Virus record (IMG/VR): IMGVR_UViG_2740892272_000004
Strand: one strand, 5' to 3'
DNA from: a virus
Taxonomy: Duplodnaviria; Heunggongvirae; Uroviricota; Caudoviricetes
DNA length: 43,535 bases
Both the position numbers and the translations under genes were made by a program. Positions within the stretch are counted from its first letter, which is position 1; the number at the start of each line of letters is the position of its first letter. Under the pieces are notes generated by a model. The model was given only the letters and a program-made list of their open reading frames with translations. It did no database searches and had not been told where the DNA came from. Shown here one piece after another: positions 1-43,535 of this stretch.

Positions 1-6604: not shown

Positions 6605-8659
6605 TTACGCGTTATTCACTTCCACCACGATACTGTCAATCAGTACCGGGTAAGTCGCATTTTTAGTGATATCGGTCACGCGCAACTTGTCTGCCGTAAA
6701 CGTGCCGACCGGAGACTGCGACAGCATGAATGGTGTCCCGTCCTTACCATCAATGACCGGCGTCACCTCAATACTGTTGTTACCGGCAAAACGGAAGCCC
6801 AGCGTATGCCATTCGTTATTAAATGCGCCGAATGACCCCAGCTTCGTGTTCTGCGCCGTGTTTCCTTTGTGATACATCACGTTAAGGTCTGTGGCATCGC
6901 TCTGTACGTAGAACGATGCCAGCAGGTTATGACCGGCATTTCCTTCCAGAGTAACCCCTTGCGGCAGGGCAGAAACCGGCCAGTACAGCGCCAGTGCGTA
7001 CTGATTAGCCGTAAGCGCGCCATCGAGTTTAAAACGACAACTGACAAGACCACCTTTACCCAGCAGGTCCGCACCATTACCAGCATCATGCTCAAGGTAC
7101 CAGGGGGCTCTTCCTGTTTCCTTGGTCAGTTTCATTGCCTTACCCCCGCTGGCTCCGGCATCATCCACGATTTGAGCCTTGCCACCTCCGGCAGCCCAAC
7201 CCTGTGGTGTCAACCGTCCTTCAGACTCAGATGCCCGGTAAGCAAATAGCGTACTCATCGTCGTGGTGTCTGCGGGTGGCGTGGACGGTTTTGATGGTGT
7301 ATCAGGTGACGGCTTCTCATCCGGTGGTGTCACGGTCTGCCCACGCATCAGTTCAGCCGTGCGCCCTGCATGGAGCATAATAGCTGAGGCCAGACGGTCT
7401 GAAATGACGCCCCTGCGTGCCCATGAGCTGAAATGGCTGTCACGCTGTGTCGAAACAAAACTGCCCTGGGTTCGGGATGCTGCACCGTAATACCCGACAG
7501 CCACAATATCCGGGTCTTCCGCCGGAGCATTCGTTGGCGTGCTCTGTCCATTCTCATCCGTCAGGAACGGTACAAAGAAAATTTTCTGTGCTTCCTTGCC
7601 TTTGTAGCCACCGTATACTGCCTCATATTTATCGGTGCCAGCGTTTTTCCAGTAATACGTGGTATCACCGCAAATCCACGGCACCGTGGTGGCATTTCCA
7701 CTCACGCACTGCGCAGCAAGCGGAGCCAGGTCAGTTCTGAACTGCTGAACCATGGCCGTGAATAAACTATTATGCTGCTGGCTTCCTGAGGCAAGGTCTG
7801 CCTCTCCCTGCATCCAGACCACAGCCAGAAGTTTGTTTTTCGGGTTTTTCGCCAGCGCGACTTTGGTGCGGCTTACCAGGTCCTGATACAGAGGTTTACC
7901 GGCCCCCCAGCGTGAAGAATCAGCGGAAGCACCGCTGGCCTCACTGAATGAGCCGTCGGCTCCAGTGGTGAATGCTGACCCGCCACGACAACAGGGCACC
8001 AGAAGTATCCCGGCATTCTGTGGGATATAGGGAAGCAGTTTTTTGGCAATATGCAACCCCTGACCGACAGTCCCGTACTGGCCTTTTGCCAGATCAGCTT
8101 TCGGGTGGTTTATCCCGCTCATATCCTGAACATCATGCAGGCAGTGGTCTGCCGGAATGATGTCGTTGTATGTACACGACGTACCGTTGGGCGTTACCGT
8201 ACTGCGGCGTGCCAGTTGCTTAATGCGTGGGTCCGGGCGGTCAAACGAATCCGGTAACGGCAGCCCCTCGCCGTAGGCCATGCCATTTGACTGACCCGCG
8301 AGAATGACAACAAAGTAATATTCCGGCTCTGAACTGCTGCCATTCGTGCTACCGGAAGGCCCGGCGTTATCCGGTGCATTCCAGTCGGAGGGCGTGAGCG
8401 TTCCGGCCACGTCAGATGTGATTGGAATGATGCCAGTCACGCCTGAACTGGTGATTTCTGCACTGGGATTACCGGATACCGGCATTACCCATAATGGCTC
8501 TTTCGTGCTGAAGCGGATCACGCAGTCTGCGAAGGTGATCCCCCCTTTATTACCCGAAGGGCGGAAAGGGCTTTCAATAAATGCCACCGTGCCACCGGCA
8601 ACCTTGACTGAAAACTCTCCGGGCATGGCGGAGAGCATTTTCCACTTGGAGTCTGACAT
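6605..8659 (-). CDS. Multi-domain sialate-O-acetylesterase-like (SASA/SGNH hydrolase) protein, NanS-p-like: N-terminal region, esterase core, Pro/Thr-rich linker, C-terminal lectin-like beta domain
   Basis: Contains the GQSN catalytic-serine block (VILAGQSNGMAYGEG) and the W-x-Q-G-E-x-D block (VVWMQGEADLASG) typical of the sialic-acid-specific 9-O-acetylesterase family; linker PDEKPSPDTPSKPSTPPADTTT; 684 aa. Confidence 0.75.
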   Translation of the reverse strand: MSDSKWKMLSAMPGEFSVKVAGGTVAFIESPFRPSGNKGGITFADCVIRFSTKEPLWVMPVSGNPSAEITSSGVTGIIPITSDVAGTLTPSDWNAPDNAGPSGSTNGSSSEPEYYFVVILAGQSNGMAYGEGLPLPDSFDRPDPRIKQLARRSTVTPNGTSCTYNDIIPADHCLHDVQDMSGINHPKADLAKGQYGTVGQGLHIAKKLLPYIPQNAGILLVPCCRGGSAFTTGADGSFSEASGASADSSRWGAGKPLYQDLVSRTKVALAKNPKNKLLAVVWMQGEADLASGSQQHNSLFTAMVQQFRTDLAPLAAQCVSGNATTVPWICGDTTYYWKNAGTDKYEAVYGGYKGKEAQKIFFVPFLTDENGQSTPTNAPAEDPDIVAVGYYGAASRTQGSFVSTQRDSHFSSWARRGVISDRLASAIMLHAGRTAELMRGQTVTPPDEKPSPDTPSKPSTPPADTTTMSTLFAYRASESEGRLTPQGWAAGGGKAQIVDDAGASGGKAMKLTKETGRAPWYLEHDAGNGADLLGKGGLVSCRFKLDGALTANQYALALYWPVSALPQGVTLEGNAGHNLLASFYVQSDATDLNVMYHKGNTAQNTKLGSFGAFNNEWHTLGFRFAGNNSIEVTPVIDGKDGTPFMLSQSPVGTFTADKLRVTDITKNATYPVLIDSIVVEVNNA

Positions 8660-8744
8660 CGTCTTTTCTGCCTGTTTCTGAATTAAACAGAGTCAGAATA
8701 GCGACCGCTGAAAAATATGTGTTTTGCGGAAATTCAAAAAAGCG

Positions 8745-9317
8745 TCACGGTACTTTTGGTGACGGAGCTGGTGAGGCAGGAAAATAACGATAAAGGGTGG
8801 AAAGGCCAATATCAAATATCAGTGCGATTTGTTTACGGGACTCGCCATTAGCCAGCAAACGGGCGATTTGCTCCCGCTCTTTCTCTGTCAGTTTCTGAGG
8901 TCTGCCGCCATGACGCCCCTGAGCACGGGCAGCAGCAAGACCCGCGCGTGTACGTTCAATAATGAGTTCCCGCTCCATTTCCGCCAGCGCGCCCATTATA
9001 TGGAAAAAGAAACGTCCCATGGGAGTGGATGTATCAATATTGTCCGTAATGCTGCGGAAGTTAACGCCGCGTTGCCGGAGTTCTTCTGTTAAAAGGACAA
9101 GGTGCTGCATACTGCGTCCAAGGCGATCCAGTTTCCAGACCAGCAGGGTATCCCCTGGCCGGAGTCGCTTTAATGCGCGTTTAAGTCCGGGACGCTCCCT
9201 TGTCTTACCGCTTATTCTGTCTTCGAAAAACAGCTCACATCCTGCACATTCCAGCGCATTTCTTTGTAGCGCCGTATTCTGGTCATTTGTTGACACCCTG
9301 ATATACCCAATCAGCAT
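8745..9317 (-). CDS. gin: Gin-family serine DNA invertase
   Basis: Translation MLIGYIRVSTNDQNTALQRNALECAGCELFFEDRISGKT...GRSMQHL...FHIMGALAEMERELIIERT... is near-identical in pattern to Mu Gin / Hin / Cin, with the catalytic Ser in RVST. Confidence 0.95.
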   Translation of the reverse strand: MLIGYIRVSTNDQNTALQRNALECAGCELFFEDRISGKTRERPGLKRALKRLRPGDTLLVWKLDRLGRSMQHLVLLTEELRQRGVNFRSITDNIDTSTPMGRFFFHIMGALAEMERELIIERTRAGLAAARAQGRHGGRPQKLTEKEREQIARLLANGESRKQIALIFDIGLSTLYRYFPASPAPSPKVP

Positions 9318-9382
9318 ACGATTTCCTTATTATAAAAAGCCGGAATTGTCGCATGAGGAATAAAACAGAGTTAATCCTGGCT

Positions 9383-9408
9383 TTCCTGAAAACCTCGGTT
9401 TACGGGAA
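9383..9408. repeat. gix-like recombination site, left (TTCCTGAAAACCTCGGTTTACGGGAA), outer edge of the left inverted repeat (~9384..9474)
   Basis: 26-bp site closely matching the Mu gix / Salmonella hix consensus (TTCCTGTAAACCGAGGTTTTGGATAA, recalled) with a central GA/TC core. It pairs with an inverted copy at 10700..10725. Confidence 0.7.
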
Positions 9409-9756
9409 ACGGTAAACAGGGCGGCGAATGCTCTGCCATCGGACGGCACCGCCGTTGCCGCGAATAGACTCGCCACCCCAAGAAATATTAATGGGGTTCC
9501 CTTTGACGGGACGCAGGACATAAACATCACTTCTGGTATAACACAGCAGGATGCGGATTCCCGATATATCCAGGATATCAGGCTGGGAGCAGAGAACAGG
9601 CAGGTAATGTACGGTGGGGCATATTACTCTGCGTACGGTAATGTTATGGCAGGCCTGCAGATTGACAGTAAAGTTGATGCTTCAAACGATTTTATAGCAT
9701 TCAGACCCCTGCAAAAATTAGTCGGAGGTACATGGATTACGGTATCTCAGTTATAA
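9397..9756 (+). other. Alternative tail-fibre C-terminal cassette (Sv'-like), promoterless and startless, in inverted orientation
   Basis: Open frame [26 protein letters not shown]... is identical for about 26 aa to residues 178..203 of the active tail-fibre ORF, then diverges to a different C-terminus ending at the TAA at 9754..9756. Confidence 0.7.
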
Positions 9757-9807
9757 ATAGTCAGTAAATAATATATTTTAAAACAGATTTATTTCCAGGA
9801 GGATTTT

Positions 9808-10329
9808 ATGGAACTAAAAAATATAACCCGTTATTATCCTGAAAATATGCCATATGGTAATAATGTTCAGTATTTCCAGAGTGAAGATGGTAAGGATTTC
9901 TACGAATCCCTGCCATTATTCACCAAAAAATATAAACTTTGCATAACACCTGACAGCGGCGTTATCTGCTCAATATCACAGGACGCCTCGGCGCTGTATC
10001 CTGCGGGGTTTTCTGTGGTTGAGGTCGATGAACTCCCTGAAGGCACGGATATTTCAGGAAACTGGAAGTTTGATAATGGCATAATCTCCCGTATTCCGGT
10101 TAACTACGCAAGAAAACTGGAAGCAATGCGCCAGTCATATCTTAATCAGGCATATGAAAAAATTAATGACTGGAGAACGGAGCTACAACTGGGCACCATC
10201 AGCGATGAAGACAGAGCAGCACTTACCCAATGGATGGCATACATCAGTCAGGTGAAGAAAATGGAACTACCCGCCATTAAAACAGAAGCTGAATTTAACG
10301 CCATTAAATGGCCTGAGCAGCCACAGTAA
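9808..10329 (+). CDS. Tail fibre assembly protein (U'-like Tfa) inside the invertible segment
   Basis: 173-aa ORF immediately after the Sv' cassette on the same strand; size and position match Mu U/U'. Preceded by GGAGG. Confidence 0.75.
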   Translation: MELKNITRYYPENMPYGNNVQYFQSEDGKDFYESLPLFTKKYKLCITPDSGVICSISQDASALYPAGFSVVEVDELPEGTDISGNWKFDNGIISRIPVNYARKLEAMRQSYLNQAYEKINDWRTELQLGTISDEDRAALTQWMAYISQVKKMELPAIKTEAEFNAIKWPEQPQ

Positions 10330-10333
10330 TAAA

Positions 10334-10351
10334 GAAGGCCGGAAGGCCTTC
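10334..10351. terminator. Hairpin (GAAGGCC-GGAA-GGCCTTC) between the convergent tfa and tail-fibre genes
   Basis: 7-bp perfect stem between the tfa stop (10329) and the tail-fibre stop (10361). Confidence 0.3.
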
Positions 10352-10360
10352 TGAATATCA

Positions 10361-11242
10361 TTATATACTTGCAGCCGTCACCCATGCTCCATTTAACAGA
10401 TACTGCAACGGCCGGTAATACACGCCGCCGACGTTATCTGCCGTATTCTTACCGACATCCTGTACTTTAATTCCGGTAAGAACATTGCCGCCCCCCAGAT
10501 TCAGATCCCAGCTTTCCCATGTTCCGGGCATATGTGCGGTCACCGACCCCAGTCTTATGGCGGTTACTGTTCCTGATGAGATAGTGATATCCTGCGTCCC
10601 GTCAAAGGGAACACCATTAATTGTGTGGGCATTTGCCAGCCTGTTCGCGGCAACGGCGGTGCCGTCCGATGGCAGGGCATTCGCCGCCCTGTTTACCGTT
10701 TCCCGTAAACCGACGTTATCGATAAAAGCCCCTTTATCCGGAATGTCTGCGCCGTTCTGCTCCCTGCGCAGGTAACGGTTATCACCTTCGCTTTTGCTGT
10801 AAACATCCAGATTATTACGGGCGGTTCCCTTATTCTCCAGGTCGGCGAGATTCTGATCCTTCGCCAGGGCATTAACGTCAGCGGGACCAAGACTGTTTTT
10901 TGTGGCAAGCGTCCCCAGACCAAGATAACCACGGGCCAGACGCTGGGCCTCCGCACCGGCATCAGCAATTTCTTTCAGGTTATTTTTCCGGGAAAAGGCA
11001 TTCGCAGCGATAATGGCTTTAATGGACAGCGTAAGCTGGTTTAACTGCGCCTTATCCGGCTGAATACTGGCTTCAGCCAGAATATTCAGCAGTTCGGCCT
11101 GGAGAATATTCAGCCAGTCCTGACCAATCCAGCTGATACCTTTTTGTCCGTCACCTTCGGTAAACCAGGTGGTGGTATTACTCTGCGCCGGTGCCAGCGC
11201 AGGCATATTCGCCACGCCGGAATTATTATCAACATGAAACAT
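10361..11242 (-). CDS. Tail fibre protein (Mu S-like): constant N-terminal part fused to the currently ON variable C-terminus (Sv)
   Basis: ORF crosses the right gix-like site; residues 178..203 are duplicated in inverted orientation at 9397..9474; lies in the Mu S position after the baseplate genes. Confidence 0.8.
10700..10725. repeat. gix-like recombination site, right (TTCCCGTAAACCGACGTTATCGATAA), outer edge of the right inverted repeat (~10634..10724)
   Basis: Matches the gix/hix consensus with a GA core; inverted relative to 9383..9408. Confidence 0.7.
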
Positions 11243-11802
11243 TAAATAGTCTCCTCTTCATGGCTGTTTGCATAAACGTAAATAAACGTCTGCCATGCAG
11301 GCTTATAACGGTTCAGAATACATTCCAGCGCACCGCCTTCATAAATACGCAGCGGCGTGAGAATATCATCCAGCACATTCATATTCCGGTAGCCGGTTTC
11401 ACTGTTAATCGTGACAATACTGACCCACTGCGAATCCGGTGAGGGCTGAATGTCAATCTGATAACCAAACTCCGCCGCAAACCGGATATAAAATTCACGG
11501 TTCAGCGAGGGCTTCATCCGGTATTTATTTCCGGCATAACGCTGTCGCTCCGTGAGGGTGGCTCCGGCCATATCACACTCGGGAAGCCCGAGATAACGCT
11601 CCCAGTCTTCCAGCAGCAGGCGCGACGTGTCAGGGAAACGCTCGGCAAGCAGCTGTTTACCCGTCCAGGATACACGCGCTGTCGAATGACTGAGGCCCAG
11701 ACATAATGATGCCAGTACGGATGACGGACGCTTGTCCCATGCCAGCCCGTCAGGCAGTAACTGCAACAGGGCGCGCTGATGCGGGGTCAGGGTTACAGCC
11801 AT
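11242..11802 (-). CDS. Tail protein, Mu gp48-like
   Basis: Synteny and size (186 aa) between the baseplate J-like gene and the tail fibre gene. Confidence 0.55.
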
Positions 11803-12875
11803 GTGATTTCTCCTACCGTCAGCAGCTCACTGTCTCCCGCCTGAACTGACGTCAGCGGACTGCGCACTTCAAAATCCTCCAGATTTTTCACCCCTGCCAC
11901 CGCCCGCCAGAAAGACGACGGCAGAACCAGACCGCCGGGCCGGGATTCGTTATACAACAGGTCGGTCAGCGCCTGTTTTACGGCCGCCTGATTCTCCGGT
12001 GTTTTCGGGATGATCCTGATGCTGAAGGGCACCGGCTTATTGGTCAGTTTAAACACGGTCACCGTCGGCCCCAGAGGCTGTCCGACAGGCTGGCCGGTCG
12101 CCGGATCATCATGACTGCGGATATAATCCGCCACCCGCTGAACATCACCGTCACCGGGGAAAATATCCGGGTTATTATCCTGAACAAACGTTACCCCCAC
12201 GCTGCCCGCCTGCGGCCATTCCGGGCGGCACCATGCCCGCGTCACGCCCGGCACTTCACGCGCCCAGCGTTCAAAATCATACTGCGTGCCGCCGGACGGT
12301 GGATTCTGCACCCGGAAAACCAGACGGGAAAGCAGCTCCGGCACGGTTTCCACATCCGCACCACCGGTGATCCCCGTTCCGGTCACCGTGGCCGTCTGGT
12401 TGATCCCCGCCTGCGGTGTGATAAATGTCAGTTTTGTCCCTGCCGGGGCATTCCCCGCACGACCGGCACTTTCGGCTTCCACACTGACATTCAGCGTACC
12501 GGCCTTACCGGTCAGGGAGGTGGTGATACGGTAAACCACGCCATCACTTCGCTGGAGAAGCACACCTTCCTTGATCCCCGCATCCGTGGTCAGCATCAGC
12601 TGAACCGGCCCGTCCCCCCGAGAGGCAGGCTTACGCATGACGCCCCAGAATGCACAGTGTTTCAGCAGTTCGGCTTCATCGGCTTCGGTCGGGATGATCT
12701 GACGCGCAATCCAGGCCAGATGCTCATGCTCCTGAGCAGATAACCCTGCCTGAGCGTAAGCAATGGCATTCAGGGTGGTTTCATTCACACCCGGCTGCGA
12801 GCCGGGCAGGCGCTGGCTGATATCCTGCTGTGTCTGCGTGATTAACTGTGCCAGCGGTAAAGGCTGATAAGGCAT
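11793..12875 (-). CDS. Baseplate J-like protein (Mu gp47-like)
   Basis: 360 aa; synteny with Mu gp47. Confidence 0.65.
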   Translation of the reverse strand: MPYQPLPLAQLITQTQQDISQRLPGSQPGVNETTLNAIAYAQAGLSAQEHEHLAWIARQIIPTEADEAELLKHCAFWGVMRKPASRGDGPVQLMLTTDAGIKEGVLLQRSDGVVYRITTSLTGKAGTLNVSVEAESAGRAGNAPAGTKLTFITPQAGINQTATVTGTGITGGADVETVPELLSRLVFRVQNPPSGGTQYDFERWAREVPGVTRAWCRPEWPQAGSVGVTFVQDNNPDIFPGDGDVQRVADYIRSHDDPATGQPVGQPLGPTVTVFKLTNKPVPFSIRIIPKTPENQAAVKQALTDLLYNESRPGGLVLPSSFWRAVAGVKNLEDFEVRSPLTSVQAGDSELLTVGEITWL

Positions 12876-13312
12876 TACTCCCCCTTAAGATCAGCATAAA
12901 AAATCATGGGCCTCACTGAACCATCAGGCAGGGTTATGCGCACCGAAAGCGCCAGCCGCGCGTGTCCCACACGTTCTGCATGACAGACCACGGATGACGC
13001 CACGCCATCCTGACTGAGCCAGCCCAGCGCCTCATCCGCGTAAGCACGGGCACGGCTTATCACCGAGGCCAGCGTTTTTTCCCGGCTGAGAAGCCACAGA
13101 CGGGAGCCAATGGGGCGCGGGCGAAAACTGTCTCCCCACCATCCCCGGCGGTCGCGCGTACCGTCAGGGATTTCATCCGATGCCAGCGCCCGGCGGTCAG
13201 TAAACAGCGAAATCAGAACGGCCGTCAGCAGACTGTCATCCGTCAGCAAGTCGGCACCGTTCAGTTGCAGCGAACCGCACCCCTGATCCCATACAATTGC
13301 AATATCAGCCAT
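12875..13312 (-). CDS. Baseplate protein, Mu gp46-like (start at internal ATG 13312; longer track ORF overlaps the upstream gene)
   Basis: 145 aa from MADIAIVWDQG...; size and position match Mu gp46. Confidence 0.55.
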   Translation of the reverse strand: MADIAIVWDQGCGSLQLNGADLLTDDSLLTAVLISLFTDRRALASDEIPDGTRDRRGWWGDSFRPRPIGSRLWLLSREKTLASVISRARAYADEALGWLSQDGVASSVVCHAERVGHARLALSVRITLPDGSVRPMIFYADLKGE

Positions 13313-13919
13313 TCTCCGGCGCTCCTGTCTTACTGCCTTTGCCGTTATCCTGATGCACATGGCCGGAATAGGTGATCCCGGCAATAACGGCATCAGACAT
13401 CGTGAACAGCCCGTCTGATTTACCTGTACCATCAAGCACGAAATTACCCTTAACATGCAGGTTTTTATCCACCGTCACATTGCCCGTAAAGGTGGCCTCC
13501 GGCGTATCCACCCGCATCCCCTCATCGGCGTAAATCTCCAGCATTTTGCATGTCACAATAATGCGACCATCCTTTGTTAACCGTATCCGGTGCCCCTCAT
13601 GGTGATACACCCCCGTATCTCCGGCTGTGAGTCCGGTCGGGCGGCTGCGCCGGTCTTCCACCACAAGCACCACAGTCTGATCCCGCTGTCCGCCCAGACA
13701 GGCAAAAAAGGTTTCCGCACCCGGCAGGGGAACGCTGATCTGCCCGTACTGCTGGGGACGCTCCACATCATCAAAGGTTTCGCCGTCCATGCCGGTGAGC
13801 TGCACATTCTGCATTTTCAGTTCGTCATGTGTGCCGGTCAGAACGCCCCGGCCAAACAACAGGCGAATACCGCGCGTTACCGGGGCAATCAGGCGGCTGA
13901 ACACTTCATCATTCATCAA
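13305..13919 (-). CDS. Baseplate hub/spike protein, Mu gp45-like
   Basis: 204 aa; synteny. Confidence 0.55.
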   Translation of the reverse strand: MMNDEVFSRLIAPVTRGIRLLFGRGVLTGTHDELKMQNVQLTGMDGETFDDVERPQQYGQISVPLPGAETFFACLGGQRDQTVVLVVEDRRSRPTGLTAGDTGVYHHEGHRIRLTKDGRIIVTCKMLEIYADEGMRVDTPEATFTGNVTVDKNLHVKGNFVLDGTGKSDGLFTMSDAVIAGITYSGHVHQDNGKGSKTGAPENG

Positions 13920-15033
13920 AGCTGATCCCCTGTTTTTTCATCTGCTGGCGAATAAAGGCATCAACATCGTCACCGGAACCACCCCGGCCCTTACTGTCCG
14001 GCTCTGCCGGAACGATAAAGCCGTCACGCGGTGCCAGTACCAGCCGGGTGACTTCCCCGTTATGTTCATCAAGTAAAAACTCCACCTGACAGACCAGCAG
14101 TTCAGTCTGTTCTATACCGAAACGCAGGGCTGAAACACCGGTCAGCAGATTGACATCCCATAACCGGCCATCATCCCGGAACCAGCCACGCACGGTGGCA
14201 GAAAACCGTTCTGAACGGGCAATCGCACGGCGCATTTCACGCAGGGCACGCTGCCGTGCACCGGTGGTGTCTGTCTGTTGATCGGCGAGGATGATTTTCG
14301 ACCGGTAGCGGCCGATCTGCTCATCACTGATGACGCCCACAGGTGCTGCCAGACGGGCGGCGGATTCGCTGTCTCCCCGTTTGCCACCACCGCGCCCGTG
14401 TCCCCGGACACGGTATTCGCTGTATCGTCCTCGCCAGTCCGTGTTGTAATCGGCATCAAGCAGGTTATCTCCCAGCACCAGTCTGTCCGTCTGCTGGCTT
14501 CCTGCCTGGGTGAACACCAGATCGCCGTCAGCATTACTGGTCACCAGCACCCCGCGATGCCGGGCAGCACGGGTCAGCGCATCCGCCACGGTTTCTGAGT
14601 TTTCCAGCGTAAAAGAGCTGAAGGGGCGTGCAGCCGTGTCGTCGTTAACCTGCCAGCGCACGGCTATCCCGAAGGGCGCACATAAATCTGCGGCAATCTG
14701 TGCCAGCGTCCGGTTGCGCCACTGGCTGCCGGGATGGATGGCGGCACAGTCCACCAGGTCGCCGGTTTTATCCCGACCGCTGATGCTGATCTGATGACGG
14801 GTTGCACTGATCCGCTGACTGACCTGATCCAGCCAGCCACTGATGACCGTCTGCCCGTTAATTCTGAGCGTCAGGGACTGACCGGTTCGCAGGGCTGAGG
14901 GGATGCGCTCACCGGGCAGCATCAGCCCCAGTTCAAACGACCCGGCCAGATGCTCCAGCGAGCGACGGACGCTGACCGTCAGCCAGCCGGAAAAAATACT
15001 GCCACCGATATACAGTTCAATCCTGCTGCTCAC
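13909..15033 (-). CDS. Tail protein P-like (Mu gpP)
   Basis: 374 aa; synteny downstream of the N-like gene. Confidence 0.6.
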   Translation of the reverse strand: MSSRIELYIGGSIFSGWLTVSVRRSLEHLAGSFELGLMLPGERIPSALRTGQSLTLRINGQTVISGWLDQVSQRISATRHQISISGRDKTGDLVDCAAIHPGSQWRNRTLAQIAADLCAPFGIAVRWQVNDDTAARPFSSFTLENSETVADALTRAARHRGVLVTSNADGDLVFTQAGSQQTDRLVLGDNLLDADYNTDWRGRYSEYRVRGHGRGGGKRGDSESAARLAAPVGVISDEQIGRYRSKIILADQQTDTTGARQRALREMRRAIARSERFSATVRGWFRDDGRLWDVNLLTGVSALRFGIEQTELLVCQVEFLLDEHNGEVTRLVLAPRDGFIVPAEPDSKGRGGSGDDVDAFIRQQMKKQGISFDE

Positions 15034-16375
15034 TGATCACCTCCACGCTGCGGCCACCCGGAACAAAAACCGGATCGGGGATATTGTTTCTGCGGACAAA
15101 ATACTGCCAGCGACTGCTGTTGCCGGTGGCACGGTACAGCGTGACCAGTGCCGGTTCGGTGGTGCGAACCATGACCTGAAAAGCACCGGGAAGATGCACG
15201 CTCCGTGTGGTTAAATCTTCTGTCAGCGCAAGCCCTGCATCACGTAATGCAAGGGCAGTCCCGGTATAGCCCTGTGCGGACAGATCCAGCACCTGTTGTT
15301 CCATGGCATCGCTCAAATCCCGGTTGATACGCTGCACATCAGCAGAACTTTCCAGCCAGGCCAGTCCGCCCGAACGGTCAGTATCCTGAACGTGCGTCGT
15401 ATTCTGCCGGATGACCTGATCCAGCAGTTTTCCGAGCGTCTGTGCCTGCGACACCAGGGTTGCACTCTGCATCACGCTCCGCAGCAGACGGATATTTTTC
15501 TGTGCCGCAGGCGTCAGGCCAATCAGGCGCTGTGGATCATCCTGTTCGCTGAGGGTGTAACGCAGGGAGGAAAGTGTGCGGTACAGCTGCGGCATGGCCT
15601 GCTCTGCCATGCTGTCACGGTTTGTGGTCAGGCTGCCGGACGGCGTTCCGGCTTTTCCGGTCAGAGACAGGGAAGGATCGCCGGGCAGCCCGGTCAGCAC
15701 GGCAAACATTCCGGCCAGCGATTCAGCCATGCGACGGGGCGCATTAATCAGGGCGGCGGCATTGCCTTTCAGGGCAGTAAAACTGGCCGTAAAGGCACTG
15801 ATATCCTGCACAATCCCCATCCCCGAAACGGCATTCTCCAGTGCATCAATCTTATCGCTGATGGTGTCGGTCATGGCCTGTACATCATGCAGACCGTCTG
15901 AAATCACCGTCCAGCCGTCTGAAAGCGTGTTAAACAGCTGATTCATTGCTGAGCCGCTTTTCTGCTCCAGCGCAGCTGCCGTATCTTCTGCCACCGCAGG
16001 GGCGGTATCGTCACTGGCGGGGATCACGTTGATCGTGAACTCAACCGTTCCCTGCTCGCTGGCGTTATAACGGCTTTCAAAGCTGTTTATCAGCACGTTT
16101 AACGTGCCGTAATCCGGGTGCATCAGTTCACCGGCACCGGGTGCACGCAGCGCATCACGCAGGCGGCTTCGCTGTGTCTGAAGATCGTCTCCGGTCACCA
16201 GAACCGTGAATGTGAACTCCGGGAGTTTTGGCCCCAGATCATCCGCACCGCCGCTTTCACGCAGTGGGTATTCACGGCGCACAATGTTACGTCCGCCCCG
16301 TTCCCGCTGCTCCTGATAAACCAGGAACGGTACGCCACGAAAGGAGCCACGCCCCGGCGTGTCAGTAGAGGCCAT
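15017..16375 (-). CDS. DNA circularisation protein N-like (Mu gpN)
   Basis: 452 aa; immediately downstream of the tape measure gene. Confidence 0.6.
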   Translation of the reverse strand: MASTDTPGRGSFRGVPFLVYQEQRERGGRNIVRREYPLRESGGADDLGPKLPEFTFTVLVTGDDLQTQRSRLRDALRAPGAGELMHPDYGTLNVLINSFESRYNASEQGTVEFTINVIPASDDTAPAVAEDTAAALEQKSGSAMNQLFNTLSDGWTVISDGLHDVQAMTDTISDKIDALENAVSGMGIVQDISAFTASFTALKGNAAALINAPRRMAESLAGMFAVLTGLPGDPSLSLTGKAGTPSGSLTTNRDSMAEQAMPQLYRTLSSLRYTLSEQDDPQRLIGLTPAAQKNIRLLRSVMQSATLVSQAQTLGKLLDQVIRQNTTHVQDTDRSGGLAWLESSADVQRINRDLSDAMEQQVLDLSAQGYTGTALALRDAGLALTEDLTTRSVHLPGAFQVMVRTTEPALVTLYRATGNSSRWQYFVRRNNIPDPVFVPGGRSVEVISEQQD

Positions 16376-18419
16376 AGTTCCCTCCGTTCCAGACGTTCAC
16401 ATCCAGGCCATGCTGTGCGGTATCATCCACATCAATACTGCGCGCCCGCCAGCCTTCAGGGGCAACAAGCTCCACCCGTGCGGCGGTTTTCGCGGTGGCC
16501 TGTCCGCCGTTTTCGTCACTGCCGCCACGCAGTTTCTGCCAGGCCTGCGTCAGCCAGCCCCCCAGATAATCACCGAGATAGCTGCCCACCGTGGAACCAA
16601 TGGCAACCCCGACCGGACCGGCAGCCGCCCCCAGCGCGCCACCGGCGATACTTCCGGCAAGGGAACCCACGGCACCGGCTTTATCGGCTGCACTGGCGCT
16701 GCTGTCCAGCAGTACAGGAGCCGCCATGGCACCGGCCCACAGGGCACCACCACCCAGCCGACCGGCACCACGGAACAGCCCGGCAAAACGCCCCAGCCCC
16801 ATGCGGTTTCCGGCCGCCGTTAGCAGACCACCGGCACGGCTCATCATACGACCGAAGAAGCCCTGTTTACCGGCACTCTCCGCCAGTTGCTCACCGGCAG
16901 TCACGACGGTCGTGACACCCCGTCCACGTCCGGGGCCGCGTTTTTTACGGCCGCGCACGGTTTTGCCGTCACCGCTGACCACCACATCCCCGCCACCTGA
17001 GGCCAGGCCACCCGCAGGCCAATTGGTGACCAGCACGGGCTGAACGGCAGCCGGATTTACCCCGGTAAGGAAATTCAGGAACCGGCCAGCGCGTCCGGGC
17101 TGCGTTCCCGGTACAGTGGTCTGCGGTTTGCGGAAGGGCGACGTCAGCACGGAGGTCATCGCCATGCCATAGCGTAAGGGGGTTGCGCCGAGACGTAATG
17201 CCCCCGTCCCCGCAAACCTGAGCACCTTCAGCGCACGGGAGGCGAGATACATATACATCAGGTACTTTGCGGCGGTCTGCGCACCCTGACCAATGCGATC
17301 CAGCGCATCGCCATAACCGGCGTCGCGCAGTGCCTGAAGCGTTTCCCTGACTTTCTGAATGACCCGGTAAAAGCCGGTCGCAGCGTCTCTGGCATACTCA
17401 AATCCCTGATTCAGGGCTGAGGCCGTCTGTGTGGCCAGCTTATCCTGTAAGCCGCTTTTCTGTGCCGCATCAGCATAATCCAGAAAGCCTTTCAGGCTCT
17501 TTTTCAGGCTGTCAAACGGTCCCTTTGCCATCACCTCGCGGGCAAATCCGTCCCAGACATCGCCCATCATGGACGTCATTCCCGTCCAGGAATTCATGGC
17601 GTTTTTCTGGGCACCTTTTGCCTGTTCGGCCATCACCTGAAATAACAGGCGAATGCTGTCCGGTCCCAGTTTTCCTTTCTCGCCTTTCTCACGGATGATC
17701 TTCTGGTTTACACCCAGCTTATCGGCCAGCAACTGGTAAACGTTAATCCCGTATCCGGTCAGAATATTGGCGTCCGCTGCCTGGATACTCTGGCGGGCAA
17801 ACATCTGTTTGAGTTGCAGGGACGCACCCTGTGCATCTGACAGTGACCAGCCGTGATAGCCGCCCTGATCCTGAAGCATGGTAATAAAGCGACGGGCTTC
17901 CCTGTCACTCATACCGAACCCGCGACTGGAGGCGTATTCCTGCATAACCCCCGCCAGCCCCCAGGTGGTGTCTTTGGCGTTCTGTACCGCCCAGGCTTTC
18001 ACTGCTTCCGTTTTTGCCGTATCGCCATGATTAATGGCGTTGAGACGCAGAATATAGTTCTCCATCTCTGCGGCCGGGCGGATAAAGGCTTTATTAAACC
18101 CGTAGACCGCAGCCCCTCCCGCCAGCATCCCGTAAAGGTTGCTTATCCGCCCGATGGTGCCGGTAATGCTGCCCTGAAGGCGGTCAAAATCTGACGTCAC
18201 CGTGCGGATACTGCCACGAACACCGGCAAGCGTTCGCTGCATACGGGAGCCGACAAGTTCTGTCTCCTGACCGGCACGACGTGCTGCATTTCCAAGACCA
18301 CCCAGCCCCGTCCTGCCGGAACGGGAGAATGCCCCCAGCTCCTGTGACCACTGGCGGGATTTGGCAGAAATATTGCCGAGTAAATCGACAATCAGGGAGG
18401 CTTTCAGGTTTTTTGCCAT
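16362..18419 (-). CDS. Tail tape measure protein
   Basis: 685 aa, Gly/Ala-rich repeats, follows the tube and chaperone genes; size matches Mu gp42. Confidence 0.8.
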   Translation of the reverse strand: MAKNLKASLIVDLLGNISAKSRQWSQELGAFSRSGRTGLGGLGNAARRAGQETELVGSRMQRTLAGVRGSIRTVTSDFDRLQGSITGTIGRISNLYGMLAGGAAVYGFNKAFIRPAAEMENYILRLNAINHGDTAKTEAVKAWAVQNAKDTTWGLAGVMQEYASSRGFGMSDREARRFITMLQDQGGYHGWSLSDAQGASLQLKQMFARQSIQAADANILTGYGINVYQLLADKLGVNQKIIREKGEKGKLGPDSIRLLFQVMAEQAKGAQKNAMNSWTGMTSMMGDVWDGFAREVMAKGPFDSLKKSLKGFLDYADAAQKSGLQDKLATQTASALNQGFEYARDAATGFYRVIQKVRETLQALRDAGYGDALDRIGQGAQTAAKYLMYMYLASRALKVLRFAGTGALRLGATPLRYGMAMTSVLTSPFRKPQTTVPGTQPGRAGRFLNFLTGVNPAAVQPVLVTNWPAGGLASGGGDVVVSGDGKTVRGRKKRGPGRGRGVTTVVTAGEQLAESAGKQGFFGRMMSRAGGLLTAAGNRMGLGRFAGLFRGAGRLGGGALWAGAMAAPVLLDSSASAADKAGAVGSLAGSIAGGALGAAAGPVGVAIGSTVGSYLGDYLGGWLTQAWQKLRGGSDENGGQATAKTAARVELVAPEGWRARSIDVDDTAQHGLDVNVWNGGNYGLY

Positions 18420-18546
18420 GGGTTACTGCTTCGTTCTGAGAATTTTTTCGGTCTGTCGGCAGTGCCGGTAAAGCTGCGATAAGGGGAGGTTAAGCGCCCA
18501 CTCCGGGCCGCTTTTTGTCACCATCCCCAGCACAATTGCGGCTTCT

Positions 18547-19023
18547 TCAATCTGATCCCGGCACTGCATCTGGTCGCCCCCGTTCAGCGACCAGCTTTCC
18601 GGCCATCGCGGAATCAAGCAGGCTTACTGCCGCCATCAGTCGGGAGAGATCGCGCTCGCTGAGCTGTCCTATCTGACGCGGAGACAATGGCCCCTCAATC
18701 TGGCCGACAGCGGCAATCTGACGGCGCAGCAGCGCAATGCCGCGCAGTGCCGGTGAGGCCACAAGAACCGGACCGTTTCGGGTTTCCATAAGACGCTCGG
18801 CCTCGCTCTCCGCATCAATGCTGTCTTTTGCCGTCAGTTCGCGGAAGGTGACGCGGTATTCACGGGATTCCCCGAACGGCAGACCGTCGAGCAGATCCAC
18901 ATAGCCGTTCGCCAGTTGTTCAGCCAGCCCGGCGGTGCGGGGATCGCCGTCTTCAAGTGCATCCCGGATAGCCTCCATCACGGCCTCGTCAGAAACCGCC
19001 GTTTTTTTCTTACGTGTGCTCAT
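18547..19023 (-). CDS. Tail assembly chaperone-like protein (Mu gp41 position)
   Basis: 158-aa acidic protein between the tube and tape-measure genes; a second overlapping frame (18423..18617) runs to the tape-measure start. Confidence 0.5.
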   Translation of the reverse strand: MSTRKKKTAVSDEAVMEAIRDALEDGDPRTAGLAEQLANGYVDLLDGLPFGESREYRVTFRELTAKDSIDAESEAERLMETRNGPVLVASPALRGIALLRRQIAAVGQIEGPLSPRQIGQLSERDLSRLMAAVSLLDSAMAGKLVAERGRPDAVPGSD

Positions 19024-19037
19024 TACATTTTTCCTGA

Positions 19038-19403
19038 TTACTGGACACGGGTACTGGTGGCGCTGGCGAACTTCGCGGAGATATCACCACCACCGTCAAG
19101 CGAGGCCGGTTCACTGCTCCAGGCCTTCGTCATCATGTGGACTTCACCGGTATCGGCCACGAACTCAATCGTGACCGCAGTCCAGGTGTTGATTTCATCG
19201 GCAGCCGGTGAACCTTCTCCGCCCGCCGGGAATTTACAGTCCAGCGTCGCCTCACGGGGTTTCTCGCGATAGCCGTAAACTTTCGCGCCTTTCACCACTT
19301 CACGCTCAAAGCCGGACGGGGAGAACGTGGCCCCCTCAAGGGTGTCGTACTCCTGCCCGTTCACACGGATGGTGGCCGTGCCCTGATACTGTTTTCCGCT
19401 CAT
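19038..19403 (-). CDS. Tail tube protein (Mu gpM-like)
   Basis: 121 aa, directly downstream of the sheath gene. Confidence 0.65.
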   Translation of the reverse strand: MSGKQYQGTATIRVNGQEYDTLEGATFSPSGFEREVVKGAKVYGYREKPREATLDCKFPAGGEGSPAADEINTWTAVTIEFVADTGEVHMMTKAWSSEPASLDGGGDISAKFASATSTRVQ

Positions 19404-19411
19404 GCCTTACC

Positions 19412-20914
19412 TCACAAAATGAAACGGATCTGCGCGGCCATGAAGCGGAACTGGTTAACCAGATCCGGTGTACACATCACATCCAGACGGTTACGGTCTT
19501 TTGTGTTGCGCTCCACGAGCAGATTCTTTTTAAAGGTGTCCAGATTTTCGACCAGTCCCAGATCCACCCATTCTTCCCCCAGCGAAATTAACTGAAGTTT
19601 CATGATCTCCGGTGTCACGATATTCTGACCGGCACGAACGGGCGTCCCGTCATCAGCCAGTTTATGGCGCGGAAAACGCTGCGTGATAAAGGTGCGCAGG
19701 GAATAACGCAGATATGACAGGGTGTAGATGGTTTCCACATCCAGATAGCTGGGATCGATTTCGCCGTATGCATTCTGACGGTACATCGTCACCTGACGTT
19801 CAATCTGCACCACATCCGCGGCCGCGACGGTCACCGTGGACATGCCGGTATAAAGCAGGCTGTTTCGCTCTTCCCGCGTCAGACGATCCGGTGCTTCAGG
19901 TGCCATACGGGCAGGCAGCGCCAGTGTCTGTAATGGTCGGGCCGGATCCGTTGACAGGGAGGGCGCACAGACCGCACAAATGGAGGCAGCCCAGACATAA
20001 TCCGGCTCTGGTGCTTTAGGAATAGAAGTGCAGGTAAACAGGAAGTCATTACGGGATTCACCAAAACTGGTTGCCGTACCGAAGGTGCCGGTATGCGCCA
20101 TCCAGACCATACCGTCCGACATTTTTACCGGTCCCCAGCGTTTCAGCAGTTCATCCGCCAGAATTTTGAGATTTGCCGCATCCTTATAGGGCATGACGAT
20201 GTAGTTGTACTGACGATTCCCCATCCCTGAGACGCTACGGGTGATATCGGGGTTTGTTGCCTTCTGTGTTGGCGCGACGAGCTCCAGCGTAAGACCGGCC
20301 GGTGTAGTTTCACCGTCATAATAGTTCACCCGTAAATCATGAGCTGAGCATTCACCGATAAAGCGGGCGTTAACCCCCATGCTGCCTTTAAGTCCTTCAG
20401 CATTATCACCACTGACTTCAGCTGCGATAGCAGTGAATGGCGCATCAGTGTCAGCGTTAATGACCTTAGCCAGCTCTTCCACAAGCTCTTTACCTTTTTT
20501 CCCCTTACTGACGGGCAGGAGGTAACGGCGACCGCCGATGTAAACACTTAACACCCCGTCTGCCAATGCTGTTCCAATGATATTCATCACGCATGCCCTG
20601 GACTGACCTGTTCCAGCCCCCTGTGCAATGGCATATAACTCTGTGTCAGGGTTAATGGCGATAAATTCCTCTACCATCAGTGCAATCATGGAACCTCGCC
20701 CCCAGAGTTCTCTTGCTTGTGAAGCTCGGGTAATACGTACTGGTACATCAAGCTGACCGCGCCCCTGAATGGTAGTGTCTTTCATTGCAGCCTGACCAAA
20801 CAACAGTACCGCCTGACGCTGTGGTGGAGTGCCGGTCACGGCCATTGAATTATTGATTTCAATCTGTACCAGCGGAATGCGATTGTTATCGCCGATATAA
20901 TCAAAGTTAATCAT
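19412..20914 (-). CDS. Contractile tail sheath protein (Mu gpL-like)
   Basis: 500 aa; synteny and size. Confidence 0.8.
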   Translation of the reverse strand: MINFDYIGDNNRIPLVQIEINNSMAVTGTPPQRQAVLLFGQAAMKDTTIQGRGQLDVPVRITRASQARELWGRGSMIALMVEEFIAINPDTELYAIAQGAGTGQSRACVMNIIGTALADGVLSVYIGGRRYLLPVSKGKKGKELVEELAKVINADTDAPFTAIAAEVSGDNAEGLKGSMGVNARFIGECSAHDLRVNYYDGETTPAGLTLELVAPTQKATNPDITRSVSGMGNRQYNYIVMPYKDAANLKILADELLKRWGPVKMSDGMVWMAHTGTFGTATSFGESRNDFLFTCTSIPKAPEPDYVWAASICAVCAPSLSTDPARPLQTLALPARMAPEAPDRLTREERNSLLYTGMSTVTVAAADVVQIERQVTMYRQNAYGEIDPSYLDVETIYTLSYLRYSLRTFITQRFPRHKLADDGTPVRAGQNIVTPEIMKLQLISLGEEWVDLGLVENLDTFKKNLLVERNTKDRNRLDVMCTPDLVNQFRFMAAQIRFIL

Positions 20915-21192
20915 CAGGACGTCCCCTTATCTGATGCTGCGGTTTTTTCAGCCACCGCCGCAGTTTTTTCTGCTACCGCTCCCGCTGGTTTTGCCGCCGC
21001 GCCGGTATTAGCAGTTGTGGCAGCCGGGGCAGGCTCCGCCGTTTTATCCACCACAATGACGTCGCCATCATTAAGACGGCGGCACCAGAACGGAGTGAAG
21101 GGTTTCTCTTCCCCGTCCTGAGAGAGCGGAGTCATCGTGTCGGGATCGCGGATCAGGCATCCCGGCGCAGGTTTAATAAAAATGGTTGTCAT
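20914..21192 (-). CDS. Hypothetical head-tail region protein (Mu gp38 position)
   Basis: 92 aa; synteny only. Confidence 0.4.
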   Translation of the reverse strand: MTTIFIKPAPGCLIRDPDTMTPLSQDGEEKPFTPFWCRRLNDGDVIVVDKTAEPAPAATTANTGAAAKPAGAVAEKTAAVAEKTAASDKGTS

Positions 21193-21195
21193 CTG

Positions 21196-21759
21196 TTATT
21201 CCTCTGACAGTCCGGCGTTTTCACCGGCGGCAGTTGCACCAGGCAGACGGATGTGTGCCTTAAATTCCGGCGTGCCTTCCGGTTCGGTAAAGGTTTCGTA
21301 ATGGCGCAGGAAATCATCCAGCGAGCTGATATCCGTCAGCGGGTCGATCATTTCCTCGCATGAGAAATACAGGGCGTACATCACGGCACCGCTGCCTGCC
21401 TGCGTTTCGGTGTAACCGTTGACCGCCTTTTCAAAGTAAAGCGGTGAGGTTTTTTCTGCTCTGAAGCCGTCCAGCACGGTAATCAGGCGGGCCACAATCT
21501 GATAAAGCCCGGGACGGCTGACCTCACGGCCATTGAGCATGTCGCCGATGACGTAGAACACCCAGTGACTGACCAGACGCCCACGGGTACGCCCTTCACC
21601 GGCACCCAGCCAGGCAACATAGATAGCCGGGGCGTTAATCAGCATGGTGCGCAGTACGCTGTCGCTCCAGTCGCCGGGATGTGTGTCAACAGACACCAGT
21701 TCATTCCCGAAATACTCACGGATACGGGCGATGTACGCCTGCTCGGTTTCCGTAATCAT
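21196..21759 (-). CDS. Hypothetical virion morphogenesis protein (Mu gp37 position)
   Basis: 187 aa; synteny only. Confidence 0.45.
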   Translation of the reverse strand: MITETEQAYIARIREYFGNELVSVDTHPGDWSDSVLRTMLINAPAIYVAWLGAGEGRTRGRLVSHWVFYVIGDMLNGREVSRPGLYQIVARLITVLDGFRAEKTSPLYFEKAVNGYTETQAGSGAVMYALYFSCEEMIDPLTDISSLDDFLRHYETFTEPEGTPEFKAHIRLPGATAAGENAGLSEE

Positions 21760-22175
21760 ATAAAGCCCTTCTGGTTGCGCCCGAACACCGCCGCATCAGA
21801 CTGCACCTGCGGTAAATCCCCGGATTCAGGGGCCGCACCGTCTGTATCCACGCCGACCGGCACGTTACCGTTCATGACATCTTTCAGCCAGGCCAGCGCC
21901 TCACGGTAACGGTCACGCGCCTGATCGGATGCCCGCTGATCGCACAGGTAATAAAAGGCAATCGTGCAGCAATGCTGAACAAGGACCGCCGGAACCACCG
22001 CCAGCGGCAGCGTGTAACGGGAAGACAGATAGCTGTCGATAAGGGCAGACGCGTCCGTCAGTGCCCGGTTCAGCTTGCGCGTGTCCGGTTCATCCGAACG
22101 GGGCACGGCCAGTAATGGCCTGAGCAAATCCTCGCGGTAACGTGCCCGCATATCGGTTTCGGTGGCGTAATTCAT
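21756..22175 (-). CDS. Hypothetical head completion protein (Mu gp36 position)
   Basis: 139 aa; synteny only. Confidence 0.45.
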   Translation of the reverse strand: MNYATETDMRARYREDLLRPLLAVPRSDEPDTRKLNRALTDASALIDSYLSSRYTLPLAVVPAVLVQHCCTIAFYYLCDQRASDQARDRYREALAWLKDVMNGNVPVGVDTDGAAPESGDLPQVQSDAAVFGRNQKGFI

Positions 22176-22531
22176 GCGCGCGCCTTTTTCGCCTGTCTGG
22201 CGTTATTGCCGGTCTTTTTCCGGGGAGCATCCTGTACGGTTTCGGCTTCGGCTAAATCTGCACCGGTCTCTGCATGAACCACACCCGCCACGGCTCCCGC
22301 ATCATCACCAGGCGTCTGTAGTATTCGTACAGTGAGGCATGGCTCCGCTTCCAGTCGGGCAAGCTGCTCCGGGGTGACGTCAACCTGCTGGCGTCCCCGC
22401 ATGAACAGGAACCCCGCACGACGAAAATGCGTACGACTGCAACGCACTTCTGCCAGTACCGTGACAGGACTGTCACCACTGACCTGAAGGCCTGAATCAT
22501 CTGTTGCTGCCACAGTGTGATGTTCATTCAT
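22172..22531 (-). CDS. Hypothetical protein (Mu gp35 position)
   Basis: 119 aa; synteny only. Confidence 0.4.
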   Translation of the reverse strand: MNEHHTVAATDDSGLQVSGDSPVTVLAEVRCSRTHFRRAGFLFMRGRQQVDVTPEQLARLEAEPCLTVRILQTPGDDAGAVAGVVHAETGADLAEAETVQDAPRKKTGNNARQAKKARA

Positions 22532-22574
22532 ATTTGCCCTCCGCAGGGGCCGGGCCGTAAGCCCGGCTCACCGT

Positions 22575-23522
22575 TTACAGATAATCCGCGACAACCAGCT
22601 CCAGCTTGCCCTTCATCTCGTTAGAGACTGTGGCGTTACCGTCTGCGAACAGCTCGCGCTCCAGCAGCTGCACCGCCTGTTTTTCCAGCGAGGTGGGGAC
22701 AACAATATGGGTGGGTTTGATGCCGAGTTTGCGGCCACCGTCAGCCTTAAAGTCACGCATGGCTGACCAGCCGTGCCACAGCGCATCCAGCGTCAGCGGT
22801 GACTGCATCATGTAGGCCATCTGCCAGAAGCCGTAGCCCACATTGCGACGGGCGGAAGCACCGAACACAAACTCGTTATCAGTAAACGCACGGCCTTCAT
22901 CGACTTTTGTCTGGGCAACCAGTTCGGCTTTGCGGCGATCCTGATAAATCAGCGGTTTTACCGCGCGGGAGCAGTCAAGCAGATACCAGGCCGGGCCGCT
23001 GTAATCCGCCTGTGCACCGACAGAGCCGGTTTTTGCCACAAACATATTGCTGACCATCTGTGCATCACCGGAGCCATCCACTTTGGGGTAAACAGGGTGT
23101 TCGGTATCAAAGAAGTTCTGGCCGTCATAGCAGGCCGCATTCAGACCATCACGCAGTGCAGCAAAGACCAGTTCATCCGGTTGTGCCGCAGCGGCACGAC
23201 CCATTTCCTGGAATAACGGGGAGTAGATGCCGAGATTGTCGTCTTCAAAGTCATCGCGGCTAATGGCAACGGTGCCTTCAAAGGTTTTGTTCACGATGGC
23301 GTAGCCATAGGCTTTCATCTTCTCGATGACGCGGGAGCCGATCCACTCACGGAACTGCGGGAACTGCCCCAGCCAGCCGTAGGTGTTGGATTTCGAGGTG
23401 GACGGCACGGTCATCGCAATTTTCTGGTACTGCGACGGAGCCATGGACATCCCGGCCTGAAAATCAGAACGGTAGCCCGTCATCAGGGCGGTGATCATCG
23501 CCGGTGTAATCGGGGTAGGCAT
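22575..23522 (-). CDS. Major head (capsid) protein T-like
   Basis: 315 aa, downstream of the protease/scaffold gene; size matches Mu gpT. Confidence 0.75.
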   Translation of the reverse strand: MPTPITPAMITALMTGYRSDFQAGMSMAPSQYQKIAMTVPSTSKSNTYGWLGQFPQFREWIGSRVIEKMKAYGYAIVNKTFEGTVAISRDDFEDDNLGIYSPLFQEMGRAAAAQPDELVFAALRDGLNAACYDGQNFFDTEHPVYPKVDGSGDAQMVSNMFVAKTGSVGAQADYSGPAWYLLDCSRAVKPLIYQDRRKAELVAQTKVDEGRAFTDNEFVFGASARRNVGYGFWQMAYMMQSPLTLDALWHGWSAMRDFKADGGRKLGIKPTHIVVPTSLEKQAVQLLERELFADGNATVSNEMKGKLELVVADYL

Positions 23523-24655
23523 TATTGCATTTCCTCTTTCATTTTCAGGAACTCGGCTTCGGTTTTACCCAACAGACGTGCGGCGGCGATATCTTCAGCC
23601 GACAGCACAGCGGTGGCGGTCTTTTTATCCGGCACGGTTACGGTGTCGGTCTGAAGAGTGGTCAGAGCCGCAACCGGCTGGCGGGCGTCAAGCTGTGCAG
23701 AAAGTGCCGCGACGCCAATCTGTTGTCCGAGTCCTTCCATGTATCCGCGTTCGCTTTTGAAAATGCGTCCTTCGGACTCGGCCTTATCCAGCAACTGCTC
23801 CAGCGTGGTGCTGCCGTGTTGTGCCGACAGCGCGGCATATTCGGTACGCAGGGCGTTATACGTCTCAACGGGCACATATTTCGTCAGATCAATAGTGCCG
23901 CCAGTTGGTGTGCCTTTTGCGGTTTCCAGTTCTGCCGACAGGCTGGCAACCTGCGTTTTCAGGGTGTCGTGCGCATCCGCACGGGTTTTGATCCCGGTAA
24001 GGGCAGACAGCGCCGCCGTGCCCAGTTCCGGTGTAAATTCGTCACCGTCAGCCACGGTCAGACCGAGCGCCGTCAGCAACTGGCGTAATTGCTCATTCAT
24101 GGGGGATTGCTCCTGAGAAGGGGAAACGACATAGAGATCATCAGCACTGAGTGCCGCGACAGGGTTCATACCCGTAATACCCGGATCATTCGTCAGGGAA
24201 GCCATGCGCAACAGGTAGGGTTCCCCGGTGTCAGCGAAATAATGCATATATGCAGACAGATAGGCATATTCACGGTCATCAATATGTTTTTGTGCCTGTG
24301 GTGTCCATTCAGGTTTAATGAAAATCCCCTGACCCTCACGCCATTCGATGTTTTCCGGCTTAACCCATCCTGCAGCAATAGCCTTGAATCCGTTTTTCTG
24401 CGCATTCACGGAGTGATGGTCATAATCAATCAGTAACGGCTGATGCAGGGCGGAAAGCCCGGCTTTCATCCGGTTACAGGCGGATTCGTTAATCAGCCAG
24501 CCTTCAGTCGGTTTTTCCGGGCGACCGTCACGGGCCTTTACCCGACCGGCTGGCAGTAACTGACACCATCCGTCGCCGGATGCAGTCAGCGAAGCTGAAA
24601 GCACGGCTAAACCGGAGGGGCGATTTGCGTCTTTTGGGTGATTTTCTGTCTTCAT
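23522..24655 (-). CDS. Head protease/scaffold protein I-like
   Basis: 377 aa; position between the G-like and T-like genes. Confidence 0.6.
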   Translation of the reverse strand: MKTENHPKDANRPSGLAVLSASLTASGDGWCQLLPAGRVKARDGRPEKPTEGWLINESACNRMKAGLSALHQPLLIDYDHHSVNAQKNGFKAIAAGWVKPENIEWREGQGIFIKPEWTPQAQKHIDDREYAYLSAYMHYFADTGEPYLLRMASLTNDPGITGMNPVAALSADDLYVVSPSQEQSPMNEQLRQLLTALGLTVADGDEFTPELGTAALSALTGIKTRADAHDTLKTQVASLSAELETAKGTPTGGTIDLTKYVPVETYNALRTEYAALSAQHGSTTLEQLLDKAESEGRIFKSERGYMEGLGQQIGVAALSAQLDARQPVAALTTLQTDTVTVPDKKTATAVLSAEDIAAARLLGKTEAEFLKMKEEMQ

Positions 24656-24832
24656 ACCGGCAGCATAAGCCGGGTATTTTTGGGGCTGGTTTTGCGGGAC
24701 TTCAGAAAGTGCTGACAGGGGGGGAATGAGAAAGGCGCTTCACGCAGATTTTAAAGCCCGTTAAATACAGGTTAGAAAATCACGACACGCGCCTGAAGGG
24801 GGTAAGGTAATACGTTTGCATACCTTAAACCA

Positions 24833-25306
24833 TTACGGCGTTTCTGTGGCCTTTTTAAAGCGTTTTCTGATTTCGTCCATGATCTCCTGTTCTGCCACCT
24901 GATCAAAGCCCATATACGGACGTGCGCCAATGGCCGCCGGTCCCGGTGGCATACCAGGCAGGCCACCCCACTGATGAATGGCTGCATAAGGTTCATTTGA
25001 TCCAATCAGCGCCCAGGTATCGCCATAATCCGTGGTCAGGCGGCGGGCCAGATCGCCGTTCAGCGTCAGGATTTTGCCGGGCGTGTATCCCTTACGGGTA
25101 CGCCACTCACGGTAAGGATCTGACCAGTCATGCCAGCGTTCACCATCCGGCTCTTTTTCCTGCTCAAACGCCATTTCTGACGATGACAGAAGACTCGCCG
25201 CCACACTGCGGGCCAGGTCTTTTCCGCCGCCCACAAACTGAAGCCGGGCAAACACTCGCTGGAGACGCGTAACGTCAACAACGACAGCTGCATCAATGGA
25301 TGACAT
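24833..25306 (-). CDS. Virion morphogenesis protein G-like
   Basis: 157 aa; position downstream of the F-like gene. Confidence 0.5.
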   Translation of the reverse strand: MSSIDAAVVVDVTRLQRVFARLQFVGGGKDLARSVAASLLSSSEMAFEQEKEPDGERWHDWSDPYREWRTRKGYTPGKILTLNGDLARRLTTDYGDTWALIGSNEPYAAIHQWGGLPGMPPGPAAIGARPYMGFDQVAEQEIMDEIRKRFKKATETP

Positions 25307-25427
25307 ATTGCCTCCGCATAAAGGATGAATATAAAATAAACAGGCGGTCAGTGTACGCTTAACTGGTAAAGTCGGTGCCTGCCTCCGGGTGGATCATGTA
25401 TGCGGGTTCGACCCCCGCCACTGACCG

Positions 25428-26759
25428 TTAATCAATTTGTCCTTCCAGCACCTCAAGCATTCCGCCCCGGATATCCGATTTCAGCTTATCCATATTGATA
25501 ACCCGGTAAGCATTCACAATCACATCCAGTTTGTCGGGCTGACGTTTCAGACTGTACGGTGCATTAACGGCAATCTGCACACTGCCATCCTGATTTTCCA
25601 CGATATACATCAGATTGTTGTGCCGTTTGTCCCACAGTACCGCTTTTGGCCTTGCCAGCATTGCCGGTAAGCGCCCGAAGTCCTCCGGCGTCAGAGCGAT
25701 GCCGTCATTCTGATGTTTCACACTGTCCGCATGGAGCACATTTTTACCGCTCATCGCCAGCAGGCGGGCCGGTGGCGTTCCCGTCCGGCTTTCCACTGCC
25801 TGCGCAATGCTTTCAGTCATAAAGCCCAGCGTGCGGATATCGTTACCACCTCGCCGGGTCTGCATGATGTTTTTTGCCCAGATGCGGAACGCCAGCTGCC
25901 GCTCCGGGCTGTTGTTCATCTCCTGAACCACCATTTCCCGTAACGCCGGGCTTTTCACCTCGATCAGTTTGCGGATCAGCGCCTGGTCTGTGCCGAACGC
26001 TGCCGAGCCGGGGTTATATGACCAGCCCACATCCGGTGTCATGGTTCTGGCGCCATCTGAATATGTGGTCACCGGCATTTCTCTGACTTCTCCGGTCTGT
26101 TTATCCACGCCAGCCTCAACATTGCGGGTGGAGAGATGATCCTCACCGGATGAAACGGATAACCCCATTGCATCCAGACGGGCCTGAGACAATGGCCGCA
26201 CACGGCAGCGGCAGTTCCAGCCATTGGGCGGGTAGTGTGTTTTCCAGAACGGATCGTCATAGCGGAATACCAGACCGTTAAGGGCGGAATGCGACGGGCG
26301 GGTACGGCTGTCCATGACCGCCACATACTGCCAGAACGGATGCGTGTCCGTGTTGTTCATCATCTGCGTGTAACGCCCGGCATTGTAAGCCACACGGGTG
26401 TTCACGTTGTAAATCAGCGCCAGACGACGGGGACTGCCCTGCTGCACTTCTTCCGCGTTACCGTCGCTGTCCACCACAATCTGCTTTCCCCACCATCCCA
26501 GCTTTTGCAGGCGTGGCGTCAGTGTGCGGATAAATTCTTTCTGTGAAATCCCCTCATCAATGGCCCGCTGCACTTCGGCCTGTAATGTGGTTACCACATC
26601 CAGCCGTGCCGTTTTTGCTGCCGTGAATGAGCGGGCATGAACATCCGCGTCTGTTTCGAACCAGTTCCAGCTGATATGCGCCCCTTTGGCGCGGAAGTAT
26701 GCCACCGTCTCTTTTGAGGGAAGCGTGGCGGCATAACCTAAATCAATCCCCTGAGCCAT
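25428..26759 (-). CDS. Head morphogenesis protein (Mu F-like)
   Basis: 443 aa immediately downstream of the portal gene. Confidence 0.7.
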   Translation of the reverse strand: MAQGIDLGYAATLPSKETVAYFRAKGAHISWNWFETDADVHARSFTAAKTARLDVVTTLQAEVQRAIDEGISQKEFIRTLTPRLQKLGWWGKQIVVDSDGNAEEVQQGSPRRLALIYNVNTRVAYNAGRYTQMMNNTDTHPFWQYVAVMDSRTRPSHSALNGLVFRYDDPFWKTHYPPNGWNCRCRVRPLSQARLDAMGLSVSSGEDHLSTRNVEAGVDKQTGEVREMPVTTYSDGARTMTPDVGWSYNPGSAAFGTDQALIRKLIEVKSPALREMVVQEMNNSPERQLAFRIWAKNIMQTRRGGNDIRTLGFMTESIAQAVESRTGTPPARLLAMSGKNVLHADSVKHQNDGIALTPEDFGRLPAMLARPKAVLWDKRHNNLMYIVENQDGSVQIAVNAPYSLKRQPDKLDVIVNAYRVINMDKLKSDIRGGMLEVLEGQID

Positions 26760-28332
26760 CCAGCATCCCCTTCATTTCCGCAGCAAACATGGCATCACTG
26801 AGCAGCGTCATCAGGCGGGAATCATCCATTTCACGGTAAAGGGCAGGCAGGTCTGCCAGTGCCTCCGCCAGCCCCCGCGTTCTGATGACATCAATGACCG
26901 GCTCCAGCACCGGATCGATGGCCTCCTGTAAGCGGCGGGCAGGCACCGCGTCCCCCATGTCGTCCAGTTCATCACGCGGCGTGTTTTTCGCTTCCGGCAG
27001 TCGGGCTGAAAGCGCCGTCTGTTCTGTCTTTTCCTGTTTTTCCGGTAGCGTTTCCCTGTCAGGCATGGCCGGTTCATTACTGCTCTGACGGACACGGAAT
27101 ATGGCTTCACCGGGCGTGGGCTGTGGAATACCGGTCTGATCCCGTACCCAGGGATCAGGAATATCCATCCCCGCACTGAGTTGCATCACCGCACTGGCTA
27201 TTTTGGTGATATCCCCCGGTTCTTTGGTCTGGAAACAGATACGCGGCAGGCGACGGATATCAATGGCGTGGGCGGTGTTCAGGGCATACAGCGGATACAC
27301 CAGATCGCGGTTCAGGGTTGCAGCCAGCTGGCGTAAATCAGAATCCCTGATTTCCCGGCGCACCTCGTTATGCACCTCACCCAGCGAGCGCGCGCCTTTG
27401 TCTCCGGCTTCTGTGGTCAGCGTGCCGCCGAGTATTGCTTTGGAGATGGAACGCTCACCCCACGAAATCATGGTTTCAAACGGATCGGCCTGACCGTTCG
27501 CTGCCGCCTGAAACTCCAGCGACATCCCGGCCGGGATGATCCCGCCTGTACGTCGCCCGATATCCATCACCGCCCGCATCAGGGCACTTTTCTGCTCCGG
27601 TGTTGCCCCGGACGGGTATTTCCCGACCTTCATTGGCAGGCCGTACACCTCCAGAAATTCCGCCAGATCGCGCACGGAATAGTTTTTGAAAATGAACGGC
27701 CAGATAAGCGTTCTGACAAGCCCCGTCGCACCACCGTAGCCGGTGCGTGAACGCGACTGATGCACTATCCAGCCAAAGGGCTGAAACGCCACCCCGGCAT
27801 GGCTGCCGTCACGCAGCCGCAGTTCGCTCAAATCATCCGGGTTAAGGCAGAAATGCCCGCTGTCACGCCAGCGGATGGCGCGGATGATGTGCATTTTACC
27901 GAGCATCCCGTGCTCAATTTCCATGCAGGAATAGCCCTTCAGGATGGCATCCGTGGCGTCAAACAGCATGGCATCAAACCAGTCTGCGGAATGCAGATAT
28001 TCGTCGAGCATTTCCGCGTCCTTTTTCTCATTCGCGCTGGCGTTCGGTGGCGGCTCAATACTCCATGGCACCCCCTGAATGGCAAGACGTCGCTTGCCCA
28101 GCTCCGCAAAAAGGTGGGTGTCCTTTTCTTCAATATCAGCGGCCAGATCGGACTGGGCAATCAGATCGCCACGTTCAGCCCCGCGAAGGCACTGCGCCGC
28201 CCGGTTCGGGGTGATACCCGAAGCCGGATGTTCAATATAACGGCTGGCAATCTGCGGAATATCCAGCGCGGCACTCTGCATCTCCGGGTCAAAGGAGAAA
28301 GGTTTTCCGTCAGTATCAATGATGCGTCCCAC
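26743..28332 (-). CDS. Portal protein (Mu gp29-like)
   Basis: 529 aa, directly downstream of the large terminase gene. Confidence 0.8.
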   Translation of the reverse strand: MGRIIDTDGKPFSFDPEMQSAALDIPQIASRYIEHPASGITPNRAAQCLRGAERGDLIAQSDLAADIEEKDTHLFAELGKRRLAIQGVPWSIEPPPNASANEKKDAEMLDEYLHSADWFDAMLFDATDAILKGYSCMEIEHGMLGKMHIIRAIRWRDSGHFCLNPDDLSELRLRDGSHAGVAFQPFGWIVHQSRSRTGYGGATGLVRTLIWPFIFKNYSVRDLAEFLEVYGLPMKVGKYPSGATPEQKSALMRAVMDIGRRTGGIIPAGMSLEFQAAANGQADPFETMISWGERSISKAILGGTLTTEAGDKGARSLGEVHNEVRREIRDSDLRQLAATLNRDLVYPLYALNTAHAIDIRRLPRICFQTKEPGDITKIASAVMQLSAGMDIPDPWVRDQTGIPQPTPGEAIFRVRQSSNEPAMPDRETLPEKQEKTEQTALSARLPEAKNTPRDELDDMGDAVPARRLQEAIDPVLEPVIDVIRTRGLAEALADLPALYREMDDSRLMTLLSDAMFAAEMKGMLDGSGD

Positions 28333-29999
28333 TACCAGCCCCCCCGATCAAATTCATGATATGCCTCATCGTCATCACGATAACCGCCCTCCATTGCCCG
28401 CGACCGCTCCTGTAGCGCCTGACAGGCTGATTCATCCAGGATGAAGCCCTCCATGTATGACGCCCGGTTTGCCATACAGAGCGCCACGGCAAAATCACCA
28501 TGGCGGCGGGCGTTCGCAGCCGTTGCGTTCTGGTCCTTCGTGCGCCCCTTGTCGATTTGCGGGATACCATTCACTACCTTCACATGGCGCAAATCATCAA
28601 GCGTGGTCTGATGGCGGGCGACGAGGATATTCTGATCTTCAAACTCGGCTTTCAGTTTTGGCATCCACTCGCCGTACCACTTCGGCGACAACATCACGCA
28701 GTCGATGATGTCCGGGCCAAAGGCCAGCAGTGCGGCCTCTGCCAGATAGCCGCCGTTACCGGTGGCGTCGAACGCCGCACCGACCAGCGCCGGAACGCGG
28801 GTCAGGATGTACATCATCACCTGTTCCTGCTGGGCATACGGCAGGTTGCGCAGCTCCACGCGAAACACCTCGCGCTTTGCCAGGGATTCGGTGATTTCCA
28901 GCAGCACAAAGCAGGACAGGTCACCGGTGCGGGCAAAGTCTTCCCCGAAGCTGAAGCGGGAACGGGGATTTAATTTCTCTAAAAGCGGTTTTAAATGTTC
29001 TTCACACCAGGTTAAAACTTCCGATTCACGCAGCCATGCGGCACGGCTGATGAAGTTGTCCGGGGCTTCAAACGTCAGAATCGGGATGTCGCGGATCATC
29101 GCCATTTCAATAAGCGCGTGGGGGATATAGGCACCGCCGGATTTTTTCGGGATACAGCCGTATTCCTCGTCGGCATCCTCACGGGTCGGGGCGTTTTTGT
29201 AGAGATCATCACGCCATTTCTGCTCGCTTTCCGGTGACCATTCCTGATCGGTGACGTAACAGATACGACGGTACAGCCCGTCCGCAATGGCATCATCCAG
29301 GGTTATGCGGTGGACGCTGTAATCCTTGCGCCCCTCGCGGGCTTCCTGAATGTACTGATTAAACAGATTATCGACGCCGTTATGCGTGGAGATAATACGC
29401 ACGCGCGCGCCCCACATAGTGAGCGCCATTGCCGCCTTGAGAAGCTCATCCAGTGACTCGTGGAACGCGGCTTCATCAATCACCACATCCCCCTGAAGGC
29501 CGCGCAGGTTTGACGGACGGGAAGACAATGCCTGAATTTTGAATCCACTGTTCGGAAAGCGGATCATGTAGGTCAAAATTTCTTCTTTTTTATCCCGATC
29601 CCAGAATGTCTGCTCATACACATCAGCATCTGCCAGCTGGTTAAAGGCACGGGAGAACAGCGCGCAGGCAGAAATATATTCCAGCGCCATCTCCTGCTTT
29701 GATCCCACATAAAACACATTGCGGCCACCACGACGCTTCGGTTTTGCAGCAGTAATGACGTTACGCCCGGCTTCCGCCCAGGTAAGACCGGTGCGGCGGG
29801 ATTTCTCCGCGATGCAGACCTGACTTTCATCTGCAAACCAGCGGGCCTGATAATCCAGAAACACCGGCATATCACCGGGCAAATCAAGGCTGTCCGGCAC
29901 ATCCACGCCCAGCAGGGCTTTTTCACCTGACAGATCAATTTTGCGGGGAGGCGTCATTTGCATCAGTGAAGGCGACGTTTCTCTGGCTTTGTTCATCAT
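28332..29999 (-). CDS. Terminase large subunit (Mu gp28-like)
   Basis: 555 aa with a Walker-A-like segment (AEKSRRTGLTW) and acidic nuclease-like region. Confidence 0.8.
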   Translation of the reverse strand: MMNKARETSPSLMQMTPPRKIDLSGEKALLGVDVPDSLDLPGDMPVFLDYQARWFADESQVCIAEKSRRTGLTWAEAGRNVITAAKPKRRGGRNVFYVGSKQEMALEYISACALFSRAFNQLADADVYEQTFWDRDKKEEILTYMIRFPNSGFKIQALSSRPSNLRGLQGDVVIDEAAFHESLDELLKAAMALTMWGARVRIISTHNGVDNLFNQYIQEAREGRKDYSVHRITLDDAIADGLYRRICYVTDQEWSPESEQKWRDDLYKNAPTREDADEEYGCIPKKSGGAYIPHALIEMAMIRDIPILTFEAPDNFISRAAWLRESEVLTWCEEHLKPLLEKLNPRSRFSFGEDFARTGDLSCFVLLEITESLAKREVFRVELRNLPYAQQEQVMMYILTRVPALVGAAFDATGNGGYLAEAALLAFGPDIIDCVMLSPKWYGEWMPKLKAEFEDQNILVARHQTTLDDLRHVKVVNGIPQIDKGRTKDQNATAANARRHGDFAVALCMANRASYMEGFILDESACQALQERSRAMEGGYRDDDEAYHEFDRGGW

Positions 30000-30244
30000 G
30001 CTTTACCTGTCAGAATGCTTTTGATTCGGGACTCAAGCTCTTCAGTCATCACGTCCACGCCGCTCAACTCATCAGTGGCAGCCTCTGCCAGCAGCGAATG
30101 CAGTTGTTCCAGGGATATTTCCCCGGCAATGCTGAGTTCAGTCAACTCACGACATACCTTTATGGTTTCAGGAGGTAACTGTGTTGCAAGACTGAATGCT
30201 TTCTGATGGGCACTGCTCATCAGTGAGCGGTTATCTGTTGCCAT
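29996..30244 (-). CDS. Small protein (82 aa) whose C-terminal ~25 aa duplicate the C-terminus of the upstream gp27-like protein
   Basis: C-termini ...TDELSGVDVMTEELESRIKSILTGKA and ...TDELRGVDGMSEQIEFRIRQMLLGKA are paralogous. Confidence 0.4.
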   Translation of the reverse strand: MATDNRSLMSSAHQKAFSLATQLPPETIKVCRELTELSIAGEISLEQLHSLLAEAATDELSGVDVMTEELESRIKSILTGKA

Positions 30245-30254
30245 GATTCACCTC

Positions 30255-30836
30255 CTACGCCTTACCCAGCAGCATCTGCCTGATACGGAATTCGATCTGC
30301 TCGCTCATGCCATCCACGCCGCGCAACTCATCGGTGACCGCATTCGCCATCTCTTCAGCAAATGCGGCCCGGATTTCTTTTTCACGCTTAATGCTGCGCT
30401 CGGCGGCACTTTCTGCACGCTGTGCCGACAGGAGGATGTCCTTAATAAGGCGCATATCCACATCGCTGTCGCTGTTCAGGGATTCGGTGGCGGCACGCAG
30501 ACGGCGGTACATCAGGGCACGGGACATCTCCAGAATCAGTGCCGTGGTTTCACCGGTCGGCTTATCCCCCAGTTCGGCCATCATGGCTTTTGTCTGCTCG
30601 CGTAAATCACGCAGATTACGGGCAATCAGCTCATTACGGGAGGCTTCCCGGCTGATGGCCGCCGGTGAGAGCTGCTGCTCTTCCGGCAGACCTGCTTCAC
30701 GGATCAGACGGTTGATTTCCTCGCGGATCTGGACCTGCGTCAGACGTTTTTCACGCAGCATTTCCAGCAGCGGCTTACGGATGCTGTCGGGGAGCAAATC
30801 CACCTTGCGTACACGGCCACGCGCTGGCTTATCCAT
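30255..30836 (-). CDS. Mu gp27-like protein (putative small terminase / DNA-binding)
   Basis: 193 aa, directly upstream of the large terminase gene. Confidence 0.5.
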   Translation of the reverse strand: MDKPARGRVRKVDLLPDSIRKPLLEMLREKRLTQVQIREEINRLIREAGLPEEQQLSPAAISREASRNELIARNLRDLREQTKAMMAELGDKPTGETTALILEMSRALMYRRLRAATESLNSDSDVDMRLIKDILLSAQRAESAAERSIKREKEIRAAFAEEMANAVTDELRGVDGMSEQIEFRIRQMLLGKA

Positions 30837-30838
30837 CG

Positions 30839-31129
30839 TTACCCCCTTGCGCGTGGTTTCTTCACACCCGGAACGGTGGCGCGGCCTTCCGCCACATCCT
30901 GACCCCGGCCGGTCAGTTCAGCGATGAAATAACCGTTAACAAGCGTGCGCTTACGCACCAGTCCCTGCTCGGCAAGCCAGGCAATGTGGGTATGAACGGT
31001 GTCGCGGGACACGCGGTGACCGTAATCATCCAGGCAGTCCTGAAGCACGGATTCGCCCAGTTCGCCGTTGTAATCCGCCAGCGACCGCAGAATGACAAGA
31101 CGCTGATCTTCAGTAATGAAATCACTCAT
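30839..31129 (-). CDS. Hypothetical protein (Mu gp26 position)
   Basis: 96 aa; synteny only. Confidence 0.4.
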   Translation of the reverse strand: MSDFITEDQRLVILRSLADYNGELGESVLQDCLDDYGHRVSRDTVHTHIAWLAEQGLVRKRTLVNGYFIAELTGRGQDVAEGRATVPGVKKPRARG

Positions 31130-31433
31130 TGTGTTTTTTCCTTACAGCCTGCTCCAGCAGCAGTTCGTTCTGATGGGAGACGGATTTCAGGGTGGCATTG
31201 GTGGCCTTAAGCTCACCGCGCAGGGTGGTGATTTCGATATTGAGTCTGTTCACCTCCTGCTGCGTGGGCAGGCCGGAAATCCGGCTCTCCACCCGCTCAA
31301 CCCGGTCGGAGAGTTTTTCAAAGGCCTCGCGGGGGACAAAGGTTTTGCGCATCAGCGCCATGAAGATCCCCCCGGCTGTGGCCGTTGCCGACAGGATCGG
31401 CACGACATAATCTTTAACGATGCTGACCCACAT
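31122..31433 (-). CDS. Hypothetical membrane/coiled-coil protein (Mu gp25 position)
   Basis: 103 aa with an N-terminal hydrophobic helix then a predicted coiled coil. Confidence 0.4.
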   Translation of the reverse strand: MWVSIVKDYVVPILSATATAGGIFMALMRKTFVPREAFEKLSDRVERVESRISGLPTQQEVNRLNIEITTLRGELKATNATLKSVSHQNELLLEQAVRKKHNE

Positions 31434-31641
31434 GACCGGCCTCCATGATGTTCTGGCAGTTCACACAACGGATGGCATCCGGCACGGCAACCAGACGGGC
31501 AGCCGGAATGTCACCCCCGCAGTCCGCGCATACACGCCTGCCCGGTGTCTCCGCCACCCGGCGCTTACGTGTCAGCCGGTCACAAAGGGCGCGTTCTGTT
31601 GCACGCTCCATGACTGCCTGAGCACAATCTGAATCATCCAT
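31414..31641 (-). CDS. TraR/DksA-family C4 zinc-finger protein (start at internal ATG, MDDSDCAQ...)
   Basis: C-terminal CADCGGDIPAARLVAVPDAIRCVNCQ matches the TraR/DksA C4 zinc-finger signature. Confidence 0.65.
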   Translation of the reverse strand: MDDSDCAQAVMERATERALCDRLTRKRRVAETPGRRVCADCGGDIPAARLVAVPDAIRCVNCQNIMEAGHVGQHR

Positions 31642-31651
31642 ACCTTTTTCC

Positions 31652-31978
31652 TTACTTCGTCTTTCCTGCCGGAACAGCAGTCGTTCCGGCCATATCAGTA
31701 AATTCATGCTGTCGCTGTGTCTCCAGACGGCGGATGCTGGCCTTGTCCACGTTGCAGTTTTTAATCACCGCCAGCAGTTGCAGGTTGTAAGTGACCGATG
31801 CACCAAACGTGAACGGCTGCGGCGCGGGAGGGACCAGGCAGTCAGCCAGCCATTCAGCGGGGATCGGCACCGGCTTCACCGGCACGTATTTCACAGACGG
31901 CCCGCCGCACCCGGTCAGCCACATCATCAGGCACAGGCACAGCGGCAGCAGGCACCGTTGCCAGTGACCGGCGGACAA
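31652..31978 (-). CDS. Putative outer-membrane spanin lipoprotein, probable TTG start, overlapping the i-spanin gene in another frame
   Basis: Signal-peptide-like segment ending in the lipobox LTGC, followed by a Pro-rich mature region. Confidence 0.45.
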   Translation of the reverse strand: MSAGHWQRCLLPLCLCLMMWLTGCGGPSVKYVPVKPVPIPAEWLADCLVPPAPQPFTFGASVTYNLQLLAVIKNCNVDKASIRRLETQRQHEFTDMAGTTAVPAGKTK

Positions 31979-32204
31979 TGCTCTGCTGTTCCTCGCTGTG
32001 CTGCATGTTCTGCTGTTTTTCATTCGTGGCCGCCTTGCTGATTTGTGAAATGAGTTGCAGGGTGCGTTGCTGGTTTGCCAGCACCAGACGGGCTTCGTCC
32101 CGTTCACGCACAAGCACATGATTATTGTCCTCAAGGCGCTGCGTCTTCTGGTGCATTCCCCATACCACGGCAGCCAGCACGCTCATCACCCCCAGCGCCG
32201 CCAT
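31854..32204 (-). CDS. Putative inner-membrane spanin, start uncertain
   Basis: Hydrophobic helix (ALGVMSVLAAVVWGM) followed by a charged coiled-coil-like region, immediately downstream of the endolysin. Confidence 0.4.
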   Translation of the reverse strand: MAALGVMSVLAAVVWGMHQKTQRLEDNNHVLVRERDEARLVLANQQRTLQLISQISKAATNEKQQNMQHSEEQQSIVRRSLATVPAAAVPVPDDVADRVRRAVCEIRAGEAGADPR

Positions 32205-32316
32205 ACAGCCTCCGGCAATCAGGGCCGGTAAGGGATTGTTCACCGCAGACACAGCACACCCCGCAGCAGCACAACGGCACACAGCAGCGCAATCATGAGC
32301 GGTCGCCAGAAGCGGT

Positions 32317-32817
32317 TCAGACTTTCGGCAAATCGTAACGACATAACCATTCATCCGCCGAACGGCGGGCCTCAAGACCGGGGAGTTTTACCCCCTTTGA
32401 ATAAATCCAGCGGATATACTGCTTACAGGACGCGGGCATCTGCCCGGCATTGATAAGGCGCAGGAGCGTGGAGTTGCGAAAGTTCGTTTCACCGGCCCAG
32501 AAAATCCAGGAGGCCAGCGCCACCGTCTGACCACGGGTAAGCGGCACCTGAACATGACGATCGATAGCCGCAAAGGCCCATTTCATGTCCTTTTCCAGCA
32601 GCTCCAGACACTCTTCATCAGTTTTTGTCATCCCCGGTTTCACATCCGGGCCGGTATGGCCGTAACAGATGGTGGGGGTGCCGGTGGGATCAATGTACGT
32701 GGTGTTTTCTTTCCCTTCCCAGTAGCCGGTGTAGTGCGTGGCAATGGTGAACGTCCCGGCTCCGGCCAGAACAAGGGCAATCAGCTTTTTACGCAGGGGT
32801 GCGGGGAGTTTTGGCAT
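32317..32817 (-). CDS. SAR endolysin (GH24 phage lysozyme with N-terminal signal-anchor-release domain)
   Basis: N-terminal Gly/Ala-rich weakly hydrophobic helix (LIALVLAGAGTFTIA), then the catalytic region YWEG...TYIDPTGTPTICYGHT typical of T4 E-type lysozymes. Confidence 0.85.
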   Translation of the reverse strand: MPKLPAPLRKKLIALVLAGAGTFTIATHYTGYWEGKENTTYIDPTGTPTICYGHTGPDVKPGMTKTDEECLELLEKDMKWAFAAIDRHVQVPLTRGQTVALASWIFWAGETNFRNSTLLRLINAGQMPASCKQYIRWIYSKGVKLPGLEARRSADEWLCRYDLPKV

Positions 32818-32888
32818 TGTTACGCTGTCTCATGGTGTTCTCTGAGTCAGCGTAACCGTGAGGAAAAGGGGGCAGGATTTGCGGAATA

Positions 32889-33311
32889 TCAGAAAAGCCG
32901 TGGCTGCGTGCGTTCCTGATGCAGGCGACGCTGGTTGCGGATAACGGAGTAAATCTGCGTCTCTGACATCTGGTAGTGGCGGCGCAGGGTTTCAATTTTT
33001 TCGCCCTGGCTCCAGCGGGAAAAAATTTCATTATTGCGCAGTTCGGTGAAAAGGGATTCACCGACCGGGAGATAATAACCACGCCCGCCCATGTACCCGG
33101 CCTGTGCGGCTGCAACCTTACGGGCAAGCATTCCCGCCTGAGCAGGTTCAATCCCCTGACGGTGCAGTTCAGCACTGATCACATCAACCAGGTCCCGCAG
33201 CGTGCCGGGCCAGTTCTTTTTCAGCTCATCATCAGGAATATCATCCAGACGGTCAATCAGCGCGTGCAGCTGTTCGCTGTCACCAAACATGCTCATCTGT
33301 GTTTCAGCCAT
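32889..33311 (-). CDS. Mor/C-family transcriptional activator
   Basis: 140 aa; C-terminal helix-turn-helix region (LRRHYQMSETQIYSVIRNQRR) and overall pattern resemble Mu Mor/C; lies between the gemA-like gene and the lysis genes. Confidence 0.7.
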   Translation of the reverse strand: MAETQMSMFGDSEQLHALIDRLDDIPDDELKKNWPGTLRDLVDVISAELHRQGIEPAQAGMLARKVAAAQAGYMGGRGYYLPVGESLFTELRNNEIFSRWSQGEKIETLRRHYQMSETQIYSVIRNQRRLHQERTQPRLF

Positions 33312-33381
33312 ACCCGCCTCCGGTCATCATTACACAGGGCAAGTTTAAAATAAAAATCCCGCGCTGTGGCGGGATTTGGGG

Positions 33382-33894
33382 TTAACGGGGGAATGATTTT
33401 TCATACAGCCTGCAAACACGCTCATAACTCATCACTGCACGTTCCGACATATCCAGGGCTGCCAGCATTTTGCGGCGGTGCCAGCGTTTGAGACGCTCCA
33501 GCACATCAGAGGCCAGCGCGGGTTGTTGCTCCAGCCACTGCCAGTTAGCCACACCTTCGCCGTCGTTCTGCGCGGCCGTCTGCGATTTCACCCAGCGGTT
33601 AAGGGCCGTTTCCCCGCCATCAGAGATAAATCCCTGCCGGTGCATCACTTTCCAGATGGCGCGAATTTTGGCGGTCACCGTACCCGGTTTTAAGGCCCGG
33701 TTAACCGGCTTCTGACGCACTTTAAAACCGCGTTTTTTGAAAACATCCAGCACGCGGGATAACTCACCGGGTGACATATCACGGCAACTGGATTTGCCGG
33801 TGGCTGCCAGCAGCGCGGATGTATAGGTATCATGGTCAAGCTGTAGATCGCGTTTTGCGACATGTATTAAGGTAATCAGGGAAGCGCGATTCAT
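33382..33894 (-). CDS. GemA/gp16-like regulatory protein
   Basis: 170 aa directly upstream of the Mor/C gene, the Mu gemA position. Confidence 0.45.
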   Translation of the reverse strand: MNRASLITLIHVAKRDLQLDHDTYTSALLAATGKSSCRDMSPGELSRVLDVFKKRGFKVRQKPVNRALKPGTVTAKIRAIWKVMHRQGFISDGGETALNRWVKSQTAAQNDGEGVANWQWLEQQPALASDVLERLKRWHRRKMLAALDMSERAVMSYERVCRLYEKSFPR

Positions 33895-33904
33895 TATCGT
33901 GGCT

Positions 33905-33936
33905 CCATAAAAAATGGGCGGTGTTACCGCACCGCC
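33905..33936 (-). terminator. Putative intrinsic terminator on the minus strand (GGCGGTG-loop-CACCGCC followed by a T-run)
   Basis: Minus-strand read: GGCGGTGCGGTAACACCGCC then CATTTTTTAT; lies about 9 kb from the prophage left end. Confidence 0.4.
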
Positions 33937-33964
33937 ATGTCAATTAACATAAAAGGAAAAATCT

Positions 33965-34204
33965 ATGTCAGATATAAAAAATGCACTTGATGTTGCCGCA
34001 TTCACAATGGCTGGAAATCTTATGGTAACCCTGTTCGATAAGGGGCTGATTTCCCGTGAGGAGGCAATACATATTATCAATCTCGCTCAAAAAAACTCTA
34101 CCCCGGAAAATGCAGAAGATATCCAGGATGGCTCATATATTAATACCGACTGGCATTTCGACAATCTCCGGGCCTGTATGGGGATTACCGCTGAAAAAGA
34201 TTAA
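33965..34204 (+). CDS. Hypothetical small protein (79 aa), opposite strand to the early operon, AT-rich
   Basis: ATG preceded by AAGGA; AT-rich composition distinct from neighbouring prophage genes. Confidence 0.4.
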   Translation: MSDIKNALDVAAFTMAGNLMVTLFDKGLISREEAIHIINLAQKNSTPENAEDIQDGSYINTDWHFDNLRACMGITAEKD

Positions 34205-34472
34205 AAATTTTTGCATAATGTTCAGATGTAAGAATTGCTGAACCATCAACACCGAGCCTACGGCGAACGTATTCCTCGCGGGCTATTTTATTATCCAGAG
34301 ATACAGCATCCTTAATCAGGTTAATCTCCCGCTCCATTATCAAAAGGGCTTCTCTGGCTGCAAGATTTTCTTTTATCGCATATTCGATAATGTCCCGCAT
34401 ACGTTCAAGCATGCCGATTTTAGCCAGTTCTTCGTCGATAGATTTAGGCGCAAATTTGATTTCTTTTTCCAT
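34185..34472 (-). CDS. Hypothetical helical charged protein (95 aa from ATG 34472), AT-rich
   Basis: ORF with ATG at 34472 (track start at 34487 is a GTG); convergent with, and overlapping by ~20 bp, the plus-strand ORF. Confidence 0.4.
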   Translation of the reverse strand: MEKEIKFAPKSIDEELAKIGMLERMRDIIEYAIKENLAAREALLIMEREINLIKDAVSLDNKIAREEYVRRRLGVDGSAILTSEHYAKIFNLFQR

Positions 34473-34473
34473 A

Positions 34474-34617
34474 TTATTCATCCTCACAATTTATACATGC
34501 AGTGTCGTCGCCCATATCGCAGTGGTTACATTTTATCTCACCACAATGTGGGCACTCTTTCAGATACTCCGGGTCCTCATTTCCACAGGTGGGACATTCA
34601 ACAATTTGCTCATCCAT
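34474..34617 (-). CDS. Small Cys-rich zinc-ribbon protein (47 aa; MDEQIVECPTCGNEDPEYLKECPHCGEIKCNHCDMGDDTACINCEDE)
   Basis: Not in the ORF track because under 60 aa. Four CxxC-type pairs; start overlaps the stop of the upstream ORF and the stop overlaps the next start, indicating translational coupling. Confidence 0.45.
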   Translation of the reverse strand: MDEQIVECPTCGNEDPEYLKECPHCGEIKCNHCDMGDDTACINCEDE

Positions 34618-34942
34618 TATGTATCCCCTGTAATTCCGGCAAGGCCGAAAGATGGCACCAGTGCGTCACCTGTCCGTCCTCATCTTCAAGGCAGGCTCCG
34701 GTTTCTTCATCAATAAAAAAGCCTTCATACCCCATATGGCCGATGCGCAGTTCCTGTTGGTCACCATACTGAACAATCAGCACGACAGCCTCCATATCAG
34801 GCGGAAATGCGTCATCCAGTGAATGCCAGGGATAACCGCGCAAATCCCCGAAATAAACGCCGGTCAGCGTTCCGCCACAGAGCGGCATTCCGGCGGCACA
34901 CACAAGAGGTTCATCTGATTCAACAAATAAGGTCGTTATCAT
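34610..34942 (-). CDS. Hypothetical protein (110 aa)
   Basis: ORF in the early-operon orientation, translationally coupled to neighbours. Confidence 0.4.
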   Translation of the reverse strand: MITTLFVESDEPLVCAAGMPLCGGTLTGVYFGDLRGYPWHSLDDAFPPDMEAVVLIVQYGDQQELRIGHMGYEGFFIDEETGACLEDEDGQVTHWCHLSALPELQGIHNG

Positions 34943-35490
34943 GGCGTTAACTCCCGTAATACAGCGTCCTCGGCAGTCCGGCGACGGTAATAAACTGCGT
35001 GAGCAGAATGTTCAGATATTCCAAACTTTTCGCCAATTTCCCGGAATGACAGACGGCGTGGGTAATCGGAATCACGCAGCTCACGTATAAGACGTACATC
35101 ATCATCAGATATGCGCGTGCCGGGGCGTAACTCTCCGCACTTTGTTAATCCAGCACCAATCATTCCTGCCCGACATCTGACAGAATCTTTATTACGTCCG
35201 AGATATTCTCCCATTTGCTGGCAGGTCATTGTTCTGGCATTTTTTCGAATAAACTTATCTTCATCAGGTGTAAATCTTGGGTGTTTATATTTCAGTAACT
35301 CCGGGTATGAACTGCGCAATACACCAGTCCGGTTATATACAGCCCAGACAGTTCTTTTTATTCTGGCAGCAATATCCTTAACCGGGGTGGATGAATAAAG
35401 CGCAATCAGCAGCGCATCTTCTTCAGGTGTCCACGGACGGACATGAGCGGGGGCGCGACCTTTTAGTCCCATGGGTTGTAATTTCATCAT
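34939..35490 (-). CDS. Hypothetical DNA-binding protein with three tandem helix-turn-helix-like repeats
   Basis: Three internally repeated segments (WTPEEDALLIALY..., FTPDEDKFIRKNA..., ISDDDVRLIRELR...) each resembling a small HTH unit. Confidence 0.45.
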   Translation of the reverse strand: MMKLQPMGLKGRAPAHVRPWTPEEDALLIALYSSTPVKDIAARIKRTVWAVYNRTGVLRSSYPELLKYKHPRFTPDEDKFIRKNARTMTCQQMGEYLGRNKDSVRCRAGMIGAGLTKCGELRPGTRISDDDVRLIRELRDSDYPRRLSFREIGEKFGISEHSAHAVYYRRRTAEDAVLRELTP

Positions 35491-35493
35491 GCA

Positions 35494-43535: not shown

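Follow-up and report, generated by a model that had tools for sequence, protein, structure and literature searches.

At the locus studied here, a gene for a Gin-family serine DNA invertase of 190 aa (8745..9317, minus strand) lies beside a segment bounded by two crossover sites, one of which falls within a tail-fibre gene. The window, by which we mean the whole 43,535-nucleotide stretch of viral DNA that was analysed, contains from left to right an invertase-proximal gix-like site (9383..9408), a silent, startless tip cassette of 119 aa (Sv', type A; 9397..9756, plus strand), a tail-fibre assembly gene of 173 aa (Tfa; 9808..10329, plus strand), a GC-rich hairpin (10333..10352) and a tail-fibre ORF of 293 aa (S; 10361-11242, minus strand), which crosses the fibre-internal gix-like site (10700..10725). 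This ORF is composed of a constant N-terminal part, Sc (about 176 codons; 10713..11242, minus strand), which is homologous to Mu S and lies outside the segment, and of the expressed tip, Sv, which has 116 aa past the core and is of type a (10361..10712, minus strand). The prophage is a member of the Sp18 family of E. coli O157. The window and O157-type prophages have in common the order S, segment, gin, DUF6645 esterase, DUF1378, DUF826, com and mom, and on the tail side the annotated order in closely related loci is tape measure, DNA-circularisation protein, baseplate gp45, gp46, gp47, gp48 and S. ORFs of MuA/MuB size, taken from the ORF list by size, are situated at 38571-41673.

Invertase, crossover sites and inverted repeat

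The invertase matches the Pfam families Resolvase (1.6e-51) and HTH_7 (4.9e-15) and the PHROG family phrog_125 'DNA invertase' (1.9e-94), and is 73.9% identical to Mu Gin over 184 aa. In the PDB it is closest to the Gin structures 4M6F and 3UJ3 (~1e-88), and the Hin DNA-binding domain also matches it (9e-13). The protein is full-length and contains the catalytic-serine motif YIRVSTNDQ. Over its initial 60 nt the gene shows 80-83% plain sequence identity to Mu gin, and identity at third positions is raised there (0.6-0.7). Fis and an enhancer may be required for inversion.

The left site reads TTCCTGAAAACC-TC-GGTTTACGGGAA, with the core TC at 9395-9396, and shares 21 of 26 positions with Mu gix. 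The right site reads TTCCCGTAAACC-GA-CGTTATCGATAA, with the core GA at 10712-10713, shares 22 of 26 positions, and occupies the homologous codon of the fibre gene S. The inner half-sites are inverted and identical and the cores are one dinucleotide on opposite strands (on the plus strand, TC at the left and GA at the right), so that the two 26-bp sites have the geometry that inversion requires. The pattern AACNTCGGTTTACNGGAA has exactly two matches in the 43.5-kb window, one per strand, where 0.02 would be expected by chance, and none of 100 shuffles contained two or more. The distance from core to core is 1,317 bp. The original prediction, that two inverted gix/hix-like 26-bp sites bound a segment of about 1.3 kb beside gin, is therefore borne out in position, as is the Gin/gix assignment, by the identity to Mu Gin and the resemblance of both sites to Mu gix.

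The gix-type sites form the outer ends of an inverted repeat of ~150 nt, the left arm of which (9388..9536) is complementary to the right arm (10572..10720). The first block of 86 nt (9388-9473 and 10635-10720) is 93% identical; beyond a divergent patch of 13 nt, a second block of 50 nt (9487-9536 and 10572-10621) is 84% identical. The inverted repeat of 78 bp described earlier corresponds to that first block, measured from the core, and the full repeat is thus about twice as long.

Two alternative tips and a single Tfa gene

Residues 1-198 of S, that is, Sc and the first ~20 residues past the core, are 47.5% identical to residues 1-191 of Mu S. The match extends to the annotated boundary of the G segment and the crossover codon is the same as in Mu; the Mu fibre structures 5YVQ and 8JU3 match S at ~1e-46. 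The frame of Sv' matches phrog_2901 (5e-25), phrog_1833 'tail fiber protein' (5e-21) and phrog_454 (1e-16), and thus has the similarity to tail-fibre C-terminal domains for which a check had been proposed. It is 46.6% identical to Sv over 131 aligned positions, and Sv shares 44-52% identity with tips from P2 H and P1 S variants. Both tips are divergent members of the Mu S/P2 H/P1 S tip family, in which a Tfa gene normally lies downstream of the tip on the same strand. The fibre ORF that crosses the right site and the startless plus-strand cassette are located as predicted, and the C-termini, predicted to be short at about 115 aa, measure 116 aa in the case of Sv and 119 aa in that of Sv'. When the segment is inverted in silico, Sc and Sv' are joined into an intact fibre of 296 aa that is followed by the Tfa gene, and the Sc-Sv' fibre is likewise intact in naturally flipped genomes.

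The Tfa gene follows Sv' on the plus strand and has a strong AGGAGG ribosome-binding site. Its product scores 69.2 bits against PF02413 (Caudo_TAP; cut-off 22.1), belongs to phrog_136 (4.7e-56), and matches the Mu U chain 5YVQ_B over residues 18-153 (4e-16); its identity is 32% to Mu U' and 28% to Mu U. A tblastn search of the whole window detected no Tfa besides this one. The asymmetry that had been predicted is thus confirmed, and the same one-Tfa layout occurs in every diverged E. coli relative examined, down to ~80% DNA identity. A scan of genome contigs with the fibre as query yielded only two informative relatives from outside E. coli, a prophage of Citrobacter braakii and a truncated Edwardsiella contig, and the C. 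braakii prophage has the one-Tfa layout too. The asymmetry is a conserved design of the family, neither a local deletion nor a peculiarity of the copy in the window.

In C. braakii a b-like tip occupies the Tfa side and another type of tip the Tfa-less side, implying that the Tfa-less position is not tied to a special self-folding class of tips. Across the relatives, Tfa sequence and tip type do not co-vary and tip types reassort freely. The view that Tfa is cognate to the silent cassette alone is unsupported, given this lack of co-variation and the membership of both tips in a family of Tfa clients.

The 51-nt spacer between Sv' and Tfa carries a strong ribosome-binding site and resembles a junction within an operon, which fits expression of Tfa in the flipped state only. 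No plus-strand sigma-70-like promoter was predicted upstream of Tfa in a scan of 8600-11400, in which the total number of matches was at chance level. Alignment of the regions upstream of Tfa gave two unrelated intergenic types, that of the window and that of the other relatives, and hence no conserved promoter candidate. No C-dependent late-promoter motif was definable from the region upstream of com/mom, which in the window is unlike Mu Pmom, and an Rfam search of 8000-12000 (E ≤ 1) gave no match. The hairpin between the convergent stop codons of Tfa and Sv is terminator-like (folding energy -14.8 kcal/mol, z = -3.4). Relatives with tip type b have a different but equivalent hairpin in the same position, and this element is likely to terminate late-operon transcription whichever way the segment lies.

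Orientations in natural prophages

A BLAST comparison revealed that the gin+ strain FORC_043 carries 9379-10730 of the window reversed, at 98.97% identity and with collinear flanks. In the alignment of the repeat arms every arm polymorphism from column 63 inward is switched, which places the exchange inside 38 nt that contain the core and not elsewhere in the repeat. Among near-identical public E. coli genomes the flipped form was found in six records, FORC_043 included, so the search for an inverted orientation in a gin+ background, suggested with the original prediction, had a positive outcome. Flipped copies come from several unrelated lineages, and DLI.5a, TOE17 and AST46 each have two prophage copies in opposite orientations. 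These natural flipped copies and opposite-orientation pairs indicate that the switch operates in nature, as judged from assemblies.

In O157-type relatives the Sc-Sv junction was found in 184 genomes and the Sc-Sv' junction in 15. Assemblies show a preference of ~9:1 for the orientation in which Tfa is antisense, although these counts are not independent because many of the assemblies are clonal O157 genomes.

A derivative from which gin is deleted, and which is locked in the Sv-on orientation of the window, occurs in seven genomes. Its insertion site is different in each of the three examined (flgL, bcsA and xdhA), and the deletion endpoints are identical in the three compared. Tfa is intact in this derivative, with a dN/dS of 0.11-0.15. 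A promoter-like sequence, TGGACA-17-CATATT, lies exactly on the deletion junction, where promoter matches are at chance level. Some of its hosts (JE86-ST05 and CI5) also possess an unlocked copy, which could provide fibres or Tfa in trans.

Known systems and the role of the single Tfa

The closest model is the G segment of Mu. As in Mu, a constant fibre N-terminus lies outside the segment and is joined by inversion to either C-terminus, with the crossover at the homologous S codon; the invertase is 74% identical to Gin, the sites share 21-22 of 26 positions with gix, the invertase gene, which lies just past the segment, is transcribed the same way as the late operon, both tips are of the Mu S tip family, and com and mom are found further downstream. 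However, the segment is 1.3 kb long as compared with ~3.1 kb in Mu, the variable parts comprise 116-119 aa and lack a shaft region, whereas those of Mu comprise ~335 aa, and gin and com/mom are separated by an inserted esterase/DUF1378/DUF826 module. Each C-terminus of Mu has its own Tfa, U or U', whereas the window has one Tfa in all, and this provision of one chaperone gene for both tips is the sole unusual feature relative to the Mu G segment. For the Mu-like prophage Sp18 of E. coli O157:H7 Sakai, an invertible host-specificity region distinct from that of Mu was reported in 2009, and the passages on Sp18 in that paper do not describe the one-Tfa asymmetry (PMC2669165). Gene order and one-Tfa layout are shared between Sp18 and the window at ~80-86% DNA identity across the region, and both orientations occur among O157-type genomes. 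On the other hand, the window has tips A/a and the O157 type tips B/b, and the Tfa proteins differ in their C-terminal halves.

The C segment of P1 (Cin) and the P segment of e14 (Pin) also combine an invertase of the same serine subfamily with invertible alternative fibre C-termini, and the tip of one P1 variant is 52% identical to Sv. Both of these systems are symmetric with two Tfa genes, in contrast to the one of the window: in this P1 variant (locus L011) they lie at 3728-4252 (plus) and 4287-4844 (minus), and in e14 inversion affects tfaP, tfaE, stfP and stfE (PMC12529663). The Hin/hix system of Salmonella likewise has an invertase of this subfamily and 26-bp sites with a 2-bp core. It differs in that Hin flips a promoter and does not swap coding ends, and in that hin lies inside its own segment.

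The locus is thus very probably a Gin/gix-type programmed DNA inversion system, a compact homologue of the Mu G segment that resides in a Mu-like E. coli prophage from the Sp18 family. It is of a known kind and represents a modest architectural variant. In the proposed mechanism, the invertase would carry out recombination between the 2-bp cores of the inverted gix-like sites and so flip the 1,317-bp segment, while the minus-strand late tail operon would encode Sc whichever the orientation. In the captured orientation Sc and Sv would make up the 293-aa fibre and transcription would stop at the hairpin; in the flipped orientation the 296-aa fibre of Sc and Sv' would be produced and the downstream Tfa gene co-transcribed. 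Since the tips are divergent members of the receptor-binding tip domain family of Mu S, the switch would be expected to alternate host range, and a change of host range is the presumed consequence of the tip swap.

Of the possible roles of Tfa we prefer, tentatively, that of a generalist chaperone for both tips. Such a protein would also have to be produced while its gene is antisense, by means of a further promoter, which for orientation-independent expression would be an unrecognised one reading against the late operon. More broadly, it is possible, if somewhat doubtful, that the single Tfa is a deliberate design and not a loss, serving either as an orientation-independent generalist or in such a way that inversion toggles the tip together with maturation or capping by Tfa. 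A use of Tfa by the Sv' fibre only, with Sv folding unaided or borrowing the Tfa of another prophage, appears rather unlikely; under such specificity, inversion would alternate a bare tip with a Tfa-matured, possibly capped, one. Such use would suit the position of the Tfa gene, which immediately follows Sv' and has a strong ribosome-binding site, lacks a predicted promoter of its own and, in the predominant orientation, is antisense to the late operon. North et al. (2019) are reported to have found that Mu Tfa remains bound to the fibre tip, the complex being PDB structure 5YVQ. A borrowed Tfa would be at hand, as several other Tfa genes are usual in E. coli genomes and many extra 'tail fiber assembly protein' matches were found. 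However, in relatives of P1 and P2, tips of types a and b always have a Tfa downstream of them on the same strand, and both the tip arrangement of C. braakii and the intact Tfa of the locked Sv-on derivative speak against tip-specific use.

The two remaining explanations regard the locus as degenerate. A G segment that has decayed by deletion of its second Tfa, leaving the window in a crippled or 'off' orientation with poorly folded fibres, is improbable. Mu, P1 and e14 do have two Tfa genes, the segment measures 1.3 kb against ~3 kb in Mu, and the silent Sv cassette of FORC_043 is frameshifted. Yet this strain is the one exception among the eight prophage lineages inspected, as the Sv frames of the other seven are intact, and the one-Tfa layout is common to all relatives examined (down to ~80% DNA identity) and to the Citrobacter prophage. 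Moreover, the Sv tips have diversified into types a and b, Sv-on is the commonest state in assemblies, and the Sv-locked, gin-deleted form has reached no fewer than three separate insertion sites across unrelated strains. It is more improbable still that the switch is a fossil in which invertase or sites have ceased to function and flipped copies arose by occasional homologous recombination between the ~150-nt repeats. The strongly skewed orientation counts could be read in this way, as could the outer half of the fibre-internal site, TTATCGATAACG, which departs from TTATCCAAAACC in Mu gix. This is opposed by the full-length invertase with its catalytic serine and HTH domain, by cores that are the same dinucleotide on opposite strands, by the exchange in FORC_043 within 38 nt including the core, and by flipped copies in several unrelated lineages and within two-copy genomes.

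Invertible tail-fibre segments are textbook examples of programmed host-range variation. The copy in the window introduces no new principle; its value is that of a minimal, naturally replicated version, with a short fibre, freely reassorting tips of ~117 aa, one Tfa for two tips and a natural gin-deleted locked derivative. This combination makes the specificity of the Tfa chaperone for tips directly testable, a matter that bears on tip-swap engineering of the host range of phages and tailocins. Were a single Tfa to fold all five types of tip (A, B, C, a and b), tips would be exchangeable without co-transfer of a chaperone. If inversion instead toggles tip and Tfa together, this would be a phage with two mechanistically different fibre states. 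Should the single-Tfa design prove true, a pair of tip-specific Tfa proteins would be unnecessary for Gin-type host-range switching, and the Sp18-like family would offer a natural system for finding what Tfa proteins recognise.

Gene order around the tail fibre

The window consists of E. coli chromosomal DNA with a Mu-like prophage, and its 8600-11400 portion occurs at 100% identity in several complete E. coli genomes, including JE86-ST05, HH35, PO06021 and AST46. The minus strand encodes baseplate J/gp47 (11793-12875), a Mu gp48-like protein (11242-11802), the 293-aa tail fibre S (10361-11242) and a 190-aa serine invertase (8745-9317). Between fibre and invertase, on the plus strand, lie the startless fibre-tip cassette Sv' (9397-9756) and the tail-fibre assembly protein Tfa (173 aa, 9808-10329; Caudo_TAP, phrog_136). 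A GC-rich 8-bp hairpin (-14.8 kcal/mol, z = -3.4) is situated between the convergent Tfa and S stop codons. A 66-aa ORF (9330-9530, minus) runs antisense across the inverted repeat and the left gix crossover site, stopping just ahead of the invertase start; RefSeq labels its counterparts 'hypothetical protein' in either orientation, and the codon structure of the repeat most likely produces it as an artefact.

Past the invertase, further along the late-operon strand, are com and mom (4418-5420), whose products are 45% and 78% identical to Mu Com and Mom, respectively. The region upstream of com contains GATC-containing repeats (ATCGATCG…TCGATCGAT) and is unlike Mu Pmom. Whereas Mu has nothing between the invertase and com/mom, the window has three minus-strand genes there (5988-8659), encoding a 684-aa protein with a SASA sialate-O-acetylesterase domain and DUF6645 (6605-8659), a DUF1378 protein (about 6278-6460) and a DUF826 protein (about 5988-6242). 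The trio appears to resemble the block nanS-p/DUF826/DUF1378 found in Stx and lambdoid prophages, and may be a module gained from them. The prophage appears to end near 4340, with host DNA to the left.

Crossover sites and natural inversion

Two 26-bp sites had been predicted here, and both are present: the left one (9383-9408) is TTCCTGAAAACC-TC-GGTTTACGGGAA and the right one (10700-10725) is TTCCCGTAAACC-GA-CGTTATCGATAA. Their inner halves have the same sequence in inverted orientation, and the pattern of core plus inner half has two matches in 43.5 kb versus 0.02 expected. An inverted repeat (86 nt at 93%, a 13-nt divergent patch, then 50 nt at 84%) has these sites at its outer ends. With both blocks, the shared coding stretch is about 150 nt long, not 78 bp as initially estimated.

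The invertase shares 73.9% identity with Mu Gin, and Gin provides its top solved-structure matches. S shares 47.5% identity with Mu S over its residues 1-198, in a match that extends to the annotated boundary of the G segment, the invertible tail-fibre segment of Mu. The sites agree with Mu gix at 22 (right) and 21 (left) of 26 positions, and the 14 nt immediately inside the site are the same as in Mu (ACGGTAAACAGGGC); crossover therefore falls at the homologous codon of a homologous gene. In its mechanism, the element truly belongs with the Gin/gix invertible tail-fibre systems.

In silico inversion of 9396-10712 joins the constant part of the fibre gene (Sc) in frame to Sv', yielding a fibre of 296 aa with Tfa behind it on the same strand. 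The inverted orientation, set as a test by the original prediction, occurs in nature: FORC_043 carries 9379-10730 reversed at 98.97% identity, with flanks collinear with the window, and is annotated with a fibre (296 aa) and then Tfa on one strand. Its left arm matches the outer left flank of the window up to the core and the right arm of the window inward from the first informative position, which places the exchange inside 38 nt holding the core. Among complete genomes, the window-type element is flipped in six and in the captured orientation (Sv expressed) in 18 close ones, and DLI.5a, TOE17 and AST46 each have two copies in opposite orientations. Among O157-type relatives, Sc runs into Sv in 184 genomes and into Sv' in 15. 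The captured orientation is favoured about 9:1 in a per-genome count that includes clonal genomes. Natural flipped copies and the occurrence of both junction types show that the switch is real and active on evolutionary time-scales, which supports the original reading of an invertible segment. In FORC_043 (3765-4112 of the compared locus), the Sv cassette, silent in the flipped state, is frameshifted, which could be true decay of a silent copy or an assembly error.

A single Tfa between two tips

Mu, a P1 variant and e14 have two Tfa genes each, whereas the window family has one. The single-Tfa asymmetry noticed at the outset recurs in every relative examined, a lone Tfa being flanked by two convergent tips; among E. 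coli these relatives were STEC299, STEC2017-197, SCU-171, STEC1587, O157:H7 ECP19-198, 2014C-3011 and STEC2018-553. The Sp18 Mu-like prophage of O157:H7 and others of its kind make up the relatives at 80-86% identity. Asadulghani et al. (PMC2669165) mention the invertible region of the Sp18-family prophage, and no description of the single-Tfa layout was found in the papers searched. The Mu-like prophage of Citrobacter braakii ATCC 51113, with a longer fibre (472 aa) and a different Tfa (229 aa), also has a lone Tfa, convergent with the expressed fibre. Judged from these comparisons, the asymmetry is a family design, and the absence of the second Tfa gene of the Mu G segment is conserved across the prophage family. 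The C. braakii prophage appears to have three gix-like sites, that at ~5319 pairing with both ~7356 and ~7723 (locus L018, 5319-7723), which hints at a multi-site system with an extra ~330-bp cassette.

The Tfa-adjacent position (Sv') holds tip types A, B and C and the Tfa-less position (Sv) types a and b; five of the six possible combinations were seen (A/a, A/b, B/b, C/a and C/b). The five tip types can be aligned with one another as a single small domain (motifs RLG...G.V.TG...YYRP.Q...NG.W), which takes in the Mu S tip, solved in complex with its own Tfa (5YVQ) and 56% identical to type C. Types a and b show 44-62% identity to the tips of P2 H and P1 S variants, each directly followed by Tfa on the same strand. 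A b-like tip lies on the Tfa side in C. braakii, so the Tfa-less position is not kept for a special tip class.

Tfa proteins beside A, B or C tips reach about 90% mutual identity, and those beside the same tip type fall to about 65-70%; Tfa sequence does not track tip type. The proposed pairing of Tfa with the silent cassette, which it adjoins on the same strand, is not supported as an exclusive one. These comparisons argue that what Tfa recognises in the tip domain is its conserved part rather than the variable one, and both cassettes contain the conserved part. Tip cassettes swap freely among relatives (9397-10712 against loci L004-L010) and Tfa has recombination break-points near codon 20 and near mid-gene; the invertible segment is a mosaic hot-spot.

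Possible chaperone supply in the captured orientation

Seven complete genomes carry a derivative that has lost the left gix site together with the greater part of gin and of Sv', a deletion corresponding to ~8811 of the window up to the 3' end of Sv', with identical endpoints in the three sequences compared. Loci of M3 (L003/L017), CI5 (L015) and S1-CAM-01-A (L016) were used; the three insertion sites examined are flgL, xdhA and bcsA, respectively. The fibre is frozen Sv-on, with tip a or b, and Tfa, convergent to it, is intact in all. Tfa genes among locked copies differ by 34-55 nt (dN/dS 0.11-0.15), part of this divergence probably having been brought in by recombination. The simplest reading of these genomes is that phage in the Sv-on state remain viable and still benefit from Tfa, although the intactness of Tfa over the time span of the locked copies is not a strong test taken alone. 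That the Sv-on state is a crippled "off" state is improbable in our estimation.

A chaperone shared by both tips is a tentative reading, to which we give somewhat less than even weight. If Tfa serves the Sv fibre, it has to be expressed from a gene lying antisense to the late operon; a scan of 8600-11400 found no plus-strand sigma-70-like promoter upstream of Tfa. The 51 nt between Sv' and Tfa include an AGGAGG ribosome-binding site and resemble the junction of two genes in one operon, and Tfa upstream regions among relatives are of two unrelated types. Tip-specific use of Tfa, or its supply in trans, is less probable than a shared chaperone and still a serious contender. Locked and unlocked copies coexist in JE86-ST05 (NZ_AP022815.1, 690454 and 812348) and CI5 (NZ_CP011018.1, 4273744 and 4873039), where the unlocked copy could help the locked one in trans; with two copies per genome, phenotypic mixing can occur and invertase, fibre or Tfa can be provided in trans.

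The segment is already known in kind, and its one-Tfa layout is a conserved architectural departure from the Mu G segment. What it offers is no new principle but a clean, testable question on Tfa specificity.

Follow-up and report, generated by a model that had tools for sequence, protein, structure and literature searches.

A described parallel is the Pseudomonas Mu-like phage JBD26, in which the slot between the small (TerS) and large (TerL) terminase subunit genes carries two accessory genes, atab and tab, and a double deletion leaves plaque formation unimpaired (PMC10884400). The Atab protein (gp30) has 83 aa and is encoded directly after TerS, with which its gene overlaps by 1 bp (PMC10884400). 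Contacts between the terminase subunits themselves were described for lambda gpNu1 and P22 gp3, where TerS attaches through its flexible C-terminal part to the first ~20-60 residues of TerL (PMC9611059). The PICI protein Rpp is satellite encoded and binds phage TerS, not TerL, redirecting packaging to the island (PMC6739421).

We analyzed an 82-aa open reading frame (mini-ORF) between the gp27 (TerS) and TerL genes of a Mu-like Escherichia coli prophage; the window is the whole stretch of 43,535 nucleotides. The mini-ORF resembles JBD26 Atab in its slot, its length (82 versus 83 aa), its late-operon position after TerS and its overlapping or coupled junctions, whereas the JBD26 TerS belongs to another family. 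Its residues 50-82 are homologous to Mu gp27 (D), and its stop overlaps the TerL start as the stop of gp27 does in Mu, but unlike Mu-type gp27 it lacks the helix-turn-helix (HTH) and the helical core, and four of its tail residues lie outside the 43 gp27 tails compared. As in lambda and P22, the TerS tail can be paired with an N-terminal TerL motif, here through covariation, from which we infer the Mu-type interaction; there is no homology to those systems, whose TerL-binding peptide does not recur on another protein. The predicted mini-protein is small and helical like Rpp, and could likewise affect TerS and TerL through protein-protein contacts, but it is encoded in the late operon of the phage itself. 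We interpret the mini-ORF as a recombination chimera, a late-operon accessory gene in a variable slot that would be kept open chiefly for TerL coupling, and give this reading a probability of about 60%.

The gene and its neighbors

The features of the locus, all on the minus strand, are as follows.

28332-29999, minus: TerL, 555 aa from the first ATG (PHROG 2)
29895-29948, minus: TerL residues 18-35, PRKIDLSGEKALLGVDVP, a candidate docking site found only in TerLs paired with a type-I-tail TerS
29996-30244, minus: mini-ORF, 82 aa, ATG start (RefSeq WP_000179787.1, "hypothetical protein" in E. coli 102651)
29999-30097, minus: mini-ORF codons 50-82, second copy of a type-I gp27 C-terminal tail (BLASTP, hhalign and DNA homology)
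30098-30244, minus: mini-ORF codons 1-49, N-terminal domain of the small-ORF family (alignment and phrog_30922 matches)
30250-30256, minus: Shine-Dalgarno sequence AGGAGGT of the mini-ORF, 5 nt ahead of the ATG, overlapping the gp27 TAG stop
30255-30836, minus: gp27, Mu-type TerS, 193 aa (Pfam ID PF11985, Phage_Mu_Gp27, E=3e-33)
30258-30356, minus: gp27 residues 161-193, the resident tail (...TDELRGVDGMSEQIEFRIRQMLLGKA), an allele common to L016/L034-type phages

The mini-ORF lies on the same strand as gp27, beginning 10 nt past its stop, and extends to the TerL start, which its own stop codon overlaps (ATGA/TGATG); RefSeq places the TerL start 3 nt further on, so that the overlap there is 1 nt (TGATG). 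The junction with the Shine-Dalgarno sequence is the same in L016 and L034. A gp27-mini read-through fusion was rejected, as the frames differ and 13 nt separate the first base of the gp27 stop from the mini-ORF ATG. A 291-aa database protein (P0013) is a fusion of gp26 with gp27 and not of gp27 with the mini-ORF.

The neighboring gp27 belongs to PHROG 426, "terminase small subunit", and is 56.5% identical to Mu gp27, annotated as "terminase small subunit, also known as D". Its AlphaFold2 (AF2) model, of low pLDDT, shows an HTH, long helices, a loop at residues 172-178 and a terminal helix at 179-189. The gp27 sequence has no meaningful match in PDB, the best hits being unrelated proteins (E=0.35). 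The AF2 model of the mini-protein (pLDDT 70) predicts helices at residues 3-22, 25-39 and 45-60, the third extending into the tail copy, and yields no Foldseek match in PDB (best E=1.7).

The mini-ORF matches phrog_30922 over its full length (residues 2-82 versus profile positions 2-82, 82 positions, E=6.9e-52). In Pfam there is no PF11985 match at E<=1, the HTH and long helical core of gp27 being missing, and a HIGH_NTase1 match (E=0.019) fell below the cut-off and was dismissed; the NCBIfam search returned nothing. An HMM search over 1.84 billion representatives gave four matches, all from the same slot or family, marking an orphan family, and a word-index search gave 11 clusters, from E. 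coli only. Two groups of hits were set aside. Those at the IMG/VR loci L010-L012, 41% identical to residues 34-81, are tail proteins of high-GC actinophages, and we took the similarity to be due to chance. An 80-aa sequence sharing the first 24 residues (P0011) is uninformative, being a deletion or misassembly, because its contig fuses the ORF to a baseplate gene.

A second gp27 tail

The original prediction had the 82-aa ORF ending in a paralogue of the gp27 C-terminus, and this was borne out in three ways. BLASTP aligns mini-ORF residues 52-82 with gp27 residues 163-193 without gaps, with 18/31 identical and 24/31 positive positions (E=3e-10 for a single comparison). The profile-profile comparison with hhalign pairs residues 50-82 with gp27 161-193 (probability 95.8%, E=7e-9) and aligns no other segment, and gp27 itself matches phrog_30922 at positions 51-82 (E=6e-8). 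As the three tests agree, the similarity is genuine, far over chance and restricted to the last ~33 residues.

In the tail copy, a helix comes to its end and is followed by a loop (SGVDVMT) and then by an amphipathic terminal helix (EELESRIKSILT). It carries the type-I signature ..DEL.G.D.M.E.LE.RI..IL.GKA, as does the gp27 of Mu, Salmonella, Vibrio and Pseudomonas JBD25, with the DEL-G-D-M-E-LE-RI-L-GKA positions conserved along with the hydrophobic face L70/I74/I77/L78. Four residues, S61, V65, T67 and T79, are found in 0/43 gp27 tails and are fixed within the mini-ORF family; the changes comprise G to V and S to T at strictly invariant positions, together with R to S and L to T.

Probable origin by recombination

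The N-terminal ~50-56 aa align with two tail-less proteins, the 67-aa P0132 of L016 and a 65-aa Citrobacter braakii ORF (L023:3590-3787). Both occupy the same slot directly after gp27, and they match phrog_30922 at positions 2-55 (P0132, E=3e-14) and 5-48 (Citrobacter, E=7e-3). A source of the N-terminal half within the window was sought with blastn-short and with tblastn in all six frames, and none was found. The possibility that this half is a diverged gp27 core was rejected, as hhalign aligns the tail alone.

The DNA changes affiliation inside the gene. The window is identical to L016 through the gp27 tail, its stop, the Shine-Dalgarno sequence and the first codons of the small ORF; beyond these, identity is ~80% to about codon 35, and the two are then unalignable until about TerL codon 19. 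The mini-ORF tail, its stop and the TerL 5' end align instead with the 3' end of an E. coli gp27 allele, allele A, and the TerL start that follows it, this homology beginning at about codon 48-53. The allele-A tail is also the nearest protein relative of the mini-ORF tail (22/31) among 45 distinct gp27 tails compared. Over the last 30 codons, the synonymous difference is 0.69 between the gp27 and mini-ORF tails of the window, 0.43 between allele A and the mini-ORF, and 0.76 between allele A and the window gp27, against 0.15 between allele A and the window over the gp27 body. The two tails in the window are thus old alleles (0.69 versus 0.15 for the gp27 body).

A two-parent recombination origin is well supported by these comparisons. 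One parent would have had a gp27 ending in its own tail and, behind it, the AGGAGGT junction with a small ORF of ~65 aa, like the L016 and Citrobacter types; the other would have had the ordinary layout, with the gp27 tail coupled directly to TerL. Recombination would have fused the first ~50 codons of the small ORF to the gp27 of the second parent from about codon 161 onward. The recombinant would therefore have a complete gp27 as well as a small protein whose end is a second, allelic TerS tail, and after it the TerL 5' end of the second parent. Against the chimera stands that a parent with the exact mini-ORF tail was not found; the donor is inferred and not observed, because even the best candidate, the allele-A tail, is only 22/31 identical. 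Presence/absence polymorphism, sharp homology breakpoints and alternative unrelated ORFs per slot are familiar from phage junction mosaicism, but the joint here lies inside two coding regions, resulting in an in-frame fusion with the functional peptide of an essential neighbor. If this reading is right, the locus is a clean natural case of junction recombination making a new small protein, one that captured an interaction peptide from an essential neighbor.

A variable slot and a probably dispensable gene

In 25 complete E. coli genomes and in loci L002-L009, L013 and L014, the mini-ORF is intact and aligns without gaps; about 100 database members likewise have no stop or indel, and the starts are ATG or GTG. 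The original prediction held that, if the tail mediates interaction with TerL, the mini-protein could compete for or regulate that interaction, and it counted absence of the ORF from otherwise intact relatives as evidence against this. Such absence is seen: phage Mu lacks the ORF, as do about 206 of the 231 E. coli genomes with the same prophage type, and in L034 it is deleted down to a remnant retaining only the Shine-Dalgarno sequence and ATGGCAACAGA. The slot holds no ORF in E. coli Sp18-like, Salmonella-like, Vibrio and Mu phages, and elsewhere holds the 82-aa ORF with its tail (the window type), the 67-aa or 65-aa ORF, or an unrelated ORF of 87 aa (L053). The taxonomic survey is thin, because the GTDB genome scan gave 7 loci only. 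From this distribution, the mini-ORF looks like a dispensable gene and not a core packaging regulator, and the enterobacterial Mu-like TerS-TerL junction like a variable accessory slot, as already known from tab/atab in Pseudomonas Mu-like phages.

The dN/dS of the mini-ORF is about 0.5 (0.1-0.56), which is not different from 1 (p=0.19) on small counts, whereas that of gp27 is 0.02-0.05. Non-synonymous changes have accumulated 6.8 times as fast as in gp27 plus TerL (p=2e-4), the synonymous rate being equal. One variant (P0006) carries L70P in the terminal helix, and codons 2-15 form a mosaic N-terminal patch. These values suggest that the captured tail is under relaxed constraint. Purifying selection would nevertheless be compatible with a ratio below 1 (0.1-0.56), the counts being too few to decide, and the indel-free ORF with its four fixed odd tail residues would also fit a functional, specialized tail.

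Given the strong Shine-Dalgarno sequence and a stop overlapping the TerL start, the mini-ORF is probably translated from the late operon. We would expect it to be unnecessary for packaging and to stay open chiefly as the carrier of the junction that brings ribosomes to the TerL start codon, mainly because its 3' end holds this putative translational-coupling junction. The coupling itself is suggested by the stop/start overlap. Any docking on the N-terminal PRKIDL..LGVD segment of TerL would then be residual or modulatory, and non-essential.

Could the tail act on the terminase?

An alternative, which we consider unlikely but the most serious of those weighed, is that the protein is a mimic of the TerS tail. 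Its captured tail would dock on the N-terminal segment of TerL, and the protein would thereby rival or adjust the assembly of gp27 with TerL, perhaps to time packaging or to keep out the TerS of a related Mu-like phage resident in the same cell. The tail is the best-conserved part of gp27 from E. coli to Pseudomonas JBD25, whose protein is only 32% identical overall, and across 13 lineages the tail type covaries perfectly with the TerL motif PRKIDL..LGVD. As the gp27 tail is highly conserved and covaries with the TerL motif, docking of the mini-protein on TerL is conceivable. The retained signature positions and hydrophobic face, the flexible linker and terminal helix predicted by AF2 as for gp27, the inheritance of the mini-ORF tail and TerL N-terminus as a single block, and the binding of lambda and P22 TerS C-termini to the TerL N-terminus (PMC9611059) are all consistent with such a role, and some genomes harbor such prophages in 2-3 copies or with two different alleles, as in E. 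coli CI5 with alleles A and D. A mimic is, however, made less likely by the absence of the ORF from most close relatives and from Mu and its deletion in L034, by a dN/dS of about 0.5 against 0.02-0.05 for gp27, by the changes at two strictly invariant tail positions and two others, and by the L70P variant; moreover, the covariation may just reflect the adjacency of the two coding segments.

The specific version in which the mini-protein is a working decoy or adaptor, its specialized tail (S61, V65, T67, T79) docking on the co-inherited PRKIDL..LGVD of TerL, seems to us less probable again. If it holds, a three-helix protein would adjust how the terminase assembles, or tell apart the terminases of Mu-like prophages sharing a cell. 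The phage would then encode a regulator of its own packaging motor, built by peptide capture from a neighboring essential gene. Unless the mini-protein does bind TerL, little follows in practice.

The same evidence bears on Mu-type terminases in general. TerL residues 18-35 are a candidate docking site for the TerS tail, and tail conservation, covariation with TerL and the match to lambda and P22 lend indirect support to a tail-TerL contact. As a by-product, the gp27 tail and TerL PRKIDL..LGVD emerge as a co-conserved, co-inherited module in the Mu-like phages of Escherichia, Salmonella, Vibrio and Pseudomonas, offering a concrete candidate for the TerS-TerL contact in Mu-type terminases, for which the sequence search turned up no solved structure. 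For terminase biology this by-product is the more useful result.

Accessory and remnant explanations

It is rather doubtful that the mini-ORF encodes an anti-defense or defense-related accessory protein like anti-Tab, with a functional N-terminal three-helix domain and the tail as a passenger or localization tag. By analogy, the position, size and operon logic follow JBD26 Atab (PMC10884400), and the hypervariable slot with several unrelated or diverged small ORFs, the mosaic patch, the fast protein-level rate and the orphan status of the family would suit such a gene. Yet JBD26 Atab and Tab (gp31) give no blastp match at E<=10 to the mini-ORF, P0132, the Citrobacter 65-aa ORF or the 87-aa ORF of L053, and Atab does not resemble its own TerS tail. 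Neither the mini-ORF nor any of its three relatives from the slot has a PADLOC-DB match at E<=1, there is no fold match, and an opposite-strand partner gene was not found: the antisense Tab analogue sought in the mini-ORF came down to two ORFs, one broken by stops in L013 and the other Ser-rich and of low complexity, and no promoter-like site was found at 29700-30900.

The fallback of the original prediction, a duplication remnant, keeps its tail paralogy and loses the in-situ copy to the chimera with a diverged second tail/TerL-junction allele: a tandem duplication of the gp27 3' end, now decaying untranslated or as a pseudogene, would explain two tails 259 bp apart in the same orientation, the near-neutral rate and the rare frameshifted or internally deleted copies (P0003, P0004 and P0010), but is very improbable given tails saturated at synonymous sites over a little-diverged backbone, with nearest relatives in different phage lineages, an N-terminal 50 aa that is not from gp27 and has tail-less homologues elsewhere, and a start signal and reading frame preserved in the 25 genomes and about 100 database sequences.

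The L001 tail shows the pattern of a gp27-tail/mini-tail hybrid, in which the common GCGGCGTGGA could be a crossover site. We considered that allele A had arisen in this way by deletion and rejected it, the allele-A tail also being simply the family consensus. Deletion via a hybrid tail does not explain the origin of the ORF; it could possibly account for its loss.

Late-gene layout and the second gp27-like tail

The whole window corresponds to a complete Mu-like prophage that is also present, at 100% identity, in E. coli strain 102651; it encodes transposase A/B, Gam, and Mor as well as lysis, packaging, head, and tail functions.

Late genes around the small ORF (mini-ORF) between gp27 and the large terminase (TerL)
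30839-31129, minus strand: gp26-like gene, the first of the late genes listed
30255-30836, minus strand: gp27 (PF11985, E = 3e-33; PHROG 426 "terminase small subunit")
29996-30244, minus strand: mini-ORF, 82 aa, between gp27 and TerL
28332-29999, minus strand: TerL, after the mini-ORF
26743-28332, minus strand: portal, after TerL

The gp27 protein shares 56.5% identity with its Mu counterpart, gp27 (D), whose annotation is small terminase (TerS). Upstream, the gp26-like gene encodes a winged-helix protein of NCBIfam family VpaChn25_0724 (E = 3e-34) and likewise adjoins gp27 in Mu, Vibrio, and Pseudomonas relatives; in one assembly the two form a single fused ORF (P0013, Logan contig, 291 aa), reflecting either stop-codon loss or sequencing error.

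A strong AGGAGGT precedes the mini-ORF ATG by 5 nt, the stop codon of the mini-ORF overlaps the start of TerL, and the product is listed as a hypothetical protein in RefSeq (WP_000179787.1) and as function unknown in PHROGs (phrog_30922). The predicted paralogy of its C-terminus with the gp27 tail is borne out by BLASTP (18/31 identities between mini-ORF 52-82 and gp27 163-193, E = 3e-10) and by hhalign, which pairs residues 50-82 (the mini tail) with gp27 161-193 alone (probability 95.8%, E = 7e-9). The second gp27-like tail is real. The AlphaFold2 model of the mini-ORF (mean pLDDT 70) has helices 3-22, 25-39, and 45-60, from which a linker modelled with low confidence leads to a terminal helix (68-79), and the low-confidence gp27 model, composed of an HTH and long helices, finishes with the same loop-plus-terminal-helix end.

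Distribution and junction arrangements

The mini-ORF is missing from most related prophages. Searched against 5,426 complete E. coli genomes, a 701-bp probe across the junction matched 231 records, and only 25 of these have the ORF; the remaining records lack exactly 259 bp, the gp27 stop overlapping the TerL ATG, and in Mu TerL directly follows gp27. The 155-bp unique part occurs at 29 places in the same 25 genomes, always ungapped and always annotated as CDS, and nowhere else in the complete E. coli genomes searched. Protein searches gave 11 clusters, all from E. coli; a search of 1.84 billion representatives gave only 4 matches.

Arrangements of the slot between gp27 and TerL
A: no ORF, gp27 tail directly coupled to TerL; E. 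coli Sp18-like, Salmonella-like, and Vibrio injensis loci, and Mu
B: window type, 82-aa mini-ORF
C: locus L016, gp27 tail and TAGGAGGTGAATCATG junction as in the window, 67-aa ORF (P0132), 120-nt spacer, TerL
D: locus L034 (3583-3614), deletion derivative of C keeping the Shine-Dalgarno sequence (SD) and ATGGCAACAGA alone
E: Citrobacter braakii loci L023 (3590-3787) and L054, 65-aa ORF coupled to TerL
F: locus L053 (3590-3853), unrelated 87-aa ORF with only its first eight codons in common with E

P0132 is without any gp27-like tail, and the TerL N-terminus of L016 differs. The stretch MQ(Q/R)KYDWY is all that the ORFs of E and F have in common. The two Mu-like prophages of E. coli CI5 (NZ_CP011018.1) differ in junction allele, one being A and the other a D-like deletion remnant (matches H16, 4854174-4854615, and H70, 4294273-4294490, the latter consistent with arrangement D), and other genomes hold the window-type segment in 2-3 copies.

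Chimeric origin

Over its first ~55 residues, the mini-ORF can be aligned with both P0132 and the Citrobacter ORF. Since the matches of P0132 (positions 2-55, E = 3e-14) and the Citrobacter ORF (positions 5-48, E = 7e-3) to phrog_30922 are limited to its N-terminal part, the N-terminal domain belongs to an older small-ORF family, with the tail an addition found in the window type only. Identity between the window and L016 is complete across the gp27 tail, stop, SD, and first mini-ORF codons and ~80% from there to codon ~35, beyond which the two are unalignable until TerL codon ~19. From codon ~48-53 the mini-ORF, together with its stop codon and the initial ~60 nt of TerL, instead aligns with the allele A gp27 3' end and TerL start.

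Among 45 distinct gp27 tails, the exact donor of the mini tail was not found, the nearest being allele A (22/31). Over the last 30 codons, synonymous differences (pS) are 0.69 between gp27 tail and mini tail, 0.43 between allele A and mini tail, and 0.76 between allele A and the window gp27 tail, against 0.15 for the gp27 body of allele A and window. These values show the two tails to be old alleles joined by recombination between two phage types. The original prediction offered a duplication remnant as one reading; the second copy stands, whereas a recent in-situ duplication is ruled out by the tail pS of 0.69 versus 0.15 for the body. The allele A tail looks like the gp27 tail over its 5' half and like the mini tail over its 3' half, and loss of the mini-ORF via recombination between the two tails is possible; this tail matches the family consensus equally well.

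Selection and possible function

Across ten collinear loci, with no indels over 2,505 bp, dN/dS is 0.02-0.05 for gp27, 0.06-0.29 for TerL, and 0.10-0.56 for the mini-ORF. In the most divergent pair (window versus L013; mini-ORF codons 16-82, codons 2-15 forming a mosaic patch), omega is ~0.5 and not different from 1 (p = 0.19), with a non-synonymous rate 6.8 times that of the neighbours (p = 2e-4) and a synonymous rate equal to theirs. This pattern fits relaxed constraint. At the positions of S61, V65, T67, and T79 in the mini tail, 43 distinct gp27 tails show R/H, G, S, and L/M, respectively, with G and S strictly invariant, and one mini-ORF variant carries L70P. Since all four residues are fixed in the mini-ORF family, a one-off specialisation of the mini tail could be an alternative.

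Conservation within gp27 is highest in the tail: the Pseudomonas JBD25 protein, at 32% overall identity, still terminates in RGSDGMSEQLENRIRGILLGKA and is near-identical in the tail, as is the TerL of that phage in its motif. Across 13 lineages, tail type and TerL N-terminus covary perfectly, type I tails (..RG.DG[MI]SE.LE.RI...LLGKA) always occurring with PRKI[DN]L..E...LGVD and type II tails (..ILGI[AV]) always without it. The pairing was noted for the window (TerL motif 29895-29948, gp27 tail 30258-30356) and loci L023, L024, L028, L029, L063, and L066-L070. For lambda and P22, binding of the TerS C-terminus to the TerL N-terminus is described (PMC9611059). By sequence, gp27 tail and TerL motif are a candidate contact module for Mu-type terminases, although co-inheritance alone could give the covariation since the coding segments are adjacent.

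The proposal that the mini-protein acts through its captured tail as a decoy or regulator competing for TerL seems unlikely to us, given that the ORF is missing from most relatives and the tail carries atypical residues. What best accounts for the findings is a chimeric accessory ORF, dispensable and fast-evolving, that captured a second TerS tail by recombination at the mosaic junction; that it carries the TerL coupling junction is probably why it stays open. The TerS-TerL slot of the Pseudomonas Mu-like phage JBD26 is occupied by atab (83 aa, directly after TerS with a 1-bp overlap) and tab on the opposite strand, and growth is normal after their joint deletion (PMC10884400). The mini-ORF is like atab in slot position and operon logic but lacks sequence similarity to atab or tab; no opposite-strand partner gene was found at the mini-ORF, and PADLOC gave no match for it.

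Other features of the window

At ~25347-25434 (NZ_CP189662.1 3718062-3718149), between the virion morphogenesis and minor head genes, RefSeq annotates a "tRNA-OTHER"; ARAGORN found no tRNA in the whole window. Three minus-strand genes encode a Mom-family protein (4379-5311), a 684-aa SASA acetylesterase/DUF6645 protein (6605-8659), and a Gin-like invertase with Resolvase and HTH_7 domains (8745-9317); the esterase may be cargo of the prophage or an enzyme associated with the tail fibres. Past the Mom end of the prophage, separated from it by tail-fibre-like ORFs (2196-3942), lies a 571-aa IpaH/SspH-type type III effector (301-2016, plus strand) with LRR_TTSS and NEL E3-ligase domains (E = 7e-77).

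What the first reader, a model, noticed from the sequence alone, without database searches (positions are those of the whole stretch)
33905..34617. AT-rich insert in the early region with convergent small ORFs and a 47-aa zinc-ribbon ORF
Between the gemA-like gene and the upstream early genes lies a distinctly AT-rich block. It contains a plus-strand 79-aa ORF (opposite to the early operon, so potentially expressed in the lysogen independently of early transcription), a convergent minus-strand 95-aa helical charged ORF overlapping it by about 20 bp, and a tightly coupled 47-aa four-Cys-pair ORF that the ORF track missed. A hairpin plus T-run terminator in the minus orientation (33905..33936) lies just beyond. 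Convergent, compositionally foreign small gene pairs in prophages are frequent sites of toxin-antitoxin, exclusion or anti-defence functions; none of these proteins has an obvious family.
Basis: inference. Interest (0 to 1): 0.55.

Follow-up and report, generated by a model that had tools for sequence, protein, structure and literature searches.

The report
Phage Mu gp13–gp14–gp15 early module
The AT-rich block is not a foreign insert: it is this E. coli Mu-like prophage's copy of three long-annotated phage Mu early genes of unknown function (gp13, gp14, gp15), and the backwards-facing gp15-like gene looks like a separate small transcription unit.

Summary
All the described features are present: a 79-aa plus-strand ORF (A), a 95-aa minus-strand ORF (B) overlapping it by 20 bp, a tightly coupled 47-aa ORF with four CxxC pairs (C) that PGAP does not annotate, a hairpin plus T-run before gemA, and low GC (0.42 against 0.535).

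The "foreign insert" reading fails.
- C is Mu gp13 (88% identity).
- B is Mu gp14 (49% identity).
- A is a divergent allele of Mu gp15, the leftward gene annotated in this part of the Mu early region. It sits in the same slot and orientation (hhalign probability 93%).

In all ten A- or gp15-family loci examined, the gp15-like gene is convergent with, and overlaps, a gp14-like gene. The pair is flanked by two structure-conserved hairpins:
- One lies just before the ribosome-binding site of the next early gene.
- The other lies inside the gp14 coding sequence with a T-rich tail on the gp15 strand. Its stability is held by synonymous-site choice (summed folding energy −158 against −52±10 kcal/mol) and is greater as gp15-sense RNA.

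I read A as a separately transcribed leftward gene at a convergent-transcription node upstream of gemA–mor.

No protein function, promoter, toxin–antitoxin, defence or anti-defence signature was found. This is a divergent member of a known but uncharacterised module, of modest interest.

The parts
33907..33936 (-). GC-rich hairpin (GGCGGTG-CGGTAA-CACCGCC, 33936..33917) followed by a U6 tract, about 12 nt before the gemA ribosome-binding site. It looks like an intrinsic terminator or attenuator on the early strand. The alternative reading is a 5' stabiliser or translation insulator for gemA.
   Evidence: Flagged by the consensus scan. A hairpin in the same position, followed by a U-rich tract and then GGAG, is present in the ten A- or gp15-family loci and in the DUF2513 locus TOE17. 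The stem sequences differ in L048, L050 and TOE17, so the structure is kept while the sequence is not.
33895..33964 (.). 70-nt intergenic region between the divergent starts of gemA and ORF A. It holds the hairpin and the ribosome-binding site of A (AAGGA, 7 nt before the ATG).
   Evidence: 0 of 70 sites vary among five variants whose flanking genes vary at 8-13 sites per 100 nt. The spacing of 68-74 nt and an AGGA-type ribosome-binding site recur in the homologous loci; L048 has 95 nt.
33965..34204 (+). ORF A, 79 aa, acidic (pI 4.5), predicted three-helix protein. It is a divergent allele of phage Mu gp15 and is encoded opposite to the early operon.
   Evidence: phrog_32893, E 1.3e-45. An exhaustive HMMER search of 1.84 billion representative proteins finds only 9 clusters; the distant ones (37-49% identity) keep D9, F13, N18, L23, G27 and the C-terminal WHxDNL motif. 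hhalign against Mu gp15: probability 93%, E 3e-7. Against the unannotated D108 ORF: 94.6%, E 7e-8. Same slot and orientation in every context examined. AlphaFold2 pLDDT 70.7, helices 2-25, 31-45 and 61-71.
34089..34095 (+). A7 homopolymer run inside ORF A. It is one site at which database variants shift into the other open reading frame.
   Evidence: Sequence. P0008 reads AQKTLPRKMQ..., as expected if the run were A6. Four of ten clusters (P0005, P0008-P0010) carry the alternative-frame C-terminus, and three more (P0004, P0006, P0007) are truncated or otherwise divergent.
34255..34293 (+). Hairpin (AGCCTACGG / TCGCGGGCT, 34255-34284) plus the tail ATTTTATTA on the A-sense strand, embedded in the B coding sequence at the motif A-R-E-E-Y-V-R-R-R-L. 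Candidate intrinsic terminator of the A transcription unit.
   Evidence: Present in all nine loci tested. 94% of cells are paired, against 30-46% when the partner columns are slid; two pairs show changes on both sides. Shuffling synonymous codons gives a summed folding energy of −52±10 against −158 kcal/mol observed, with each locus at p≤0.04. It is more stable as A-sense RNA in 8 of 9 loci. The window copy is the weakest (−10.8 kcal/mol, one A·C mismatch). TransTermHP flagged the Mu equivalent at 7839-7873.
34185..34472 (-). ORF B, 95 aa, helical. Orthologue of Mu gp14 (formerly E15). Its 3' end overlaps that of A.
   Evidence: BLASTP against Mu gp14: 49% identity, E 1e-30. phrog_6075, E 5e-44. 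Homologues lie convergent to every A-like or gp15-like gene whose partner was compared, with E from 1e-11 to 1e-29. Codon-position counts 2/6/16. AlphaFold2 pLDDT 86.9.
34474..34617 (-). ORF C, 47 aa, very acidic (net charge about −12), with four CxxC pairs (a double zinc ribbon). Orthologue of Mu gp13 (formerly E14). It is translationally coupled to D upstream and to B downstream.
   Evidence: BLASTP against Mu gp13: 88% identity over 41 aa, E 2e-27. phrog_5584, E 3e-26. Codon-position counts 2/1/6. Only weak zinc-ribbon matches in Pfam. Not annotated by PGAP.
33382..33894 (-). gemA (gp16 family). The early gene whose ribosome-binding site directly follows the hairpin. Context only.
   Evidence: Pfam GemA, E 1.8e-28; PGAP calls it a gp16 family protein.

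Best explanation
The block is this Mu-like prophage's version of the phage Mu gp13–gp14–gp15 segment, which lies in the early region just upstream of gemA–mor.

**Shown.**
- C is gp13, B is gp14, and A is a divergent allele of gp15. RefSeq annotates gp15 on the strand opposite to its neighbours gp12-gp17.
- gp14-like and gp15-like genes form a conserved convergent pair with overlapping 3' ends.
- Two structure-conserved hairpins flank the gp15-like gene.

**Inferred mechanism.**
- C and B are made from the early transcript by coupled translation.
- A is a separate leftward transcription unit. Its mRNA ends at the hairpin buried in B, so its 3' part is antisense to about 110 nt of the B coding sequence.
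- When the early promoter fires, early transcription crosses A in antisense. It is then attenuated, or processed, at the hairpin and U tract just before gemA.
- The locus would therefore act as a convergent-transcription and antisense node. It would silence A on induction, and possibly lower B and read-through into gemA–mor while A is being transcribed.

The biochemical roles of the three small proteins remain unknown. A is an acidic three-helix protein, B is a helical protein, and C is an acidic double zinc ribbon.

My confidence by step: identity about 0.9; A as an independent terminated transcription unit about 0.6; regulatory gating about 0.3.
For: **Identity**
- B+C DNA matches Mu 7528-7875 at 72% identity.
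- Protein matches to gp14 and gp13.
- RefSeq annotates Mup15 on the complement strand at 7896-8162, between gp14 and gemA. PGAP does the same in E. coli W.
- The A-family profile matches Mu gp15 (probability 93%) and the D108 ORF (94.6%). Mu gp15 also hits A's PHROG family at E 5.9e-4.

**Module**
- Ten loci (window, L006, Mu, D108, SfMu, L043, L046, L048, L049, L050) share the convergent arrangement. Measured overlaps are 4-98 bp.
- The neighbours differ between loci. gp13 is absent from L043, L046 and L048.

**Terminator of A**
- selection at synonymous sites, strand asymmetry, and a T-rich tail on the A-sense strand.

**Hairpin before gemA**
-. It accompanies the opposite-strand gene. In SJ7, the one inspected prophage of the majority type, gemA is overlapped by an upstream co-directional ORF.

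**A is a real protein**
- Conserved ribosome-binding site and conserved N- and C-terminal motifs down to 37% identity.
Against: - No convincing or positionally conserved sigma-70 promoter was found for A. The best recurring candidate would start transcription downstream of the ribosome-binding site.
- There are no expression data, and no paper on the function of gp13, gp14 or gp15 was found.
- The U tract after the gemA-proximal hairpin is strong in the window (U6) but weak in Mu (CCCUUUCC), and the updated Mu record lists no TransTermHP terminator there. In Mu that stretch is annotated as a semi-early promoter, and I could not read the cited paper.
- The hairpin in B could serve the B mRNA instead. 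In the window it is equally stable on both strands and has a mismatch.
- Pairwise BLASTP of A against Mu gp15 is not significant; the homology rests on profile comparisons.
- About half of the A-type database clusters are frameshifted or truncated, which suggests the protein is dispensable in some lineages.
Confidence: 0.55

Rival explanations
1. One reading: A, alone or with B, is an accessory gene expressed in the lysogen that benefits the host or the prophage. The candidate roles are superinfection exclusion, anti-phage defence, anti-defence, or a toxin–antitoxin-like pair. This does not exclude the architecture described above; it concerns what the proteins do.
For: - A is oriented against the early operon, like the repressor-end ORF at 42092..42637 (+), and has its own terminator-like element.
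- The slot shows allelic replacement. In 5,426 complete E. coli genomes the counts are A-type 14, Mu gp15-type 27, D108-type 1 and a DUF2513 gene on the same strand 6.
- Most prophages with this gemA lack the intergenic region.
- A has a hypervariable patch at residues 44-54, with 15 of its 27 variable nucleotide sites falling within 28 nt.
- A and C are strongly acidic small proteins.
Against: - No hit in PADLOC, and no toxin, antitoxin or defence domain in Pfam or NCBIfam.
- Fold searches give only generic helical matches.
- B and C are orthologues of Mu early genes, not cargo.
- The pair is convergent, not co-transcribed as in type II toxin–antitoxin systems. Neither protein is a small hydrophobic peptide as in type I systems.
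- Frequent frameshifted A variants argue against an addictive antitoxin.
- No promoter was found.
Confidence: 0.22
2. The hairpin before gemA is not a terminator. On this reading it is a 5' stem-loop plus a U-rich standby site. It would protect a processed gemA–mor mRNA and allow independent translation initiation of gemA after the roughly 290-nt untranslated stretch (antisense to A) that separates it from B.
For: - The hairpin occurs where an opposite-strand gene breaks translational coupling. In the inspected majority-type prophage (SJ7), gemA overlaps a co-directional upstream ORF and the hairpin is absent.
- The element always sits directly before the GGAG of the next early gene, including the DUF2786 gene in L048.
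- The U tracts are short or interrupted in Mu, L043 and TOE17.
- Mor, encoded downstream, is annotated as the positive regulator of the middle operon, so a strong terminator here would be costly.
Against: - In the window, L046, L048 and L049 the element has the canonical form of an intrinsic terminator: a stem of 7-9 G+C-rich pairs followed by a U-rich tract, U5-U6 uninterrupted in the window and L048.
- Stability on the two strands does not discriminate between the readings.
Confidence: 0.3
3. ORF A is a chance open frame in AT-rich spacer DNA. On this reading the real gene, if any, lies on the early strand, as in the updated GenBank Mu record, which annotates Mu_54 there.
For: - AF083977 now lists Mu_54 (55 aa, early strand) in place of gp15.
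- A has only a weak third-codon-position bias (8/5/14).
- Both forward frames are open over its C-terminal half, and frameshifted variants exist.
Against: - A family of full-length homologues at 37-49% identity keeps motifs at both the N and C termini.
- The ribosome-binding site is conserved.
- The window has no early-strand ORF with an ATG start in this stretch.
- Mu_54 has only a non-significant PHROG hit (E 0.027), whereas Mu gp15 matches phrog_8747 at 7e-60.
- The terminator-like hairpin is oriented for the leftward gene.
Confidence: 0.03

Closest known systems
Phage Mu gp13 (E14), gp14 (E15) and gp15 (Mup13-15, NC_000929 7471-8162), in the Mu early region just upstream of gemA
   Same: Same order, strands and position directly upstream of gemA. 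C is 88% identical to gp13 and B is 49% identical to gp14. A matches gp15 by profile comparison and shares its slot, its orientation, its 3' overlap with gp14, and both hairpins.
   Different: A belongs to a different PHROG family (32893, not 8747) and has a different C-terminal half with a WHxDNL motif. C lacks the first 19 residues of gp13. The gene upstream of C is an unrelated 110-aa protein rather than gp12. The U tract before gemA is much stronger here than in Mu.
Phage lambda OOP antisense RNA and cII (from my own knowledge, not tested here)
   Same: A short leftward transcript with its own terminator, convergent with an early operon, whose 3' part is complementary to the 3' end of an early coding sequence.
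   Different: OOP is non-coding, whereas A encodes a conserved protein. No promoter, RNA or RNase III dependence has been shown here.
Prophage accessory genes ('morons': a gene with its own promoter and terminator, inserted between conserved genes)
   Same: Opposite-strand or autonomous small gene with its own terminator-like element. It is present in some relatives and absent from others, and the slot carries alternative alleles including a DUF2513 gene.
   Different: The gene is present in phage Mu itself and is always paired with gp14. No promoter was identified. The low GC is shared by the homologous module in other phages.
Type I toxin–antitoxin loci with convergent, 3'-overlapping transcripts (fst/RNAII, txpA/RatA; from my own knowledge)
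   Same: Convergent transcription units with overlapping 3' ends.
   Different: Here both partners are soluble, charged proteins of 79-121 aa. There is no small hydrophobic toxin and no evidence of toxicity.

Membership tests
Mu gp13 (E14) family, phrog_5584 | Sequence similarity over the domain with four CxxC motifs | tested here: met
   88% identity over 41 aa, E 2e-27; phrog_5584 at E 3e-26.
Mu gp13 (E14) family, phrog_5584 | Position immediately upstream of gp14 on the early strand, with coupled start and stop codons | tested here: met
   The TAA stop of C lies 1 nt before the ATG of B. Mu has gp13 at 7471-7653 and gp14 at 7655-7957.
Mu gp14 (E15) family, phrog_6075 | Full-length sequence similarity | tested here: met
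   49% identity over 94 aa, E 1e-30; phrog_6075 at E 5e-44.
Mu gp15 family (leftward gene between gp14 and gemA) | Sequence homology to Mu gp15 | tested here: met
   hhalign probability 93.1%, E 3e-7, colinear over residues 1-54. Mu gp15 hits phrog_32893 at E 5.9e-4. Pairwise BLASTP is not significant, so the relationship is remote and covers only the N-terminal two helices.
Mu gp15 family (leftward gene between gp14 and gemA) | Same slot, opposite strand, 3' overlap with gp14, about 70-nt hairpin-bearing spacer to gemA | tested here: met
Accessory 'moron' gene | Own terminator | tested here: met
   By sequence only: a conserved hairpin with a T-rich tail on the A-sense strand. Termination itself was not tested.
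Accessory 'moron' gene | Own promoter, with expression in the lysogen | tested here: inconclusive
   No convincing sigma-70 site. Expression cannot be tested with these tools.
Accessory 'moron' gene | Inserted between genes that are adjacent in close relatives | tested here: inconclusive
   Absent from most E. coli prophages with this gemA. But it is present in Mu, D108 and SfMu and is always paired with gp14, so it behaves as an exchangeable module rather than as an insertion.
Type II toxin–antitoxin system | Two co-transcribed adjacent genes, one with a recognisable toxin or antitoxin fold | tested here: not met
Type I toxin–antitoxin system | Small hydrophobic membrane toxin plus an antisense RNA | tested here: not met
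   A, B and C are hydrophilic (GRAVY −0.23, −0.29 and −0.83) and predicted to be soluble helical or zinc-ribbon proteins.
Known anti-phage defence systems (PADLOC-DB v2) | Match to any defence protein model | tested here: not met
   0 families for A, B, C and D at E≤1.
Intrinsic (Rho-independent) terminator | G+C-rich stem-loop directly followed by a U tract | tested here: met
   33936..33907 (−): 7 pairs, 6 of them G-C, then U6. 34255-34293 (+): 9 pairs with one mismatch, a 12-nt loop, then AUUUUAUUA.
Intrinsic (Rho-independent) terminator | Actual termination of transcription | not testable with these tools
   Needs Term-seq, a reporter assay or in vitro transcription.
Rfam RNA families | Match to a curated covariance model | tested here: not met
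   Only two chance-level hits, both outside the block.

The most novel reading that the evidence does not exclude
The conserved convergent gp14/gp15 pair could be a previously unrecognised switch in Mu-type phages. On this reading, a gp15-like protein made in the lysogen, together with the antisense 3' part of its mRNA, holds down gp14 and read-through into gemA–mor. That would insulate the Mor→C lytic cascade from leaky early transcription, and induced early transcription would silence gp15 in turn. Alternatively, the fast-evolving gp15 slot (A-type, Mu-type, D108-type and DUF2513 alleles) could encode exclusion or anti-defence factors specific to different hosts or competitors.
Probability: 0.2. 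Interest if true: 0.6.

Novelty: new member of a known kind. Interest (0 to 1): 0.3.

Why it matters
Mu is a classic model phage, yet gp13, gp14 and gp15 have no assigned function in any annotation or paper I could find. This analysis adds four things:
- The leftward gp15 gene is the real, conserved gene in its slot. The updated GenBank Mu record lists an early-strand ORF (Mu_54) there, and the D108 record lists nothing.
- gp15 always travels with gp14 as a convergent, overlapping pair.
- An RNA hairpin held in place by synonymous-site selection lies inside gp14, oriented as a terminator for gp15.
- A second hairpin sits between this pair and gemA–mor, and mor encodes the activator of middle transcription.

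If the node really gates mor expression or marks a lysogen-expressed function, it would be a small but testable addition to the Mu regulatory circuit. If not, the block is simply a set of ordinary early genes of unknown function.

Tried and rejected
**Family and structure searches that gave nothing useful**
- Pfam, NCBIfam and PADLOC scans of A, B, C, D and their distant homologues gave nothing above threshold. C has only sub-threshold zinc-ribbon hits, and D a weak DUF551 hit.
- PDB sequence and profile searches gave nothing significant. The A-family profile has weak matches to the helical lid of Hsp70 (E 0.03-0.4), which I treat as chance.
- Rfam gave nothing in the block.
- The word-indexed protein searches returned only 8-10 close E. 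coli clusters each.

**Comparative and promoter work**
- 30 distant GemA loci from other genera have no A, B or C homologue, and their upstream gene is co-directional with gemA.
- Promoter hunting with the consensus scan and with my own position-weight scoring over ten loci found no convincing conserved promoter for A.

**Literature**
- Searches on the Mu early region, the gem operon, gp15 and Mup13-15, DUF2513 and Mu RNA-seq found nothing on these genes.
- PMID 9454718, cited in the Mu record for the semi-early promoter, is not held.

**Explanations considered and rejected**
- A recent foreign insertion, because the module is GC-poor in Mu and L043 too.
- A as a chance ORF.
- Type I or type II toxin–antitoxin systems.
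Full report
**1. Observation**

The window is an E. coli Mu-like prophage. The 2.2 kb around the finding is 100% identical to several complete E. coli genomes. The early operon runs on the minus strand: gam family, then small ORFs, then gemA (33382-33894), mor (32889-33311) and lysozyme.

- ORF A, 33965-34204 (+), 79 aa.
- ORF B, 34185-34472 (−), 95 aa, overlapping A by 20 bp.
- ORF C, 34474-34617 (−), 47 aa, with four CxxC pairs. Its stop is 1 nt from the ATG of B, and its start overlaps the stop of the upstream 110-aa ORF D.
- A minus-strand hairpin (33936..33917) followed by T6.

The block has GC 0.417 against 0.535 for the window. PGAP does not annotate C. Among five variants at 92-100% identity, substitutions in B, C, D and gemA concentrate at third codon positions. 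A shows a weaker bias. The 70-nt spacer between gemA and A is invariant.

**2. What the genes are**

A sensitive nucleotide search shows that the B+C half is 72% identical to phage Mu 7528-7875, and also matches D108, SfMu and Yersinia Mu-like phages.
- C is Mu gp13 (E14): 88% identity over the zinc-ribbon domain.
- B is Mu gp14 (E15): 49% identity over its full length.

In RefSeq Mu, the next gene towards gemA is gp15 (Mup15). It has 88 aa, lies on the complement strand, and overlaps the 3' end of gp14 by 62 bp. This is the arrangement of A. PGAP annotates the same leftward gene in the Mu prophage of E. coli W, and SfMu has it too. D108 has an unannotated 119-aa leftward ORF there.

The evidence that A is related to these:
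- A against the D108 ORF: BLASTP E 2e-6 over a 33-residue core.
- Mu gp15 hits A's PHROG family at E 5.9e-4.
- An A-family profile aligns colinearly with Mu gp15 (probability 93%, E 3e-7) and with the D108 ORF (94.6%, E 7e-8).
- Pairwise BLASTP of A against Mu gp15 is not significant, so the relationship is remote and covers the N-terminal two helices.

An exhaustive HMMER search of 1.84 billion representative proteins found only nine A-type clusters. The distant ones (37-49% identity) keep D9, F13, N18, L23, G27 and a C-terminal WHxDNL motif. A is therefore a genuine, rare protein family.

**3. A conserved convergent module**

I looked up where five distant A-type proteins are encoded. Each lies on the anti-early strand of a Mu-like early region. 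Four sit 68-74 nt from the start of GemA. The fifth (L048) sits next to a DUF2786 gene, two genes before GemA. Each is convergent with, and overlaps, a gene of about 100 aa.

Where I compared that partner by BLASTP (L043, L046, L048, D108, Mu, SfMu), it is a gp14/B homologue, with E from 1e-11 to 1e-29. The partners in L049 and L050 carry the same A-R-x4-R-R-x-L-G motif.

The remaining neighbours differ between loci. The gp13 zinc ribbon is missing from L043, L046 and L048. So gp14 and gp15 travel together.

The module is not universal:
- 30 GemA loci from other genera lack it, and their upstream gene is co-directional with gemA.
- Of 262 E. coli genomes matching a query that spans the gemA 5' end and the spacer, only 19 keep at least 80% of it; most matches end inside gemA. 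The one prophage of that majority type that I inspected (SJ7) has only co-directional ORFs, the nearest overlapping the gemA start.
- Allele counts in 5,426 complete genomes: A-type 14, Mu gp15-type 27, D108-type 1. A different opposite-strand gene (DUF2513), paired with an unrelated 102-aa gene, occurs in 6.

The equivalent block is GC-poor relative to gemA in Mu and L043 as well. Low GC is therefore a property of the module, not a sign of recent import.

**4. Two hairpins**

*(a) Before gemA.* On the early strand, every locus with an opposite-strand gene has a G+C-rich hairpin followed by a U-rich tract, and then the GGAG of the next early gene.
- Most loci share the stem GGCGGTG/CACCGCC.
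- L048, L050 and TOE17 have different stems in the same place.
- In the window the element has canonical terminator form, with U6. In Mu the U tract is poor, and the updated GenBank record labels the region a semi-early promoter. I could not read the source paper.

*(b) Inside gp14.* A second hairpin lies at the codons for A-R-x4-R-R-x-L. Its T-rich tail is on the gp15-sense strand. In the window it spans 34255-34284, with the tail running to 34293.
- It is present in all nine loci tested.
- 94% of cells pair, against 30-46% when the partner columns are slid, and two pairs change on both sides.
- Shuffling synonymous codons while keeping the protein gives a summed folding energy of −52±10 kcal/mol, against −158 observed. 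Each locus is at p≤0.04.
- Because several pairs are G·U, the hairpin is more stable as gp15-sense RNA in 8 of 9 loci: −158 against −119 in total.
- TransTermHP flagged the Mu copy.

I read this second hairpin as the terminator of the leftward gene. The window's copy is the weakest: one A·C mismatch and −10.8 kcal/mol.

**5. Mechanism (inference)**

C and B are translated in a coupled way from the early transcript. A is a separate leftward unit, and its 3' region is antisense to about 110 nt of B. Induced early transcription crosses A in antisense and then meets the hairpin before gemA.

This geometry resembles known convergent-transcription and antisense arrangements, such as lambda OOP and cII (from my own knowledge). 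It could silence A on induction, and it could limit B and read-through into gemA–mor when A is active.

A rival reading of hairpin (a) is that it acts as a 5' stabiliser and translation insulator. That would be needed because the opposite-strand gene breaks translational coupling to gemA. I cannot separate the two readings.

No convincing promoter for A was found, and no expression data exist in the held literature.

**6. Protein function**

Nothing informative was found.
- There are no significant Pfam, NCBIfam or PADLOC hits.
- PDB sequence and profile searches are negative, apart from non-significant matches to the Hsp70 lid.
- The AlphaFold2 models are a three-helix A (pLDDT 71) and a helical B (pLDDT 87). 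Their fold-search matches are all generic.
- A and C are strongly acidic, with net charges of −7 and −12.

The toxin–antitoxin, exclusion and anti-defence ideas therefore remain untested. They are favoured only by the gene's orientation, the allelic turnover at the slot, and a hypervariable patch in A (residues 44-54). Against an essential antitoxin role, about half of the A-type database clusters are frameshifted or truncated, one of them at the A7 run 34089-34095.

**7. Verdict**

The "foreign insert" interpretation is not supported. The idea of an independently expressed opposite-strand gene gains indirect support.

The block is a divergent member of the known but uncharacterised Mu gp13–gp14–gp15 module. 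What is new is modest:
- gp15 homology for A and for the unannotated D108 ORF.
- The gp14/gp15 convergent pairing.
- The two conserved hairpins.

Interest 0.3.

Noticed in passing
window 34474-34617 (−); L001 4174-4310: PGAP does not annotate the 47-aa gp13 homologue in any of the E. coli genomes inspected for this prophage type, although it is 88% identical to Mu gp13 and shows purifying selection.
   Followed up: yes
L004 2214-2480 (Mu 7896-8162, complement) versus Mu_54 at L004 2249-2416: The updated GenBank Mu record AF083977 lists an early-strand ORF, Mu_54 (55 aa), where RefSeq lists the leftward gp15. Mu_54 has only a non-significant PHROG hit (E 0.027) and no counterpart in the window, whereas gp15 has conserved homologues. 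The leftward gene looks like the real one.
   Followed up: partly
L011 839-1198 (+) (phage D108, GQ357916): D108 has an unannotated 119-aa leftward ORF between gene 14 and gemA. It is homologous to ORF A and has the same hairpin and ribosome-binding site upstream.
   Followed up: yes
window 34089-34095 and 34056-34241 (+): An A7 run lies in ORF A, and the second forward frame is open for 61 codons. Four of the ten A-type protein clusters in the database are shifted into that frame at different sites, and three more are truncated or otherwise divergent. This could be decay, sequencing error or tolerated variation.
   Followed up: partly
window 34094-34122 (A residues 44-54): A hypervariable patch: NSTPENAEDIQ against SAAPQSAEGHQ. 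15 of the gene's 27 variable sites fall within 28 nt, while the first 43 residues are nearly invariant. This could be a recombination tract or diversifying selection.
   Followed up: no
L002 2160-2840 (E. coli TOE17); window slot 33895-34472: In six E. coli genomes the gp15/gp14 pair is replaced by another convergent pair. It consists of a DUF2513 gene on the anti-early strand and a 102-aa gene related to SfMu_14. The hairpin before gemA is retained, with a different stem.
   Followed up: partly
L051 3010-3705; phrog_6418: In some Mu-type prophages gp12 and gp13 appear to be fused into a single 231-aa protein, which would explain C's match to the C-terminus of phrog_6418. I infer the fusion from the lengths and position only. 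It hints that the zinc ribbon works together with gp12.
   Followed up: no
window 34610-34942 (−): The 110-aa ORF D occupies the place of Mu gp12 but is unrelated to it (no BLASTP alignment). It matches phrog_6925 and has a weak DUF551-like hit.
   Followed up: no
window 33354-33377 (−): A second terminator-like hairpin (9 pairs, then a T-rich tail) lies between gemA and mor. That is inside the gem operon, not after mor as in Mu, where a terminator is annotated at 9179-9200.
   Followed up: no
window 34939-35490 (−): A 183-aa early protein is annotated by PGAP as SANT/Myb-like DNA-binding. Its homologues in related prophages are labelled AsnC family or DNA-binding protein, so the naming is inconsistent.
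   Followed up: no

What the first reader, a model, noticed from the sequence alone, without database searches (positions are those of the whole stretch)
34939..35490. Early protein built from three tandem HTH-like repeats
The 183-aa protein contains three internally repeated units of about 40 aa, each beginning (W/F/I)(T/S)P(E/D)(E/D)D and followed by a helix-rich basic segment. The arrangement resembles Myb/SANT-like or sigma-region-4-like DNA-binding repeats and may be a host-takeover transcription factor or polymerase-binding protein.
Basis: inference. Interest (0 to 1): 0.35.

Follow-up and report, generated by a model that had tools for sequence, protein, structure and literature searches.

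The report
Three-HTH early DNA-binding prophage protein
This is an ordinary, already annotated gene in the early region of a Mu-like E. coli prophage; it encodes a small basic protein made of three helix-turn-helix DNA-binding modules and is distantly related to the DNA-binding protein D5 of phage T5.

Summary
The ORF is real: 34939..35490, minus strand, 183 aa. It equals RefSeq WP_000977059.1, already named "SANT/Myb-like DNA-binding domain-containing protein". AlphaFold2 (pLDDT 84.6) gives three consecutive helix-turn-helix (HTH) bundles with a 53-residue period. Units 1 and 2 are clearly homologous (hhalign 98%, E 2e-13). As a pair they align in register with c-Myb R2R3 (E 1e-6). Unit 3 is a four-helix HTH, closest to sigma-70 region 4/LuxR, and only marginally similar in sequence to units 1 and 2. 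Its motif is ISDDDV, not xxP(E/D)(E/D)D. The gene lies in the early operon of a Mu-like transposable prophage, between the Gam/Gp11-like genes and GemA/Mor, and is translationally coupled to its neighbours. It is under purifying selection (dN/dS about 0.25). It is present in all 233 E. coli records that carry this prophage lineage. It also sits in the early operon of P2-like prophages of Enterobacterales. The closest characterised relative is phage T5 protein D5 (same PHROG 323; collinear over all three units, 96% probability). D5 is a DNA-binding protein needed for T5 replication and late transcription. Most likely role: an accessory early duplex-DNA-binding regulator. No target or partner was found, and RNA polymerase binding remains untested. 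New member of a known kind; low to moderate interest.

The parts
34939..35490 (-). Complete ORF, 183 aa plus stop; equals WP_000977059.1 'SANT/Myb-like DNA-binding domain-containing protein'
   Evidence: dN/dS 0.25 against the other allele class.
35497..35502 (-). Shine-Dalgarno AGGGGG, 6 nt upstream of the ATG. It lies just upstream of the stop codon (35494-35496) of the upstream gene (35494..36009).
   Evidence: Read directly from the sequence.
35440..35490 (-). Residues 1-17: conserved but predicted-disordered basic N-terminal peptide, M-x-L-K-P-M-G-x-P-G-K-C-P-A-H-x-R. Inferred to be a DNA-groove arm or a partner-binding peptide.
   Evidence: pLDDT below 50 for residues 1-12. Conserved down to 37% overall identity, including in the P2-type versions.
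35314..35433 (-). HTH unit 1 (residues 20-59), Myb-like, starts WTPEED
35161..35274 (-). HTH unit 2 (residues 73-110), Myb-like, starts FTPDED
35116..35160 (-). Conserved linker (residues 111-125) containing K-C-G-(D/E)-x-x-P-x-T-R
   Evidence: K117, G119 and T125 are invariant in 22 sequences and conserved in the wider family.
34948..35115 (-). HTH unit 3 (residues 126-181), a four-helix HTH resembling sigma-70 region 4/LuxR. It starts ISDDDV and contains the invariant F-x-E-I-G-x-K-F helix.
34939..34942 (-). ATGA overlap: the stop of this gene overlaps the start of the downstream 110-aa gene (34610..34942), indicating translational coupling within the operon

Best explanation
The gene encodes an accessory early-operon DNA-binding protein of the phage T5 D5-like family (PHROG 323).

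By synteny, it is transcribed with the Mu-type early operon during lytic development. The protein is a string of three HTH modules: two Myb-like three-helix bundles, then one sigma-4/LuxR-like four-helix HTH. A conserved basic N-terminal arm precedes them and conserved linkers join them.

The inferred mechanism is that the three recognition helices and the basic arm bind along roughly two to three turns of duplex DNA. By occupying DNA, the protein would modulate transcription and/or replication-transposition of phage or host DNA, as T5 D5 is reported to do.

Shown here: the ORF, its selection regime, the three-HTH architecture, the Myb-like homology of units 1-2, the homology to T5 D5, the early-operon position in two phage lineages, and the basic charge. 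Inferred: DNA binding itself, the number of base pairs covered, and the regulatory outcome. The target is unknown.
For: - Architecture: the AlphaFold2 model shows three HTH bundles, and the model of unit 3 alone agrees.
- Units 1-2: they are homologous to each other. As a pair they align in register with c-Myb R2R3-DNA structures (E 1.2e-6) and with the archaeal CRISPR-repeat-binding tandem-HTH protein 2lvs (E 5e-4; it is also the Foldseek top hit).
- Pfam hits in family members: Myb in 17 of 22, Sigma70_r4 in 16 of 22, AsnC-type HTH in 16 of 22.
- Charge: pI 9.9, and all three units are basic.
- PHROG 323 'transcriptional regulator, D5-like': E 5e-53.
- T5 D5: the family profile aligns collinearly with D5 residues 71-232 across all three units (probability 96.4%, E 1.1e-9, 147 columns). 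D5 itself scores 1.2e-71 in PHROG 323. The T5 record annotates D5 as a DNA-binding protein required for replication and late transcription and involved in early shut-off. A 2026 preprint reports that D5 is toxic on its own in E. coli, and an AlphaFold3 model in it predicts that D5's HTH binds retron msDNA (PMC13405049).
- Context: the gene lies between Gam/Gp11-like genes and GemA/Mor in Mu-like prophages, and between cox and replication gene A in P2-like prophages.
- Retention and selection: it is present in 233 of 233 E. coli records with this prophage lineage, and dN/dS is 0.25.
- BFVD Foldseek finds many phage tandem-HTH proteins, including DNA-targeting modules of endonucleases.
Against: - No DNA target was found. 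The early region has no over-represented repeats.
- Among seven related prophages, no other phage segment diverges together with the two allele classes of this gene.
- The query itself is below Pfam's gathering scores (Myb 19.7 bits against a cut-off of 24.4).
- Whole-chain Foldseek against the PDB is not significant (best E 0.034).
- The D5 comparison used a single D5 sequence. D5 has about 70 extra N-terminal residues and lacks this family's conserved N-terminal peptide.
- D5's own molecular mechanism is poorly defined, so 'works like D5' predicts little.
Confidence: 0.55

Rival explanations
1. It is an RNA-polymerase-binding protein. Unit 3 would mimic sigma-70 region 4 and dock on the beta-flap or compete for the -35 element, redirecting host RNA polymerase. 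The Myb-like units would serve as anchors.
For: For unit 3 alone, the best structural neighbours are sigma region 4 structures, including complexes with phage or host sigma-4-binding proteins. Sigma70_r4 Pfam hits occur in 16 of 22 family members. The matching unit of T5 D5 passes Pfam's cut-off for Sigma70_r4_2 (28.6 against 25.7).
Against: The Foldseek matches are not significant (E about 0.3, TM about 0.5). Xre-type and Lrp-type HTHs match the sequence equally well, so the resemblance is a generic HTH one. In unit 3 the HTH is helices 2-3 followed by a fourth helix (LuxR-like order), not the terminal pair as in sigma region 4 (the comparison with sigma-4 topology is from general knowledge). 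Nothing links the protein to RNA polymerase.
Confidence: 0.12
2. It is a non-specific or structure-specific DNA-coating protein. Its role would be protective or anti-defence (shielding replicating or transposing phage DNA, or acting as a decoy), not gene regulation.
For: No specific target or covarying site was found. From general knowledge, T5 D5 is an abundant protein that binds duplex DNA cooperatively; a preprint reports that it is sensed by a retron. The gene sits among accessory early genes next to the nuclease inhibitor Gam. It forms a divergent allele cassette: 72-75% aa identity against 91-98% for the flanking genes.
Against: dN/dS of 0.25 together with raised dS points to recombinational exchange of old alleles, not positive selection. 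The recognition helices vary between subfamilies while the scaffolds stay conserved. That pattern is more typical of sequence-specific binders.
Confidence: 0.2
3. It is a free-standing remnant of the DNA-targeting module of a homing endonuclease or methyltransferase, with no function of its own.
For: The two-repeat module is found in or next to ORFs annotated as HNH endonuclease or DNA methylase in cluster-J mycobacteriophages (35% identity over residues 12-118). Structural neighbours in BFVD include endonucleases. PHROG 1891, 'HNH endonuclease', gives a weak hit.
Against: The full three-unit architecture, the N-terminal peptide and the linkers are conserved down to 37% identity, at fixed positions in two unrelated prophage types. 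Selection is purifying. The gene is present in every copy of the prophage lineage. No nuclease remnant lies adjacent.
Confidence: 0.05

Closest known systems
Bacteriophage T5 protein D5 (T5.118, YP_006946.1; PHROG 323 'transcriptional regulator, D5-like')
   Same: Both belong to PHROG 323. They are collinear across all three HTH units, with WTPE-type starts on units 1 and 2 and a sigma-4-like last unit (probability 96.4%, E 1.1e-9). Both are early-expressed small phage proteins with no enzymatic domain.
   Different: D5 is 255 aa. It has about 70 extra N-terminal residues, possibly a fourth HTH (weak HTH_33/Tc3 hits), and a C-terminal tail. It lacks this family's conserved N-terminal peptide M-x-L-K-P-M-G-x-P-G-K-C-P-A-H. 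D5 is annotated as required for replication and late transcription in a virulent phage. This gene is an accessory early gene of temperate Mu-like and P2-like prophages. Identity over the aligned region is only about 29%.
Eukaryotic Myb R2R3 DNA-binding domain (c-Myb/B-Myb; PDB 1h88, 1a5j, 1mse)
   Same: Two consecutive three-helix units begin W/F-T-x-E-E-D, with an R-T-x-x-A-V-type third helix. The family profile aligns in register over both repeats (E 1.2e-6).
   Different: Only the first of Myb's three regularly spaced tryptophans is kept, and in unit 2 it is replaced by Phe. The query alone is below Pfam's cut-off. A third, non-Myb HTH is attached. The protein is bacterial or phage, not eukaryotic.
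Cbp2, archaeal CRISPR-repeat DNA-binding protein (PDB 2lvs)
   Same: It is a small basic protein made only of tandem HTH units joined by short linkers. It is the top Foldseek hit (probability 0.99, E 0.034) and a profile hit at E 5e-4.
   Different: Cbp2 has two units, not three. It is archaeal and chromosomal, and its function is bound to CRISPR repeats. The similarity is weak, and no link to CRISPR was seen here.
AsnC/Lrp family regulators (the name most database entries give to relatives)
   Same: Unit 3 gives sub-threshold to moderate hits to the AsnC-type HTH, PF13404 (18.8 bits in the query; 16 of 22 members).
   Different: There is no C-terminal RAM/AsnC_trans_reg ligand-binding domain, and two Myb-like units sit in front instead. 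The 'AsnC family protein' name is a mis-annotation.

Membership tests
PHROG 323 / T5 D5-like phage DNA-binding proteins | Significant match to the family profile over most of the protein | tested here: met
   E 5.3e-53, residues 2-182 against profile positions 80-256 of 319. T5 D5 itself scores 1.2e-71.
PHROG 323 / T5 D5-like phage DNA-binding proteins | Direct collinear homology to T5 D5 across the HTH array | tested here: met
   hhalign of A1 against D5: probability 96.4%, E 1.1e-9, 147 columns, D5 residues 71-232.
PHROG 323 / T5 D5-like phage DNA-binding proteins | Duplex-DNA binding, and a requirement for replication, late transcription or early shut-off | not testable with these tools
   These are properties of D5 taken from the T5 record note.
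Myb/SANT-like DNA-binding domain (Pfam PF00249/PF13921) | Score above Pfam's gathering cut-off | tested here: inconclusive
   The query scores 19.7 bits against a cut-off of 24.4 (PF00249) and 16.5 against 22.9 (PF13921). However, 17 of 22 homologues match PF00249 with a best E of 6.3e-9.
Myb/SANT-like DNA-binding domain (Pfam PF00249/PF13921) | Three-helix bundle in which the third helix is the recognition helix; tandem units in register with R2R3 | tested here: met
   AlphaFold2 helices 22-32/37-43/48-59 and 75-84/90-97/101-110. The profile matches c-Myb R2R3 in register at E 1.2e-6.
Myb/SANT-like DNA-binding domain (Pfam PF00249/PF13921) | Three regularly spaced tryptophans forming the hydrophobic core | tested here: not met
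   Only W20 (unit 1) is kept, and unit 2 has F73. The second and third positions hold aliphatic residues (V37/I40, L58). This is a Myb-like variant, not a canonical Myb repeat.
Sigma-70 region 4 | Pfam PF04545/PF08281 score above the cut-off, and structural match to region 4 | tested here: inconclusive
   The query scores 12.2 bits against a cut-off of 24.1. 16 of 22 homologues hit it, with a best E of 9.5e-8. For unit 3 the Foldseek top hits are sigma region 4, but at E 0.28 and TM about 0.5.
AsnC/Lrp family transcription regulators | N-terminal HTH plus a C-terminal RAM (AsnC_trans_reg) effector-binding domain | tested here: not met
   No RAM-domain hit in the query or in any of the 22 members. 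Only the 42-residue AsnC-type HTH model matches unit 3.

The most novel reading that the evidence does not exclude
The protein could be an early phage DNA-binder that host immune sensors recognise by fold, as a 2026 preprint reports for its relative T5 D5 and a type IX retron. In that case the two deeply diverged alleles kept in otherwise near-identical Mu-like prophages would be escape or counter-escape variants. The conserved disordered N-terminal peptide would then be the real effector that contacts a host factor. This would make an abundant, easily manipulated enterobacterial prophage gene a model for how temperate phages trade off an early DNA-binding function against detection.
Probability: 0.08. 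Interest if true: 0.55.

Novelty: new member of a known kind. Interest (0 to 1): 0.25.

Why it matters
The finding is of limited importance. It has three small uses.

1. It corrects the widespread label 'AsnC family protein' for this family, which is found in prophages of Enterobacterales.

2. It links an uncharacterised accessory early gene of Mu-like and P2-like prophages to the T5 D5 family. That gives D5-type proteins a genetically tractable temperate-phage counterpart.

3. It flags a conserved disordered N-terminal peptide and a two-allele polymorphism as handles for experiments.

It does not open a new kind of system.

Tried and rejected
- Search for a DNA target: the repeat and inverted-repeat scan and the promoter/terminator scan of the early region (32,000-43,535) gave only chance-level matches.
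- Covariation test: I fetched seven related E. coli prophages, three with the window-type allele and four with the other allele, and computed identity in 200-bp bins across 14-43 kb. Only bins 35,000-35,400 (this gene) follow the allele split. No partner gene or cis-site candidate emerged. With n = 7 this is weak negative evidence.
- Positive selection as the cause of the allele divergence: rejected. dS is raised too (0.60-0.65 against 0.03-0.27 in the flanking genes) and dN/dS is 0.25.
- GcrA-like DNA-binding domain, an idea from memory: no family member hit Pfam GcrA at E up to 0.01. Only an unrelated multi-repeat metagenomic protein did.
- Both genome-contig scans were uninformative.
- Literature: nothing on this protein or accession. 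The Avs5/JADA paper and the DRT4/ORF55 paper turned out to be unrelated.
- Whole-chain Foldseek against the PDB is dominated by variation in inter-domain orientation and is not significant.

Full report
**The object.** The window carries a Mu-like transposable prophage read on the minus strand. The order is repressor (42092..42637, + strand), a small HTH gene, Mu transposase A (39586..41673), the MuB-like AAA ATPase (38571..39512), small ORFs, Gam (36688..37218), a Gp11-like gene (36009..36542; Pfam Gp11_C, 5.7e-41), a 171-aa ORF, the finding's ORF (34939..35490), 110-, 47- and 100-aa ORFs, gp16/GemA (33382..33894), Mor (32889..33311), and then the lysis and morphogenesis genes.

An identical stretch exists in E. 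coli strain 600029. There the ORF is WP_000977059.1, annotated by PGAP as 'SANT/Myb-like DNA-binding domain-containing protein', and the prophage interrupts sgrR. The ORF has an AGGGGG ribosome-binding site 6 nt before its ATG. Its stop overlaps the next start as ATGA, so it is an integral, translationally coupled member of the early operon.

**Checking the repeat.** The protein reads WTPEED at residues 20-25, FTPDED at 73-78 and ISDDDV at 126-131, exactly 53 residues apart.

On the single sequence, with 2000 shuffles, R1/R2 similarity is modest (z 3.4, p about 0.009), R2/R3 is marginal (p about 0.025) and R1/R3 is absent. With family profiles cut from a 22-sequence alignment (A1), R1 against R2 is unambiguous (hhalign 98%, E 1.9e-13). 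R3 against R2 is weak but in register (20%, E 1e-3), and R3 against R1 is weaker still (9%).

AlphaFold2 on A1 gives mean pLDDT 84.6. It shows three consecutive three-helix bundles (22-59, 75-110, 129-169), a fourth helix (173-181) after the last bundle, and a disordered N-terminus. Unit 3 modelled alone gives the same four helices. There is no tandem repeat at DNA level.

**What the units are.**
- The query alone is below Pfam's cut-offs: Myb 19.7 against 24.4 bits, AsnC-type HTH 18.8 against 27, Sigma70_r4 12.2 against 24.1.
- Across the 22 homologues, Myb_DNA-binding is hit by 17 (best 6e-9), Sigma70_r4 by 16 and HTH_AsnC-type by 16.
- The A1 profile matches the c-Myb and B-Myb R2R3 structures in register over both units (E 1.2e-6 to 3e-4). 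It also matches the tandem-HTH CRISPR-repeat-binding protein 2lvs (E 5e-4). 2lvs is also the top whole-chain Foldseek hit, followed by other multi-HTH DNA binders: SNAPc Myb repeats, tandem homeodomains, Tc3, Pax and Trichomonas Myb2. None of these is significant, because the inter-domain geometry differs.
- Unit 3 by sequence resembles Xre-, Lrp- and sigma-type HTHs about equally. By structure its nearest neighbours are sigma-70 region 4 and LuxR/DosR-type domains, at E about 0.3 and TM about 0.5.
- Only the first Myb tryptophan is retained. This is therefore a Myb-like variant, not a canonical Myb repeat.
- There is no RAM domain, so the common database label 'AsnC family protein' is wrong.
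- The protein is basic overall and in each unit (pI 9.9). That fits a DNA-binding Myb type, not an acidic SANT type (the last point is general knowledge).

**Family and distribution.** Close full-length relatives are prophage proteins of Escherichia, Salmonella, Klebsiella/Raoultella, Citrobacter, Hafnia and Trabulsiella.

The exhaustive profile search found 12,863 cluster representatives at E up to 1e-3. About twenty of the top 150 share the full three-unit architecture. Most of the rest are long proteins made of many tandem copies of the WTPEED-type unit.

Within the full-length family the most conserved features are:
- the scaffolds of the three units;
- the linker K-C-G-D-x-x-P-x-T-R-x-x-D-x-D-V;
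- the helix F-x-E-I-G-x-K-F;
- unexpectedly, the predicted-disordered N-terminal peptide M-x-L-K-P-M-G-x-P-G-K-C-P-A-H-x-R-x-W.

The third (recognition) helices vary between subfamilies.

**Genomic context elsewhere.** In viral contigs the gene occurs in two settings.
- In Mu-like prophages of E. coli and Salmonella it always lies between the Gp11-like/171-aa genes and the 110-aa gene.
- In P2-like prophages, including Citrobacter phage Shae_phiSM (37% identity, annotated 'DNA binding protein'), it lies in the early lytic operon between cox and replication gene A.

None of the Mu-type neighbours travels with it into the P2-type loci, so it acts as an independent module. tblastn against 50,697 phage records at E up to 1 found no homologue in Mu itself. 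Two-unit relatives occur in phiEco32-like phages ('transcriptional regulator, D5-like') and jumbo phage Goslar. They also lie in or beside HNH-endonuclease or methylase ORFs of cluster-J mycobacteriophages. BFVD Foldseek likewise returns many phage tandem-HTH proteins.

**Selection and alleles.** All 233 E. coli complete-genome records that match the surrounding 5 kb also carry the gene at full length. The alleles are bimodal: 29 records are at 90% nucleotide identity or more, and 202 are at 60-80%. The flanking genes are typically 91-98% identical.

Against two prophages of the other allele class, dN is 0.15-0.17, dS is 0.60-0.65 and dN/dS is 0.25-0.27. The neighbouring genes have dS of 0.03-0.27. 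This is an old allele pair exchanged by recombination and held under purifying selection, not a case of positive selection. The divergence peaks in codons of about 97-163, which cover the unit 2 recognition helix through the unit 3 HTH.

In a seven-prophage identity map, no other segment between 14 and 43 kb follows the allele split. No covarying cis-site or partner gene was therefore detected. Seven genomes make this a weak negative.

**Closest characterised relative.** PHROG 323 ('transcriptional regulator, D5-like') matches the protein at 5e-53. I fetched the T5 genome. Its D5 protein (255 aa) scores 1.2e-71 in the same PHROG and aligns with the A1 profile collinearly across all three units: D5 71-232, probability 96.4%, E 1.1e-9. 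In D5 the units begin SPWTPEQE and RSFTPDEE, and the third contains NMTVAEIAEKTGKSERGV.

The T5 record describes D5 as a DNA-binding protein required for DNA replication and late transcription and involved in shut-off of earlier expression. A 2026 preprint reports that D5 is toxic when expressed alone. It also reports that D5 triggers a type IX retron, and an AlphaFold3 model in it predicts that D5's HTH binds the msDNA (PMC13405049).

D5 has an extra N-terminal region of about 70 residues and lacks the conserved N-terminal peptide of the prophage family.

**Mechanism.** The best-supported reading is a D5-like early duplex-DNA-binding protein. Its three recognition helices and basic N-terminal arm would engage two to three turns of DNA, modulating transcription and/or replication-transposition.
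- Shown: architecture, homology, context, charge and selection.
- Inferred: DNA binding itself and its consequences.

The rivals are a sigma-4-mimicking RNA polymerase binder, a non-specific DNA-coating or anti-defence protein, and a relic of an endonuclease targeting module. Each has some support, but less. The last is contradicted by the conservation pattern.

**Novelty and verdict.** The gene is already annotated as a Myb-like DNA-binding protein and already belongs to a named PHROG. The new points here are:
- the explicit three-unit dissection;
- the collinear link to T5 D5;
- the dual Mu-like and P2-like early-operon distribution;
- the conserved disordered N-terminal peptide;
- the two-allele polymorphism;
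- the correction of the 'AsnC family' label.

This is a new member of a known kind, of low to moderate interest.

Noticed in passing
window 1-43535 (prophage ends near 43,300 and the left part of the window); L001, L054-L060: The window is a Mu-like transposable prophage. In strain 600029 it interrupts sgrR. Related copies interrupt different genes in other strains (a hydratase gene, a fimbrial usher, tssM, a gene next to frvR, a DUF333 gene, a lateral-flagellar motA). This is consistent with random transposition.
   Followed up: partly
window 34939-35490 compared with L022, L028, L034 and L057-L060: The gene is a divergent allele cassette: 72-75% aa identity against 91-98% in the flanking genes. 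It is bimodal across 233 E. coli records, with raised dS and dN/dS of 0.25. No other phage segment covaried with the allele class among seven prophages.
   Followed up: yes
window 41600-43400: The repressor/operator (immunity) end could not be aligned by blastn with five of seven related prophages and was only about 73-75% identical in the other two. This held even for prophages sharing the same allele of the finding's gene. The window therefore carries a distinct immunity type.
   Followed up: no
window about 25306-25428 (between 24833..25306 and 25428..26759); L054 12609-12693 and the equivalent positions in L055-L057, L059 and L060: PGAP annotates a 'tRNA-OTHER' on the + strand in this intergenic gap in six related prophages. 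ARAGORN and Rfam (gathering threshold) find nothing anywhere in the window.
   Followed up: partly
P0029 (623 aa), P0031 (797 aa), P0039, P0081 (metagenomic proteins): These are long proteins built almost entirely of about 5-16 tandem copies of the same WTPEED...LGRT..AV..RA..LGL HTH unit. Their origin and function are unknown. One of them also hits Pfam GcrA.
   Followed up: partly
window 33965-34204 (+): A 79-aa ORF (WP_001280088.1, PHROG 32893) lies on the opposite strand inside the early operon. In other strains the same slot holds a counter-oriented DUF2513 gene or is absent. This is a variable moron-like slot.
   Followed up: no
window 34474-34617 (-): A 47-aa protein with four CxxC pairs (CPTCG, CPHCG, CNHC, CINC) is a probable double zinc ribbon. 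It gives a weak Pfam Zn_ribbon_LapB hit and belongs to PHROG 5584. Its function is unknown.
   Followed up: no
window 24100-24500 (inside 23522..24655): A segment of about 200-400 bp inside the gene annotated 'phage protease' in relatives has no blastn alignment, or only about 76-87% identity, to all seven related prophages. The flanking sequence is 93-98% identical. This is a local hypervariable patch.
   Followed up: no
database annotation of P0002, P0004, P0006-P0012, P0033, P0036 and the P0040 cluster: Most relatives are named 'AsnC family protein' although they lack the RAM domain. The name comes from a short HTH-only Pfam model that matches unit 3.
   Followed up: yes
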